Source of the DNA: a virus | Lineage: Duplodnaviria; Caudoviricetes | Direction: 5' to 3' (one strand) | DNA: 64,000 bases | Virus record (IMG/VR): IMGVR_UViG_3300048926_000317 | Location: 1 to 64,000 of that record | In this document: positions 1 through 64,000 of the stretch, one piece after another | Layout: every line of letters starts with the position of its first letter | Position numbering within the stretch: position 1 is the first letter of the stretch | Notes under the pieces: generated by a model | Database searches by the model: none | Told to the model about the DNA's origin: nothing | Seen by the model: the letters and a program-made list of their open reading frames with translations, nothing else | Program-made: the position numbers and the translations under genes

Positions 1-258
1 ATCCATAGTGTCTTTAGTTAAAATATTAATTGCTTTCTGAACTGGAGGAATGCTAGTAATGGATGTGATTTTAATATCTTTATTAATATCCATCAACTGT
101 TTACCTTCGTCTTGTAGTCGTTTTATTCTTGCAGCTTCGGCCGCCCTACCATCTTTTATGTAATTAGTTATTTTATCATCAATAAAGTCAGCGACCTTAA
201 ATTCAGAAGGTCGTAATGCTTGTAATGCTATTGAATTGCCTTTAGGTAGATTTGCCAT
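1..258 (-). CDS. Partial CDS running off the window edge; putative internal virion/ejected protein
   Basis: ATG at 258-256 (MANLPKGNSIALQALRPSEFKVADFIDDK...), open to position 1. Directly follows the ejection-like gene. Confidence 0.5.
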   Translation of the reverse strand, partial: MANLPKGNSIALQALRPSEFKVADFIDDKITNYIKDGRAAEAARIKRLQDEGKQLMDINKDIKITSITSIPPVQKAINILTKDTMD

Positions 259-260
259 AA

Positions 261-959
261 TTAAAATCCTCTTCTAGTGCCATACAAATATGAATTATAT
301 TGATTTAAATCATTTTGATTATATAAATTAGCTTGTATCGCATTTTGTGGTTGAGTTCCAGAATTTATTAGAGTTGTATTAAATTTGAAGGCATTTCCAA
401 ACTGATTTGAATTTGCATTTGTATTATTAACTGAACTAGTACTAGATGTTGGAATTGTAGAAGCGGCACTAGCTACATTCGCAATACTCTTTACGGTATT
501 ACTCAGCCCTTGGTTATATTCTTGTTGTGCATTATTTATAGCATTCCCAATTCCTAATAAATCATCGCGTTCTCTCTGTTCTGTCATTCCTTGAACCATA
601 GCATTTCCTTGTGCAGATAATTGTTGGTTTTGATTAAACTGTGAATCTAGCCCTGCCGCAATCTGGTTATTGGCCTGAATTACATTATCGTATAGAGTAG
701 GCAATCCACCAATAATAGCTCGCGCTCCTCCTGCTCGTAAAGCATCCGTTGCTGTAGCTACTTGATTATTCAAATTTTGCTGTTGTAGATCAGCTCCCAA
801 AGTAGAAACTTGAAGATCTTCATATGGATTCTTCAATTGTTGTCTTTCGTATTCGGCTGCTGCTTTTTCAGCTTCTTTTTGTTTCTTTTTAGCATCTACA
901 GTTTGGTAAACACTTAAGCCTAATCCTACTACTGCAACTGCTGCTAATGCTATTGGCAT
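261..959 (-). CDS. Putative DNA ejection/internal virion protein
   Basis: Hydrophobic Gly/Ala N-terminus (MPIALAAVAVVGLGLSVYQ) followed by a Q/N/A-rich helical region. Sits after the GNAT and tail stabilisation genes, as in P22-like podovirus gene order. Confidence 0.6.
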   Translation of the reverse strand: MPIALAAVAVVGLGLSVYQTVDAKKKQKEAEKAAAEYERQQLKNPYEDLQVSTLGADLQQQNLNNQVATATDALRAGGARAIIGGLPTLYDNVIQANNQIAAGLDSQFNQNQQLSAQGNAMVQGMTEQRERDDLLGIGNAINNAQQEYNQGLSNTVKSIANVASAASTIPTSSTSSVNNTNANSNQFGNAFKFNTTLINSGTQPQNAIQANLYNQNDLNQYNSYLYGTRRGF

Positions 960-960
960 A

Positions 961-1368
961 TTATTCTATTTTTGCAATTAATTCTGAGGTTCGGTTACTA
1001 GCTTCGGTAAATCCGATCTCTTTAAAACAATTCACAAGATTTATATCCTGTGCCCATGTAGCAATATAACTATAACCTAAATCCTTTGCATACAAAAGTA
1101 GTTGATTTACAAATATTTTAAGGCTTTGCTCCCTTCTATTTGTCTTTTTATATTGTGTATTTCTCGCGATAAATCCTACTTGTGCCAATTTACTATTTGT
1201 CATCCATAAAAATCCCACATATATTCCTTCTCCACTATATTCATCCTGCATTATAATACCGGTTTCAGGATACATATCTTCCGGAATTCTATTCATCCCC
1301 TGATACTCTAACCAGTCATTGGCTTTAGTAATATCTTCGGGTAATATAGTTCTGAATTTGTCGTACAT
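961..1368 (-). CDS. GNAT-fold acetyltransferase-like virion assembly protein
   Basis: VGFLW strand, LLLYAKDLGYSYIATW and C-terminal FKEIGF pattern. Positioned between tail and ejection genes like P22 gp14. Confidence 0.6.
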   Translation of the reverse strand: MYDKFRTILPEDITKANDWLEYQGMNRIPEDMYPETGIIMQDEYSGEGIYVGFLWMTNSKLAQVGFIARNTQYKKTNRREQSLKIFVNQLLLYAKDLGYSYIATWAQDINLVNCFKEIGFTEASNRTSELIAKIE

Positions 1369-1403
1369 ATTTTAAGCGTCTCCTCCCATATTATCTTTAT
1401 TGT

Positions 1404-2782
1404 TTACTCCCCTTTTTTATAATCCTTATGTCTATGAAAATAAGTGTCATCATATCCAAACAATTCATAATGAATATCCCACTCTATAACCTTTGCTTCA
1501 AAAAGAGGTTTTAGTAATTTTATATCGAATCTGTTTGCATCTTCTACAAGCCAATTATATCTTCCCACTAGTAGCATTTTAAAATTTGTAAAATATGTAT
1601 CAAAAGAGTCTTTTTGCCAATCTTTTTCAGCAGGTTTTTCATTAATGTATGAATTTAAAAATTCTGTTATCGTTTCAAATCTTTTTTTCATATCATTAGA
1701 CCAGGTAGTTTCATCTGGAACCATAGATACTAAATCCATTATAAAATTATAGATTTGTTCATTTGTAATATTTTTTGATTCTTGCATAATTTTTTGATCT
1801 TTTATATTTAAAAACTTCTACAACTTGCTCTTATTACTTTAAACCAATTTGGATCATAATTAAAATAAATTGGTTCAGAAGGAGGATCTACAGATACCAT
1901 TAGACAATAATCTAATTTTTCTGTTCCCCATGATCTAAGCCAAAAACCACGTGATTCTAACTCTTTCCTTAGTTCTTCGTTAGTCATACTTCGAGATTGT
2001 TTATTAATAACAGGAGACAAGCTATATATATATGGTTTTAACCTAAATAGATTATTGTATATATACTCAAAGTCTTGATTCTCTTCAAAATATTTTACAA
2101 TATGTTTTTTATCAAAATCGTAAGCTTGTTTTACTGTCCATCCATGAAATACTAAAAAGATTCTAAAATCTTCTACATATTTTTCAAAAGTTATATTTAA
2201 TTCTGCCATAGCTTTATTTTGTTTGTTTGTATCTTAAACCCATTATATATGATTGATAACTCATATAATTTTTTTCTTTATTACTTAGATTATAGCTCAT
2301 AGTATCATCATGCCATTGAAATATTAATCCTTTAGGGCATTTTGAATTCACATCTAAAACTATATCATGGATGTTAAAAAAATATTGCCCTCCAATAAAA
2401 CTAATAGTAGTGCCTATTTCTCTTCCTATCCAATCATCTAAGTCATATTCTATTTCTTGTTTTTCGCTAAAATATTTGATATAGTCATTACAAGAATTTT
2501 CGAAGTTTTCTTTTAATTTATTTACCATTTTAAAATAAAACTTTTCAACTTATCAGGATCTAAATATGTATATCTTAATTCAACTATAAGACCTTCATTT
2601 TTAAAGTGTTCTATAACAGAGTCATCATAAAATCTTGGTGAAAATTCTGCATCTGAATATCCATATTTGGAGGCGCCTTTAATTCGTTTTTCAATTAGTT
2701 CAAGTCTTTCATTATGAAATAAACTAACATTGTGTTGTAATTCTTCTTTTAAAATCATAGTATTGTATATTTTATATAACAA
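1404..2782 (-). CDS. Cluster of five small hypothetical proteins inserted in the tail operon
   Basis: ORFs 1404-1787, 1808-2209, 2214-2528, 2522-2782 are tightly packed and have no structural-protein character (four in the ORF track; the count of five is approximate). Confidence 0.6.
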
Positions 2783-2787
2783 ATATA
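2780..2787 (-). promoter_or_regulatory. Bacteroidota sigma-A -7 element (TATATTTG)
   Basis: Matches TAnnTTTG in the short gap between the tail gene stop and the small-gene island. Confidence 0.55.
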
Positions 2788-2812
2788 GTAAAAAGATATG
2801 TTAAACTATTAT

Positions 2813-5800
2813 TTATAGAAAAGATTTAATTATTTCTGTTGAAGCAGATGTAATATAGATAGATTCACTTGTCATTTTTTCTAAAGTAATTTCCATCCAC
2901 TTACCTCTTATTGGATCGCCATCTGGCCTATATCCACCTACGTATTTTTTAATAGCAAACGCATATTGATCGATTGACAATCCTATAACATTTGATAAAG
3001 TTAATGAATCTTTATCAATATTTAAAATTTCATACTCAATATTTGAATTTTGCACCATTAAAAAATCTCCTACACTAATATCATTATCAAATGATCTACT
3101 AAATTTTAAAATATTAGCATTGATTTCTTGAATTACTCCTAAGCCCACCGATGTATTATATCCTAAAACATTTCTAAAACAATCTGTATAATAAAAACTT
3201 TCTTTCTTTTGATATAAATTTTCACTAATTTGGCTCTCAGTATAATTTGTTCTTATTTTAGTATTCCATGGAGTATTACTTTGTAGAAACATAGCTTTAA
3301 ATACTTTATCACTATCAATTTCAGGATTTACAACATAGACAACTTTTACATTCATTGTTCCTTGCCCTGCAAAATTACTGTAACTTTCTGTTACTTCATT
3401 TTGATAAACTATTCCTTTATACGAAGCGAATGGCTTTCCATTCATACTAAATAAGAAATCCGATTTATAAGTATAATAATTTACAAAGCCTTGTGTTAAC
3501 AATGAGAATGCAATAGATTTTTCATTATTTAAACTTACTACATATTCTCCATGTGCATCATCATAAACTCCCTGAAATGAATCATATTGTTCTAAAACTT
3601 CAACACCTTCTTTATGAAATCCGCTTCTTGGGGCATTTAGTTCTGTAATTTCAAAGCCTTGTTTTAATAAAAATCGCGATCTGTTTTTATCTACTGCCAT
3701 TATAGCGTTTCCTGATTTAACAACACTTTCTGGATTATAAGAAATTCCATATTCATAAGGTAATACTTTATATCCGCCTAAAACTTTATCGCTTAATGCT
3801 ACCGTTTCTATCCCTTGCATATCTGCTATAATAGATTTTTCATAGAATACATCAATAAATTTATTTGTTAAACAAGAAGTTATATTACCATCTAAAGAAA
3901 TTAATCTTTGTATTTCACCATAATTGATTGGTAAACTAATCCAATTTACTAAAGCATTATTAAATTCGGAAAGATTATTAATCCCTAAATCATAATTGTA
4001 TATTCCTGAATAAGTAATATCAGTCTTTCTATGAACCTGTTTGTATCCTTTTATTTCAACTGCGTTTGGTCTGAAATCATATTTTAATTTTTTAGCATTG
4101 AATAAATCTTTAATTTTATAACTTTCTACTCCATTCCCCCATACATAACCATTATGAAAGCCTGTATTAAAATATCCATCTGGCTCAGCTCCTATATGCT
4201 GCCCATTTTGTATTAAAAATGTATTTGGTGTTTCAAAATAAAAGTCGCTTAAATTTTCTTCTTCTCTAGTTCGAAATATAATAGGCTTATTCCCTCTAGT
4301 TAATACTGTTTCGGTTCTAACTTTTACTACAGCCCTTTCATCTCTATTCCCATAATTAACTGCCCAATCATATATCCATCCACCGGTTGCTCTTACTAAA
4401 TCAGGATATTTATCATTAGTTAGTATTTTAATTTCATTTCCGTTCTCTTCTATCTTTACATATGGGCTATCAAAATTATCTAATAAGAAAAGATATATAT
4501 TATCATATTGTCGAGTAGCATACATCTCTTTTGAAATAGTAACTGTTCCCGATATTTCAATTGCATCTTCTCCACGACCTTTTTTATCTCGCCCATATGT
4601 TAAATCTACAGACAACTTTATAATATCACCTTCTCTAATTGCTGAATAATCACTTTTATATAAAGTCCCTCTATTTTCATAAGAACTATAGAAATTACCA
4701 TCATAGGTTCCGGTGTAGCCACTTGTAGCATCATAACGTCTAGGATTAGTAGAGTTGGGTTCAGCATCAATTACAGCCCAATATTTATTGTGAGATTTAT
4801 AAACATTTTGATTGTTATATGTTTCTATAAGAAAAGTAGAATCAACTTCTATCTCAGCGTATAATCCTTTAATTGAAACTCCGTCCGGAACATCCATTTG
4901 TTTTACATCAATTACCTTATACTCTTTCAAAATAGTTTCTAAAGCATCAACACGATATAAAACATCTCCTTTTTTTACTCTTTGCACATTATCTCCCGAT
5001 AAATATAAATAAACTTTTACTCCAATTTTTCTAATAAGAGTAATATATAAGGTTTCATATGTTAAATCTTGTGAGTTTACTACAAATTTAAATTTTGTAG
5101 CCCATGTTGGAGGGGGATGATTTAGTTTTGCCTTGATAGCATTCACACTAAATCTTTTATCGAAAGGAACTAATATCTCATTTTGCTCTTGATTTTGATT
5201 AACTAATACTGTTGTACTTACATTATAATCGTCAAAATATACTATTCCTATTTTATAAGCATATAAGGATACTACTGTCTCATTATTATTTAACACTGGC
5301 GTTGTATTATCAAGCCTTAGTTCCATATTAATTTTAGAAGCTAATCCTAAGTCATATCCTTCTTTATAATTACCAAAGAAAACTCTATTGCCGGCAACAT
5401 CTTGTGCCTTTGGATAAGTTGGAACATTATTATAAATTAGTTTTGCTTCATCATTTGGAAGCACTTTATAGTTATTTGAATATGTATAAATAATCTCCGG
5501 AAGTAAAATATTATTCCCATAATTATTATTATCGGCTTTATTGAATGAATAGATTAAATATGTAGCAACACTATTATGTTCTCTAGCATAAACTTCAATA
5601 TCAGTAACATCTTTCCCACCTGAGTAAACTAAAAGCTTTACAGCATTAGTCTTATTTACCATAGCAAGATTTTCTCTTTCTGCATTTATTGCAAATTGAT
5701 TTACATCTTTTGTTTGAAATGCTACTTTTGAAAAAAATGATAACGAAGAGTAATCTCCATCTTTATATTTAAATCTATATGCGAAACTTACAAATTTATT

Positions 5801-6385
5801 TTTTCGTGATTCATCATTTAGTTTTGTGTCATTATAAAGGCTTAATATTTTAGGCTCTTGGAATGGAGGCTTTTTAGCCAACATAATATCTTCTTCAGTA
5901 AATCCTAAAACATAATCCTGAACCCTTGTAAGGTTTATGCATCTAACATTCCTCCATACTTCATGGGAGAAAATAAGAAGATCCCCAACTTGATTAACAC
6001 TAAGTAAATATTTATACGGAAATATTACTTGCCCTTTATCCCATCTAATTAAATCAAATCTTAATACCGTAGTATCTTGAATAATAACTCTTGAAATTTT
6101 AGTTTCTACATCATATTCAATAATCTTTGATTTCCCATTTGATTGGGCTAAAAAATAATAGGATTTATTATTTAAACCTTCATAATGACCCACTACAGTC
6201 ATTTGTTTGTTTTCAGAATAATTAGAAACCTCAAGGCTCCCTTTTAAATTTTTAAGCGAACCATCATCCCCTTCTCCTATAATACGTAAGTTTTCACTTC
6301 GAACATAATCTTTATTCTCTAGTAATGAATAATGAGTATCACTATCCATTTTGCCGGCTGTAAAATTATTTAATACTTTTGCCAT
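2813..6385 (-). CDS. Tail stabilisation/nozzle (muzzle) protein, P22 gp10-like, crAss-type
   Basis: 1190 aa with N-terminus NNFTAGKMDSDTHYSLLENKDYVRSENLRI, beta-propeller-like composition, FAYRFKYKDGDYS and C-terminal GDPIRGKWMEITL motifs typical of this family. Confidence 0.75.
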   Translation of the reverse strand: MAKVLNNFTAGKMDSDTHYSLLENKDYVRSENLRIIGEGDDGSLKNLKGSLEVSNYSENKQMTVVGHYEGLNNKSYYFLAQSNGKSKIIEYDVETKISRVIIQDTTVLRFDLIRWDKGQVIFPYKYLLSVNQVGDLLIFSHEVWRNVRCINLTRVQDYVLGFTEEDIMLAKKPPFQEPKILSLYNDTKLNDESRKNKFVSFAYRFKYKDGDYSSLSFFSKVAFQTKDVNQFAINAERENLAMVNKTNAVKLLVYSGGKDVTDIEVYAREHNSVATYLIYSFNKADNNNYGNNILLPEIIYTYSNNYKVLPNDEAKLIYNNVPTYPKAQDVAGNRVFFGNYKEGYDLGLASKINMELRLDNTTPVLNNNETVVSLYAYKIGIVYFDDYNVSTTVLVNQNQEQNEILVPFDKRFSVNAIKAKLNHPPPTWATKFKFVVNSQDLTYETLYITLIRKIGVKVYLYLSGDNVQRVKKGDVLYRVDALETILKEYKVIDVKQMDVPDGVSIKGLYAEIEVDSTFLIETYNNQNVYKSHNKYWAVIDAEPNSTNPRRYDATSGYTGTYDGNFYSSYENRGTLYKSDYSAIREGDIIKLSVDLTYGRDKKGRGEDAIEISGTVTISKEMYATRQYDNIYLFLLDNFDSPYVKIEENGNEIKILTNDKYPDLVRATGGWIYDWAVNYGNRDERAVVKVRTETVLTRGNKPIIFRTREEENLSDFYFETPNTFLIQNGQHIGAEPDGYFNTGFHNGYVWGNGVESYKIKDLFNAKKLKYDFRPNAVEIKGYKQVHRKTDITYSGIYNYDLGINNLSEFNNALVNWISLPINYGEIQRLISLDGNITSCLTNKFIDVFYEKSIIADMQGIETVALSDKVLGGYKVLPYEYGISYNPESVVKSGNAIMAVDKNRSRFLLKQGFEITELNAPRSGFHKEGVEVLEQYDSFQGVYDDAHGEYVVSLNNEKSIAFSLLTQGFVNYYTYKSDFLFSMNGKPFASYKGIVYQNEVTESYSNFAGQGTMNVKVVYVVNPEIDSDKVFKAMFLQSNTPWNTKIRTNYTESQISENLYQKKESFYYTDCFRNVLGYNTSVGLGVIQEINANILKFSRSFDNDISVGDFLMVQNSNIEYEILNIDKDSLTLSNVIGLSIDQYAFAIKKYVGGYRPDGDPIRGKWMEITLEKMTSESIYITSASTEIIKSFL

Positions 6386-6389
6386 AGGA

Positions 6390-7178
6390 TTATCTCATTA
6401 ACATTATGGAATAAATATCATTTATACTTAACGCATTTCTGCTAGTGCTTACTTTAGTTCTTGAAGCTTTAAACATGGTCTTATAATACTGAGATTGCCC
6501 CATTGTATCTTGCCCATTTTCTAAAAGTTTCCATCTAATAAAATACATTAGGGGCTCAGCCATTTCTTCTTCGATAAATATTTGACATTCAGATAAACTC
6601 CCAGATTGGTTACCTATATATTCAATTATAACAGACATCCCTTCCAAATCTGAACTGAATTCAAAAAACTCTTCACCAACCCTCACCCATGAATCTTTAT
6701 ATTTTTTAAGATCAGCCAATAATTGACGCATCATAGGGGGTAAATAATATCCTTCTCCACAACATGTTGAACAATTGATATCACATTTATTTCCCTTAGA
6801 TGGATTACAAGTCATACATTCATCTTTCAATAAATCTTCATTACATGTTTCTAGTAACGTTCCATCACAATTTAAAAGATAATGATATATTTTTTCCGGA
6901 ATATTTTGGTTTCTGTCAATTTCAATAGTCCTACCATCACAATTAATTAAATAAGCCCTTACAAACTGATAATAATCATCAGGCTTTTGCACCTTACAGC
7001 TAAACGGGATATCTACATTCAATCCTTTTAGATTTGATGCGAAAGATAAATTAAGTTTATTTAATCCTGTTTTGGCATATCTATACATTAGATATCTTTC
7101 TTTATTTCTGAATATACTATCTATTGATTGGGACTCTAAAAAGATTTCCTCTACGACATCTTGAATGGTTGTTCTCAT
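6390..7178 (-). CDS. Tail ring/tubular (head-tail adaptor) protein
   Basis: Likely start MRTTIQDVV at 7178. Contains KPDDYYQFVRAY and EPLMYFIRWKLLE. Immediately upstream of the stabilisation gene. Cys-rich internal insert. Confidence 0.55.
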   Translation of the reverse strand: MRTTIQDVVEEIFLESQSIDSIFRNKERYLMYRYAKTGLNKLNLSFASNLKGLNVDIPFSCKVQKPDDYYQFVRAYLINCDGRTIEIDRNQNIPEKIYHYLLNCDGTLLETCNEDLLKDECMTCNPSKGNKCDINCSTCCGEGYYLPPMMRQLLADLKKYKDSWVRVGEEFFEFSSDLEGMSVIIEYIGNQSGSLSECQIFIEEEMAEPLMYFIRWKLLENGQDTMGQSQYYKTMFKASRTKVSTSRNALSINDIYSIMLMR

Positions 7179-7214
7179 ATGATAAGCAAACTGCTTTTTT
7201 ACAGCGTGTAGGAT

Positions 7215-7234
7215 TACATTTGTTATCAAATATA
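7215..7234. promoter_or_regulatory. Two overlapping face-to-face -7 elements
   Basis: TACATTTG (+, 7215-7222) and TATATTTG (-, 7227-7234) lie in the 59-bp gap between the divergent tail and packaging operons. Confidence 0.45.
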
Positions 7235-7237
7235 GAC

Positions 7238-7624
7238 ATGCAAAATAGAAAAGCGGGTTTTGCTGTACCACTAAGCAAGACTTCAAGATTATTAGGAGCC
7301 ATAGAAATTACTAATACTAAATTATTAGGATATAGTAGTATAACTCCTGTTTTATTAGCCTTGCTGGAAGTTGATGGAGAATTAACAGCCGAACAAAGAT
7401 CTTGCCATTCAAGAATGCTGGTAGGTCCAGAAAAAAGAAAAGAATTAAAAACTTTTTTTTGGAAAATATATAATGATGAAGAAGCTATATGTGCATATTT
7501 AAATAGAAAAATAAGTATTAAATATTTTAAGAAGAATAAATCAAAAGGAGAAACCGATACAGATGTTTCAATTAGAAATATTTTAGAAAGTGGAATAGGA
7601 TTTGACCTTTTAATGAAAGATTAA
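7238..7624 (+). CDS. Hypothetical protein upstream of the terminase genes
   Basis: In-frame ATG at 7238 avoids overlap with the minus-strand ring gene. First gene of the packaging operon. Confidence 0.6.
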   Translation: MQNRKAGFAVPLSKTSRLLGAIEITNTKLLGYSSITPVLLALLEVDGELTAEQRSCHSRMLVGPEKRKELKTFFWKIYNDEEAICAYLNRKISIKYFKKNKSKGETDTDVSIRNILESGIGFDLLMKD

Positions 7625-7625
7625 A

Positions 7626-8186
7626 ATGATAGGAAGTCAATCTAAATTTATTATACAAGCTAAAAAAGATATGCCTGATTTTATTAAGAAGGCAATTGAT
7701 GATTTGTTAGAAATTTTAGATTCTGAAATTATTTTTCCAACTGACTCTAAAGGAAATGTTCAAGAGGGCAAACTTTTAAAAGTCGTTCAATCTAGGGAAC
7801 AAGTCTATTTATCTGTATCTAATATGATGGACATGATAAATATTGATAAAAGTAATGATAAAATTTATAAAAAGAAGGTAATTAATGGAATGGTTACCAC
7901 TTGGCATGAACTCACAAAAGTAATTACTAGAAATGTAGGTTATATTGATCCGCTTACAGAATTAATGTCTGATGGTCATATGACCGATGAAGATAAAAAA
8001 AGATACGAAAGAGAGTCTGTATCAGATGATTATTTATCTTCGGTAGCAAAGTCAAAAGAAATTGCATCAAATTTAGCAAAAATAATTTTAGAAAGAATAG
8101 CATCATTAGATGATCCCGAATCAGTAAATAATGAGAAGCAAGAAAAATATCAGTTACCAACAATAGCAGAGAGATATGCAAAGTGA
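7626..8186 (+). CDS. Putative terminase small subunit
   Basis: Helical 186 aa protein overlapping the terL start. The C-terminal IAERYAK resembles the FAERRSK-type ends of terL-upstream genes in Bacteroidota podoviruses. Confidence 0.5.
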   Translation: MIGSQSKFIIQAKKDMPDFIKKAIDDLLEILDSEIIFPTDSKGNVQEGKLLKVVQSREQVYLSVSNMMDMINIDKSNDKIYKKKVINGMVTTWHELTKVITRNVGYIDPLTELMSDGHMTDEDKKRYERESVSDDYLSSVAKSKEIASNLAKIILERIASLDDPESVNNEKQEKYQLPTIAERYAK

Positions 8187-10434
8187 TAAAACATATAGAC
8201 GAAGTCTCCATACTATTTTAAATGATTATATCCCTGAAGATATAATTGAAAAAGGGAATAAAGAATTGTCGTGGAATTACGGCTATCATAAAAAATATGA
8301 TCTTATTGTTATTTCAAGAGATGGTACACTTGGACAGATTGTTGAAATTGAGAATTTAAAAATAGGCTTGCCACAACCGCCAAAACAAGTTCGTAATTAT
8401 AACATTGCTAGAAAATTCCAAAAATGGAAAAGGCATGAGGTCCCAAAACAACTTTCTAACTTTGATAAGAATAATACAGACGAAACAAATAAGGATAGTA
8501 TAATAGTTTCTGTATTTCATAACAATAAACAATTTATTGATGCAGATTTTAAAAGAAAATTTGATGGAGAATTCATATATATTGATGGAGAAATAATTTA
8601 TATCCCTGGTGGATATTATTTTTTCTTACAAAATTACATGCTTACTGATGGCAAATACCCAGACTTTAGAATTACCCAGAGAGATTACTTCATATTTTTA
8701 GAAGCGTGCTATGCCGATCCTAGATGTTATGGTAGTTTGATGCTAAAAGGACGTAGGTCTTCTTTTACAGTCACTTTAGCAAGTGAAATGCTAAGAAGCG
8801 CCATAACGAAACGTAGAGGTTATTATCCAATAGTTTCAAAAACTGATAGAGATGCAAGTAATTTATTTACAAAACATATTGTAAGACCTTTCTTAAAATT
8901 CCCAAAACATTTACAACCTCAAAGGACCGGTGAAGCTAAGCCTAAATCTAAACTAGAATTTAATTCACCACAAAAGAAAATAACTCTAAATAATAAATCA
9001 TCTACTGATGATACTGGATTAGATACTTACATTGAGCCGCTAGCAACTACTGTAGATGCTTATGATGGGTCGGAAGTAACTATATCAGGCAATGATGAGA
9101 TTGGAAAATTTAAAGGTAATCTAGATATTAATGAATACTGGGAACAAGCTCACAAGATGACTCATGAAGTAGGATCAGATATTGTGGGAAAAGCAATTTG
9201 TGGCTCCACGGCCAACCCTCCAAACAAAGGAGGTAAAAATTATGAAGAATTTTATAATAATTCTAAAACAACCCAAAGAAACGATATAGGACAAACAAGT
9301 ACTGGATTATATGCAATATTTATTCCTGCCGATTATTCAACTAGAGGATTTTTTGATGAATATGGATGGGTAATTTATGATAATCCTGATGGAGAAGAAA
9401 TATTAAATGAAAGAGGAACTACCGTAAATATTGGATCAAAGCAATACTTAGATTCTAAGGAATTAGCTTGTGCTGGTAATCAGAAAAAGCTTAATGCTCA
9501 AAAGCGGAATAACCCTAGAGTTGATACAGATGCCTTTTTAGATGAAGATGCTTCTAGTATGTACGGAACAGAAGGCGTTACTAACCATGCTAATTTTTTA
9601 AAGACATTTGAAAAAAATCCTAAATACGAATTACTTGTTACTAAATTTGATTTGTATTGGAAAGATGGAATAAAAGATAATCCTGCAGGAGTTGAAATAA
9701 AGCATACACCTAAAGGACGATTTCAATCATCATGGATGCCTCTAGTTGAATTTAGAAATCAGGTTAATGTAAAAGATGGAGGAAGAAGATATCCTGTAAA
9801 TACAGCATTAGGAGCATTTGGGGTTGACCCTTATCAGTCAGATAGAGCAAAATACGGAACTGGTTCAAATCAGGGATTTGTAGGAGTTACAAAAAATAAT
9901 GAATATTTACTTGCTCCGAATGAAAGAAATAAAGTATTTTTATATTATAATCATAGGCCTGATACTATTGAAGAAGCTATTGATGACGTAATTAAAGCTA
10001 TGGTTTATTTTTCTATGCCAGTGTTACCTGAAACAAATAAAGATAAGTTAGTAACAACTCTTTATAAACGTGGATATAGAGGATACGTATTAGAAGATCC
10101 TACTAAATTGAAGTCTGAACTTTCTAATGATGGTAAAAAGTATGGCGGAATATACTCTTCAAATGCATCTGTACCACATCAGGAAGAGGCATTAAAAACT
10201 TTTATTATTGAAAATATTAATGACAATGTTGATGAAGATGATCTTAAAATTGCTTATCTTAAAATGTTAGAAGAATTACAGATTTATAATGGTGGAATCA
10301 GACAAAAATGTGATACTACCGTTGCTTTGCAACTCGCAGTATTAGCTAATACTAAATATAAAAAGAAAGAACCAAAGACAGAAGAGACTATAACCCAATA
10401 TGATATTATGGACTTATTTAAAACAGCCAATTAA
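8176..10434 (+). CDS. Terminase large subunit
   Basis: Walker A-like LKGRRSSFT, Walker B ISGNDEIGK, coupling motif GSTAN and RNase H-like nuclease FGVDPY. Directly upstream of the portal. Confidence 0.92.
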   Translation: MQSDKTYRRSLHTILNDYIPEDIIEKGNKELSWNYGYHKKYDLIVISRDGTLGQIVEIENLKIGLPQPPKQVRNYNIARKFQKWKRHEVPKQLSNFDKNNTDETNKDSIIVSVFHNNKQFIDADFKRKFDGEFIYIDGEIIYIPGGYYFFLQNYMLTDGKYPDFRITQRDYFIFLEACYADPRCYGSLMLKGRRSSFTVTLASEMLRSAITKRRGYYPIVSKTDRDASNLFTKHIVRPFLKFPKHLQPQRTGEAKPKSKLEFNSPQKKITLNNKSSTDDTGLDTYIEPLATTVDAYDGSEVTISGNDEIGKFKGNLDINEYWEQAHKMTHEVGSDIVGKAICGSTANPPNKGGKNYEEFYNNSKTTQRNDIGQTSTGLYAIFIPADYSTRGFFDEYGWVIYDNPDGEEILNERGTTVNIGSKQYLDSKELACAGNQKKLNAQKRNNPRVDTDAFLDEDASSMYGTEGVTNHANFLKTFEKNPKYELLVTKFDLYWKDGIKDNPAGVEIKHTPKGRFQSSWMPLVEFRNQVNVKDGGRRYPVNTALGAFGVDPYQSDRAKYGTGSNQGFVGVTKNNEYLLAPNERNKVFLYYNHRPDTIEEAIDDVIKAMVYFSMPVLPETNKDKLVTTLYKRGYRGYVLEDPTKLKSELSNDGKKYGGIYSSNASVPHQEEALKTFIIENINDNVDEDDLKIAYLKMLEELQIYNGGIRQKCDTTVALQLAVLANTKYKKKEPKTEETITQYDIMDLFKTAN

Positions 10435-10437
10435 CCT

Positions 10438-12813
10438 ATGATTAATACATACAAATACCCAAATGAATTAGTTTCCAACGAAGAGAAAGATTCTTTTGAA
10501 TTTGGGAAGAAATACGCAGAAGCCATTTGGAGTGAATGGGATCATAAGCTTTCAATGAATAAGCAAAAATTTAAACTCAATAGAGCTTATGCTATTGGTG
10601 ATCATCCTATAGAAAGATGTAAGAAAAATATAAAGCGTAGATATATCAATGATGAATTTTTACATATTGATTGGGATGATAAATTAAATTTGTTACCAAA
10701 GCTTTTAAGAAAAGTTTACAATAGTGTTGACATGAAGGAGTTTACGCCTTCTGTTTATGCATTAGACCCAACTGCTAGGGAAGAAAAATCAACTAGGAAA
10801 AATGAAAAGCTAGATTTATTCTATGCTAAAGATTTTATCCAACAGATGGCGCAAGTTAATGGAGGATTTTCAGATATTCCGGCAGAACAAATTCCTGAAT
10901 CAAAAGAACAAGTAGAACTTGAAGAACTAACAGAACAGCCTTTATCAATAGAAACCGCTGAAGAATTAGTTTTACAATCAGTCTCAAAAGAAAATATGTT
11001 TGAAGAGATTCAATCTAAAGTTTTAAAAGATGCTGTAGAATGTGGATTAGGCGTTGCTGCAGTTGAAACATGTAAAGTTGAAGGAATTAAAATAAGATGG
11101 GTAAGACCTGAAAATTTTATACATTCAAAAACAAATAATAAATTTTTTACAGACTGCACATATTTTGCTGAGGAAAGATTAATCAGTATCTATCAATTAA
11201 AAAACATAGCTAAAGCATCAGGAATTGTTTTACTTGACGAAGATATTAGAAAAATGGTAATGGCTACGGTGAATGAAGATATTGATGATAATAAAACATT
11301 GGTTAGAGTCCTTTATTATAATTTTGAAACTTTTCACCAAACAGTCCTAAAAAAGAAAATTGATAGAGAAACAAAAGCTATTAAACTAATTGACAGAACA
11401 AAAGATATAGGAACTGATAAAGAGTATAATCCTGATCCTAATTACAAATCAGATGTTTCAGAGAAAATTTCTTCCAACCATTCTGTGTGGTATGAAGGAA
11501 TAATGGTTTTAAGTAACGAAAGAAAAGTTATCAGACATAGACTTATTGAGAATATGCCGGAGTATAAAGGAAATATCCTGCCTCCATATATTGCTTTTGC
11601 GCCTCGTATTACCGATACTGGTTATAACCCTATTGTTGAAGAAGTTATCCCCAGAGTAGATTCTATTCAGGAATTAAGAATGAGAATTACTCACCAAAGA
11701 AATAAACTCCGAGGTATTATTTCTGAGATTGATCCGGATATGATTGCAAATATAACTTTAGGGAATAAAAAACTTACTCCAGATGAAGTTTTATCATTCT
11801 ATTTCTCATTGGATATTGCATTTAGAAAAACACTGGATGAAGATGGGGAACCAACTCAAGGCAATCGTGCATTAACGGAAATACCTACCGGAATTCCTTA
11901 TGCCCTACGTGAACTTATGGTTCAATTTGTGGAAGATGTAAGATTGCTGGATGAATCATTCGGATATCTAGGGTTTGACCAAGCTAAACCAGACCCTAAA
12001 ACACTCTTTGATATTGAGCCTTACAGATTATCTGATAATATTCAGATGAAGGATTATAGCGACTCTTTGCATACTTGGTCCATATTAATATTCCAAGTAG
12101 TAAGTTCAAGAATTAATGATATTTTTAAATGGAGTAATATTAAGGATAAATATATTGGGATGATTGGCACGGATGATGTGGATATTTTAGAAAAGTATAA
12201 AAATAGATCATCACATTACTTCGGTATTTATCAGGATTATGTGCCAACGCGACAAGAAAGGATGGCTCTTATTCAAAATGTAAATAGTTATGTTACTCAA
12301 CAGATTATAGATCCTTTAGATGGTGAGGAAATTTTAAATATTAGAAATAAAAAAGTTGCACTAAGGACTTTAAGACTTAAAATTGATAAACGCAAAAAAG
12401 AGAATCAGGATTTTGAAATGCAAAAAGTCCAGGAAGCCAACAATGGAAATATCCAGGCATCAAGAATTTCTAATGAAGAGAAAAGAATTACTATACAACT
12501 TGAAGCAGAATTAAAAGCAAAACAGAAACGTGAGGAATTTGAAATGCAGATGAAATTATTAGAAGCTGAAGGATTATTAAAATTACAAACAGAAAACGAA
12601 AGAAGTAATTTTAAAGCTAGATTGGAGCAAATGAGAATGGATTTCCAATCTAATGAAACTGCTTTTAAAAAAGATAGAGATGAAGAAATTAGAATAAAAG
12701 GTATTGATAAAAGCGCTGACAATCAGCAACAATTAATAAAACTTCGTAATGGAGAAATAGATAATATTAGAGAAGAAAACAATCCTGAAATAAACCTTTC
12801 AAATACAATATAA
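10438..12813 (+). CDS. Portal protein
   Basis: 791 aa following terL. Has a YPNELVSNEEKDSFEFG N-terminus and a long coiled-coil C-terminus, as in crAss-like/podovirus portals. Confidence 0.88.
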   Translation: MINTYKYPNELVSNEEKDSFEFGKKYAEAIWSEWDHKLSMNKQKFKLNRAYAIGDHPIERCKKNIKRRYINDEFLHIDWDDKLNLLPKLLRKVYNSVDMKEFTPSVYALDPTAREEKSTRKNEKLDLFYAKDFIQQMAQVNGGFSDIPAEQIPESKEQVELEELTEQPLSIETAEELVLQSVSKENMFEEIQSKVLKDAVECGLGVAAVETCKVEGIKIRWVRPENFIHSKTNNKFFTDCTYFAEERLISIYQLKNIAKASGIVLLDEDIRKMVMATVNEDIDDNKTLVRVLYYNFETFHQTVLKKKIDRETKAIKLIDRTKDIGTDKEYNPDPNYKSDVSEKISSNHSVWYEGIMVLSNERKVIRHRLIENMPEYKGNILPPYIAFAPRITDTGYNPIVEEVIPRVDSIQELRMRITHQRNKLRGIISEIDPDMIANITLGNKKLTPDEVLSFYFSLDIAFRKTLDEDGEPTQGNRALTEIPTGIPYALRELMVQFVEDVRLLDESFGYLGFDQAKPDPKTLFDIEPYRLSDNIQMKDYSDSLHTWSILIFQVVSSRINDIFKWSNIKDKYIGMIGTDDVDILEKYKNRSSHYFGIYQDYVPTRQERMALIQNVNSYVTQQIIDPLDGEEILNIRNKKVALRTLRLKIDKRKKENQDFEMQKVQEANNGNIQASRISNEEKRITIQLEAELKAKQKREEFEMQMKLLEAEGLLKLQTENERSNFKARLEQMRMDFQSNETAFKKDRDEEIRIKGIDKSADNQQQLIKLRNGEIDNIREENNPEINLSNTI

Positions 12814-12814
12814 C

Positions 12815-12940
12815 ATGGGTAATTTTTTAAAAATAAAAGCATTACAACCAACCGTAATCAAACAGAAGATAGAAGAAAAGATTACTGCCATGGCAGTAAA
12901 GAAATCTAAAAAAGGATGTGCAAGCTGTGGTAAGCGTTAA
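12815..12940 (+). CDS. 41-aa basic protein with C-terminal CxxC (not in ORF track)
   Basis: MGNFLKIKALQPTVIKQKIEEKITAMAVKKSKKGCASCGKR. Starts 1 nt after the portal stop and ends at the terminator. Confidence 0.6.
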   Translation: MGNFLKIKALQPTVIKQKIEEKITAMAVKKSKKGCASCGKR

Positions 12941-12945
12941 ATAAA

Positions 12946-12975
12946 AAAATCCGGAAACTCGTGTCGCCGGATTTT
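12946..12975. terminator. Bidirectional intrinsic terminator between convergent operons
   Basis: AAAATCCGG-12 nt-CCGGATTTT with A/T runs on both sides. Confidence 0.75.
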
Positions 12976-13060
12976 GCTCTCTTTGAAAAATTTATAGAAA
13001 TGAAAAAAGTTTCTTTTTCTATAACAAAACTAGGAATTACTTTTTATATATACAAATAAA

Positions 13061-13741
13061 TTATTGTTTATTTACAATATTTTCTTGCTTCATTGCATTT
13101 ACATAATTTTCAACTTGGTCCATCTGTAAATTCAGTCCGCATATTCCTAATACTTCAACAAATATCCTTGACAGCATTATTGGATGCATATCTATATCTT
13201 GGAAGTCAGTAGCATCTTGATTGAACATTTCTACACCATTAACTACTAAATAGGTCCATTTAGGCTGTTTTAATTTTCTAAAATAAGTAATAGTTATTGG
13301 AGTTTTAAAAGGTTGTGTTTTTACAATATTCTCATTCAAAGTATATATTGGACTGCATATTGTCGGAGCCATCTTACTAGATCTAGTTAATGAATTAAAC
13401 ACTTTCAAATCTGTCTTTTCATATTCAACATCTTCATCAAAAACAGAGCTTAAAAACATTACATCTTCAGCTAATGTAAATTCTCTACCACTCGTTACAA
13501 TATTCCTTTCTCGAACAAAATATTCTAGGACCTGCTTTAAATTAAATGCTTCATTACCATATCCGGCACTATCTTGAAATCTCATCTTTCGATAATTCAA
13601 TTTACGGAAGTCTGCAAATAATTCTGCATAAATTTTCATTAAGGCCTCATATAAAGCTGAATTATATTCAGATGGAGAAATTTTCCCCATCTGATTTTTA
13701 TTTAAAGCTGTGTTTATAATATTGTAAAGTATGTTGATCAT
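13061..13741 (-). CDS. Tail ring/neck protein
   Basis: LYNIINTALNKNQMGKISPSEYN N-terminus and ITYFRKLKQPKWTY, typical of ring proteins in Bacteroidota podovirus head operons. Confidence 0.65.
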   Translation of the reverse strand: MINILYNIINTALNKNQMGKISPSEYNSALYEALMKIYAELFADFRKLNYRKMRFQDSAGYGNEAFNLKQVLEYFVRERNIVTSGREFTLAEDVMFLSSVFDEDVEYEKTDLKVFNSLTRSSKMAPTICSPIYTLNENIVKTQPFKTPITITYFRKLKQPKWTYLVVNGVEMFNQDATDFQDIDMHPIMLSRIFVEVLGICGLNLQMDQVENYVNAMKQENIVNKQ

Positions 13742-13742
13742 T

Positions 13743-14654
13743 TTATACTTTTGGATTTAATTTACTATCAAGATATTCAACCATCTTGTCTCTACGAGTA
13801 ATTTCAACATATTCATCTAAATCATATCCTTTAGATTTAGCGTATTCTTTCATGTCTACAAGCTTATCAGGATATATGTTTCCAGCATCAGTTGGTTCAG
13901 ATAAAGTTTTAGCATCTTTTGATACTACTTTATCTACCATCTTTTGACCAATTAATTGTTTTAAAGTTTGACCTTCTTCAGTAGTTGCATATTCTGTTAA
14001 TGCATCTATAGGTTTTACTCCAACTGTAACATTAATAATTTTTGCCCCTCCATGTTTTTCTCCCCATGTGATTTCAGTTCCGGATTGATCTTCTTTAATA
14101 TATCCTTTAGCGAACGCTAAGGCCCACCATGTAGAAGAAGAATTTTTCTCTTTGTCTAAAAGTGCTTCAATAGTATCCGCCTCATTATTAGCCTTAGCCA
14201 ATAATTGCATTTTAAGACCATCATAACTACCTTCTTCCTTAACCATATTTAAAGCCGTCTGCCCAAATACTTGATATCCTAAACCTAATAATTCTTCGTT
14301 ATTTAAATTAGAAACTTTTAGTACGGTATTGACATTTGCCATAACACTTTCTAATGCTTTCTTATTTTCTTCAGCCTGGTCGTATATTTTTATTTTTTTT
14401 CCGAAGTAAGGTTTGGATTCAAGCCATTTTTGAGTTGTAGGATCTGATATAACCATTTTTTCTGTGGCTACTCTAAATCTATTGATAACTGCATTTGGTC
14501 TTTGCTTTTTTATATTTAATTCTGAATCTCCTTTTACAAGTCTCCATGTTTCTTTGGTCCCGTCTTCTAGATTTACTTCATGTTCTGGTTTTAAAACCAT
14601 ATTCACTAATGTTCTATCGAACATATAAATTACATTTTTATTTTTCTTTGCCAT
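13743..14654 (-). CDS. Conserved protein downstream of the MCP (putative virion/assembly factor)
   Basis: 303 aa between the MCP and the ring gene. Assignment is by synteny only. Confidence 0.5.
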   Translation of the reverse strand: MAKKNKNVIYMFDRTLVNMVLKPEHEVNLEDGTKETWRLVKGDSELNIKKQRPNAVINRFRVATEKMVISDPTTQKWLESKPYFGKKIKIYDQAEENKKALESVMANVNTVLKVSNLNNEELLGLGYQVFGQTALNMVKEEGSYDGLKMQLLAKANNEADTIEALLDKEKNSSSTWWALAFAKGYIKEDQSGTEITWGEKHGGAKIINVTVGVKPIDALTEYATTEEGQTLKQLIGQKMVDKVVSKDAKTLSEPTDAGNIYPDKLVDMKEYAKSKGYDLDEYVEITRRDKMVEYLDSKLNPKV

Positions 14655-14681
14655 TTTATTTATTAATTTATTTAAATAAAA

Positions 14682-14715
14682 GTATCTCTACGGAAATATT
14701 ATTCCATAGAGATAC
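14682..14715 (-). terminator. Intrinsic terminator after the MCP
   Basis: GTATCTCTATGGAA-6 nt-TTCCGTAGAGATAC followed by TTTT on the minus strand (14 bp stem with one G:U). Confidence 0.8.
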
Positions 14716-14729
14716 AAAAATAATACAGA

Positions 14730-16130
14730 CTATTCTTCTTCTGCTGGTACGGCTACTCCAATAATCCATTTTTCAGGATGGAATAATGCAATAGTCATTT
14801 TGTTTACATAATCAATTTTATGATTTCCACAGCTTTGTTCACCGCTTTCTACTCTCATAAATTTATATGCTCTTTTGTTCAAATCTTGGAACCAAACAAT
14901 TTGTAAGTATCCAACTTTAGTTTTTACTCCATTAAGTACTCTTGTAAGATTACCTTCTGGAATAATTACATAATGGTATCTTGCTGCAAGGTTCTCAGAA
15001 AGAGAATTTAATGCAGACCATTCTTTAAAGATCAATGTAACGCCATCAACTTTAAGCCCACCAAAACCAATGTAAAACATTTGATTGGTATGATCTGTAA
15101 ATGGATCAAATTGTAATTGAGTGAAATTTGGAATCAGCTCATTAATTTTTGACATTTGGTCATCACTACATCTAAGTGTAGCAGTTTTAATACCTTCTCT
15201 TTTAAGATATTTAGTAATCTCTTTTAAATCTGCAAAAGATTCGATCATTCCTTCGAACTTTAAAGCTCTTTTATCAAGGATAGGGAAGATACCATTTAAA
15301 CCTCTTGCAATTTTTCCGGAAGCCGTAGCTTGCGCCTCAGTCAATCTTGTTCCAAAAGCCATTTGCCATTCAGCTCTTTCAAGTAAAGACATCTGGGCTT
15401 GTTGTAATCTTTCATCTACTGTAACGAAATCTCCATTTCCAACTTCTAAAAGGTCATAAGCTCCGCCTCCCTCATTTGCAATAGTTTCATCACAATACTC
15501 AGTACATTGTCCGTCTTTGAACATTGAGTTCTCTCTTGTTGGAGCATAAGTTTTATATCCGATACACGGCGCACATTCGCAATGATCTAAATTATAACCG
15601 TAGAAGAAAATATCTAAATCAGTTAATCCAATAGTCCAAGCTGTAGCTCCTTCCCCAATCCACTTAGCTGTAAATGATTTATGATCTGCAGCAATCGCTG
15701 TAATCTCTCCATGATTCATTTCTCCTGCTGGATCAATTACCATAAAGTTCATTCCAACTTCAGCAATGATCTGTGCATTTGCTGGTCTGTTAGAATCAAT
15801 ATCATAAGGATCAGCCGGAATTGCAGAAGCATTTAATGTAAATACATTCGCTGCTCTCGTGATAAGCCCTTTTCCTGTAATACTGTTTACTGAAAAATTA
15901 TTATCTTCTTCTTTCCAAACGATCTGGTCTGTAGAAACAGCCATTTCTCTCCCCTGAATCATTAACTGAGCCATTAGAGATGTGTCGTCCATTTTCTCTG
16001 CTACATATCTTCCGATATATTCAGGCTTCCAAAGTCCTGTAATTTCAAGCTCAGAGATAAGGGGTCTTTGTTCTTCTTCGATTTGACTAACGAAATATTT
16101 TTCGGGTTGTGTCGTAATTGTAATCGCCAT
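14730..16130 (-). CDS. Major capsid protein (HK97 fold, crAss-like size)
   Basis: 466 aa following an acidic scaffold gene and followed by a strong terminator. The STDQIVWKEE motif and insertion domain resemble crAss-like MCPs. Confidence 0.82.
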   Translation of the reverse strand: MAITITTQPEKYFVSQIEEEQRPLISELEITGLWKPEYIGRYVAEKMDDTSLMAQLMIQGREMAVSTDQIVWKEEDNNFSVNSITGKGLITRAANVFTLNASAIPADPYDIDSNRPANAQIIAEVGMNFMVIDPAGEMNHGEITAIAADHKSFTAKWIGEGATAWTIGLTDLDIFFYGYNLDHCECAPCIGYKTYAPTRENSMFKDGQCTEYCDETIANEGGGAYDLLEVGNGDFVTVDERLQQAQMSLLERAEWQMAFGTRLTEAQATASGKIARGLNGIFPILDKRALKFEGMIESFADLKEITKYLKREGIKTATLRCSDDQMSKINELIPNFTQLQFDPFTDHTNQMFYIGFGGLKVDGVTLIFKEWSALNSLSENLAARYHYVIIPEGNLTRVLNGVKTKVGYLQIVWFQDLNKRAYKFMRVESGEQSCGNHKIDYVNKMTIALFHPEKWIIGVAVPAEEE

Positions 16131-16160
16131 TTTGTTTACTTTTTAAATTTTTAAATTAAA

Positions 16161-17216
16161 TTAAAAACCACCTCTATTCCTGCTGAATAGTTTATCTACA
16201 ACATCCCCTCTTTCTGTAGATTGCGGAACAGATCTTCCATCAGCATTGTCAAGTGTAATATTTCTTCTTAACTTATCGGTGTTGGCTCTATCATTTAAGA
16301 TGGCTTGCTCAATCATAAAATCAATCATAGGTTGTCTTGTTTTAGGATTTGCCCATAAAGTATTGTTGGTGATGAATCCCTTAGCATCTTTGATGTTTTG
16401 TTTTTCATCGAAATATTCATTGCCGATCTGTGAAATATCCTCAGCTCCTTTTCTCATTTCCGTTTTGAAATTTTCATCCGGAACGAAAGAAACGGTTTTA
16501 CCCTGAACTTCCAAATCAATCTTATTTAAATCAGGTAAAGCTTTATAAATTTCAGTCCTGTAATTTTGGAGATATTCTAAATGCTGGTTTTTAGCATCTT
16601 CCACGAATTTTTCGATTGAAGGAAATTCTGCCTGAGCAGGTGTTTGAGTTTCTAGACTGTCGCCGTCAAAATTTAATTCATTTTTAACGAAGTCTTCACG
16701 CCATTCTCTGGCCTTCTGAATCATTGCTTCTCGATCTCCTTTTCGCTTTAGATTTTCTAAAGCAGTTTCGTCATTTTCAAATTCGGGATCAAAATCAGGA
16801 TCTTGTTCTTTCAACTCCAATTGTTTTAAAGCATACTCGATTTGTGATTTAGTCTTTCCTTCTTTTTCAGAAAGATATGACTTTAATAAATCATCTTCTT
16901 GTAAACTTTCAACTGGTGTTGTTAAAGCTTTGTAATCATCCAATGTCTTCTCTGGGTACTTTGTCAAATAAGCATTCATTCTTGCTACTTCTTCATTAGC
17001 GAATTGGCTTTTTGGCTTTTCCTCAGGAACAACTATTGGTTCTTGATTAGTTATAGGCTGCTCTACTGCAGTCTCGATAGTTTCTATTGTGGTTTCTTCT
17101 GGTGCAGTTTGAACTTCTACCGGAGTGGGTGTTTCAGAATTTTCCTCTGGAACATTCACTATTGGTGTTGCTGAAGCCTCTTCTCTACTGACTTTTATTT
17201 CGTCTAATATGCTCAT
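16161..17216 (-). CDS. Putative scaffolding protein
   Basis: Very acidic, P/E/T-rich disordered N-terminus followed by helices. Immediately upstream of the MCP. Confidence 0.65.
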   Translation of the reverse strand: MSILDEIKVSREEASATPIVNVPEENSETPTPVEVQTAPEETTIETIETAVEQPITNQEPIVVPEEKPKSQFANEEVARMNAYLTKYPEKTLDDYKALTTPVESLQEDDLLKSYLSEKEGKTKSQIEYALKQLELKEQDPDFDPEFENDETALENLKRKGDREAMIQKAREWREDFVKNELNFDGDSLETQTPAQAEFPSIEKFVEDAKNQHLEYLQNYRTEIYKALPDLNKIDLEVQGKTVSFVPDENFKTEMRKGAEDISQIGNEYFDEKQNIKDAKGFITNNTLWANPKTRQPMIDFMIEQAILNDRANTDKLRRNITLDNADGRSVPQSTERGDVVDKLFSRNRGGF

Positions 17217-17317
17217 AGGTCTTGTATATTTTAAAACAAAAATATGTATAACTTATATTTTTATATTGGTTGCTAAAAATTAACACATTAATCCTTGGTT
17301 TATATTAAGATATATTA

Positions 17318-17325
17318 TATATTTG
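17318..17325 (+). promoter_or_regulatory. -7 element TATATTTG; probably yields a leaderless mRNA
   Basis: The ATG at 17330 is only 4 nt downstream of the element. Confidence 0.55.
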
Positions 17326-17329
17326 TGAT

Positions 17330-17707
17330 ATGTTTAAGTCTAAGAAGCTGTGCCTAGATTGTAAAAAGCCTTTTATTTTTAGTAAAGGACTTTGTAAGTT
17401 TTGCTGGCAAATAAAATTTAGCAAACCAATTAAAAAAGTTTCGGAGAAGCAAGCAGAAAAAAATGCTGAATATAAAATAATTCGTGATCAATTTGTAAAA
17501 GATAATCCGATTTGTCAGGCAAACATAAATAATAATAAAACTAAATGTACCAAAGAAACTACTCAAGTTCATCATATGGCTGGCCGAATCGAATATAGGC
17601 TTATAAATATAGAGGATTTCTTAGCATGCTGTTTCAATTGTCATAACTACATCGAGTTGCATGTAGAAGAGGCGAAACAATTAGGATTTAGTAAAAATAG
17701 ATTATGA
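17330..17707 (+). CDS. HNH endonuclease with N-terminal zinc finger
   Basis: CLDC/CKFC, then CQ...CT..TTQVHHMAGR...FLACCFNCHNYIE. Confidence 0.75.
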   Translation: MFKSKKLCLDCKKPFIFSKGLCKFCWQIKFSKPIKKVSEKQAEKNAEYKIIRDQFVKDNPICQANINNNKTKCTKETTQVHHMAGRIEYRLINIEDFLACCFNCHNYIELHVEEAKQLGFSKNRL

Positions 17708-18363
17708 GAAAAAGAAACCAAGATGAAATAATAGGTTTGACTTTTAATAATTTAACAGTTTTAAAAGAAGTTGAAAAATTCACTCAACCGTCAGGTCAAG
17801 AACAAAGGAGTTTTGAATGCTTATGCAAATGTGGCGCAATTAAAAGAATTAGAAGATCTCATTTAGTTTCAAACAGAGTTAAAAGCTGTGGTTGTCTTGG
17901 AAAAAAAAGAAATGGGCAAGGAGCTTCTTTATTATGTAAAGTGTGGAGGTCTATGAAAGATCGATGTGATGGAAAAGGATCAGATGCGAACAGGAGAAAT
18001 TATAAAGATAAAAACATACGAGTTTGTCAAGATTGGATTAATGACTTTGAGTCTTTTAGGATCTGGTCTGAAAATAATGGTTATAAAAAAGGATTAGAGA
18101 TTGATCGAAGGGATAATTCAAGAGGTTATTCTCCTGACAATTGTAGATGGGTAACCAAATTAGTTAATTCTAATAATACATGTACAAATATATATGTAGA
18201 GTATAAAGGAGAAAAAATAGCCTTGATGAATTTAATCAGAATATTAAATCTAAAAGAAAGACCTGAATTCTATAGATATAGAATAAATGCTGGTTGGGAA
18301 TTAGATAAAGCATTAAACAAACCAGCAAAAAAAACATATACTAGGATTAAAAATAAGACATAA
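17704..18363 (+). CDS. Free-standing HNH homing endonuclease
   Basis: CLCKCG...SCGC, VWRSMKDRC, VCQDW..DFESF, LEIDRRDNSRGYSPDNCRWVT. Confidence 0.85.
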   Translation: MRKRNQDEIIGLTFNNLTVLKEVEKFTQPSGQEQRSFECLCKCGAIKRIRRSHLVSNRVKSCGCLGKKRNGQGASLLCKVWRSMKDRCDGKGSDANRRNYKDKNIRVCQDWINDFESFRIWSENNGYKKGLEIDRRDNSRGYSPDNCRWVTKLVNSNNTCTNIYVEYKGEKIALMNLIRILNLKERPEFYRYRINAGWELDKALNKPAKKTYTRIKNKT

Positions 18364-18374
18364 CATTCAATAAA

Positions 18375-18686
18375 ATGATAAAAACATATCGAAAAAAACC
18401 AATGTTAATAAAAGCATTACAACTTACAAAAAATAATATTGCTGAAGTATACCGATTTATTCATGGTGAGAAATCAGTTAAATTAAATTGCAATGCTGCA
18501 TATGACGCATGGGAAACTTTTGAAAATAACTGCATAGAACTAGGTGGTTTAAGACTTAAAACAATGGAGTCTGACAATGAAACTCAAATTGCTTCATTTG
18601 GCGATTTTATTATTAAAGGAATTCAGGGCGAATTTTATCCTTGTAAACCTGAGGTATTCGATAAAACTTATGAACAAGTTGAATAG
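18375..18686 (+). CDS. Conserved phage protein (YRKKP...GDFIIKGIQGEFYPCKPEVF family)
   Basis: Recognisable widespread phage family motif. Function unknown. Confidence 0.7.
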   Translation: MIKTYRKKPMLIKALQLTKNNIAEVYRFIHGEKSVKLNCNAAYDAWETFENNCIELGGLRLKTMESDNETQIASFGDFIIKGIQGEFYPCKPEVFDKTYEQVE

Positions 18687-18776
18687 TGGCACTAATAAAA
18701 TTATCAATATTTTTCGGAATACTATCAATTGCAATGACAATTGACCAAATAACAGAATTAATTAAAAAATAATACT

Positions 18777-20672
18777 ATGCAAGAAAAAGTCGTATCGCTA
18801 AATGCGTTAAAAGACCTTAAAGTTAAGGCTAAAGAAAAAATTAATGAAGCAATTCAATTTGCTAAGTATAAAGATACTCGAAGATTTGAATTCGAAAAAT
18901 GGTTTGAGCCTAAACGATGTCTTTTTAATGACTCTGAAGAGATAAATTCATTAATGAGAAAATACATTCATTATGCAAATGCACGCTATTAAAAATAAAA
19001 TAAAAGATATCCTTGAAAGCTATCTTCTTTATATTGGATATAAAATGGCTTTCATAAAAGATGATGAATTGACAGAACAAATAGAACACCGGAAAGAAAT
19101 GTGCAGTGATTGTGTTCTTAATCGATTCGGATGGTGCTCAAAAAGAAGAAAAACATTGACAATAATTGATGGGTTACACACTTTAGTTCGAGGTTGCTCA
19201 TGCTATTTGCCAGCAAAATATTTTTCTGTATTCAAAATTGATAGTTGTCCTCTAAACAAATGGGAAAAATAATATTATAAAATTGGCTGAAAAAAATTTA
19301 CATACTGCAAAATTATTTGAATATTTATTTTTTGCCCCATATAATATACAGAAGAAATTCTATAATTTTCATGGAGCAGAAACAATGAATAAATTTTACG
19401 ACCATTATGGAGATTGTAGCTTTATGGGAATTTTATTTTATCAGAATAAAGTCTACTGCCATAACATAGAAATTTATTCCTTAACCGATGATCATGCTCA
19501 CCGATATTTAGAAATTACTAACGTTTTTAATGAACTATTAAAAGAATTCAATATATTTCATTTATGCTATTTAATTCATAGAGCTACCTATAAATACTAT
19601 AGAGAAAATACTTTAACCGAAAAAATACTGGACTTAATAAAATTTCAAACGGATGAACGATATAAACCAAAATTTACATATGCAGTCACAAAACACCGAG
19701 GTAGGTATAGGCTATTTGTTGAAAGTTACCAAAATGAAAATCAGGGAGAATGGGATAGAATATTACTTTCAGCCATTAGGAAAGACTTGTATTATAGCCG
19801 CCTTATCAAATATTCCAAGCAAAGACCTGACCTTTTCAATGGCGTATATTCAGAGTTGCCAGAACTCAATACTATTACAGACAAACATGATAAATCCAAA
19901 AGTTTACGACAACAGGTTAAAAAACGAAGAAAACTCAATAAAGGAAATATACAACGTAGGAGATTATTTCGCAGAAGTAATACAAATTTTAAATTAAAAT
20001 AATATGGCATTCAATGGAAAACTCAGAGAATGGGTCAAAAAAGAGCAGTGGAAATGTGAACATATAGACCTTTTCGGAATAGTTCAAACCACTACTGGTA
20101 AAAGAAGAAATCACTACAATTATCAATCTGGATTTACTAAGAGAATATGGGATGCTATGTTAAATGATCTTATAACAAATGGGATTCGCCCTGGTGATAT
20201 ACCAAAAATATTAAGTTCTTGTGGTCTTACTATAAAATCTATAGAGCGAAAAATGTCTGGACACGAGGAAACTCATCTTTACGAAATGGAACAGATTCTT
20301 TTGGCGGCGAACTATACAATTCAATTTGATGCTGCAGAGAAAGAAATATTTAGGGTTACAAGAAAATACCCTATCTATCAAGTATCAGAAGAAATGGACC
20401 GTGTTATTATTAAGAGAAATCTTTATCCTAAGATGCATATTAATTTTAATCCGAATGATTTAAAAGATATGGAGATTGATTTTGGGAAGGAGAAGATTAT
20501 CAGTAACATTGGAATTATAAAAATGGTTAGTTATGTATTGCCGGCAATGCTTCAATACTTTAATAGTAAGGATAAAAAAACAATTAATAAGTTAAGTAAA
20601 GCTATTAGAACAGAAATAAAAAGGCAATATCTTAACGAGGAAATTTTAATAACTAATAAAAAAAGATCATGA
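18777..20672 (+). CDS. Four hypothetical proteins (18777-18992, 18973-19272 Cys-rich, 19283-20002, 20004-20672)
   Basis: Contiguous, overlapping ORFs. No recognisable domain except CxxC motifs in the second. Confidence 0.7.
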
Positions 20673-21028
20673 CAGACTTAAATGGAGAAATAATTCATAT
20701 TGGAGAAACACAAACTTTTGCTTCTGGCTTTCAGAAAAGAGAATTTGTTATTAAAACTCAAGAGCAATATAGCCAAGAAATACTACTTGAATTGTTTTCA
20801 GATAAAGTAGATTTGATAGACGCTCATAAGATTGGCGATACTGTAGATGTAGGCATCAATTTGCGGGGCAAAAGTTATACTAATACACAAGGACAAAAAC
20901 GATGGTTTAATAGTTTAGTCGCTTGGAAAATAACTAAACCCGTAACTGCTACTCCACAAGGTAAAGTTCCACAAGGAAATACACAAGATGCTTTTGGTGG
21001 TGAAAATGATAACGATCTGCCTTGGTGA
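20669..21028 (+). CDS. Single-stranded DNA-binding protein, DUF3127 family
   Basis: FQKREFVI, GDTVDVGINLRGK, WFNSLVAWKI and acidic tail NDNDLPW. Confidence 0.85.
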   Translation: MTDLNGEIIHIGETQTFASGFQKREFVIKTQEQYSQEILLELFSDKVDLIDAHKIGDTVDVGINLRGKSYTNTQGQKRWFNSLVAWKITKPVTATPQGKVPQGNTQDAFGGENDNDLPW

Positions 21029-21086
21029 GCACCACAAATAATCCAAGAATTTAAAAATGCAGGAATTCCTGTTGAAATAATAAATA

Positions 21087-21548
21087 ATGAAGAATAAAAA
21101 ACTAATTGTCGGTTTAGATCCTGATGTGACTCTTAATGGATGTGGGATTTACAATAAAGAAACAAAAGAGCTTCAATATATGGCAATCAGTTTTTTTGAC
21201 TTATACCGTTGGCTTATACAAAACAAAGAAGATATTCATTTGGTTAAGATTGAGGCTGGGTGGATTGTGAAAAAATCAAATTACCGAAATACTAAAATAC
21301 AAAATATTTCAGATGCCATTTCGCGTAAGGTCGGCGAGAATCATGCAGTTGGAAAGAAGTTAGTTGAAATGTGTTATGATATTGGTGTAGACTTTAAAAT
21401 TTATAAACCTCTTTTAAAAAAATGGAAGGGATCAGGAGGTAAAATAACACATCAAGAATTAGTTAATTTATTAAAGCCTATAGGGGTTGAATTAAATAAG
21501 AAAACGAATCAAGATACAAGAGATGCAATATTAATCTGCTTATTTTAA
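21087..21548 (+). CDS. RuvC-like Holliday junction resolvase
   Basis: N-terminal IVGLDPD, VKIEAGW and C-terminal DTRDAILI catalytic-like acidic residues. Confidence 0.65.
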   Translation: MKNKKLIVGLDPDVTLNGCGIYNKETKELQYMAISFFDLYRWLIQNKEDIHLVKIEAGWIVKKSNYRNTKIQNISDAISRKVGENHAVGKKLVEMCYDIGVDFKIYKPLLKKWKGSGGKITHQELVNLLKPIGVELNKKTNQDTRDAILICLF

Positions 21549-21553
21549 TAATT

Positions 21554-21919
21554 ATGAAAAGAACTATTTTATTTAGAGGGAAACGAGTCGACAATAATGA
21601 ATGGGCTATTGGTTATTATTGGGTTGATAATACTAATAGCAAACACAAAATTACCACTAATTTAAGTGATGATAATTTTACATGTCATGAAATTAATCCT
21701 GAAACATTAGGTCAATTAGTAGGTATAACAAAATCAGAAATTAAAATATGGGAGGGAGATATTGTAATGAATGGACAATCTGTAAGATTTATAGAATATA
21801 GATGGTCAAATTTTGTAGCTACAACAGCCGATGAAGACCAAACAATATTATTATCTTTTATTAAAGACATAAAACCTATCGGCAATATTTATGATAACCC
21901 AGAACTTTTAAAACAATAA
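21554..21919 (+). CDS. YopX family protein
   Basis: ILFRGKRVD...W, IWEGDIV and IGNIYDNPELL. Confidence 0.85.
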   Translation: MKRTILFRGKRVDNNEWAIGYYWVDNTNSKHKITTNLSDDNFTCHEINPETLGQLVGITKSEIKIWEGDIVMNGQSVRFIEYRWSNFVATTADEDQTILLSFIKDIKPIGNIYDNPELLKQ

Positions 21920-21921
21920 AA

Positions 21922-22992
21922 ATGTATATCAAAATAGAACAAAACACGATCCAAGAAAAGGATCACAAAATAGAAATGTATTCAATACTATCAAGTGAAT
22001 GTGTAGTGAATATGAGTTATAAAATATCCGGAAATAAAGTAGAAGTAACTTTAAATAAAAAATAATGAGCGCTATAGATTTCTTAGAAAATAAAATTCAG
22101 TTAAAAGTTACAATTCCAACTCCTAAACAAAAACCAATCACTGAAAACATCACTTTGAATTATCAGTTAATAACTTTTATCACTCAGGACATATTGCCAA
22201 CAATTGAAGTTTTACATGAGAAAGGAGTATTCACAAAGAATAAAATATATAACCACCTACAGAAGCTTTCGGATGGAGACTCAGACTATATGTTTGGAGT
22301 CTACCAAAAGAATAATAGGAAGGAACAGTATATGAAGGATTATGAATCGGTAATTGGGTATTTTAAATCCTTATCTTCAAAACTATTATCAGATTATCAA
22401 AAGACAAATGATTGGGCTTTGGAAGAACTTTTATTTATTATTACCGGTTATGAATTTATTTTGATTAGCGCTCCTTTCGTGGCTATAGAATTTGGGAATA
22501 AACCTAATTATAAAATTATTGACAAGATCAGGGAAGAACTTGAAACTATAAAAGTAATTTTTGATAAGAGATTTTCAGCTTTAAGTAATGTAAAATTTAC
22601 TCATGGACAGTACCAGAAGTTATTTGAAAAAATAAAATATTGCAGTCACAAGCAATTTTTAGGATTAATTGATGGTACTTTAAAATAAATAATATATATT
22701 TGCTATATATAAAAATAATTTAGACATGGAAGAACAATTAGAGGTGTGCATGCCACCAGACCCTCACCCAATGAATGCAACAGCAAATGAATCTACAAAT
22801 CAAACTTGTCAAACAGAAATGAGAAGTATTAATATTCAGCCTTTGAATAGAGGATACGTAGTAAATGTAGGATGCCAATCAGTAGCAGTATCTAGTAAGC
22901 GTGAGCTTAAAAGATTATTAAATGATTATATTGATGATCCCTATCAAGTTGAACAAGATTACTATGCTGGAAAAATTTTACCAAAAGAATAA
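21922..22992 (+). CDS. Three hypothetical proteins (small ORF at 21922, 22065-22688, 22726-22992)
   Basis: Packed ORFs. A TATATTTG element at about 22695-22702 precedes the last. Confidence 0.6.
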
Positions 22993-23015
22993 TATAATTT
23001 TAAATTCAAAACAAC

Positions 23016-23183
23016 ATGAAAGAATTAGTTGCTAAAATCAACGCAGAAATCGAAGCATTTCAAACTAACGCAAATAACCAAGTAGAAAAAGGAAATAGTT
23101 CCGCCGGAAGAAGAGCTAGACAAGCTTCTCTTGAACTTACGAAACTTTTAAAAGAGTTCAGAAAAGAATCAATAAAATTTTAG
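23016..23183 (+). CDS. Histone H1-like protein (Bacteroidota Hc1-like family); not in ORF track
   Basis: 55 aa MKELVAKINAEIEAFQTNANNQVEKGNSSAGRRARQASLELTKLLKEFRKESIKF, matching the EKGNxxAGxRARxASLEL family pattern. Confidence 0.8.
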   Translation: MKELVAKINAEIEAFQTNANNQVEKGNSSAGRRARQASLELTKLLKEFRKESIKF

Positions 23184-23333
23184 TTATGGAGTTAAGAGAC
23201 AAAATTGAGAAGGTTATTGATGCTATAATTACAGATAAAATAACAGTAGAACAAGCTATGATTCTTGAAAAATATTTTCATCTTTTGATTCAATTAGAGT
23301 CATTTAGAAAATAATGCTTATCCAAACCGGGCA

Positions 23334-23365
23334 AATCCCTTTATTAAGTTTAAAGGGATTTTTTT
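23334..23365 (+). terminator. Intrinsic terminator
   Basis: AATCCCTTTA-7 nt-TAAAGGGATT plus a T-run, after the Hc1-like gene and a 42-aa ORF (23186-23314). Confidence 0.8.
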
Positions 23366-23383
23366 AACCTTAAAAATAATACT

Positions 23384-23890
23384 ATGAAGCTACTATTCCA
23401 TGACCAGTCATTTGATAAAGAAATGCTTGAAAAAATATTTGACGCTTATAATTCTCAACACAAAAATATTCATATTTATTTAAGCTCAGATGGAGGCAGT
23501 GCATGGATTTTAGATTTAATGGTAGAAATAATAAATATAGATCCTGATCGATTTACATTAACAGGCTATAATGAATTAAGTTCTTCAGCTTTTGAATTTT
23601 ATATTAAAGCTAAATGTTCAAAAGAATTACTTCCTGGGACCATTGGAATGTATCATCAATCTACACGAGAAATTCATATTAATGACAAAGGAAAGCCTGC
23701 ATATAATAGTGACGCGGCTTTTTTGAAACGGAAAAAAAATATATTCTGGCCAACACTTATGGAATTTATAGATAAATGTGAATTAACTAAAAAGGAAAAG
23801 AATAAAATAAAGAAAGGAGATGATGTTTATTTTCAATATAATCGGTTTAAAGAAATAGAAAATGCTTACACTAAAAATACAAGATTATGA
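23384..23890 (+). CDS. ClpP-like serine protease domain protein
   Basis: IYLSSDGG, ELSSSAF (Ser), GMYHQ (His) and GDDVYF (Asp), spaced as in ClpP. Confidence 0.65.
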   Translation: MKLLFHDQSFDKEMLEKIFDAYNSQHKNIHIYLSSDGGSAWILDLMVEIINIDPDRFTLTGYNELSSSAFEFYIKAKCSKELLPGTIGMYHQSTREIHINDKGKPAYNSDAAFLKRKKNIFWPTLMEFIDKCELTKKEKNKIKKGDDVYFQYNRFKEIENAYTKNTRL

Positions 23891-24752
23891 GTACAAGATT
23901 AGAAAATTATATTATTTACGGAATCAAATTAGGTGAAGAATTCACCGAAGAATACTGGGAGAAAGATTTCTATCCAGAAATGGAATATGATAAATCTAAA
24001 GAATTTAAACCATTATTTTTGACTGATGGGATGAATGGAAATTATACTTATTTTGGGTTTATTAAAGATCTGAATGAAGATAATGAAACAGTTTTAGAAA
24101 CAATTAAATTAAACCCATTTGAAATACAAAATAAATTCAATGAGCTATATCCCGAAATGACTATGCCAGAAATAAAACTTTATCATGTCCCACATTGGGT
24201 ATAATTTAAAAACAAATAAATGCTATGTCACTAAGAGATAAATATACAAAAGAAGAGTGGGTTGAACTTGAGAAAGAAGTTTTTAAAAAGACTGATGAAA
24301 AAGCTTATGATGGAATTAATCCGAGTATAGATTTGCCTGAAGAAGCTGTTTTTCCCACATCTTTAAAAGATTGGGATGCTGTAAAACCAAAATTAAATGT
24401 GTTTGGAAAAGGAATGGCTAAAGATACTGCCGATGACAAAATAGACCCTAAAGAATATATATTTGCTGAGAATTATAGTTTGATTGAAGAAAAAATAAAG
24501 CAGGTAGTAAAACAATCTTCAATAATTAACCAAATGACTTATAAAATATTAGAAAAGAAGGCTAACGGAATAATTCCTGAAGTAGCTATTATGAGCATGG
24601 GAGATTATGATGAATTTCATAAAGCCATTCCATATACTCATTCAAATGAAAATAATTCAAATATAAAAACATCTGGGGTTCGTATAGCCGGGGTAACACT
24701 ATTAATTTATCCTACACCGAATATTGAAGATGGTGAAATTGAAATTTATTAA
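23887..24752 (+). CDS. Two acidic hypothetical proteins (23887-24204, 24225-24752)
   Basis: ORF track; phage-like spacing. Confidence 0.65.
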
Positions 24753-24782
24753 AAAATATATTGTAATATAAAGTATATTTTA

Positions 24783-24790
24783 TATATTTG
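24783..24790 (+). promoter_or_regulatory. -7 element for the tRNA transcript
   Basis: TATATTTG, with TTG about 20 nt upstream. Confidence 0.6.
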
Positions 24791-24835
24791 TATTATATAA
24801 TTCTAGATCTCTAATTAGAAATTATTATTCATAAG

Positions 24836-24862
24836 TATGCGTCAATTATGGCGCATATTTTT
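24836..24862 (+). other. Hairpin immediately 5' of the tRNA
   Basis: TATGCGTCA-ATTA-TGGCGCATA followed by TTTTT. Confidence 0.7.
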
Positions 24863-24865
24863 AAA

Positions 24866-24938
24866 GGCCGAATAACTCAGTTGGTAGAGTGTCGCTCTCA
24901 TAAAGCGAATGTCAAAGGTTCGATTCCTTTTTCGGCAA
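24866..24938 (+). tRNA. tRNA with CAT anticodon (Met, or Ile2 if lysidinylated); CCA not encoded
   Basis: Cloverleaf: acceptor GGCCGAA/TTCGGCA, D stem ACTC/GAGT, anticodon stem TCGCT/AGCGA with loop CTCATAA, T arm AAAGG-TTCGATT-CCTTT. Confidence 0.93.
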
Positions 24939-25013
24939 CTAATTTTAAGTTTTTCATTTTTTTGTGAATAGTTTAATGTTTCATAATTATTATTTTAGTG
25001 TTATGGTTATTAC

Positions 25014-25044
25014 ATACCGGTCAATTATGATCGGTATTTTTTTT
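25014..25044 (+). terminator. Terminator of the tRNA transcript
   Basis: ATACCGGTCA-ATTA-TGATCGGTAT followed by a T-run. Confidence 0.8.
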
Positions 25045-25093
25045 ATCTTATACTAAATATATTTACGTAAATTTATTATATAAATAATTAGAT

Positions 25094-25447
25094 ATGAATA
25101 CTAACAACCTAATAGACTATTTCAACGAAGTGTCTAATGAAATTTTCGAAGTTCTCAGCGAGATCAAGTATTCCATAAGACTTTTAGAAATAAACCAGGA
25201 AAACAGGTTTATAGGGTTTTCTATCGATACAGAATATTTTGCGGCTCAAATAACTGTACTAACTCCGGATAATCATCGATACATATTAAATAGATCTTGT
25301 TCTATGCAGTTATATTCTTTTGATGACTCAAACCTTGATTTAGTTTTATACGAGTCTACATTTCGATCTATTGAAGAGTGTATAATATTCCTTGTCGATA
25401 AGGATGTGGCGAATCTAATTAATATGCCAAAATATCACTTAAACTAA
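25094..25447 (+). CDS. Hypothetical protein (last gene of the plus block)
   Basis: 117 aa ORF converging on the minus block. Confidence 0.65.
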   Translation: MNTNNLIDYFNEVSNEIFEVLSEIKYSIRLLEINQENRFIGFSIDTEYFAAQITVLTPDNHRYILNRSCSMQLYSFDDSNLDLVLYESTFRSIEECIIFLVDKDVANLINMPKYHLN

Positions 25448-25474
25448 TATCACCATTCATATGAATGGTGATAT

Positions 25475-27042
25475 TTATTGTTGTGTTTTTGTTAATCGGC
25501 TTGTAGCTATTGTAAACGTGGTATTCCCATCATATACTGTTGTAAAGTTTCTCAAAGGTCTTTGTGATACTACTATTACTTCTCTTCCTTTATCAGTAAT
25601 AACCTTTTCACCTTTTTTAAATTCTTGTCCTAATATTCCTGCTTCGGGAATAAAACTGTTTTTAGATTTCTTTTGTCTCATAACAAATTATGTTTTCAGG
25701 ATTAATAATTGATGATTTTTTAGCTACAATATTTGCTCCATCATTTAGAATCCATAAATTATTGAAATCTTTTTCAATCCATCCAAAATGCCCATCATCT
25801 TTTTTTCTAAACTCACTATAAGTTAATATTATATTTTCACTAGCTTTTTCTAAAGATTTTTTTGCTACGTAATTAGCAAAGTCAATCATATCTTCTGCCG
25901 AGAACTGCAGTAATTCAAAATCCCATTTGTCATTTAGTCTGTGATTGGGAAAATATTCTTTTAATATTTCTTGTGATTTAGTCATAATATATTTTGTTTA
26001 ATTGGTAATTCTTGTCCGGTTGAAATAAAGAAGAGATTCTGCAGATTGTGAAGAGTATCATCTAATCCAAGTTCTAATTGATTATCGTCAATGTAATAAG
26101 TAATCTCGGATAATTCCGAATGCTCCTTGCTTTCAGAAATTATTATTTCAAAGTCACTAGACCCTTCAATTACATTTTCCATTAAAAAATGATATTCAGT
26201 CCAATACTCTTTTTCAACAACTGATTTATTAAAGCCATATTCAAAACTCCAATCAATGTATTTTTCAATGGTTTCTTTGGTTATTGGAATTGGTTCAATG
26301 TCATCACATTCGCTTTCAGAAACTTTATAAATATCAAATGGAGTCATTTCATAAAATTCATACTCTGCCCCTTCATCTGAAACTCCTTTGAATAAATTTA
26401 CGAAATTTCCAGATCTTAATTCTTTTGAAAAATCTTTCATATAATTACTATTGATATTGTTTTAAAAATTGTTTTCCAGCTTCATCAATAATATGTTCAA
26501 TTAAATAAACACGACCTCTATTAGTTGCATCATTGAAATTTTGAAACCCGGCACTTATACTTTGCTCATTTAATATTTCTAATAATGTTTTCATGTCTTT
26601 GCTATCACTTTTGTTTTCGCCGCTTCAAGTGAAGCCAACTTTATTTCAGGGGTTTTGTAGATAGTCTCGTCTGTCTTTGTCCAATTGGATTTTATTTGTT
26701 CTAGTGTGTTCATGGTTTTTTAGATTTGTAAGTATATTTCTTATTGCACTCTTTATTGACACATTGAACAGCTTTACTTCCTGATCGAACCTGCTTTAAA
26801 TCAGAACCGCAATTACATTTATCAATTTTTAATTTTTCAGCAAGCTGAAGATTAATAGATTCGTTTTTATTTACTCTTCTCTTCTTCTCAGTTTCTCTTA
26901 AAACAGGCATAAGAATTTCAGCGAGTTTTTTATATTCTTTTGCAATCCAAGGTTCTTCATGATGAAGACCGTCACCCATCATATCACCAAGTTTAATAAA
27001 CTGATTCCACTCAAACTCATTTTCTCGTTTTTCAGCATTCAT
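25475..27042 (-). CDS. Cluster of hypothetical proteins (25475-25681, 25662-25985, 25982-26440, small ORFs, 26710-27042)
   Basis: Overlapping ORFs. Two are paralogues of right-arm genes (SLEKASEN; ELRSGN...LQNLFF..TGQEL). Confidence 0.7.
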
Positions 27043-27220
27043 CGTCTTTTATTTTTAGGTTTAATAAATTTAGGTTTAAGGTTTTTCTATCTGTTGGAGA
27101 GTAAGCCGTATTTTTCATTCGGTCAATAATAATATAATAAACCATAAAAAAAATATTACGAATAATAATGATATTACAATAATAACTAATTTTTCTTTTG
27201 TATCTTCTTCCATGAGTATT

Positions 27221-27652
27221 TTATTTTGATGAATTAATAGTTTCAAAGTAGAACTTTCCGCTGAATGGTTTATCAAGAGTAATATCAAATGCAGACGCTA
27301 CATTATTCATATATTCAATCCGCTTTTTAGTTCTTTCTACTAAGGTTTTCTTTGGTAGTTTTGCTAATCTCAGATGAAAATTGGACATATACCTTCTGAA
27401 TCCTTCAATATCTAAGCTTCGCTTATAGTGATTAACAATCTTTAAAGCGGGGAAAAGATTTTCAATATTGTCAACCTCTTTTAATTTAACATTTACTTCT
27501 TCAACACTTCCACAGCTATAATAAGCGTTTTGAGTATGTTGGTATTTACTCATAGCATGGTCAACTTGCCAACCATCATTTAACGGCTTCCCTGTGTAAG
27601 CACAAAGACCATTAAATTTCTCAAAAACTTCGATTCTTTTCTTTTTCGTCAT
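27221..27652 (-). CDS. HNH endonuclease-like protein lacking most Zn-binding cysteines
   Basis: RIEVFEKFNGLCAYTG, WQVDHAMSK, NLFPALKIVNHYKRS. Confidence 0.75.
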   Translation of the reverse strand: MTKKKRIEVFEKFNGLCAYTGKPLNDGWQVDHAMSKYQHTQNAYYSCGSVEEVNVKLKEVDNIENLFPALKIVNHYKRSLDIEGFRRYMSNFHLRLAKLPKKTLVERTKKRIEYMNNVASAFDITLDKPFSGKFYFETINSSK

Positions 27653-27664
27653 ATCCTTTATTGT

Positions 27665-27967
27665 TTAAGATGCCATTTTTAATTCCTGGGTAAGTTCTGC
27701 AACTGCAGTTTCAATCTCCCTAAACCTTTCAATTTTAAACGATGATTCTTTAAACCGGCCTATCGTTTTAAAATACCTGATAGGATTTTTAATCTCTTCC
27801 AAAAGCACGCTCACCACCAAACCATCATTTTCATCAATACTTCTAATTGTGTATTCCTCGCCTTTTTTTACCCACTGCTCAAAGTCCATTTTAAACTCTT
27901 CCATGTTGAGACCTTCTTTTATCGATGAGTCTACACATATAACTTTAGTTCCGATATTTATTCCCAT
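27665..27967 (-). CDS. Hypothetical protein (GTKVICVD family)
   Basis: ORF track; its start overlaps the GIY-YIG stop. Confidence 0.7.
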   Translation of the reverse strand: MGINIGTKVICVDSSIKEGLNMEEFKMDFEQWVKKGEEYTIRSIDENDGLVVSVLLEEIKNPIRYFKTIGRFKESSFKIERFREIETAVAELTQELKMAS

Positions 27968-28737
27968 AAGTAACCTCCTGCTGTTTTTGATATGCCGCTT
28001 AATACATTTGCAATTCCTTTTATTTTTGTGATCTTCATTGCTTCTGTTATAGACGGAAAATTGTTAATAATATTTCCTTGTTTGTCTTTTTGAATAACTT
28101 TTCTTTTCTTTAAACTTTGTCTACCTATAAGTGTCTTAGAAATTTTCGCCCTAGTTTCTTCTGAAAAAGTTTTTATTCTCTTTTTAAATACAATTTGTTG
28201 CAAATAATCTGAAGTGTAATATCTAAAAGGATATAAACCCTTACCTTTATTAATGCAAATTCTTGTAATTCTGGCTGAGCTTATATTATGAAAATTAGAA
28301 GCTTCTTGAATAGAATCCCAAATTTTAATAAATTTACCATCCCGACCATATTCTATTACTTTAGTAAATTTATGAGAAACATCAATTTCTTTAACACCTC
28401 TCCTGCCATTTGCTGTAGGGGATAAATTATATCCATTTTTAATAAAGTAATCACAATTTCCTTTCAAGTAAAAATCAGCTTTTAGTATACTATTTAAGTA
28501 ATATTGCTCTCTATCAAATAAATTATTTTCATTGTGCACATGTTCTAAAATTGTAAATTCAAAATTATCAATACCATATTTAATTACCGCTTTTCTAAAT
28601 AATTTACAACCACTTTTTATATTTAGATTTAAGTGATCTCTTTTTCTTTTTGATAGGTTATTACTGCTACCTATATAAATCTTATTATTAAGTTTATTAC
28701 GAAACATATAAATCCCACAATTACTTCCTATTCGCAT
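27958..28737 (-). CDS. Free-standing GIY-YIG homing endonuclease with NUMOD1/NUMOD3 repeats
   Basis: GIYMFRNKLNNKIYIGSS, R..H, two NUMOD1-like segments and SEETRAKISKTLIG. Confidence 0.9.
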   Translation of the reverse strand: MRIGSNCGIYMFRNKLNNKIYIGSSNNLSKRKRDHLNLNIKSGCKLFRKAVIKYGIDNFEFTILEHVHNENNLFDREQYYLNSILKADFYLKGNCDYFIKNGYNLSPTANGRRGVKEIDVSHKFTKVIEYGRDGKFIKIWDSIQEASNFHNISSARITRICINKGKGLYPFRYYTSDYLQQIVFKKRIKTFSEETRAKISKTLIGRQSLKKRKVIQKDKQGNIINNFPSITEAMKITKIKGIANVLSGISKTAGGYLWE

Positions 28738-28766
28738 GGCTAATTTATTTTTGAATAATTATCTTA

Positions 28767-28774
28767 CAAAGATA
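28767..28774 (-). promoter_or_regulatory. -7 element TATCTTTG for the GIY-YIG gene
   Basis: About 30 nt upstream of the ATG. Confidence 0.6.
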
Positions 28775-28841
28775 AATTAAAATATGTAAAGTATATATAA
28801 AAGTTCTAATTAATATTGTAAACCTTTTTTACTCCGTATTT

Positions 28842-28870
28842 GATATAAGGTGGCCTTATATCTTCTTTTT
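28842..28870 (+). terminator. Plus-strand terminator inside a minus-strand block
   Basis: Perfect GATATAAGG-TGG-CCTTATATC followed by TTCTTTTTT on the plus strand. Confidence 0.6.
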
Positions 28871-28985
28871 TATTTTCGTTTACTCATGGTTTATTTGGTA
28901 TTAGACATAACGGGTTTTAAATAGCATCTGTTACTTCCTTGGTTTAATCACAAAATAAGTATAAACAAATAACTATGAATAGTAA

Positions 28986-29300
28986 GACTAAATCTATTCT
29001 TTACCCTATTAAACACTTCCGTCGCTTATCTTTTACTCGAAAAGACTACTAACCGTTCACCACTGCTTTTAATTCAAAATGAAGATGCTATCACTAGTCG
29101 TCAACCCGTAAGACGTTGCTAGATTATAAGTGGCGTTTTAATTGACTAAATCTATTTATTTATACTTTCTTGCTTAACCTCCAATTTTCAATCCTTACGT
29201 CAGGATAATCGCTATATAGCTAAAGATGTTTGGATTTGGGTAACACCTATTGACAATATACAAATAAAAAAGTCTTCTAATATGATTTGCAGTTTAGTAT
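28986..29300 (-). ncRNA. Candidate structured non-coding RNA
   Basis: ORF-free and richer in GC than its surroundings. Several stems (29029-45, 29094-122, 29060-64/29129-33, 29191-206). The core is bracketed by a 13-nt direct repeat GACTAAATCTATT. Confidence 0.4.
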
Positions 29301-29306
29301 ATAGCC

Positions 29307-29414
29307 AAAAAAAGACCTACTAAGTCATGCGTTTGCCAGGCAATGTGTAGGTCTTTGGTATTTATGTTTGGTATAAATAGTCTAGTTTATGACTTAATTA
29401 ACATTAACCTGGCA
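29307..29414 (-). ncRNA. About 110-nt leader/small RNA with a large-loop terminator complementary to its own 5' end
   Basis: Perfect 10-bp stem (29356-47/29320-11) plus U7. Loop CCTGGCA and ATGACTTA are complementary to 5' TGCCAGG and TAAGTCAT. Confidence 0.6.
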
Positions 29415-29417
29415 TAG

Positions 29418-29447
29418 CAAAGTTAAGATAATATTTTGAATACGCAA
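29418..29447 (-). promoter_or_regulatory. Sigma-A promoter (TTGCG ... TAACTTTG)
   Basis: -33 and -7 elements with the expected spacing. Same ATTGCGTA context as the early promoter at 40805. Confidence 0.7.
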
Positions 29448-29534
29448 TACTTTTTTGAAAATATTTGTTGTTAAAATTTGTAACCTAAAATATTTGATTA
29501 CAAAATATAGCCAATTATTATAATCAAAAATAAA

Positions 29535-29555
29535 AGCCCGGTAGTTAATCGGGCT
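29535..29555 (-). terminator. Intrinsic terminator
   Basis: AGCCCG-9 nt-CGGGCT followed by TTTATTTTT on the minus strand; insulates the ncRNA unit. Confidence 0.75.
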
Positions 29556-29608
29556 AAATCAAATGAAAATTTCTAACATTAAATCAAAAGCTATTATGTA
29601 TGGAACTT

Positions 29609-29914
29609 TTATTTTTTTTCAACTTGCTTGTAGCTTAAATTGCTAAAGGTCTTTCCAGATTCTGTCATGATGTAATAATTGTTTTTGAAGTAAAGAGGAA
29701 TATATTCTCCTTTATGTTCTAAAAATCCATGACAACTTTTAGTGAATTCATTGGATGTTTCATCTAAATCTGCTACGTGTTTTACTCCAAAGCAATCAAA
29801 GAATACATCTGAAAATTCATCATAATTTACATGTCTGTCAATAACAGAGTATAAATCTCCTATAAGCTGATTAATTTGTTTATTACTTTCTGTAACTGTT
29901 CTAAGTGTGTACAT
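29609..29914 (-). CDS. Hypothetical protein
   Basis: ORF track; C-terminal YYIMTESGKTFSNL phage-type motif. Confidence 0.7.
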   Translation of the reverse strand: MYTLRTVTESNKQINQLIGDLYSVIDRHVNYDEFSDVFFDCFGVKHVADLDETSNEFTKSCHGFLEHKGEYIPLYFKNNYYIMTESGKTFSNLSYKQVEKK

Positions 29915-29948
29915 ATGTGTGTATTTATTTGTAATTCAAAGTTAAGAA

Positions 29949-30347
29949 TTAATATTTTACAACGGCAACTTTTAAACCTTTTTCTTTGGCTTTTTTTATT
30001 ATATCCTCAGTGCCTCGGCTAAATCCGTCAAAAAAAGCAATAAGAAAATCTGCATATTCAACCATTTCAGCATTCCTAACAGGACCGGCTGATCTTTTAT
30101 GAGTTGCCCAATCTGCAGGGAAAGGTTTAACTGGGTATCCTTTCTCAGATGCGTATAATTCACCTAGTCCATCAGTGCCATATACTTTTATTCCATCTAA
30201 AGAATCAAAGGTATGTTTCCCTGTGCTACATCTTCCTGAGACTATTTCAATATCATCTAATAAGTTTACCAAAAGATAATCACATTTCTCTTTTAAAAGT
30301 TTATAATCATCAAAGTCTCGGCCGCCGGCTATTATTACTTTTTTCAT
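29949..30347 (-). CDS. SLOG/YspA-like (DUF2493) protein
   Basis: KVIIAGGRDFDDY, FPADW, AGPVRNAEMV, AFFDGFSRGT. Confidence 0.85.
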   Translation of the reverse strand: MKKVIIAGGRDFDDYKLLKEKCDYLLVNLLDDIEIVSGRCSTGKHTFDSLDGIKVYGTDGLGELYASEKGYPVKPFPADWATHKRSAGPVRNAEMVEYADFLIAFFDGFSRGTEDIIKKAKEKGLKVAVVKY

Positions 30348-32906
30348 TATCTATAGCTCATATGTTTATTTAATTCTGAAATATTTATTATAAGTAATTC
30401 CTTAGCTATTTCATCAGCTATTCTTCCGTGTATTAATTTTAAAGCAATTCTTGTAGATGGTTCGTCCAAAGGATTTTTCATTCTTTCCTTATACCATTCA
30501 TCGTCAGTAATAAATGTCTTAACTTTAAACTCTGATCCATTGAGGATAAATTTATAATAGACTTCAAACCCATTTGACAGATGATCTTCTCTAAAAAAGA
30601 AAGCTACGGCATTGAGATAGGTTTGATTTATCCTGACGGAGTAGCAAAGGTTTTCTTTTGCTTTTTCGTGGAACTCATTTAGTAATTTAATAGACTCATC
30701 AGTTGCAGCTTTATATTCGTTTATATTGACTGATTTTTCGTATGGTATATATTCTGTATTTTTCATACTTAATTTTTTGAAAAGGTTTTTAAATCGGGTT
30801 CAAATGGTTTGTATATTTCCATTGTTATTGTATCGTATTGAAAAATATTCAATATTCCAAACCATTCACATATTCTTTTTATTTGGTCGTCATAATCTGT
30901 TCGTTTTATATTTTTGAAAAACCCTTCAGCCTTTAAACCTTCATAATCAAAGTTTAATAATAGGTATTCTATTTCTCTTTGTGTTGCCATTATTACATTT
31001 CTTCAAGTTCTTGTTTTACTTCTTGCCAATAGAGAACACTTTGATTAACCTCTTTAAATACGCTGTCGCTTTCAGATATTTCTATAATATCACACAAAGC
31101 TTTTATTATTCCATCAACGGCTATTTTTGCACATTCAATAGCATTCGGTTCCTCCATGTATAAAAATCTATTTTTATATTGATATCTGGAAAAATCCAGT
31201 TCTAAATTTTTATATCGATATACTAAACTAATTGATTCCTCTTTTGTTACCATAATTATCTTCTTTTGCTTGGAAATAATACTAATAAACAGATTACCCC
31301 AAATATTATTACAAATAGTAATTTAAGTAAGTGTTCATTCATATTATTTTAATTTTGTACCGTTTAGTAAATTAGTTAGTTTCTTCAATTTTTATATTCT
31401 CAGGATTGATCGTGCTAGCATATCCATCTATTGCAGCCTCAACGTAAATTTCATTATTATGTACCTTAATTTTGGCTGCTACATTTCCTCCAAAGTATAC
31501 TCTATAATACTTAGCCTCCATGTCAGAATGTTTTTTGAATCTCTCAATTAACTCCGCAATAAGTAGATCAGGACAATTTTTTGTAGGTGGAACACTCATT
31601 GTAAAGTTCTTTCCACCCTTGCACCAATCCTGTAAAATAGCTATCGATTTTTCAATTAAAACTTCATCTGGTATTTCTGATAATTGTCTGTCTAATTCTT
31701 CTTGTGTCATAATCTATAATTTTATCTCTTCTGTATAGTGAGCATTATTAAGTTTATTCTTAAACAATTTTTCAACATCCTTAATTTTATGTTCAGGAAC
31801 ATTTTCTAAATGCAACCTATATCCACATTCAAGCCTGTTTAAATTTCTATACAATTCTTTAGTTAGATCCTTATAATCTACTGTAATCTCCATTAATGGG
31901 TCTAATAATTTTAAGTCATTAAAAAGTGATCTCTGTTTTTTAGCAACTGTTTTGATAATCAAATTATCCTCGTCGTCATATTCGTAACAATCTTCGCAAT
32001 AATGCTTATCTTTTTCTTCATGCCAATTAGATTCCATAGCTACTTCTTTAGCTGATAACTCGTCACTCCAACACGAAAATTCTCCATGCTTCATAAGATC
32101 TTTACTGCAGTTGTCACATACCACAGTGAACATTTCTACTTTTTTTACTGACATAATTATTATGATATTAAATAGTTAGCTAGTTTTAAAACTTCTTCCG
32201 GAGTATTATACCCAGGATTCCAATTAATCCATAAGACAAATGAACTGCCTTCATAAATTCCATCAATTCTTACTTTGTATTTGAAGTTTTTAATATTATC
32301 TTCTATTATTGTTATTTTCCCTTCTATTAATTTCATATTATATTTCTTTAAATTTTGTTATTCTTATTTCAATCAATGAAGATAAAACTTCCATTAGCTC
32401 TGAATACATTATCATAATTTCAGATTTATCTAATTTATCATTCTGTACATCATTATAAGCTTTTTGAAGTTTCACCTTTAACCGATTATTATATTCAATC
32501 TGCTCCTTCTTAAACTTAGCGTGGTTAAATTGTCCGTCTGTCATAAATTTCTATTTTTTTGTTTTAAAATTAATTATATTGATTCATATAAATATTAAAA
32601 TGTTACAAAAATATTTAGTTATTAAAACCATATCTTACCAAAGCCTTTTAAATATTCTTTAATTATATACTTAGCCGCAGCAGTTGCACATTGGCGAGTA
32701 TAAAAAACATGATTATCTCTTTCGTGTGTATAGTACCCATGATTGAAATGATGCCCTATATCCTCAAAATTTATCTTATCGTAAGTGTTAGGTTTCCAGC
32801 TCTCCCAATTATCCGGTAGCTCTGCTCTCCATCCTTTAACATCTTCGTCATTCCACTTAGTAATTAAGACTGGAATCTTTCTGAATTTTTGTTTTTCTGT
32901 TATCAT
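30347..32906 (-). CDS. Cluster of about nine small hypothetical proteins
   Basis: 30347-30766, 30769-30990, 30993-31253, 31372-31710, 31714-32154 (CxxC motifs), 58-aa ORF at about 32160-32337, 32338-32544, 32622-32906. Confidence 0.7.
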
Positions 32907-32917
32907 AAGTTCACATA

Positions 32918-33211
32918 TTAAATATATTTTATAAATGGTCTATACCATGCGTTATTAAAATCTTCCGGAAGAAATTCTTCTATTATATATTTTGATTTAG
33001 CTGTTCTACTTCCTACAATTCGAATATCATCTTCAATTATTCGATCGTAAGCTTCTTTAGTAATTTCTTTATTTCCAATTTCTTCAAATCTTCTTACATC
33101 ACATCCATTTTGAAGCTCATAATACTCATTAGAATATTTCCATTTTTTACTTTTATCAATTGGTTTAGTAAAAGAATGAATCTTATAATAATATAATTTA
33201 TTTAATTTAAA
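32918..33211 (-). CDS. 97-codon reading frame with no ATG/GTG/TTG; possible -1 frameshift extension of the upstream gene
   Basis: Open frame FKLNKLYYYKIHSFTKPIDKSKKWKY...WYRPFIKYI* begins at the heptamer T TTA AAT just before the stop of 33202-33459. Confidence 0.5.
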   Translation of the reverse strand, partial: FKLNKLYYYKIHSFTKPIDKSKKWKYSNEYYELQNGCDVRRFEEIGNKEITKEAYDRIIEDDIRIVGSRTAKSKYIIEEFLPEDFNNAWYRPFIKYI

Positions 33212-33459
33212 GAAATGAAATAATCATCATTAAGTATCAATAATCCCGAATATTTATATTGTAATAATACTTCAGGGACAAAAGAATAAATCTCTCCACT
33301 TACCAATATTAAAACCTCAACCTTATTGTTTCTAATATTTAATGATCTTACTAACATACCATGTTCAGGATTGGATTTTAAAAATACAAGCTCACCTATC
33401 TTAAATTTATTGATATTAGTATGGCGTATCATATATTGATAAAGTACTTTTTTTAACAT
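33202..33459 (-). CDS. Hypothetical protein (FKIGELVFLKS, DUF2158-like)
   Basis: First gene of the leftward block. The true start may lie downstream of the ORF-track start. Confidence 0.6.
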   Translation of the reverse strand: MLKKVLYQYMIRHTNINKFKIGELVFLKSNPEHGMLVRSLNIRNNKVEVLILVSGEIYSFVPEVLLQYKYSGLLILNDDYFISLN

Positions 33460-33519
33460 ATGTAAATGTATAAATTTGATTAATTTATGTTCTAGCGTAA
33501 GTTTAAATACTCTTTATAT

Positions 33520-33775
33520 GGGCGAAAAAAAATTGAGCCTGACTCGATGAAAATTTTACCCCCGCCCTATCGATTTCATTGAAACGAATTTGAATTTCAA
33601 AGTCGATTTTCCTCTAGCCATGGACCGTGATCTACATCGTAGTATTTAAACTACATACAAATATATACAATATATTTCATTCAGCATAGGGGTGGATCAA
33701 AAAAGGTTTGTTAAATAAGGGGTATATAAAATTATTTTCCTAGACTTGTTCTGTTTCCGTATACAAAACAGAACT
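33520..33775. other. Candidate genome terminus/packaging or origin region
   Basis: Non-coding. Contains ACCCCCGCCC, three TCGAT, palindromes TTTCATTGAAA and TTGAATTTCAA, two AGGGGT runs and a 9-bp hairpin at 33748-33774. Confidence 0.35.
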
Positions 33776-33989
33776 ATATATCTTTCATAAGATCAGCAGG
33801 AGTACAGCCTATTGCATTAGCCAAGTTGATTATAGTATTAAGGCTTGGATTGGTCAAATGCGCTATCCAGAATCTATTAACTTCTAACCTGGCACAAATG
33901 TAAGAAACGCTCTTCTTTCTTTTCTTTCTTTCTACTCTAATATTCTCTTTAAATTTATTTATACTCATAATGTTATTGTTTGTCGCCAC
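33774..33989 (-). CDS. XRE/Cro-C1 family HTH regulator
   Basis: NPSLNTIINLANAIGCTPADLM C-terminal XRE signature. TATATTTG at about 34020-34027 upstream. Confidence 0.85.
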   Translation of the reverse strand: MATNNNIMSINKFKENIRVERKKRKKSVSYICARLEVNRFWIAHLTNPSLNTIINLANAIGCTPADLMKDI

Positions 33990-34640
33990 AATATTTACAC
34001 TTGTGCTTATTTATTGCCACAAATATAGTATTTATTCTGGTAAAACATGTCTTTGATAGAGTTTAAAAACTCAATTTGCTCGACTATACACGAACATTTT
34101 AAAAAGTTTCTTAGTGTAACAATGTGCCGTTATGAGTTGTATAATATTGTCAAATGATTGTTATAATGAGTGATAGTGTACCGTGTAGTACAAAATAAAA
34201 TCATCGAATTAGATATGTTTGAGTGAGGTTTAAATATGACGTTTGATTGTTATATTAAAACATACTGCTTAGTATTTTTTTTAGGATGCAGATTATAAAA
34301 TTGCTGTGGGTTCTAAATGTTGAATGGTTTGTTTATATGGTGGTCGCTTCGCTCCTTCCTCTCTCTGTGTTCTCTTCTTTAGTTCTATATAGAATCTATA
34401 TTATTGTTAGCTTGTCGGAAAATCTGGTATTGGTAATGTTGATGTTAGGTATATTTTTTATTCTTGGCTGTTTTGTAATCCGTTAGAATCGTGTATAAAT
34501 TTTTGTCTTGGTAATTGTGCATTATAAGTTATTGATAATTGGGTTTAATGAAAATAATTGTATAATTATGGAAATCCGTATTGATATATTAAATTAAATA
34601 CTTAGCTTTGTATAAATAATCAATAAAATAATATTTTACA

Positions 34641-35135
34641 ATGAAAACAGAAAATCAATTAAAACAGTTATTATCTACTTTAGGGTTTTTGCCAGTAGAT
34701 CAATTCCCTATTATGTTTAATGATCTAAGCGGGGAAGAAATTATTACTCTTGTTAAGCTTCATAATGCAACTGGCATTACTGGGGGTAAGTCTGATTCAA
34801 TTAGACTTAAAATGTACAATGAATTATTTAAACGTAAGTCTATTGGAAAGGCGCAGGGTAGGCATTTGAGCTCTAAACAAAAATTATTTCTTGAATCTCT
34901 TGGTTTGATTCCTGAAAAGAAAAAGCCGGAGCCAGAAGGTTTGGACCGAGTTGATAGACTTATACTACAGTATTTAGAACGTGGATATACTCAGTTAGAA
35001 GTTTCTGAGACGTTGCAAAAGATGGAAATTAAACCTAATAGCCTAAGCATAATTGAAAAGCGATTGAAGTCTATACGAGAAAAGTTTGGTGCAAAAACTA
35101 ACTTTCATCTCGCGGTTATTCTCTTTAAAAAATAA
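34641..35135 (+). CDS. LuxR-type HTH regulator (flavobacterial response-regulator C-domain) without a receiver domain
   Basis: LDRVDRLILQYLERGYTQLEV...IKPNSLSIIEKRLKSIREKFGAKTNFHLAVI. Confidence 0.75.
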   Translation: MKTENQLKQLLSTLGFLPVDQFPIMFNDLSGEEIITLVKLHNATGITGGKSDSIRLKMYNELFKRKSIGKAQGRHLSSKQKLFLESLGLIPEKKKPEPEGLDRVDRLILQYLERGYTQLEVSETLQKMEIKPNSLSIIEKRLKSIREKFGAKTNFHLAVILFKK

Positions 35136-35157
35136 GATCCTTTCACCTTGAATTTAT

Positions 35158-35186
35158 AACACTGCCTTCGGGTGGTGTTTTTCTTT
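35158..35186 (+). terminator. UUCG-loop intrinsic terminator
   Basis: AACACTGCC-TTCG-GGTGGTGTT followed by a T-run. Confidence 0.85.
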
Positions 35187-35343
35187 TGCTATCTTCTTGC
35201 GTGCGCCTTCTTTTTGTTGGCTCGTCAAAAATATAGCATTCGTAACGCCTGAGAATCGCCTGTATAAAATTAACCTGACAATTGTACAGTGTATGTTATG
35301 TATATATCAATATATATGATTAAATTTGAATAAATAAAAGATT

Positions 35344-35798
35344 ATGAATAAATACGACAAACGATTTTTATATATTATTGGGAGTTTCTTTGTCTCGGCA
35401 TTGGTCTTAGTAGCTTTAAAACTATGTGGATTGATTAATGTGATGCCACACTACTTAGTAATTGTGATCATGGCTGTGGTCGCTTTTATTGTGACTAGCT
35501 TACTGGAATATAAAGACAAAAAAAAGAATAGATTATGATACAAATTATTTGCTTAGGATTATTGGTATTTATTGCCGTGATCGTAGTTGCTGGATTCAAC
35601 AGGCTTTATTCAATGGATGCAAGGATTGATAAATTGGTTAGAGATTCAGAAATTAAAATTGATGTGTTGATGCATGATTATTTAATTAAATCTGGATGGA
35701 GCCAAGGCGCTGACGCCCTTTATAGCAATGATACCTATTTAAATTGGGAATTGAAAGACGCTTATAGAATTGCTAAAACTATAATGACTCGTTCCTAA
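35344..35798 (+). CDS. Two small membrane proteins
   Basis: 35344-35538 has two TM helices; 35535-35798 has an N-terminal TM helix. TAAATTTG promoter element upstream. Confidence 0.65.
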
Positions 35799-35814
35799 GA
35801 TTATAAACACAAAA

Positions 35815-35837
35815 AACCCGCCTAGTTAGAGCGGGTT
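35815..35837. terminator. Terminator between convergent blocks
   Basis: AACCCGC-9 nt-GCGGGTT with an A-run on the left. Confidence 0.75.
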
Positions 35838-35860
35838 AATTGTTTTCAAAAGTTTTAGAT

Positions 35861-37566
35861 CTAATTATATCCTTGAAAACCTTGTTTTATTGGTTTTATA
35901 TATTTTTCTTGAGTAATTACTGGGCTTCTAAAATATGATCCAGTAGCACAGTTGTTTTTGGCGTTAATAATTGCCTTAACTTCATTTTCTGCTTTTACTA
36001 AGATTGAACCTTCACCGCCAATTCTTTTTGTATAAGATACTTTGAAAGTGTTTAAATTTTTCATAATAAATAGTTTAATGATTGATAATTGTTGTAGCTT
36101 TCCCTTCGCCATGTTTGAAACCTGCAGCGTCTACTCCTACAAACGTCTTATTTTCTTTTTCTATTGTTGGCTTTGGCGTTGTTAATCCTATTACAGTTAA
36201 CCCTGTTATAAAAAAGGCAACAATTAAAATAATGATTTGATAGTCTTTTAAATTTTTCATAATGTAATTTTTTAGAGTTATTGTTGTTATCTGAGTACAA
36301 ATATAAGACAACTTTTTTAATTACACAATAGTGTAAATGTTAAAGTTTAAATTATTTTTAGTTTAACATAAAAAACCGATCAAATAATTGACAGGCTCTT
36401 AAACTTGTAATTTATAGGTTGTAAAACCTATTCAAATATACGGATTTATTTTTAATCGTTTTCAATATCTAATGCTTTGATTAATTGGTCCGCGAATAAT
36501 ATACACATGTTTGCCGTGTAGTTCGCATTGTCTAGTTGCGTGCGCTGTTTGTTTTGGCTTTCGGCTCCCGCTATAGCCTGTAATGCTAACCCTGTGTAAT
36601 AGTATCTTAAATACTCTTTGTAGGATTCTTCAGTTGTAAATTCGTCTCTTGATTTCATTTTTTTAATATTTGTCTTATAGGTTTATTGTTTATAAAAAAA
36701 GTATGGAAATAATATTCTTCTTTAAATTTTCTATAATAATCTTTTTGATAATAAATATCTTTCATCAATATTGGATATATATTTTGCAAAGGATGGCAGG
36801 AAGATATTTTTTCATGAGTTGTCGAAGAAATTCTAATACCATTATAGTAATGCTTTTGTTCTGCATTTTCTTTTTCTTTAAAAAGCTTTAATGCATGTTC
36901 ATAAGTTATTATCATTTTTTGTTAGTTGTTTGTAGATTTCTTCGTGGACTTTCCAACCATAGATTGTGCTAAATATAGATCTAAATTTGGTTTTTAAATA
37001 TGGAATATTTTCAAATGCTATATTTCCTGATAAATTGAATTGCCAAAAATCAGATTTATAATTCTCTATAATATCATCTTCGTTATACTTTCGGTAATCT
37101 AGCTTTGCATCCTGGCAGAATCTTTTAATTGCTTCGTCTAGCATCTGGCAGTTTTCGTAATCCTCGGATCTTTCATAATCGTAAAGTGTTAGAAATGCAA
37201 TGTTCAAACCATATTCTAAAATACCACTTTTAATGGCTGTGTATTCGTTGTCTGTAAGTGTATTCATAATTCGGTTGCTTGTTTGATTAGTTTTTCTAAA
37301 TAATGCATTTCCTTATTAAATTCATCTCTAAATGATTCAGTCCATTCGTTAGAAGGTATTAACATTGATATGTGTTCAATAAAAGATAGTTTAGACTGTA
37401 ATTCTGTCAACATTTCCGGGGCCTTTGATGTTAGTAATAAATTGTATTTATGTTCTTGATATTTTATATCTGTAGGATCAAATTTTGCTATTTTAATGTG
37501 AATTTCTCCCATCAGGTCCCTTCCTGATACCCACCATTTCCCCTTTGTTCCTTTAAAATTTTCCAT
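35861..37566 (-). CDS. Cluster of early hypothetical proteins
   Basis: 35861-, 36075-, 36452-, 36655-, 36899- and 37264-37566 (true start MENFKGTKGKW). ORF-track starts are often over-extended. Confidence 0.7.
36298..36331 (-). promoter_or_regulatory. Early promoter; shares a 17-nt block with the promoter at 39603-39636
   Basis: CTATTGTGTAATTAAAA (-33 region) and TATATTTG (-7). Confidence 0.75.
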
Positions 37567-37568
37567 AA

Positions 37569-37925
37569 TTATTCTGTTAAATTTTTGCTTACAAATCCTG
37601 TTAAATCTTCTTCGCATTCAATACACCATATTTGAGCTTTACAGGCTGCGAATACTCTATGATGCCCGTCAGTGACAAAAAATACTTTTTTACCTATGTG
37701 TTCTTTTTTAATCTCAATAGCATCATCTAAATCACCCCAAACAAACAAATCACCAATATCATCTTTACTGATCTCACTAAAATAGCCTGTAATTGGAGGA
37801 AATCCCCAATGTGAAGTAAGTTCGTCATTTTCTTTCATCTCTTTGGCATACTTATCAACCTTATCCCAATCCATAGCATTGTCAGGTAGTCCACTTACTA
37901 TAATATTTGTTCTAATTGTTTCCAT
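37569..37925 (-). CDS. Stand-alone ParB/Sulfiredoxin N-terminal domain protein
   Basis: GFPPI and FFVTDGHHRVFAA motifs. Confidence 0.75.
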   Translation of the reverse strand: METIRTNIIVSGLPDNAMDWDKVDKYAKEMKENDELTSHWGFPPITGYFSEISKDDIGDLFVWGDLDDAIEIKKEHIGKKVFFVTDGHHRVFAACKAQIWCIECEEDLTGFVSKNLTE

Positions 37926-37927
37926 AA

Positions 37928-38137
37928 CTAAAAAAGATATTTAATGTCAATTTCTAATATCTCACACCACTTTTTTAAAGTCTTTACCGTTATTGCGGTC
38001 TTTCCAGTCTTGTAGTCGCTTACGCTCGCTTCCCTCACTCCCACCTTATCCGCTATTTGTTGTTGAGTCAACCCAGATAATGAGATTAGCTTAAGCATTT
38101 CTTGGCTTGGCGTTCTTTCTTTTCTTAAATCTATCAT
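37928..38137 (-). CDS. XRE family HTH regulator
   Basis: GLTQQQIADKVGVREASVSDYKTGK. Confidence 0.88.
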   Translation of the reverse strand: MIDLRKERTPSQEMLKLISLSGLTQQQIADKVGVREASVSDYKTGKTAITVKTLKKWCEILEIDIKYLF

Positions 38138-38138
38138 A

Positions 38139-39571
38139 TTATTTTTTATTTAGTAAGTGGTTTTTAAAATCTTGGTAATAAATTCGGATAAATCCAAATA
38201 TAAAAAGTATTCCTGCTAAGCAGATAGCATTTGAATAATCAGGCATTTTTGAAATGCTGTTTTTCTCAATTTCAATCATCATTAATAAGATTAAAATAGC
38301 TATTATTATGTTTATTACTCTTTTCATAATATTATATATTATAAGGTTTTATTTTTACTCTCACACATAATTGAAAATTTTTAATTTTACCTGCTCCATG
38401 AAAATTAAAAAATTTACCGATGAAATTTCTTTTAATTTGATCATCTGTTTGATCTCCATTCATAGAAGTCGTATAATTATATTTAGGATCTTTAAATATT
38501 ACTGTTATTGTTTTCATGATTATTTAATTTTAAAATCTATATTATTATTTTCAAACATTTCGTTTATTAATTTTTTAGAACATCTTTTGAATTTAAAATC
38601 CCAAAAATGCATTATTGAATAGTGATCTATAGTTTTAAGTAATCTTGGTATGTCCACTAAGTTACAAAAGATTGTGTCATTGTTTAACTCATTAATTATA
38701 ACAAATACTCTTTGATTGTTGTTGATAGTTGTTTTCATGATTTTACTTTTTAAATATTAATCTTTCTCAAATTGGGATAAAAAATTTTGTACTTTATTAT
38801 CTAATTCTTTATAGGTAGAGTTTAATTCTAAGTACCTTTTTTGATAAAATAATAAAGCTTCAATACATGCGTCTTGCTCTGTTTTTGCTCTCATAACAAT
38901 ATTCATTCCTGCCAGGTTATCATATAGATAGTATCCCTCATTAGTTTCTGTTAGAGACAACGTTTTTAATTTAAATACATTTTTAATTGCTTTTGCCATG
39001 ATATTAATTTTTAGGTGTTAATAATTCGTTACATTTTTTTACTAGGTCCGGCAGATTATAAGATTGGAATACAATTCCGCCACCATAAGCTTTTGTATTA
39101 AATTTTTTACCTCCAATCTTTTTTGCTTTTTTAATTACTATATCATATTGATTTGAAATACTGTTTAAACCTTTTCCAGCAGTCTTTTCATATTCTAATT
39201 CACTAAGTAAATCTAAAAAATGAATTACATATCTAGGGTTGCCGTTTACGTCGTTGTTTACTCTCGTAAAATTGTCTGGTGTGATAGTATTTGTTTTCAT
39301 AATGTTATTTTAAATTTATTTATTAGACTAAATGAAGTTCATTTGTATTAAATTTTAAAATAGGACTATTTTGATTATATCCGACCCATACAACTACCTC
39401 TACATTTTTATATCTGTCTCTATATTCTTTAACCCCTTCTTTACTCATGTTTATAGGATGAAAATTATTTATAATATCTGTAATTTCTTTTTTTATAATA
39501 GATGAATTATGAGATTTAGTATTTAAATCAAACGTATGTACTACACCTATTTTTGCCTTAATTGTTTTCAT
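38139..39571 (-). CDS. Cluster of six early hypothetical proteins
   Basis: Includes 39004-39300 (NNDVNGNPRYVIHF...YGGGIVFQSYN, a widespread early phage family). Confidence 0.7.
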
Positions 39572-39602
39572 GATATTTAAAGTTTAATTATTATTTCTAT
39601 TG

Positions 39603-39636
39603 CAAATATATAAACTATATTTTAATTACACAATAG
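39603..39636 (-). promoter_or_regulatory. Leftward early promoter
   Basis: CTATTGTGTAATTAAAA ... TATATTTG. Confidence 0.75.
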
Positions 39637-39666
39637 CGAAAGTAAAATAAATTGAAAAAAGTTTTA

Positions 39667-39780
39667 TTTGCGTATGTAATATATATAACGTAGATTTGCA
39701 ATAGTTATAAAGATAAAGCCACAATAAGGGGTGTCAATACATCATACATGTTGCAGTGTAAACCCTTAAAGTGGCTTTTT
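39667..39780 (+). ncRNA. Promoter plus about 70-nt long hairpin (candidate small RNA/attenuator) upstream of KilA-N
   Basis: TTTG (39667-70) and TAGATTTG (39691-98) are 20 nt apart. Stems AAAGCCAC/GTGGCTTT and TAAGGG/CCCTTA, followed by a T-run. Confidence 0.45.
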
Positions 39781-39995
39781 ATAAAAAATAATGTTTTTGT
39801 ATTTAAATATTTGCTATCTTTGATCTTGCAGTATTTAAAACTCGAATATTTTTGATTAAAATCTTCATATAATATTAGTTTAAAATCGCCTTTGTGCGTG
39901 TGTAAATTTTCTTTCGAGACGATTTTTAGGTACTGCAATTACTCTACACATGTTTACAGAGGCATTTTTATGTAAAAATTTAATCAATATAAATA

Positions 39996-40679
39996 ATGAA
40001 GACAAATCAAGTATTAATTCGAAAAATGGGAAATATTGAGATTTCTCAGCGTACAAGTGATGAAATGTTTAATGCTACAGAATTGGTAAAAAATTGGAAC
40101 GAATATGTTTCTACCATTGATAAAAATGATAATACCCAGAAAAATGGGTATTTAAAAAAGAAGAAAGATTTAGATGATTTTTTTAGTAATAAACAGACTA
40201 AAGAATTTATAAATGTTCTAAGCCAAAAAGAAGATAATGTTTTTACTAAAACAAGAGGAAAAAACGGAGGCACTTGGATGCATCCATACTTGTTTATAGA
40301 TTTTGCTATGTGGCTTAATCCAGAATTCAAATATGAAGTATTAAAATTTGTTCATGATGAACTAATAAAAAACAGGCATGAAGCGGGCGATGGATATAGA
40401 GAACTTTCTTCACAAGTAGCAAGAATAGTCAATAAACAATTTATGCCGGTAGCGATGCAAACAATTTCTAAAGGTTTAAATCATATCGTTTACGGTAGGC
40501 ATGAAAGAAATATTCGAAATAAGGAAGCAACCGAAAGCTATTTAAAGACATTAACAGATTTAGAAAATAAAATTGCAATGTTAATCGATGAAGGTTTTTT
40601 AAGATCCTACGAAGACGTTTTAAAATATTTACGTTTAATTTGGCAGAAAGAAAACCAGCCTAAAATATTTGATAATTAG
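39996..40679 (+). CDS. KilA-N domain protein (antirepressor-like)
   Basis: QRTSDEMFNATELVK and TRGKNGGTWMHPYLFIDFAMWLNPEFK. Confidence 0.9.
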   Translation: MKTNQVLIRKMGNIEISQRTSDEMFNATELVKNWNEYVSTIDKNDNTQKNGYLKKKKDLDDFFSNKQTKEFINVLSQKEDNVFTKTRGKNGGTWMHPYLFIDFAMWLNPEFKYEVLKFVHDELIKNRHEAGDGYRELSSQVARIVNKQFMPVAMQTISKGLNHIVYGRHERNIRNKEATESYLKTLTDLENKIAMLIDEGFLRSYEDVLKYLRLIWQKENQPKIFDN

Positions 40680-40681
40680 AC

Positions 40682-40740
40682 GTTCGACTTGAATGTCGAA
40701 CCCTACAAGCCTGATGTACGTATTTATTTCAGGCTTTTTT
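40682..40740 (+). terminator. Tandem hairpin plus terminator after KilA-N
   Basis: GTTCGAC-6-GTCGAAC, then AAGCCTGA-14-TCAGGCTT followed by TTTT. Confidence 0.75.
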
Positions 40741-40804
40741 AATCTTAACAAATGTTAAAATATGTTAAAGTTTTAAATATTCCTATATTTTACTATTTAC
40801 ACTA

Positions 40805-40835
40805 TTGCGTATTAAATATATTCGTTATATATTTG
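40805..40835 (+). promoter_or_regulatory. Rightward early promoter
   Basis: TTGCG ... TATATTTG. The first gene starts at 40883 (MKTNKY). Confidence 0.75.
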
Positions 40836-40882
40836 TCTCAACAAAACAGAATACTAAAATAACCTCTCTAAAAATAATCATT

Positions 40883-43693
40883 ATGAAAACTAACAAATAC
40901 AATTATTTAAAAGTTATACAACAACATTTTGGTCAAGGATGGGAAGATGTAAGCGAATATGAAACGGATAGTACGGGAACTGTCACAGAAATGAGTGATA
41001 AATTTAGAACGCTTAAATCAGGCAGACAAATTAAAATAACTTTATTATCTCATGATTTAAGAGAATATAAAACCTTAGGCTATCCAACTAGGGTAATCAG
41101 AAGAAAAGAATTAAAACAATGTTAAGTACAGGGGCCGACCAAAATGGCCTATAGAAAGAATTTTACATTACATTTATTTATCAATATTAATATCATATAT
41201 AATTTACATTTCAATAAAAAAATAATAATCATGAACCACAAAACTACATCACAAGAAACAAAGCTATTTAAATTGGCATTAACGGTAACTTTATTTGCAT
41301 TCGCATTATTTGTAAGCATAGTAATTTACACTAGTAATACATCTGAGCAATTCACAAACAAGAAATTTTCCTTTCCGGAAGAAATAAGCGAAGCCAGAGC
41401 TGGAAGCTTATTAAAAGTTGAAAGAGTAACCGAAGACAGTATTTATTTAGGATTTAAACATTAATATTATGAAACCACAATTTAAAATTATTAAAGCAAC
41501 TCATTTAACACCTTTAGATAGGAAATTAATAAATACATCTATTGCAAACAATTTGCAGGACGTAAGCACACAACAAAAACGTTTTAATATAATTTGTCAA
41601 GATGCAGAAGGAATAATAAAAGCATATTTATACAGCTTTGAAGTCGGGATAGGAATTAACAGTAGGAAGGAATGGAGAAAAAGAGAGATTCAATTTAAAA
41701 TATTAAATTCTTAGATCATGGATAAAGACAGAGCATTTACAGAAATTCAATCAATTTTAGGACATACTAAAAACCAAAATTTAACATACGAAGAGCAAAT
41801 AAAACTAATTAGAGAGGTTTTACAATCCCTAAGCGCCTACGATTATCAAAGAGGATTCAAAAATGGGATGAATATATCCGCATCTTTAATCACTGATTTT
41901 ATTAAAAAAGAATTATCATAAAAAAAATACCATTCGGTATGTTTTTAATTACAAAACATTAACCCCATGAACAAAGTATATATATTACAAGAAAACAGCA
42001 CACGAGACGGTTTAAATTTTGACTATTTCTGCAAAGATAAAGACAGTCTTCGAGAATTAGCTATAAAAACATTTAAAAATAGATTTATATACCCTGATAA
42101 CATCAAAGTTAAAAGCTTTAAATTTAACGATATTGGAGATATTCAGATTGAATACTTTGACAAAGACACAAACGAGACAGATTTTTTCAAAAATTACTCT
42201 TACATAAAAATAACCGTAAAATAATAACCATGAGATCAATCGAATATTTAGCACAATTATTTCCTGAGAAAACAGGAAAAGAACTTTTTAAAATTCAAAA
42301 GGAAGACAAACAACAGGATGAATTTGAATTACAAGAAGCCAACAAAGAAAAAATTAGTATAGTTGAGGATATTAATAAAAATGGTGGTTATTATCGTGGC
42401 GCATTTGGAACAGATCAGTATTATATGTATAATATTACCAAAATTGATATCGAAAGGAATAATCGTCAAATATATTGTGAGGTGGAAAGAATTACTTTAT
42501 TTGATTCTCAGAATATCAATAAAGGCTCTGTTTTATCTGGCGAAAGCATAAACTTTGAAATAAGACAGAAAGAATCTGTTAAATTCGAAGATATTACCCT
42601 AATGACAACGCGAATCACTGAGGAAGAATATAACGAACTTAAAAATTACCTATTTGGTGTAGTACCTAAATTTTTCAAAGAGGAATGGAATTTAAGACAA
42701 AAGGAATTTGGAAAATCGAAAAAACAATGAAAAATACAGATAATGCAAGCGATCTTCCAGTAATGAAAAATCATTGTAAAACCTGCCCATTTAAATTAAA
42801 TTCAGAAGGGAAATGGCAAAATTTTGAATTAGCCAATTCAGTTATAAATAGAACTATTTTTAAAGGCTCACAAATATGTCACGGAACTGAAGGTAAAAAC
42901 CGAAAGCCTAAAAATAGATGTAAAGGAGCATTTGAATATAATGAGACCATTTATAAAAGAATTGTGAAAATTGAATTGCAATAACCAAACAATAACGAAA
43001 CGCCAAAAAATAAAATTATGAACATTTATTTAATTACTCAGAATGTAAATACAGGCTGGGACACTTATGATGCAATGGTAGTTGTTGCAGAAACTAAAGA
43101 AAGAGCTAAAATATTGACTCTAGAAGACCGGGATGATCACATTCTAACTTGGACTAAATTTGAACATCTAGAATGTACTTTATTAGGCAAAGCTGTAAAG
43201 GGTAGTGAAGAAAAAATAGTCTTCCAATCGTTCAATGCAGGATAAAATAAAATAACCAATATCGAAAGGTTTAAACAATTAAAATATGAGAGATCACACA
43301 GGATGCATACGAGGATATTACAGAGGTACAAAAGCTTACTATGCTAAAAATTTACAAGACGATAATTTAAACGTTATGTTTGGCATGTATCATCCAGAAG
43401 GAGGGAGTTCCGGCGAAATGAAAATGGAGTGGGTTGATATTGGATCTAAAAAAACTCCACAGCTTCAGGTATTCGATGACGCGTGGGATGCTTTAGGGTT
43501 ATTCCTGGATTTAATTCAGCAATTAGCTCAAAGGGATGATCAAAATATTACTGACGATGAATTTTGTCTAATTTTAGATAGACTAGGATTTAAGGACTTA
43601 ACAGAGTACAATGATCCTAATTTGCAAGAAGACAAAATCAGTCAAATAGACATTCAAGAAAGTAAAGCCCGTAAAATGGGGTTAATAAAATAA
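40883..43693 (+). CDS. Cluster of nine early hypothetical proteins
   Basis: 40883-41125, 41231-41464, 41469-, 41718-, 41967-, 42230-, 42728-42984 (CxxCPF), 43018-, 43286-43693. Confidence 0.7.
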
Positions 43694-43708
43694 TTAAAAT
43701 CAATAACA

Positions 43709-44161
43709 ATGAAAAAACTTATCATTACATTACTATTTCCTACACTTGCTTTTAGCCAGGTTGGAATAAAAACTTCAATGCCGACTGAAACATTAGATGT
43801 TAACGGTACTCTAAGAGTTCGAAATACCCCCAACGGACTACCAACAGACAGCTTACTCGTTATCCGTAATGGAGTTATTAGGAAAATTGAAATGCCAGCT
43901 AATAATAGCTCACAATCGCCTGGGACATGCCCTAACTTTTTAAAGGCATCAAGCCATCCCTATTATTTAGTTTTTACTTCTAATGGGCCGATTCAAAATC
44001 CGAATAACCCAATTGTAATTTCGGGAAGCACTTTTAATAGTTCAGGCACTTGGACCACTGGAAATATTTATTATTATTCCTATACCAGAATAAACGCCGG
44101 AGGATTTAATATTAATAACTTCACAGTACAATTTGGCAATTTAACTTGTGTTTATAATTAA
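43709..44161 (+). CDS. Secreted host-like protein with a QVGIxT..P..TLDVNG motif
   Basis: Sec signal MKKLIITLLFPTLAFS/Q, then QVGIKTSMPTETLDVNGTLRVRN, as in expanded Chryseobacterium/Flavobacterium surface protein families. Confidence 0.75.
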   Translation: MKKLIITLLFPTLAFSQVGIKTSMPTETLDVNGTLRVRNTPNGLPTDSLLVIRNGVIRKIEMPANNSSQSPGTCPNFLKASSHPYYLVFTSNGPIQNPNNPIVISGSTFNSSGTWTTGNIYYYSYTRINAGGFNINNFTVQFGNLTCVYN

Positions 44162-46823
44162 ACAAAACTTAAAAATTATGTATAAAAATTGTAAAGTAGT
44201 TATGTTAGCTACTGAAAAAGTAGGAGCTAAAGACGGAAGTCATGAAGCAGGTCAGGAAGTTATAGAGAATTATACACAATCTTTATTAAAAAGTTTATTA
44301 TGGTCACATAAAGGTAGAAATCTATATTATAATCAAAATAATCCTAATGATTTGGATGATGAAATAAGATGCCATATATACATACTTAATGATGAAGAAA
44401 TTAAAGAAGGTGATTATTTTATATCAGGAAGAATAATACATCAATATAAAGGAGAAACATTACCTGAATTGAAACAAGGTTATAGGAAAATTATAGCTAC
44501 AACTGATACTTCATTATCTCAGACTAGTAGAAAAGAAATACCACAACCTTCTCAAAGCTTTATCAAAAAGTATATTGAAGAGTATAACAAAGGTTCAGTA
44601 ATTGAAAATGTACTGGTTGAGTATGAAAAAGAATATCAAGTGGAACATTTTCATAATGAAAAAAGGCAATGGATAAAAGATCCTATTACATTTATTGAAA
44701 CTAATAAGCATTGGTTTAAAATACAAGATAAATCAAGAGAAGTATTAAAAGTAGACTCAGACAATACTATTACTATCAAAAAAATAAAAGAAATTTATAG
44801 TAGAGAAGAAATTCTAAGTATAGTGATAGATTCAATGTATTTTGGAGCAGGGCATGGAAGTGAACTAACTTCTGAAATAATTAAAAAATGGATAAAAGAC
44901 AATTTATAACTAATATGTAATATTAATTTTTATAATATGTTTTTATATTGGATGGAAATTAAACAAAAACAGGAAACATGCTAAACGAAAAATACTTTAA
45001 GAAAATACTAAAACTTATAGCCAAATATGAAAGTTGTTTAGATGGTTATAGAGTAAGAATGTCTAAAGATCAGGCTGATATAAAACTATCATACAAAGAC
45101 TATAAAGAAAGTAATTGGATAGTAGAATGCGGCAACATTCAATCAGTCTATGCGTCTATTCAACAAGAACTAGCAGTTAAATATCCACAATAAGATGAAA
45201 GGCGAATTTGAACAGGGCTGTAATAGGAAAAGTTGTACTAACATGATTTCAGATTGGTATAACCATAGTAATAAGAAATACTATTGTGTGAAATGCGCAA
45301 ATGCTATTAACAAATTCAACCAAGAATTTAAAGCCGAACACGGATATAATTTATGTGTAAAAGTAAATAAACCAAAACTATAATGAAAACAAAAGCAGAA
45401 TTAAAAAACGAAATCGAAACATATGTACAAGAATGGATTGACGGTCACGAAGAAGATACATTTATTAAAGATGAATATGGTCTATATTGGTATACGGCAG
45501 GAGCGACATCATTAAATTTAAAAGCATATTTTGAAAGATTACTAGAAGATTTTATCGAAGATAAATTTGATGAAAATAATCATGGAAACAATTGAAGCCT
45601 GGATAAAAAAAGAACAAGAACCCCAAACTATATCTCTGTGGGGAACGATTCATCAAACTGATTTTGTTCCTGAGTTGTGTTCAACTATAGACGGCGATGG
45701 TCAGCAATTAATTTACTTTGGAACAATTAACCAAAGACCTAAATATTGGTTAATGCAAATTGATTCAAAGCACAATATAGAAGATAATAATTTTGATATT
45801 GAAAAAATTGTAATTGAAAATTTAATTAATGATTTTGGAATGACAGAATGGATTGGTGAAGATGAATTTGATAAATTTAAAAATACACTTTATAACGAAT
45901 ATGAAAATTATGAGGAATATATGTCTGAATGGCATGAGTATCCAAGACTTAATTTAGAAGGGTATCATTGGGGATTAATAGCAAATACAGTAACAGGCGA
46001 AACAGAATAAAATAAATAAAATCATGAACCTAAAAGAAAAAAAATCAAAAGTAGCAATTTGTGAAAGATGTCAAAAATATACATTAGCATCACATACAGA
46101 TTATATCACAAATAAAACGGAAAAAGAATTTACTGAATTAGCCAATATTGGATTTACAGTGAAAATTGAAACACTAGAAGAAACTCAACAACGAGGATAT
46201 TCCTATTGGGAAGACTGTATTAATGCAAAATGTGAAACCAAAAACAAATAATTATGGAAAATAAAAAAGTTACTCGAAAAGACTTAACGGTTGTAAAAGG
46301 GAAAATAGAAGTAGACACACTTATTATAGATTCTAAAAAAATAAATTTAACACCTATTCCACATACAAATATTGAATCCTACATTACTCATAGAGATTGT
46401 GAAGAATGCGGGGTTGAATTTCAAAAGCAATATACTTATGATAGATTTTGTAATGACTGTAGTAATAAAATAAGAAAAGACAAATATATGAAACTTGAAT
46501 TGGTTGAATGGAATGGTGAAGATGCGTTAAATATTTACAATGATGATCAATATTTTTTTGACTTGGAAGAAGTTCTAGAATATTGCGATGAAAATGAGAT
46601 TGAATTAAAAAATCTACAATTAGTCACCACATATAGAACCTCATTTTCACCTATTGATTGGGAAACCATCGAACAAGACCAAACGCATGAAGATTGGGAA
46701 CCATCAGACGAATTTAAATCTAAAGTAGATGAATTTAATAAATGGCTCACTTCACAAAGCACAAGTACATGGATGCCGACAAACAAAAGAGTAGATATAA
46801 GTAAATATTTAACACAAAAATAA
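44148..46823 (+). CDS. Cluster of seven hypothetical proteins
   Basis: ORF track; several with CxxC motifs. Confidence 0.7.
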
Positions 46824-46825
46824 TC

Positions 46826-47266
46826 ATGGAAAATTTTAAATTACGAATGTGGAATCCAGCAGGTAAAAAATATTTATACGATATAGATAATGTTTTTGAA
46901 TGCTTAAAGCAGCAACATAAATTTGACGGCACAATGCCAGATCGTGGATTTGTAAACGAATGGGATCATAGAAATGAGGGAATGAAATGGGAAATGTATT
47001 CAGAATTTGAAGACTCCCTTAAAAAACAAATATGTGAAGGAGACATAGTACATCATTATAGGTTTTTAGCGGACCAATCCGGATTTATAGGCGTGGTCTG
47101 TTTTAAGGATGGGCAGTTTATTATTGAGCCAACAATAAATATATTACCAACTTCTTTAGCGGGACACCTAGATAGGATAAAAATAATTGGAAATATCAAT
47201 GAGAATCCAGAATATATGCTCCCTGAAAATAGAGTAAATATTCCAAAAGGTATTTTCCCAAAATAA
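46826..47266 (+). CDS. YopX family protein
   Basis: FKLRMWN, ICEGDIV and IIGNINENPEY. Confidence 0.8.
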   Translation: MENFKLRMWNPAGKKYLYDIDNVFECLKQQHKFDGTMPDRGFVNEWDHRNEGMKWEMYSEFEDSLKKQICEGDIVHHYRFLADQSGFIGVVCFKDGQFIIEPTINILPTSLAGHLDRIKIIGNINENPEYMLPENRVNIPKGIFPK

Positions 47267-47273
47267 ATACAAA

Positions 47274-48266
47274 ATGAATACTTTAACCTTAACTAAAAAC
47301 GAAATACTAAACCCGCAAGTAAATTTTGAGTATTTCACAGATTTTGCAAGGAATTTCGTAACTAAAATAGAGTCCGGAGAAATCCTAACTAAAAAGAAAG
47401 TTAGGTTCTCAAAAGACACTATCCGGCAGTACAATGTATCAATAGATCACTTTGAAGAATTTGAGAAAAAGCTTGATTCTAAAATTCGCGTTCACGAAAT
47501 TAATAAACGTCTTTTAGAAGCCTTTGAAAAATATTTGTATAATAATGGGTTACTTTTCAACAGTGTCTACTTATACATATCTAAAATCAAGGCATTAGGG
47601 AATATTTTATATGATAGTGACGTGGTTCTAAAGCCCTTAAAATTTGATACCCCAAAGAAAATTACAACTCAGGTCTATTTATCGGAATCAGAACTTTCAG
47701 CAATGAGAAACTGCAACAAACTAACTCCTTCAGAAAAAAAGGTTTTAGATGTGTTTTTGATTCAATGTTTTACAGGACTTCGTTATAGTACTTTAATTCA
47801 ATTTCTATCAAACCCGATAGCTTATTTACAACAAAATGGAGACAAAACTTTTATTAGTATAGTATCAAAAAAGACCGTAGAAGAATCTTGCATCCCCTTA
47901 TCAAAAATTGTTTTCGAAATACTCAACAAATATGAATTTAAGTTTGATTTAAAAAGTGAAGAGTATGTTAACCGGACAATTAAGAAAATAGCAGGAAAAG
48001 CAGGTATTACAAACCCAATAGCAATACAAGTCACTCGGAATTCAAAAACCGAAACAGTAATTGTTCCTAAAAATAAATTGATTAAAACCCATACCTGTAG
48101 ACGTGTTTTTATAACTCTTGCCAAAATGTATATCAATGACAATGAAGCAATCAGAACAATGTCTGGGCATGCTACAGAAGCCCAAATGAATTTGTATTCG
48201 AGAGCGAGTAAGCTAGAAAAAGTAAATAACATTTTCGACAACCAATTTTTCAACCTAACAATTTAA
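47274..48266 (+). CDS. Tyrosine recombinase (SAM-like core-binding plus catalytic domain; no arm-binding domain)
   Basis: Full catalytic set: R (TGLRYS), K (KKT), HxxR (HTCRR), H (SGHA), Y (NLYS). Confidence 0.9.
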   Translation: MNTLTLTKNEILNPQVNFEYFTDFARNFVTKIESGEILTKKKVRFSKDTIRQYNVSIDHFEEFEKKLDSKIRVHEINKRLLEAFEKYLYNNGLLFNSVYLYISKIKALGNILYDSDVVLKPLKFDTPKKITTQVYLSESELSAMRNCNKLTPSEKKVLDVFLIQCFTGLRYSTLIQFLSNPIAYLQQNGDKTFISIVSKKTVEESCIPLSKIVFEILNKYEFKFDLKSEEYVNRTIKKIAGKAGITNPIAIQVTRNSKTETVIVPKNKLIKTHTCRRVFITLAKMYINDNEAIRTMSGHATEAQMNLYSRASKLEKVNNIFDNQFFNLTI

Positions 48267-48268
48267 TA

Positions 48269-51200
48269 ATGAAAGAAAAGATAAAATTATTGTATTCCAC
48301 CTGCAAGGCAGGAGTTTTAATATCTATCAATGAACATAGAAATTATTATGAGACAATAGAAGAAAATATTGGGAATAAATTAGATGGTATAAATCCTGCC
48401 GTTTTATGCAAAATGAAAGAACTTGATACTTTAATTGTAATTCAATTTTACCCAGATATACCAATTGGCTTTTATTTAGTTTATCATTATGATTTGGAAT
48501 TAGCAATTGACGAAACTTTAGAATTATTAAAATCTAAAAAATAAAACCATGGATAAAAATATAAAAGCTGTATTAGAAATACGGAAACGTGAAGATTATC
48601 ATTTTGAAAGAGCGCAATTTTGCCGTGATCACAACATGTCTCTAGAAGCCCTATTTCATCAACAAATTGAACAGGAGTTAAGACGCATTGCATCTAAAAT
48701 TGAAGACATACTTGATACAGGCTACGTTTCACTTGAAAAATATAACTCATGAAAGCAATCCAAATAGGCAGTACGGAAGTAATTCTGCAGAACTACGAAA
48801 TAAACCAAGGAAAGATTATTATTTCAGATTTATACAATGGTAGTTACTCTTATTATTGGGGATCAATGGGAGGAACTTTAGAAGAGTTCATAAAATCTAC
48901 AAGCCCTGATTATTTTGCAGGAAAACTTTGCGTAGATCAATATGTATTTTCAGGAAAATCTACAGCAAAAGCAATTCGTAGATATATTAAACACAACATG
49001 ACGTATGATTTGCCTTGGTATAAATATATGCCAGCTCAAAAAGAATTACGAGAAGCTATAAAACAAATTGAGAGATGTGAAGATAAGCACGACGCACTAC
49101 ATCAAATTGAAAGGTTTAAAGATATTTATACAATTGGTATGTCATTTCAAGAAGATGACGACTTTAAGGACATAATGGAATCACATTTCAATTGTGATCC
49201 GTGGCATTTTTTGGAGACTGAACCTTCACCATCTTATAAATTTTTAGTCAAATTACATAAACAATTAAAAATGAAACTATGAAATCACTAATTTTAAACC
49301 TTAAAAAAAAATTACTCATTATAGATTATGAAACAGAAGAAAAATTTGATCAGGCATGGCATTCATATTCAATTCCCTGTATATTTACATTCCATACAGA
49401 CGGGAGTCGGGTAAAACCATTATTTAATGGCTTAGAATTAACTGAAAAATATGTAGAAGATTTAGTATTTAGATCTAAAATAGGAAACTATAAAGACTAC
49501 AATTACAAAGAAGGAACTTTAGATTTTGCCCTTTTAGACGCTTTATTACAAATGAAATTTAAAACACCTACGGAATCTTTTATATCAGCAATTGAATCAC
49601 TAGGATGGCATTGGTTATTAAATCCTTTAGGAGAATATAGATGCGAATCTGGATACAATGGAAAACTTAAAAATTCATGTATTGATAGTTGTCAAGGATC
49701 TTGTTGGGATATCGATTCTGATGAATGGGAAGAAGCCGAATCTAAAACATTAAGATTCCCTATAATTTTTGAAATACTAAAATAAATGGCAACTAAATTT
49801 ATTTATATTTCCACTGAAGAAGAAATGCCAGAGTATGGAACTCATATTGTAATAAGCTATGATGGTCAATTACTCCTAAGCCGGTATAATAAATACTCAA
49901 CAGAAGAGTGGTTTAAATCAAACTATAAATTTTGGTTGAAAGAAGTTACCGATGTTGAAATTGAGTTGAAGGAACTGCTAAAAGAAACGCATTCAATGCT
50001 AGAAAACTCAATAGAGTCTCTAACCTCAGCCAAACAAAAAATAGAATACTACCAAGAACAACTAAAAACAATAAGAGAAAATGGAAACGAAATTCAAAAA
50101 AGTAATGACAAGTGAGAGAATTCCGGAAACAGAATCTTTTTACTTCGTTAAAAAAAAAGGGATGAGTGAAAATTCAGGCTATTATTTCATACCTACAAAT
50201 AGATGGAACGTAGAACAATTCAAAGATGATATAGAATGCTGGTACGAAGAATATGAATGTCGAGAAGAACAATTAACTATCTTACTACAAGACGCTATCA
50301 ACCTTATTAATGAATTACCACACGATTCTAAACTACAAGAAACACGCGGAAACCTTTGTATGAACGCTCAATCATTAATTTTTGAAATTAAAAATAACGC
50401 CCCAAATATACTAGATTGAAAAATAATTAAAAATATTTTAAATTAACGCTTGTTTTTATATATTAAATATATATCTTTATGACATAAAAATAACTTTTTA
50501 ACAAAATAACCTAAGCAAGTCATTAAAAGGCTTTTTAAATATGGAAAATACAATAGAAAATAAAGCAAAGTTTTTCGCTCAATATTGGGGGCAAAAAGTA
50601 TTAACAAGACCAGAATCAGCTAATAGGAAATTGATTCTAGGTGATGAAGTATCTATACAGTCTGCTCTTTCAAAATTCGGGTATAATTATAAGTACTTCT
50701 TAGAACTCAAACCCCTTTCATTAATTACAGATGAGCAAGCTTTTGAAATAGCAAAAATTCTTAAAGTAGAATTAAATCCTAAAAATGTTATAGAATTCAT
50801 TCATATTTCAATTAAAAAATACATCGAAAATGATTATAAAGGAATTGATTCTCATGTTTTAGATTTTCTTCGATCAAAAGGCTACGCATTACCATACATG
50901 AGTCTTTCAGTTGAAAAGCAAATAGAATACGGTTGGATAAAACTTAAATCCTAAGTATCTCACATAAATAACAAATAAACTATATGAAAGAAACTCAAAA
51001 AGGATGGGCTGTAATTCATTCATCCCATCCTCATAAAGAATTTGAAACTTTAATGCAGAAAACTTTTGCATCAACCCGCACTCAATCAATTTCTAAATTC
51101 ATGGAAGGACTATCTGAAGATTGGACATATTGGAAACGTAATTACGATTATAAGTGTGTAAAAGTTGAGTTAGCAATATCAGTAATATAAATTAAAGTCT

Positions 51201-53015
51201 GAGTAAACTATACTGCTCACATGGTTATTAGTTCCCCGGCTTTCGGGTCGGGGTTTTATTAAAACAATTAAATCAAAATATTATGGAAGCACATATAAAA
51301 TGGTGGAATAGCCTACCATATTGGAGAAAGAAAAAATTAGCCTATGATGAACAATGGACTACAGTAGAACAGATAAGTAATCATCAAATAAAAATGATTT
51401 ATGATTCTACCCAAAATTACTAAACACCCCTTAAATTATGAAAACAGTAAAAGTTACAATGACTAGAAAAGTTACTTACGAATCAGAATTAAAAGTAAGT
51501 GATGAAGATTTTGAGATTATAAAAGATCTTGACTATGATGATGTGGAAATGTATGATCGCTCTACTATCAAAGATATTGGCAATGGATTGAAAACGATAA
51601 GCACAAATACAGCTTACGAAATACTAGAAGGCGTGGATGATGTTTTCAACGAAACTGTAAGAGAAGAAACCATGTTCGATGTAACCGTAAAAGAATTATA
51701 AACACCCCTTAATTATGGAAACAAGACAAAATTTAATAGAAAAATACTACGCAGAGGATTACCAAAAAATAGCAAAAAGCGACTATGGAATTGATGAAGA
51801 CGGATTTTCAAATTTTTATGATCACGGAAATGAAACACATTTACATGGTTATGAAATATTTTCATTCAGTAGTCATAGGCTTGATGTAGTTCCAATTAGA
51901 CCCTTAGGATTAGGAAAGGCTCTAGAAGATCTGAAAAACAATAACGGGTGGATAAAAACGCCAGTAAAAGGATTTTTATCAACAGGGTTTTATTTTATTA
52001 GACTTTATGTGCCTGAAACAAATATAGAAAGTTTTATTACCCACGAAGTTAAAGAATCCGATGCCGGAATGATTGGCTATCACTACGCAACTCACTACAA
52101 AAGAATTGATTTTAAACCACCAATTTATTAATTATGAAAAGACTAGAAGAAATAATTAATTCTAAAGCCGAATTTAATAAATGGCTAAAAGAAATAACAG
52201 AATCCGAATTAGATCTAATAAAAGAAATTTCTCGCGAATATGCTGAAGAATGTTGTCAAGCATCTTTACAAAAAGCTAGTGAAAATGCAGAAGCTAGACA
52301 GGATTGGGGCGAATGTGATGTAGATGTTGACTCAATCACAAACGAATCAAACATTACACTACTATGAAAACAAAATACATTAAAGTTCCAATATCGGAAC
52401 AGCCTACAGAAAATAAAACATATTTCTGCTTAGTTGCAGACGGTCAAGCTTTACTTACTTGCCATAATAAGATATTTAATCAATACAAAGGGATTACTCA
52501 TTATTTAGTTGAAGTTCCAGATAGAGAACAAGAGATGAGAGAGCTTTTGGAAGACGTTCTGAATGAAACAAGATCTAATAACGAATTAAGTATAGACACT
52601 CAAAATGAAATAAACAAATTCTTAAATGGATCAGTACAAAATGAATCTAAACAACTACTTAACAAACAATAATACAATGGAAAATTTTAAAGGAACTAAA
52701 GGAAAATGGTCTAAACAGCAAGTAGGCAATGGAGATATAGAGATTAGTGCAAATAGTTTTAGAAATCTTGCAACTGTCAATTTTTATCCCGCTGGTTTTA
52801 GAGAGAAATACATTAATAATAAATTAACTGGATCTCCTTCACCTGACTCTTCGGAATATAGAATAGAATGTTTATACAATGCCCTACTTATCACTAAAGC
52901 ACCAGAAATTCTGGAAATGTTAAGCTTAGTTGCTGATGTTTTAGAAGATGCAGGTAAATTCGAATTTCAGAAAAGAGTGGAAAATCTAATCAAAGAAGCA
53001 ACAACACTAAAATAA
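48269..53015 (+). CDS. Large cluster of small hypothetical proteins, many paralogous
   Basis: About 14 packed ORFs from the ORF track. Shared motifs with 25.6-26.4 kb, 37.3 kb and 54-55.5 kb genes. Confidence 0.7.
51234..51258 (+). terminator. UUCG-loop terminator
   Basis: CCCCGGCT-TTCG-GGTCGGGG followed by TTTT. Confidence 0.85.
51421..51712 (+). repeat. 14-bp direct repeats flanking gene 51438-51701
   Basis: TAAACACCCCTTAA at 51421-51434 and 51699-51712. Confidence 0.85.
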
Positions 53016-53016
53016 C

Positions 53017-53050
53017 AACGCGGTAGCCGAAAAGCGTTTAGAGTAGGCAA
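53017..53050 (+). promoter_or_regulatory. Conserved hairpin/pseudoknot element, copy 1 (5' of the MTase)
   Basis: AACGC-GGTAGCCGAAAA-GCGTT-TAGAGTAGGCAA. Confidence 0.5.
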
Positions 53051-53061
53051 TAAAAATTATT

Positions 53062-53946
53062 ATGGATAATATACAGCTATATAATGAAGACAATTTAGAA
53101 GTAATGAAAAGACTTCCTGATGAAAGTATTGATGTGATCTGCATTGATCCGCCTTACTTGTATTTAAAAAATCAGAAGCTTGAAAGACCTTTTGATGAGC
53201 TTAAATTCTTTTCAGAGTGCAAAAGGCTTTTAACGAAAAACGGATTTATTGTGATGTTCGGGCGTGGTGAAAGTTTCTATCGTTGGAATACTATTTTATC
53301 TGATTTGAAATTCACATTTAAAGAGGAAATCATTTGGAATAAACGAAGACTTTCATCATTTGCTACATCTGTCGCTCGGAAGCATGAATCTATCTCAATC
53401 TATTGCAAGGGTAAAGGAAAAATTAATAGGGTCAAAATTGATTTGGTTGAGAAATATGAATTTGAGCCGAAAAAAATATTAGAGACTATTAACAGAATTA
53501 AAACCACATTTGGCAATAGGCGTACTTTTGATCTGTTAGAAAAATATTATAAAGATGGCTTTAAAAAGTTTGAAGATAATGTTCCCGGATGGGGAGTGAC
53601 AAGATCAAAATCATCAGCGAAGCATATTAATAGAACGGTTCAGTTTGCTGCAAGTTTAGAAGAGGGTGTTACGGAACAATCGATTATAGAAATAACAGGT
53701 GTTCATTATGGGACTATTCACCCAACACAAAAACCAGTACGTCTTTTAGAGCGTCTTTTAGCGTTGGTAATTCCAAAAGATAAACCGTGTGAAGAAATTG
53801 TCGTCGCTGATTTTTTTGCTGGCTCAATGTCTTGTATGGAAGCTGTACACAATATGGGAATACGAGGAATAGCAACCGAAATAGACAAAGAATATTTCGA
53901 GGGTGGAAAAGAAAGAATAGAAAAACTTAAAAACAAATTATTCTAA
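53062..53946 (+). CDS. N6-adenine/N4-cytosine DNA methyltransferase (beta class)
   Basis: Motif IV DPPY near the N-terminus, HPTQKP, and motif I DFFAGS near the C-terminus. Confidence 0.92.
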   Translation: MDNIQLYNEDNLEVMKRLPDESIDVICIDPPYLYLKNQKLERPFDELKFFSECKRLLTKNGFIVMFGRGESFYRWNTILSDLKFTFKEEIIWNKRRLSSFATSVARKHESISIYCKGKGKINRVKIDLVEKYEFEPKKILETINRIKTTFGNRRTFDLLEKYYKDGFKKFEDNVPGWGVTRSKSSAKHINRTVQFAASLEEGVTEQSIIEITGVHYGTIHPTQKPVRLLERLLALVIPKDKPCEEIVVADFFAGSMSCMEAVHNMGIRGIATEIDKEYFEGGKERIEKLKNKLF

Positions 53947-53951
53947 AATAA

Positions 53952-53980
53952 ACGGAAAGCTGAAGCCGTCAAGTAGGCAA
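53952..53980 (+). promoter_or_regulatory. Conserved hairpin/pseudoknot element, copy 2 (3' of the MTase)
   Basis: ACGG-AAAGCTGAAG-CCGT-CAAGTAGGCAA. Confidence 0.5.
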
Positions 53981-54001
53981 ACAATTAAAACTTTAAATTT
54001 T

Positions 54002-54094
54002 ATGAAAAAGCTATTTTTAGTCATGAGCGTATTAACGCTAACAATTTTTACAACAATTCAGAGGGTTAACGCCCCTCTTTTAAAACAAAAATAA
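54002..54094 (+). pseudogene. 30-codon signal-peptide-only ORF containing a terminator-like hairpin
   Basis: MKKLFLVMSVLTLTIFTTIQRVNAPLLKQK; AGAGGG-TTAACGC-CCCTCT followed by TTT. Confidence 0.4.
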
Positions 54095-54099
54095 AAACG

Positions 54100-55492
54100 A
54101 TGAAACAACTAGAATTAAACTTAAATAAAAGACTTCTTATTGTGGAAAGCCTTTCTAATGTGGGAGTTGAAAAGAAAGAATTAATCAAATCATTAGAGGA
54201 TAGATTTGATTGTAAACTAGAACTATTAGGCTTAGGCTCCGAACTTACTGAGGAAATAGCGAAAGCTTTAGTTACTGAATATGCTTACGGTTATTATAAA
54301 AATTACAATACATCATTTTGTGGTGGTAGACCCAAAACATCATTAGACTTTAAAACCTCTTTAGAATCTTTCATTTCAGCAATAGAAGCGCAAAGTTATT
54401 ATTGGGGTGAGAATCCACATATGAATAAAGATTCAAGATTTAATACTAATAGACCTGTATGTTTTTTAGGCACAAATGATTGTAGGAATATTATTAAAGA
54501 AAAATATTGTCAATGCTATAGTTATAGAGAAGCCGAATCCAAAACCTTCAACCCAGAGAAAACTTTAATATTTGAAATACTTTAACCTATGAAAACAAAA
54601 GAAGAACTTTTAAAAATATATTTGGCTTATTTACCGTATGAGTTGGAAGTAACGTTGTCTGATGAAGGGCGATATAATTTAGATAGCGAATACCCAAATG
54701 AGCACACTTATAAAAAAGGAATTATAACTGAATTTTCTTTTTCTACAGGTGAATTCGGTTACGGCGAATTTCAAGTATCAAAGAATTACTATTTTTCTAT
54801 AAACGACCTATCGGAAGTTAAACCTATTCTATACGACCTATCTTACTTAACCAAAGAGATTGAGCATGAGGGTAATATAATCAAGCCAATCGAATATATT
54901 TCAACATCTAATGCCAATAAAAAACAAATATTATATAGATACGGAAAAGGCTTATCTATGGATACCCTCAAACAATGGCAATTTGAAAGGCTTTTACAAT
55001 TACATCTTAATGTTTTTAATTTAGATGAATCAGAATACATAAACAAAGCAACACTAAACCTTACAAGTTAAAACAAACAAGATTATGGAAGCAAACGAAT
55101 TAAGAATTGGAAATTATGTAAATGTTCCACGAGAAGATCAATCACCTTTTAAAATAGATGGGTTTGATTTCTTAAATTCAGATGGAGGCAAAATAGAAAG
55201 TGAAGTAAAAATAGATGGTAAAAAACTTCATCCACTGACTTGGTATTTAAGTGATTTGTCGCCCATCGAATTAACAGAAGAATGGTTATTGAAAATGGAA
55301 TTTTCATGGAAAAATATTCCTGAAAGATATATGCTAGGTTCTTGGAGTACATTAAGAGTATGTAGAGATTTAACGATAGAATATAAAGATTCTTACTTAG
55401 TTAATGTAAAATTTGTCCACCAATTACAGAATTTATATTTCGCTCTTACAGGTGAAGAGCTAACAATTAAAACAAACAACAATGGAGAATAG
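54100..55492 (+). CDS. Three hypothetical proteins, paralogues of 49279-49785, 50541-50954 and 25982-26440
   Basis: Shared motifs ESFISAIE, EAESKT, KPxxxxLS.LT and ELRxGN...LQNL.F..TG.EL. Confidence 0.75.
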
Positions 55493-55961
55493 ATTAATAT
55501 CACCCAACGATAATTTACAGACACCTGAATATATTTTTAAATCTTTAGGTTTAATTGACTTAGATCCGTGTGCAGGTGAAAAAACTGAAATAGGTACTCG
55601 TAACATTTGGGATGGGCGTGGTGAAGATGGTTTAAATTATGAATGGAAAGGTTTTGTTTATTGTAATCCGCCTTTCTCTCAAAAAGAATTATGGATTAAA
55701 AAAATGATTGATCACAACAATGGAATTTTATTATTACCAGAAAGGGGTTCTGCTCCTTGGTTTGGACCACTAGCAGAAGCTTCGGGAAAATACTTTGTAA
55801 TGGGAAAGAAAATTAATTTCATTGGAGGAACTTCTTCTAATAACGTTGGATCTGTACTTTTCCCATTCGGTGAAGAAGCTGTTAATAGGATATTAAAAAG
55901 TGGTTTACCTGGACATTTCGTAACTGTTGAATGGTTTAAGTCTCGAGGTCAAAACAAATAG
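55482..55961 (+). CDS. Phage N6-adenine DNA methyltransferase (Dam-like)
   Basis: QTPEY, IDLDPCA and VYCNPPFS motifs. Confidence 0.85.
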   Translation: MENRLISPNDNLQTPEYIFKSLGLIDLDPCAGEKTEIGTRNIWDGRGEDGLNYEWKGFVYCNPPFSQKELWIKKMIDHNNGILLLPERGSAPWFGPLAEASGKYFVMGKKINFIGGTSSNNVGSVLFPFGEEAVNRILKSGLPGHFVTVEWFKSRGQNK

Positions 55962-56141
55962 GAATAAACAAATAAAAAAAACAATTACGGAAACCCATAA
56001 GTAAATAAACAAAACAATGAAAGATGCTTTACTATCCTTTAAGGAAAATTATAAATATAACCGAGAGGAAAAATCTAAGACTTATAACACTAAAGTAAAC
56101 CGACTGAAACTATCACAAGTAATATTTAAAACTAAATTATA

Positions 56142-56528
56142 ATGAAACCTAGCCAACAAAAAATGCTTTCTGAAGCCTTTATTCCAAATTCAGTAGCATA
56201 TAGAAAATCCAACTTAGAAAAAGCAGAAGAAATGCTTATTATAGCAAAGGCTATTCCTAGAAAAGTTCGTAGAGCCAAACCTAATGAATGTGAATTTTGG
56301 AGAGAATTACAAAGAGTAAAGAATTCAGAGCCTCCAAAACTAAAACTTAGAGAAGATGGTTTAGTAAGCGCAAAAGACGCTAAAACATTCTTTGGAATAT
56401 CAATGTTTACAATCCAGGAACAACGAAAGAAAGGGACCCTCCCATTCAAAAAAGAGAAAGCCAAATATTATTACGATCCAGAAGACCTTAAAAAGATTGA
56501 GGTTAGAAAATATAGAAAAACAGAATAG
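56142..56528 (+). CDS. HTH (MerR/excisionase-like) DNA-binding protein
   Basis: LVSAKDAKTFFGISMFTIQEQRKKGTLPF..K.YYYDPEDL. Confidence 0.7.
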   Translation: MKPSQQKMLSEAFIPNSVAYRKSNLEKAEEMLIIAKAIPRKVRRAKPNECEFWRELQRVKNSEPPKLKLREDGLVSAKDAKTFFGISMFTIQEQRKKGTLPFKKEKAKYYYDPEDLKKIEVRKYRKTE

Positions 56529-56531
56529 AAA

Positions 56532-56705
56532 ATGATCACATTACACGAATTAGATGGCAGAGAAATAGAAATATTCGCAGCCGACATAAAACGATATAGA
56601 GGTTCGGGTTATGGAACTTGGATAGAAATGAATTCCGGAACAGACTTTTATGTTACAGAAGATTTTGATTCCGTAGATGAAATGGTTGAAAATTTAAAGT
56701 TATAA
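56532..56705 (+). CDS. FlbD-like small protein (not in ORF track)
   Basis: MITLHELDGREIEIFAADI...TWIEMNSGTDFYVTEDFDSV, matching the FlbD family pattern. Confidence 0.6.
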   Translation: MITLHELDGREIEIFAADIKRYRGSGYGTWIEMNSGTDFYVTEDFDSVDEMVENLKL

Positions 56706-56707
56706 TT

Positions 56708-57521
56708 ATGAAAATATTATCTCAAAAAGAAATTGAAAAGCATTTTGAAAAATGTGATTTTGATGATGACTGTGATTTTTGCGATAGTCCAGAACATGGA
56801 ACGTATGTAAAGATAGATTATATCCCAGAAGATGTTGCCGAAACTGATTTTTACATCTGTGGTAAATGTGCTTCTACAAGATTAGAGAATTATGAGCAAG
56901 AAGAAAAAGAAAATTGGGAGCAGATGGGTAAAATGGCTGAATGGTGGGCAAAAGAACAAGAAAATAAATAATACAATGGAAAAAAAATATAAAGAAATAG
57001 AATTTGGACTTGGAAATATAGAGTCTGCAATCAAAGTATTACAAAAATACAAGGATAAAAATGAATCAGTTTTTGGAATATTTAATGGACAAAAATTATT
57101 CTCAGATATAGATGATATTAATTCTGCATATCTTAAAATAACAGGTAAAACAAAAATTGAATTTGACAAAGAAGCAAAAGCCAGTAACGAAAAATATTTA
57201 GAAGAAAAAAGAATTCATGAAGAAACTATTCCAGAGCAAACTAAAGAATGGATTGAAAAAGGGAAATCTATCCTAGATGAAAAATATAGGGATAAATGGG
57301 ATGAAATAGTTCCAATTAGACTAAAAGATTTATACCGTGGTTTAGAACTAGGTATGTGCCTTGATATTATTAAAGAATTAAATTCTGGTTGCAATTTAGG
57401 GAAAGCTAAAGAAATAATCGAAGAACAGGGACATTCGGGAATGTCTTTTAGTTTAGTTTGCTCAATGATAAAATTATTTAGTGATAGAGGCGATGATTTC
57501 GTTTCTTATATAAATAAGTAA
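56708..57521 (+). CDS. Two hypothetical proteins (CxxC-containing 56708-56971; about 56976-57521)
   Basis: ORF track; the second likely starts at MEKKYK. Confidence 0.7.
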
Positions 57522-57574
57522 AAATAATCCACAAAAAACTTGCGAGTTAAATATATTATATATACTTTAGCCGT

Positions 57575-57724
57575 ATGGAAAGAAAGAGATTAATAATAGA
57601 CATGCCACCTGAAGCTTTAAAAACTTTAGCTAAGGAAGGAATAAACCAAGGAAAGAGCCGTAAAGCTTATATCGAGACAGTTTTGGAAGACAAATCAAAA
57701 GAAATTGCTAAAAAACAAAAGTAA
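57575..57724 (+). CDS. Ribbon-helix-helix regulator (not in ORF track)
   Basis: MERKRLIIDMPPEALKTLAKEGINQGKSRKAYIETVLE. First gene after a promoter-like TTGCG...TATACTTT sequence. Confidence 0.7.
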   Translation: MERKRLIIDMPPEALKTLAKEGINQGKSRKAYIETVLEDKSKEIAKKQK

Positions 57725-57725
57725 T

Positions 57726-58280
57726 ATGAAAACATTAACAACATTTATATTGGGATTGATTTTAGCATTTTCAGGATTATTTTTAATGGTTTGCGCTAAA
57801 GATAATAATTATGACTCTTGGTGGGATTATGCTTATACAATTATTGGATTTGCATTATTTTATACAGCATATAATAAAATACAAAAATCAACAAATTAAA
57901 TATTATGTACCAATATAACATCACTTGGAACGACAAAGTTAACCCTAATACATTTAATAAATCTTGTCATATTAAAGCAGACGATATCTCCGAACTTTAT
58001 AAAAAATTCAACAAGATTCATCCTAATGGATTTATCTGGGGGTTAGTAGTAATAGATAACTAATATGGCTTATTATTTGACGACAATATCAATTTCATTA
58101 AAAGCTAAATCTGACAAAGAAGTAGCAGATAAAATTGATAAAATATTAAACCAAATTAGAGAAAACAAAGATATTAATCCGTATGTCGACAGCTGTAAAA
58201 AAGTAGTTATAACGGATAATAAGCGAAGATTTGAATCGATTGATAATTCAGAGATTAAAAAATTAAATACTAAAAAGTAA
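57726..58280 (+). CDS. Three small hypothetical proteins (first is membrane-spanning)
   Basis: 57726-57899, a 51-aa ORF at about 57905 and 58065-58280. Confidence 0.6.
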
Positions 58281-58282
58281 AA

Positions 58283-59143
58283 ATGGCAAAGCAAGAAATA
58301 CAAAATATAAATACGCAAATTGAAAAGCCAAAAACTCTTGCATCGTTATTGCAAAGTGAAATGGTTAAAAAGAGATTAGAAGATATTCTGGGAAAAAGGT
58401 CTTCTACATTCGCTACATCGGTAATTCAAATTGCCAACAGTAATGACTTACTAAAGAAAGCCGACCCGCAATCAATCCTAAACTCGGCATTATTAGCTAC
58501 TACTTTAGAGTTACCTTTAAATAATTCACTTGGATTTGCCTACATTGTACCATTCAACAATAAACAAAAAGACGGTTCATTCAAGGTGGAGGCACAATTC
58601 CAGCTCGGAGCTAAGGGCTTGCAACAGTTAGCGGTACGAAGTGGGCAGTATAAAGATTTGTATGCAAAGGCGGTTTATGAAGGTCAGGTAGTTGAAGATG
58701 ATTCATTTTTAGGATACCACTTCGAATGGAAAAATAAAACTTCTGATATAGTTATTGGTTACGCCTCCTATTTCAAGCTTACATCTGGATTTGAAAGTAT
58801 TTTCTATATGTCAGTTCAAGAAATCACTGATCACGCTAAGAAATATTCTCAGACTTTTAAAAGATATGGATCAGGACTTTGGAAAGATGACTTTGAAAAA
58901 ATGGCAAAGAAAACTGTTTTAAAGTTATTGCTTAATTCAGGAAAAGCTCCTTTATCAGTTGAAATGCAAAATGCAGTAACCGCAGACCAGGCAGTTATTA
59001 AAGAATATAACGACGACAACACAATCGATGTCGATTATGTAGATGGGACAGATATTGAACCTACCGGAGATGAAAAGAAAGAAGATCTCAAAGAGATTAT
59101 TGTAGAAGGCAAAATAGAAAACCCAATTAAAGACATGCCGTAA
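58283..59143 (+). CDS. recT: RecT-family single-strand annealing recombinase
   Basis: DPQSILNSALLATTLELPLNNSLGFAYIVPF, AQFQLGAKGLQQLAVRSGQY, W..DFEKMAKKTVLK. Confidence 0.93.
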   Translation: MAKQEIQNINTQIEKPKTLASLLQSEMVKKRLEDILGKRSSTFATSVIQIANSNDLLKKADPQSILNSALLATTLELPLNNSLGFAYIVPFNNKQKDGSFKVEAQFQLGAKGLQQLAVRSGQYKDLYAKAVYEGQVVEDDSFLGYHFEWKNKTSDIVIGYASYFKLTSGFESIFYMSVQEITDHAKKYSQTFKRYGSGLWKDDFEKMAKKTVLKLLLNSGKAPLSVEMQNAVTADQAVIKEYNDDNTIDVDYVDGTDIEPTGDEKKEDLKEIIVEGKIENPIKDMP

Positions 59144-59161
59144 CTTAAAAATAATAATATT

Positions 59162-59365
59162 ATGCTATACGAAGTAAATCAAGCTAAAAGCTTTTTAATT
59201 GAAAAATTTGGATCAATTGAAAATGTAAAACCGGGGATATATGCTATTCCAACATCAACATCTAAAGGCGATGCTTTCATGAGAGTGGTTATTAATGAAG
59301 AAATGGGAATGAGCGGATTTGATCTTTGGCTAAATGAAGAATTAACGGAAACGTGGTATGTCTGA
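59162..59365 (+). CDS. Small hypothetical protein between recT and the nuclease-FtsK gene
   Basis: 67 aa; its stop overlaps the next start. Confidence 0.65.
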   Translation: MLYEVNQAKSFLIEKFGSIENVKPGIYAIPTSTSKGDAFMRVVINEEMGMSGFDLWLNEELTETWYV

Positions 59366-61346
59366 ATACAAATCATACACGCCCGAACAGCTTCAAGAAT
59401 TAGATTCACTATTCCTTATTTCAACACTTAGCTATTCTAAGGTTTCACAATGGACACGCAACCAGAAAGCCTTTGAAATGCTATACGTCTACGGTTATAG
59501 ACAGAAAAACTCTTCTACAACCGTAGCTGGCCAAGCCTATCACTATGCTTTAGAAATGTATTTTAAAAACAAAAAAGAAGGGATAGAACTGTCAATTGTT
59601 GATTTGGAAACTTTAGCTTTTAATTACATTGATGAGCAGCCGGCAAGTGAATGGAAAATACAAAAGACTACACCCACAATCGAGGAATGCAAGTTAAAAG
59701 CTAATGATGTAACAGTAAAACTTATTGGGAACTTTTTTAGAGAAATTGGTGTTTACCTAAATGAAATTGAAGAGATTTTAGAAGTTGAATTATTTTTTAG
59801 TGAATTTCTAACAATTAATGGTGTAGATATTCCAATTAGATTTAATGGAAAAATTGACTTAATTGCTAGAACAAAAGACGGAAAAATAGTTGGCATAGAT
59901 CACAAATCAAAAGCCACATACACCGATGAAAAAGAATTAGTATTAACTTCTGGAAAACAAAGTTGTGTTTATGTTAAAGCTTATGAATCAATGAAAGGAA
60001 TTCTGTTAGATGAATTTTGGTTTGCAGAAAATAAACATTCAGCCAACAAAGATAAATCTTCACAGATACAGATTTCAAAAATAGAAATTACTAAAGATGT
60101 TTTAAAACTATACGAAGCATATCTATATACACCATTAAAATCTTTATTAATTGCAGTTTCTTCACCCGATTACGACTACCTAATCAATGATGCCGACAAC
60201 TTTGTAGACATAGCTGAAATTTATGCTTTTGACGCCAAGACGAGGCTCGGAGAGATTGATTCAGACTTTAATATCGAAGATACAAAGCTTGATCTAATCG
60301 AAAAGAGAACCAAGAAAATTAAAGACGCATCTGCCACAGCAATAAACCCTACAGTAATTAAAACATTCATTAAAAACGCATCAAAATTTATTCAATACGA
60401 CATGAGCGACAAAACCCAAGAACAGAAAATAGAACACGTACTAAGATCTTTCGGAATGCAAGTTTCCGTGGCAAAAATTTTTGATGGATTTAGTTCAGAC
60501 ACTTATCTATTAGAAATTGGTGCAGGAGTAAAAGTTGGAGCTGTACAGAAGTTTAAGCTTGATATTGCAAACCAATTAAATGTTGCCAATGTAAGAATTC
60601 CTACAGATTTAACAGTATATGAAGGCAAGTCTTATTTACAGATTGAAATATCAAAGAAAAGAGAAAGAGATTTAATATGGGATATTTCTGAATTAAAAGG
60701 AATGAAGATTCCTTTAGGGAAAGATAATATGGGGAATATTATTTATTGGGATTTTAACTCTAATTCTGCAGTTCATCAATTAGTATGCGCAAGTACAGGA
60801 GCGGGCAAATCGGTTTACTTAAAAAGTATTTTACATTACGCTTTAGAGGCAGGTGTAAAAGAAATACATTTGGCAGATCCCAAATTTGAATTTGAATACA
60901 TGAAGCAGTACGGAGTAAATGTTTATAATGAAATTGAAGACATTGAGGAAGCTATGCGAATGCTAGTTGAAAAAATGGATAATAAAGTAAGAAATAAAGA
61001 TACTTCAAAAGTACTAATTGCATTTGATGAATTTGCGGACGCATTGGCCGCTGCAGGTAAAAAAAGCGATTTAGATCATAACTTGAAAAGGATACTACAA
61101 AAAGGACGATCTTCTGGATTTAGAGTGATAGCAGCAACCCAAAGAGCATCCGTAAAAGTTATCGATGGCGACGCAAAAGTAAATTTTTCAATACTTTGTT
61201 GTCTACGAGTGCCAAAAGCTATTGACAGTAAGGTGGTGCTAGGAGAAGAGGGAGCGGAGCTTCTTTCTGGTTCAGGAGATTGTTTAATTTCTTCACCTGA
61301 CTATTTAGGATTACAAAGATTCCAAGCATTTTATAAACCAGATTAA
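59358..61346 (+). CDS. Fusion of a PD-(D/E)XK (RecB/Cas4-like) nuclease with an FtsK/SpoIIIE motor
   Basis: N-terminal LSYS, GQAYH, EVE, GKIDLI and DHKS. C-terminal FtsK alpha domain, Walker A ASTGAGKS, Walker B IAFDEFAD, QKGRSSG, ATQR and GAELLSGSGD. No TM or gamma domain. Confidence 0.88.
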   Translation: MSEYKSYTPEQLQELDSLFLISTLSYSKVSQWTRNQKAFEMLYVYGYRQKNSSTTVAGQAYHYALEMYFKNKKEGIELSIVDLETLAFNYIDEQPASEWKIQKTTPTIEECKLKANDVTVKLIGNFFREIGVYLNEIEEILEVELFFSEFLTINGVDIPIRFNGKIDLIARTKDGKIVGIDHKSKATYTDEKELVLTSGKQSCVYVKAYESMKGILLDEFWFAENKHSANKDKSSQIQISKIEITKDVLKLYEAYLYTPLKSLLIAVSSPDYDYLINDADNFVDIAEIYAFDAKTRLGEIDSDFNIEDTKLDLIEKRTKKIKDASATAINPTVIKTFIKNASKFIQYDMSDKTQEQKIEHVLRSFGMQVSVAKIFDGFSSDTYLLEIGAGVKVGAVQKFKLDIANQLNVANVRIPTDLTVYEGKSYLQIEISKKRERDLIWDISELKGMKIPLGKDNMGNIIYWDFNSNSAVHQLVCASTGAGKSVYLKSILHYALEAGVKEIHLADPKFEFEYMKQYGVNVYNEIEDIEEAMRMLVEKMDNKVRNKDTSKVLIAFDEFADALAAAGKKSDLDHNLKRILQKGRSSGFRVIAATQRASVKVIDGDAKVNFSILCCLRVPKAIDSKVVLGEEGAELLSGSGDCLISSPDYLGLQRFQAFYKPD

Positions 61347-61354
61347 AAATAATT

Positions 61355-61901
61355 ATGAGACGATCAGGAAAAACAACAAGAATAATAGATAATGCAGTAC
61401 AACAACTGTTTGAAGGGAAAACATTATTATTTGCAAAAAAATATTATTTAAATAAGGTTGATTATTATAGACAAGTTAAATTGTTTTTTAATACTGACTA
61501 TACTTTTATAGTTGATGATGATCCACGTTTTAATGACGTATCGCAAAGGAAATTGTTTGATAAATTTTTAAATAGAATTAAAAGTGAACATTTTCTAAAA
61601 TTAATAAATATTAAAACTACGGAAGATGAAAAAGGATGGATAGTAAATCTTGAAAATTTTGAAAGAATAATATAATAATATGGACTACCAAGGAAAACTA
61701 TACGGCAAAGTCGGAAATACATACTTCGAGACAGGAAGAGATTCTAATGATTGGGACAAATTAGAATCTGACAACAGAGAAATGAGACAGATTTTAAAAG
61801 ACATTACCCAGGAATTTCAGGCTATGAAGATTTTAAATGGCCTGAGAAAAGCTGCAGTAATTGAAAAAGCAGATCAATTTTTAAAAAGGACTGAACGATG
61901 A
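61355..61901 (+). CDS. Two hypothetical proteins (first begins RRSGKTT)
   Basis: ORF track. Confidence 0.65.
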
Positions 61902-62599
61902 AAAAAATACTTGTAGCGTGTGAAGAAAGCCAGGCTGTAACTATAGAATTTAGAAAATTAGGGTTTGAGGCTTATTCATGTGATCTATTGCCGTGCTCAG
62001 GCGGGCATCCTGAATGGCATATTCAATCAGATGTTTTGAATGTTATAAAAATAATGCCGGGTAGTTATGTTTTGACTAATAGCAATAATAAAGTTTATGG
62101 AGATTGGGATTTAATGATTGGACATCCTGAATGTACAAGATTGACAGTTACAGCAAATAAATGGTATAAGCCTGAATATGCGGATCGTTTCCCGACAATC
62201 CATGAAGACAGGGAAAAAGCGATTGATTTTTTCATGAAATTAATTAATGCTGATATTCCACACATTGCAATAGAAAATCCAATTGGAATAATGAGTACCC
62301 GTTACAGAAAGCCCGATCAAATTATACAACCTTATCATTTTGGTGATACCGAACGCAAATCAACTTGTTTATGGCTCAAAAATTTACCAAAATTAATACA
62401 TACGAATGTGGTAGAGCCTGAAATAATTTATCATAAATCGGGAAGGACTGACGGTAAATTACACTTTGAAACAATGAAGCTTCCAAAAGAAGAAAGAAGA
62501 AAAGCGAGAAGCGTAACATTTCCTGGAATTGCAAGAGCAATGGCTGAACAATGGGGAAAATATATTTTAAAAGGGAAAATATCAAAAACATTATTCTAA
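61898..62599 (+). CDS. Phage C5-cytosine DNA methyltransferase-like protein
   Basis: ILVACEES, AYSCDLL, HPECT (PC-like motif), IAIENPIG, KSTCLWLKNLP, RSVTFPGIARAMAEQWG. Confidence 0.75.
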   Translation: MKKILVACEESQAVTIEFRKLGFEAYSCDLLPCSGGHPEWHIQSDVLNVIKIMPGSYVLTNSNNKVYGDWDLMIGHPECTRLTVTANKWYKPEYADRFPTIHEDREKAIDFFMKLINADIPHIAIENPIGIMSTRYRKPDQIIQPYHFGDTERKSTCLWLKNLPKLIHTNVVEPEIIYHKSGRTDGKLHFETMKLPKEERRKARSVTFPGIARAMAEQWGKYILKGKISKTLF

Positions 62600-62843
62600 A
62601 AATGAAAATAAAAGACCTTAAACTACAAGATAAAGTTGAAATAAACGGCAGGCTTCATGAGTATCGCGGGATAAACAAAATCCGGATAAAAGGTATTGGC
62701 TTAGTGGAGAAAGTAGTATTTTCAAACTCAGAGATAGGTGATAAACAATTTGATTTAAAAGTATTGAATGCTGAAATAAAAGAAAAATATGGACAATTAA
62801 TTTATAAACCATAAAATAAATTTGGTTAATCAAAAAATAATAG

Positions 62844-62881
62844 TACTTTTGTAAAAGCGGAATAAAAACCGCTTTACTTTT
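62844..62881 (+). promoter_or_regulatory. -7 element overlapped by a terminator-like hairpin
   Basis: TACTTTTG (62844-51), then AAAGCGG-8-CCGCTTT followed by ACTTTT. Confidence 0.55.
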
Positions 62882-62906
62882 CTTTAAAAATTTGAAATGA
62901 ATTAAA

Positions 62907-63047
62907 ATGAAAAAAAAAGAAACATATATGACTGTTAAAGATTATGCTAGTAAATTTGGCATAACAGTACAGACAGTCTATAACAAAATTAAAAATAAAG
63001 AACTTGAAACAAAGAAAATTTTGCATACTACGTTAGTTAAGGTATAA
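62907..63047 (+). CDS. 46-aa HTH DNA-binding protein (not in ORF track)
   Basis: YMTVKDYASKFGITVQTVYNKIK. Confidence 0.75.
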   Translation: MKKKETYMTVKDYASKFGITVQTVYNKIKNKELETKKILHTTLVKV

Positions 63048-63088
63048 TTTTTTTTGGCTCTAAACTTTGTAAAACATTTAAAATAGAC

Positions 63089-63904
63089 ATGAGTAAAGTA
63101 AAGCCATTTTTTAAAATAACTTTTGAAGATATGGAACTAGCAGAAGAATTTTTTGGAAATGATAAAAAGTATGCTGAATTTTTATTAGCTGTTTCTTATT
63201 ATTATAGAGGAATAAATTATCAAATAAAAACAAAAATAGTTGAGAAATATTTCAATACTTATAAAAAGACGATGGACTTTATTATAAAAAGCAAAAATAC
63301 TGGTTCGGAAGGAGGGTTGAAACGCGCTGAAAATGAGCATATTAAAAACGCAACCCTTCAAGGGGTGGTTCAAGGCTCCCTTCAAGGACTCCTTCAACCA
63401 AATAATAAACTATTAAATACTAATAATAAAGAAGTAAATATAAAAGATAACTATTCTAAAGATTTATTCTTTGAAATTAAAAATTTCAAGATGTACCATT
63501 CAGAATTTATGTTGAATAAAAATTACTTGTTAATAGCATATAAATTTTGGGATCTTTGGAAGAGAGAAAATTCAGAAAATAAAACTGTGAAATCTGCAAA
63601 AGTGATTTCTTGGATTGATACGATACGGCTTATTGTCGAAGTTGATAAACAGAAGATAGAAAGATTAATAGCGATCTATAAATATTTTGAAAAGTGTCAA
63701 GAACAAATTATTGGATATGATGATTTTTGGTTTAAGACAATAAAAAGTGTTGGAGGACTAAGAGACACGAATAAAAAGGGAGTTTATAGATTAGATACTA
63801 TTATGGAAGTAGTAAATTCTAAAATGGATAAAGATGACGCCTTCAATAGACTAGTTTCAGATTCAATTGATAATTTTAAAAAATACAATAATGAATGCAA
63901 TTAA
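63089..63904 (+). CDS. Putative replication initiator
   Basis: Two domains joined by a QGVVQGSLQGLLQPN...NNKE linker typical of phage initiators. The C-terminal WIDTIRLIVEVDK...FWFKTIKSV pattern also fits. Confidence 0.55.
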   Translation: MSKVKPFFKITFEDMELAEEFFGNDKKYAEFLLAVSYYYRGINYQIKTKIVEKYFNTYKKTMDFIIKSKNTGSEGGLKRAENEHIKNATLQGVVQGSLQGLLQPNNKLLNTNNKEVNIKDNYSKDLFFEIKNFKMYHSEFMLNKNYLLIAYKFWDLWKRENSENKTVKSAKVISWIDTIRLIVEVDKQKIERLIAIYKYFEKCQEQIIGYDDFWFKTIKSVGGLRDTNKKGVYRLDTIMEVVNSKMDKDDAFNRLVSDSIDNFKKYNNECN

Positions 63905-64000
63905 ATATTTACATAATAGATTTGGATATGCTATTAAAAATAATGGCAATATTAAAGTAAACCAACAGGACATAGAAGCTATAAATAAATTAGTAGAAAT
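63891..64000 (+). CDS. Partial CDS at the window edge
   Basis: ATG at 63891 (MNAIKYLHNRFGY...), open to the end of the window. Confidence 0.55.
   Translation, partial: MNAIKYLHNRFGYAIKNNGNIKVNQQDIEAINKLVE

Follow-up and report, generated by a model that had tools for sequence, protein, structure and literature searches.

The 64,000-nt stretch of DNA analysed here (the window) is part of the 87.5-kb genome of a Bacteroidota phage. Three genes follow one another on the + strand, recT, a small open reading frame of 67 amino acids and an open reading frame of 662 amino acids (Table 1), an arrangement that was claimed by the original prediction and that our reading frames reproduce with the same coordinates. 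The 286-aa product of the first gene matches Pfam PF03837 at profile positions 2-192 of 198, which places it in the RecT family. The 67-aa product gave no match in Pfam or PHROG and has no homologue at any of the relative loci that were fetched, and in most relatives its position holds no gene. The PHROGs labels are RecT-like annealase for the first product and exonuclease plus FtsK-like protein for the third, which joins a RecB-type PD-(D/E)XK nuclease with the alpha and beta domains of the FtsK dsDNA translocase. As had been predicted for this fusion, Pfam, PHROG, profile and fold matches agree for both halves. In a Pfam scan of the 115 ORFs of the phage (25 of 26 families among the matches listed), the fusion is the sole recognisable exonuclease-type nuclease, and YqaJ and RecE families do not appear among the matches listed; no rival exonuclease candidate is thus recognisable among these ORFs.

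Table 1. Genes, domains and motifs of the locus, with their positions in the window
Feature	Position	Strand	Evidence
recT, RecT-family single-strand annealing protein, 286 aa	58283..59143	+	Pfam RecT 1.9e-39; phrog_148 1.4e-67
RecT C-terminal tail, aa 262-286, GDEKKEDLK...NPIKDMP	59066..59140	+	EKKxxLK box followed by terminal [LM]P
ORF between recT and the fusion, 67 aa	59162..59365	+	Overlaps the start of the fusion by 8 nt
Nuclease-FtsK fusion protein, 662 aa	59358..61346	+	Pfam, PHROG, profile and fold matches; family conservation
RecB-type PD-(D/E)XK nuclease domain, N-terminal, aa 1-345	59358..60392	+	PDDEXK_1, fold matches, invariant residues
Flexible linker, aa 346-351	60393..60410	+	AlphaFold2, sole segment with pLDDT <50
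FtsK alpha domain, aa 352-440	60411..60677	+	Pfam FtsK_alpha 3.4e-9; alignment to FtsK
FtsK beta (RecA-like) ATPase domain, aa 441-662	60678..61343	+	PDB profile search, Foldseek, invariant residues
Walker A ASTGAGKS, aa 478-485	60789..60812	+	Sequence motif
Walker B FDE, D557-E558	61026..61031	+	Sequence motif

The motor half matches FtsK. Pfam recognises FtsK_alpha (PF17854, aa 351-431) and FtsK_SpoIIIE (PF01580, 1.4e-10), a profile search of the PDB retrieves FtsK at 8.6e-37 across alpha plus beta, and Foldseek matches the FtsK motor with an E-value of ~1e-23, a target TM-score of 0.64-0.68 and 24-28% identity. Besides the Walker motifs, the beta domain carries QKGR584...R589 and ATQR (aa 593-596, T594-Q-R596), and the alignment of all these residues with their equivalents in FtsK assigns it to the FtsK/SpoIIIE family. 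Conservation was counted over 230 distinct full-length members: K484, D557, E558, Q581, R589 and Q595 are invariant, and R584 and R596 are each found in 229. The substitution of the first Walker A glycine, which had been pointed out beforehand, is real (A478) and is shared by just 3 of the 230 members; we take alanine there to be still compatible with the classical P-loop pattern [AG]xxxxGK[ST] (PROSITE PS00017), and as a concern for ATPase activity it is minor.

Cellular FtsK and SpoIIIE share with the fusion the alpha and beta domains and an aligned set of Walker A, Walker B and QK(G/A)R...ATQR motifs. The cellular protein has in addition a membrane domain, a long linker and a gamma domain that reads KOPS and activates XerD, whereas the fusion has none of these, its N-terminal place being occupied by the nuclease and its gene lying in a phage recombination module. 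The claimed lack of membrane and gamma domains was borne out, as the 662-aa protein is free of membrane segments (its 19-residue Kyte-Doolittle means peak at 1.24) and of Pfam matches to Ftsk_gamma, and the beta domain is its C-terminal end. An orthologue of the FtsK of chromosome segregation was rejected on these grounds, the N-terminal membrane domain and the gamma winged-helix domain being absent. E. coli and P. aeruginosa FtsK align with the fusion starting at the alpha domain. AlphaFold2 predicts two well-folded halves with a disordered linker between them (mean pLDDT 86), and since the pTM is just 0.51, inter-domain orientation is undefined in the model.

In the nuclease half, Pfam PDDEXK_1 (PF12705) covers aa 23-212 (6.6e-12) and the RecB-type signature of E...D...D/ExK plus QxxxY is complete, consisting of E144, D167 (in GKIDLI), D181-H182-K183 (in IDHKS) and Q201...Y205. 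The motifs GKIDLI and DHKS, Walker A and B and ATQR, all named by the original prediction, are present. D167, D181, H182, K183, Q201 and Y205 are invariant in all 230 members and E144 in 229, and the invariance of the catalytic residues of both halves indicates that both activities are under selection. Fold matches include Dna2, the Cas4-family protein ACE1 and the AdnAB nuclease domains, as well as phage RecB/Cas4-like exonucleases. Cas4 proper was rejected, as the four cysteines of its Fe-S cluster are missing: two family alignments contain no invariant or near-invariant cysteine in this half.

The fusion has 1,598 matches, and among those listed more than 120 are full-length relatives with 99-100% coverage. 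These relatives, which share the architecture, were assembled independently, and it was also seen in 255 stretches of genomes and 205 of IMG/VR; a chimeric assembly, which the original prediction had raised against itself, is rejected. Pairwise identity over the 230 members is similar between the domains (57%, 61% and 66%). The family is found in phages and prophages across many Bacteroidota genera, and much of it comes from prophages within bacterial genomes, where genes for a repressor and an integrase lie close by. A tblastn search of 50,697 GenBank phage records returned no full-length relative, the motor half alone being matched at 25-29% identity, so the family is absent from the deposited phage genomes of that collection. 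A separate nuclease half was rejected as a form of the family, with just 18 short matches, mostly on short contigs. Remoter PDDEXK_1 proteins of 250-330 aa do occur as stand-alone proteins.

The partner upstream of the fusion is nearly constant in position and highly variable in kind. We surveyed 142 full-length loci for an upstream gene of at least 100 aa ending no more than 400 nt from the fusion. Such a gene was found at 141, usually with a 4-nt overlap, and the linkage to annealases that had been proposed held up: a recognised annealase or recombinase precedes the fusion at 62 of the 142 loci, and a protein with a Rad52/Red-beta-like predicted fold at 68 more. The upstream genes form ten BLAST clusters and represent nine or more families that are unrelated in sequence: RecT (14 loci), RecT-like phrog_561 (20), RecT/Bet-like (3), Erf (5), Rad52/Erf-like (4), Sak4-like AAA_24 (16), a cluster without Pfam match (68), two small clusters whose family was not recognised (8 and 2) and an HNH homing endonuclease (1). 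The predicted structure of the 68-locus family has RAD52 (Z 8.0), Mgm101, Sak and both Red-beta domains as its top matches, and a Rad52/Red-beta fold is probable for it, with middling scores (Z no higher than 8 and a Foldseek E-value of ~0.03). In the closest relative phage, whose fusion is 85% identical, a member of this family lies upstream where the window has RecT. An annealase gene adjoining a co-oriented PD-(D/E)XK gene, conserved among relatives, is the make-up of a two-component recombination module, and the window and its relatives show it. NinG/Rap and DUF1064 genes are frequent downstream of the fusion, so the context is consistent with such a module, and the downstream genes form no conserved set (the biggest cluster, DUF4494, is present at 39 of 139 loci).

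While the upstream partner family varies from phage to phage, one C-terminal tail is retained. An [LM]P terminus is present in 53 of 71 non-redundant partners versus 6 of 1390 background ORFs (0.4%), and the looser [LM][PLMA] in 68 of 71 versus 2.2%, the background being the other ORFs of the same loci (Fisher p = 3e-74 for tail enrichment). The tail is common to partners from nine unrelated families, which apart from it share nothing in profile-profile comparison. Of 55 close homologues of RecT that have no fusion downstream, just 1 ends in LP, and the tail was found in none of the 12 RecTs of 401 sampled Bacteroidota genomes, none of which adjoins a fusion. The RecT of the window and that of a fusion-less phage are 70% identical up to residue 267, beyond which their tails are unrelated. 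The tail thus tracks the fusion and neither RecT nor host phylum, and we propose that of RecT as a candidate docking peptide for the fusion protein; alternatively, the tail might bind some third component found together with the fusion. Against the proposal, a remoter clade of fused proteins has upstream partners (a RecT and an unassigned protein) without the [LM]P tail.

The order of the genes is that of lambda Exo and Red-beta, Rac RecE and RecT, and the phage RecB/Cas4-like pairs, in which an annealase gene is likewise followed by a PD-(D/E)XK nuclease gene in one operon. As in those two-component recombinases, the annealase family is swapped freely among related phages, and partner specificity would, as it apparently does there, reside in the annealase C-terminus. 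In Red-beta it is the C-terminal domain that binds lambda Exo (PDB 6m9k), and the predicted C-terminal domain of the 68-locus family resembles Red-beta. Two features set the present system apart. Known phage exonucleases are small and motor-less, whereas the nuclease of the fusion comes with a 310-aa FtsK alpha/beta ATPase in the same chain; and unlike in the known pairs, the docking element that we propose is a short [LM]P-terminal peptide used across unrelated annealase folds. To judge from sequence, a motor-bearing fusion takes the place of the simple exonuclease that normally partners the annealase, and does so in well over a thousand relatives.

Our central inference is an ATP-driven nuclease that resects ends and supplies an annealase, and it is rather probable that the 662-aa protein acts as the exonuclease in a pair of the lambda Exo/Red-beta or RecE/RecT type, rebuilt as a motor enzyme. 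The alpha/beta module would form an FtsK-like hexameric ring around the duplex at a double-strand end, and ATP hydrolysis would pump the duplex past nuclease domains held on flexible linker tethers. These would digest one strand, presumably 5' to 3', leaving a 3' single strand, and the tail EKKxxLK ... [LM]P-COOH would hold the annealase, here RecT, at the ring and load it on the emerging strand. The most specific form of this proposal is somewhat less secure: a hexameric FtsK-type pump with six tethered RecB-type nucleases might resect ends with the power of ATP and also recruit annealases of any fold, be it that of RecT, of Erf, of the Rad52/Red-beta-like proteins or of Sak4, which is RecA-like. 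The recruiting element would be a portable plug at the C-terminus (EKKxxLK ... [LM]P-COOH), and the fusion would then represent an undescribed class of recombination motor. Against resection, we know of no resection machine with six nucleases per ring.

Archaeal HerA-NurA offers the closest working analogy: there, a hexameric ATPase from the FtsK-HerA superfamily acts together with a nuclease in processing ends for recombination. HerA is among the fold matches of the fusion (4d2i, 5e-8), far weaker than FtsK. HerA and NurA are two proteins, in contrast to a single chain here; HerA carries a HAS-barrel where the fusion carries the alpha domain of the FtsK branch proper; and NurA has an RNase-H-like fold, not the PD-(D/E)XK fold. 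Membership in HerA-NurA was rejected, FtsK proper being the best match and the nuclease being PD-(D/E)XK, and the analogy is one of mechanism alone. RecBCD, AddAB, AdnAB and Dna2 also combine a RecB-type nuclease with an ATP motor to produce recombinogenic single strands, as we propose here, and the function would parallel that of RecBCD or AddAB in feeding RecA. Dna2 even has the same domain order, nuclease N-terminal and motor C-terminal. However, the motors of this group are monomeric, unwinding SF1 helicases, whereas that of the fusion appears to be of the ring-forming, duplex-translocating type, and unlike the group the fusion lacks both an Fe-S cluster and a module for Chi-type recognition. 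Our literature coverage, which did not extend to the 2004 FtsK-HerA survey (Iyer et al.), yielded no account of a protein that joins a nuclease to FtsK, nor of such a protein being paired with annealases.

FtsK motors travel on duplex DNA without separating the strands. Because they leave the strands paired, the choice of strand for digestion is unaccounted for if the fusion resects ends. The same property would suit a branch-migration and resolution machine, in which the ring pumps duplex arms of intermediates that arise in recombination or replication, and the junction is cut by the nuclease, as a one-protein analogue of RuvAB-RuvC that resolves concatemers before packaging. The best fold match is indeed a dsDNA-bound FtsK, junction resolvases exist within the PD-(D/E)XK fold, and the gene sits inside a recombination module. 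Yet the nuclease half falls within the exonuclease branch of RecB, Cas4, Dna2 and AdnAB, with QxxxY, and has no resolvase match, NinG/Rap or DUF1064 is encoded by a gene of its own close downstream in many relatives, the place right behind the annealase gene is classically taken by an exonuclease, and a partner-specific annealase tail would be left without a reason; we therefore regard this alternative as unlikely.

Still less probable is a weapon of host takeover or counter-defence, a motor-driven nuclease that destroys host or competitor DNA or strips DNA-bound defence complexes, its adjacency to annealases reflecting shared early expression. Degradation of host DNA and stripping of defence complexes had been named as alternatives by the original prediction. 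The weapon reading draws its appeal from the PHROGs category of the FtsK-like family ('moron, auxiliary metabolic gene and host takeover') and from the effector-coupled HerA-family rings of conflict systems, of which Sir2-HerA and DUF4297-HerA are weak fold matches; but indiscriminate DNA degradation fits poorly with the many members in prophages with a repressor and an integrase nearby, and neither the near-obligatory, 4-nt-overlap pairing with many annealase families nor the restriction of the tail to fusion partners is accounted for. Equally improbable is an FtsK module that serves as a mere ring clamp or scaffold giving a conventional exonuclease processivity, with ATP used for loading or regulation and not for translocation: lambda Exo owes its processivity to ring topology alone and the gamma domain that directs cellular FtsK is absent, but Walker A, Walker B, QKGR...R and TQR, all aligned with FtsK, are (nearly) invariant in 230 members, as would be expected of a working motor.

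If the fusion is an ATP-driven nuclease that resects ends for an annealase, it would be the first bacterial or phage translocase of the FtsK branch in end resection, joining the principle of HerA-NurA with that of lambda Red. The common tail offers a simple hypothesis of how annealase and nuclease are matched, under which one annealase could give way to an unrelated one at a given genomic position. Should the plug work as proposed, it would be a universal docking code that allows annealases to be swapped freely while a single resection engine is kept. Recombineering rests on phage annealase/exonuclease pairs, and for Bacteroidota, a phylum with major bacteria of the gut and the sea, we know of no efficient pair that is established. 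As a putative motor-driven exonuclease of Bacteroidota phages, with well over a thousand relatives, the fusion is a natural candidate for such a tool.

The recT locus is organised as the original prediction had read it from the sequence: recT is followed by a 67-aa gene and a 662-aa protein joining a RecB-type PD-(D/E)XK nuclease to an FtsK motor in a single chain (hereafter, the fusion). Open reading frames, Pfam, PHROGs and structural matches bear out every element, including the lack of a membrane segment and, by Pfam and profile comparison, of a gamma domain in the 662-aa protein. The AlphaFold2 model, built from an alignment of 29 relatives, has a mean pLDDT of 86 and two well-folded halves separated by a disordered linker (aa 346-351), the orientation between the halves being undefined because the pTM is 0.51. 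The C-terminal half resembles FtsK motor structures (Foldseek E ~1e-23, target TM-score 0.64-0.68, 24-28% identity), and the family profile matches E. coli FtsK from the alpha domain through the end of beta (8.6e-37). The N-terminal half matches the structures of Dna2, the Cas4-family protein ACE1 and the AdnAB nuclease domains, and also resembles phage RecB/Cas4-like exonucleases that stand alone as proteins of 260-320 aa; family alignments contain no conserved cysteine set able to hold a Cas4-type Fe-S cluster. Alanine does replace the first glycine of Walker A, as had been pointed out; this is rare in the family (3/230) and is permitted by the classical P-loop pattern.

Features of the recombination module, the phage genome and related loci (L002, L005 and L121 are fetched loci; other positions are those of the window)
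Feature	Positions	Strand	Remarks
recT	58283-59143	+	286 aa; Pfam RecT 1.9e-39; PHROGs agrees
67-aa ORF	59162-59365	+	between recT and fusion
662-aa fusion ORF	59358-61346	+	Pfam PDDEXK_1 (aa 23-212), FtsK_alpha (aa 351-431), FtsK_SpoIIIE; PHROGs agrees
Three DNA methyltransferase genes	53062-53943, 55482-55961, 61898-62599		early region
2,110-aa ORF	L002:12645-18974 (genome 76645-82974)	-	likely ART-PolyVal carrier (the polyvalent protein)
Presumed annealase gene	L121:3764-4477		237 aa; IMG/VR phage
HNH/NUMOD4 homing endonuclease gene	L121:4477-5001		between presumed annealase gene and fusion
DUF3127 protein	L005:11299-11577		few genes downstream of fusion in Chryseobacterium prophage

The window is the initial 64 kb of an IMG/VR virus record of 87,529 bp with direct terminal repeats. 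Genes for the large terminase, portal and structural proteins are present, as are several DNA methyltransferases, a muzzle domain of crAss type and a polyvalent protein (an ART-PolyVal domain was found in the Pfam genome scan). Three methyltransferase genes flank the recombination module, and N6_N4_Mtase and Dam are also among the Pfam matches. The phage also encodes a DUF3127 protein (2e-25); with another lying near the fusion of a Chryseobacterium prophage, it may be a further component of the module. The Pfam scan of 115 ORFs found no PDDEXK_1 protein besides the fusion, and no YqaJ or RecE family among the matches listed (25 of 26 families). Searching the record of this phage with the PF12705 profile gave no hit, against 6.6e-12 by hmmscan at window 59358-61343, so that negatives from such a search are unreliable for weak domains.

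A word-seeded search gave 1,598 matches to the fusion. The best 120 all span the whole protein (99-100% coverage) at 51-95% identity, nearly all with the same three Pfam domains, and are annotated at source only as 'DNA translocase FtsK' or 'PD-(D/E)XK nuclease family protein'. Relatives lie in 255 bacterial genome stretches and 205 IMG/VR contig stretches, with evident prophage settings (integrases and S24 repressors), in Chryseobacterium, Flavobacterium, Tenacibaculum, Chitinophaga, Bacteroides, Prevotella, Parabacteroides, Muribaculaceae, Dysgonomonas and Paludibacter, among others, and at 39% identity in one Puniceicoccaceae genome. Across 230 distinct full-length sequences the nuclease residues D167, D181, H182, K183, Q201 and Y205 and the motor residues G483, K484, D557, E558, Q581, R589 and Q595 are invariant, and conservation is about equal across the three domains, so that both activities are under purifying selection. 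The recurrence of full-length fusions with these invariant residues also excludes a chimeric assembly, a possibility raised at the outset. Stand-alone forms of the family's nuclease are essentially fragments; the nuclease-half profile further recovers a more distant clade in which the two halves are fused in the same way, followed by ordinary PDDEXK_1 proteins of 250-330 aa. One member of the representative library (P0142, 967 aa) has an intein and HNH endonuclease inside the FtsK ATPase domain (Intein_splicing and HNH_3, aa 552-758), and P0241 (984 aa) may have a similar insertion. Most members carry ~20-45 extra residues after Walker B and before QKGR (family alignment A1, columns about 575-617), a position at which cellular FtsK likewise has extra sequence; they are missing from several A1 sequences besides the window's protein, its closest relatives among them.

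The association with annealases, on which the original prediction depended, holds in relatives: of the 142 loci whose fusion is full length, 141 have a gene (at least 100 aa) that ends no more than 400 nt upstream of it, usually overlapping it by 4 nt (ATGA), and several annealase families are represented. These genes sort into ten BLAST clusters: a family with no Pfam match (phrog_3657, 'unknown function'; 68 loci), RecT-like phrog_561 (20), Sak4-like AAA_24 (16), RecT (14), two clusters of unknown proteins (8 and 2), Erf (5), Rad52/Erf-like (4), RecT/Bet-like (3) and an HNH homing endonuclease, an insertion (1). When the clusters were compared profile against profile, no relationship emerged except between the two RecT groups. 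The model of the 68-locus family (pLDDT 84) gave weak top Foldseek matches to RAD52, Red-beta, Sak and Mgm101; an exhaustive structural scan ranked RAD52 first (Z 8.0, 131 residues aligned), with Mgm101 at Z 6.5, Sak at Z 6.3, the Red-beta C-terminal domain at Z 6.4 and 5.9 (model residues 183-243) and its N-terminal domain at Z 5.2. Because two separate domains both point to Red-beta, this family is a probable Rad52-superfamily annealase, the structural scores being middling. In the closest relative phage, whose fusion is 85% identical, it stands where the window has RecT; the annealase slot is therefore swapped even among near relatives while the fusion is kept, as is classical for annealase/exonuclease modules.

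The upstream proteins also share a C-terminal tail. The window's RecT ends in GDEKKEDLKEIIVEGKIENPIKDMP. Once redundancy is removed, 71 upstream proteins are left, of which 53 terminate in [LM]P and 68 in [LM][PLMA]; the corresponding counts among 1,390 background ORFs from these loci are 6 and 30 (Fisher p = 3e-74). Nine unrelated clusters show the pattern, with an (E/D)(E/Q)KKxxL(K/R) box 10-25 residues ahead of the end. An origin as a by-product of gene overlap was rejected, the tail being present where the genes are separated (the window and its closest relative). Among the 55 closest IMG/VR RecT homologues with room downstream and no fusion there (43-70% identity), only one ends in LP; as downstream partners these homologues have YqaJ, MBL-fold, DUF3799 or unknown proteins. 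RecT occurs in 12 of 401 sampled Bacteroidota genomes, in none of the 12 beside a fusion or with the tail. Finally, the window's RecT and that of a fusion-less phage are 70% identical to residue 267, with unrelated tails beyond. These three controls indicate that the tail follows the fusion, and neither annealase family nor host phylum. It is absent from the two upstream proteins examined in the distant fused clade, which confines the tail code to the core family.

Other RecTs have ends of their own. Several away from the fusion in the sampled Bacteroidota (L247-L258) are acidic-aromatic (...DDDEPEF, ...PNDVPF, ...EPDPGF, ...ARAPF), recalling the bacterial SSB tail, and may carry a different docking code. 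A group of IMG/VR homologues (L226-L241) ends in ...GE(A/V)V(N/K/H)MFGD; the next gene encodes an MBL-fold (Lactamase_B_2) protein at L226, the one locus scanned, and has the same size and spacing at the others, which suggests a general correspondence between annealase tails and the nucleases they partner.

The fusion architecture, the conserved catalytic centres, the near-constant pairing with an annealase and the partner-specific tail are less fully explained if the fusion is a branch-migration/resolvase machine or a nuclease directed at host DNA or host defences; a passive ring clamp likewise accounts for less of this evidence. On the likelier reading of a resecting motor, the alpha/beta module would form an FtsK-like hexamer on duplex DNA, whose ATP-driven translocation would feed the DNA end to the tethered nucleases; these would leave a 3' single strand, onto which the annealase, docked via its tail, would be loaded. 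The nearest working analogy is HerA-NurA, which couples a resection nuclease to a ring ATPase of FtsK's superfamily; the nuclease of RecBCD, AddAB, AdnAB and Dna2 is of the fusion's type, but their motors are helicases. Since FtsK motors do not unwind DNA, strand selection would have to come from the nuclease domain itself.

Full-text literature searching, with one relevant survey outside its reach, found no description of the fusion or its tail, and 50,697 deposited phage genomes contain no full-length family member. We assign the fusion and its annealase to a putative two-component class of phage recombinase with a motorised exonuclease, a pair of practical interest for recombineering in Bacteroidota.
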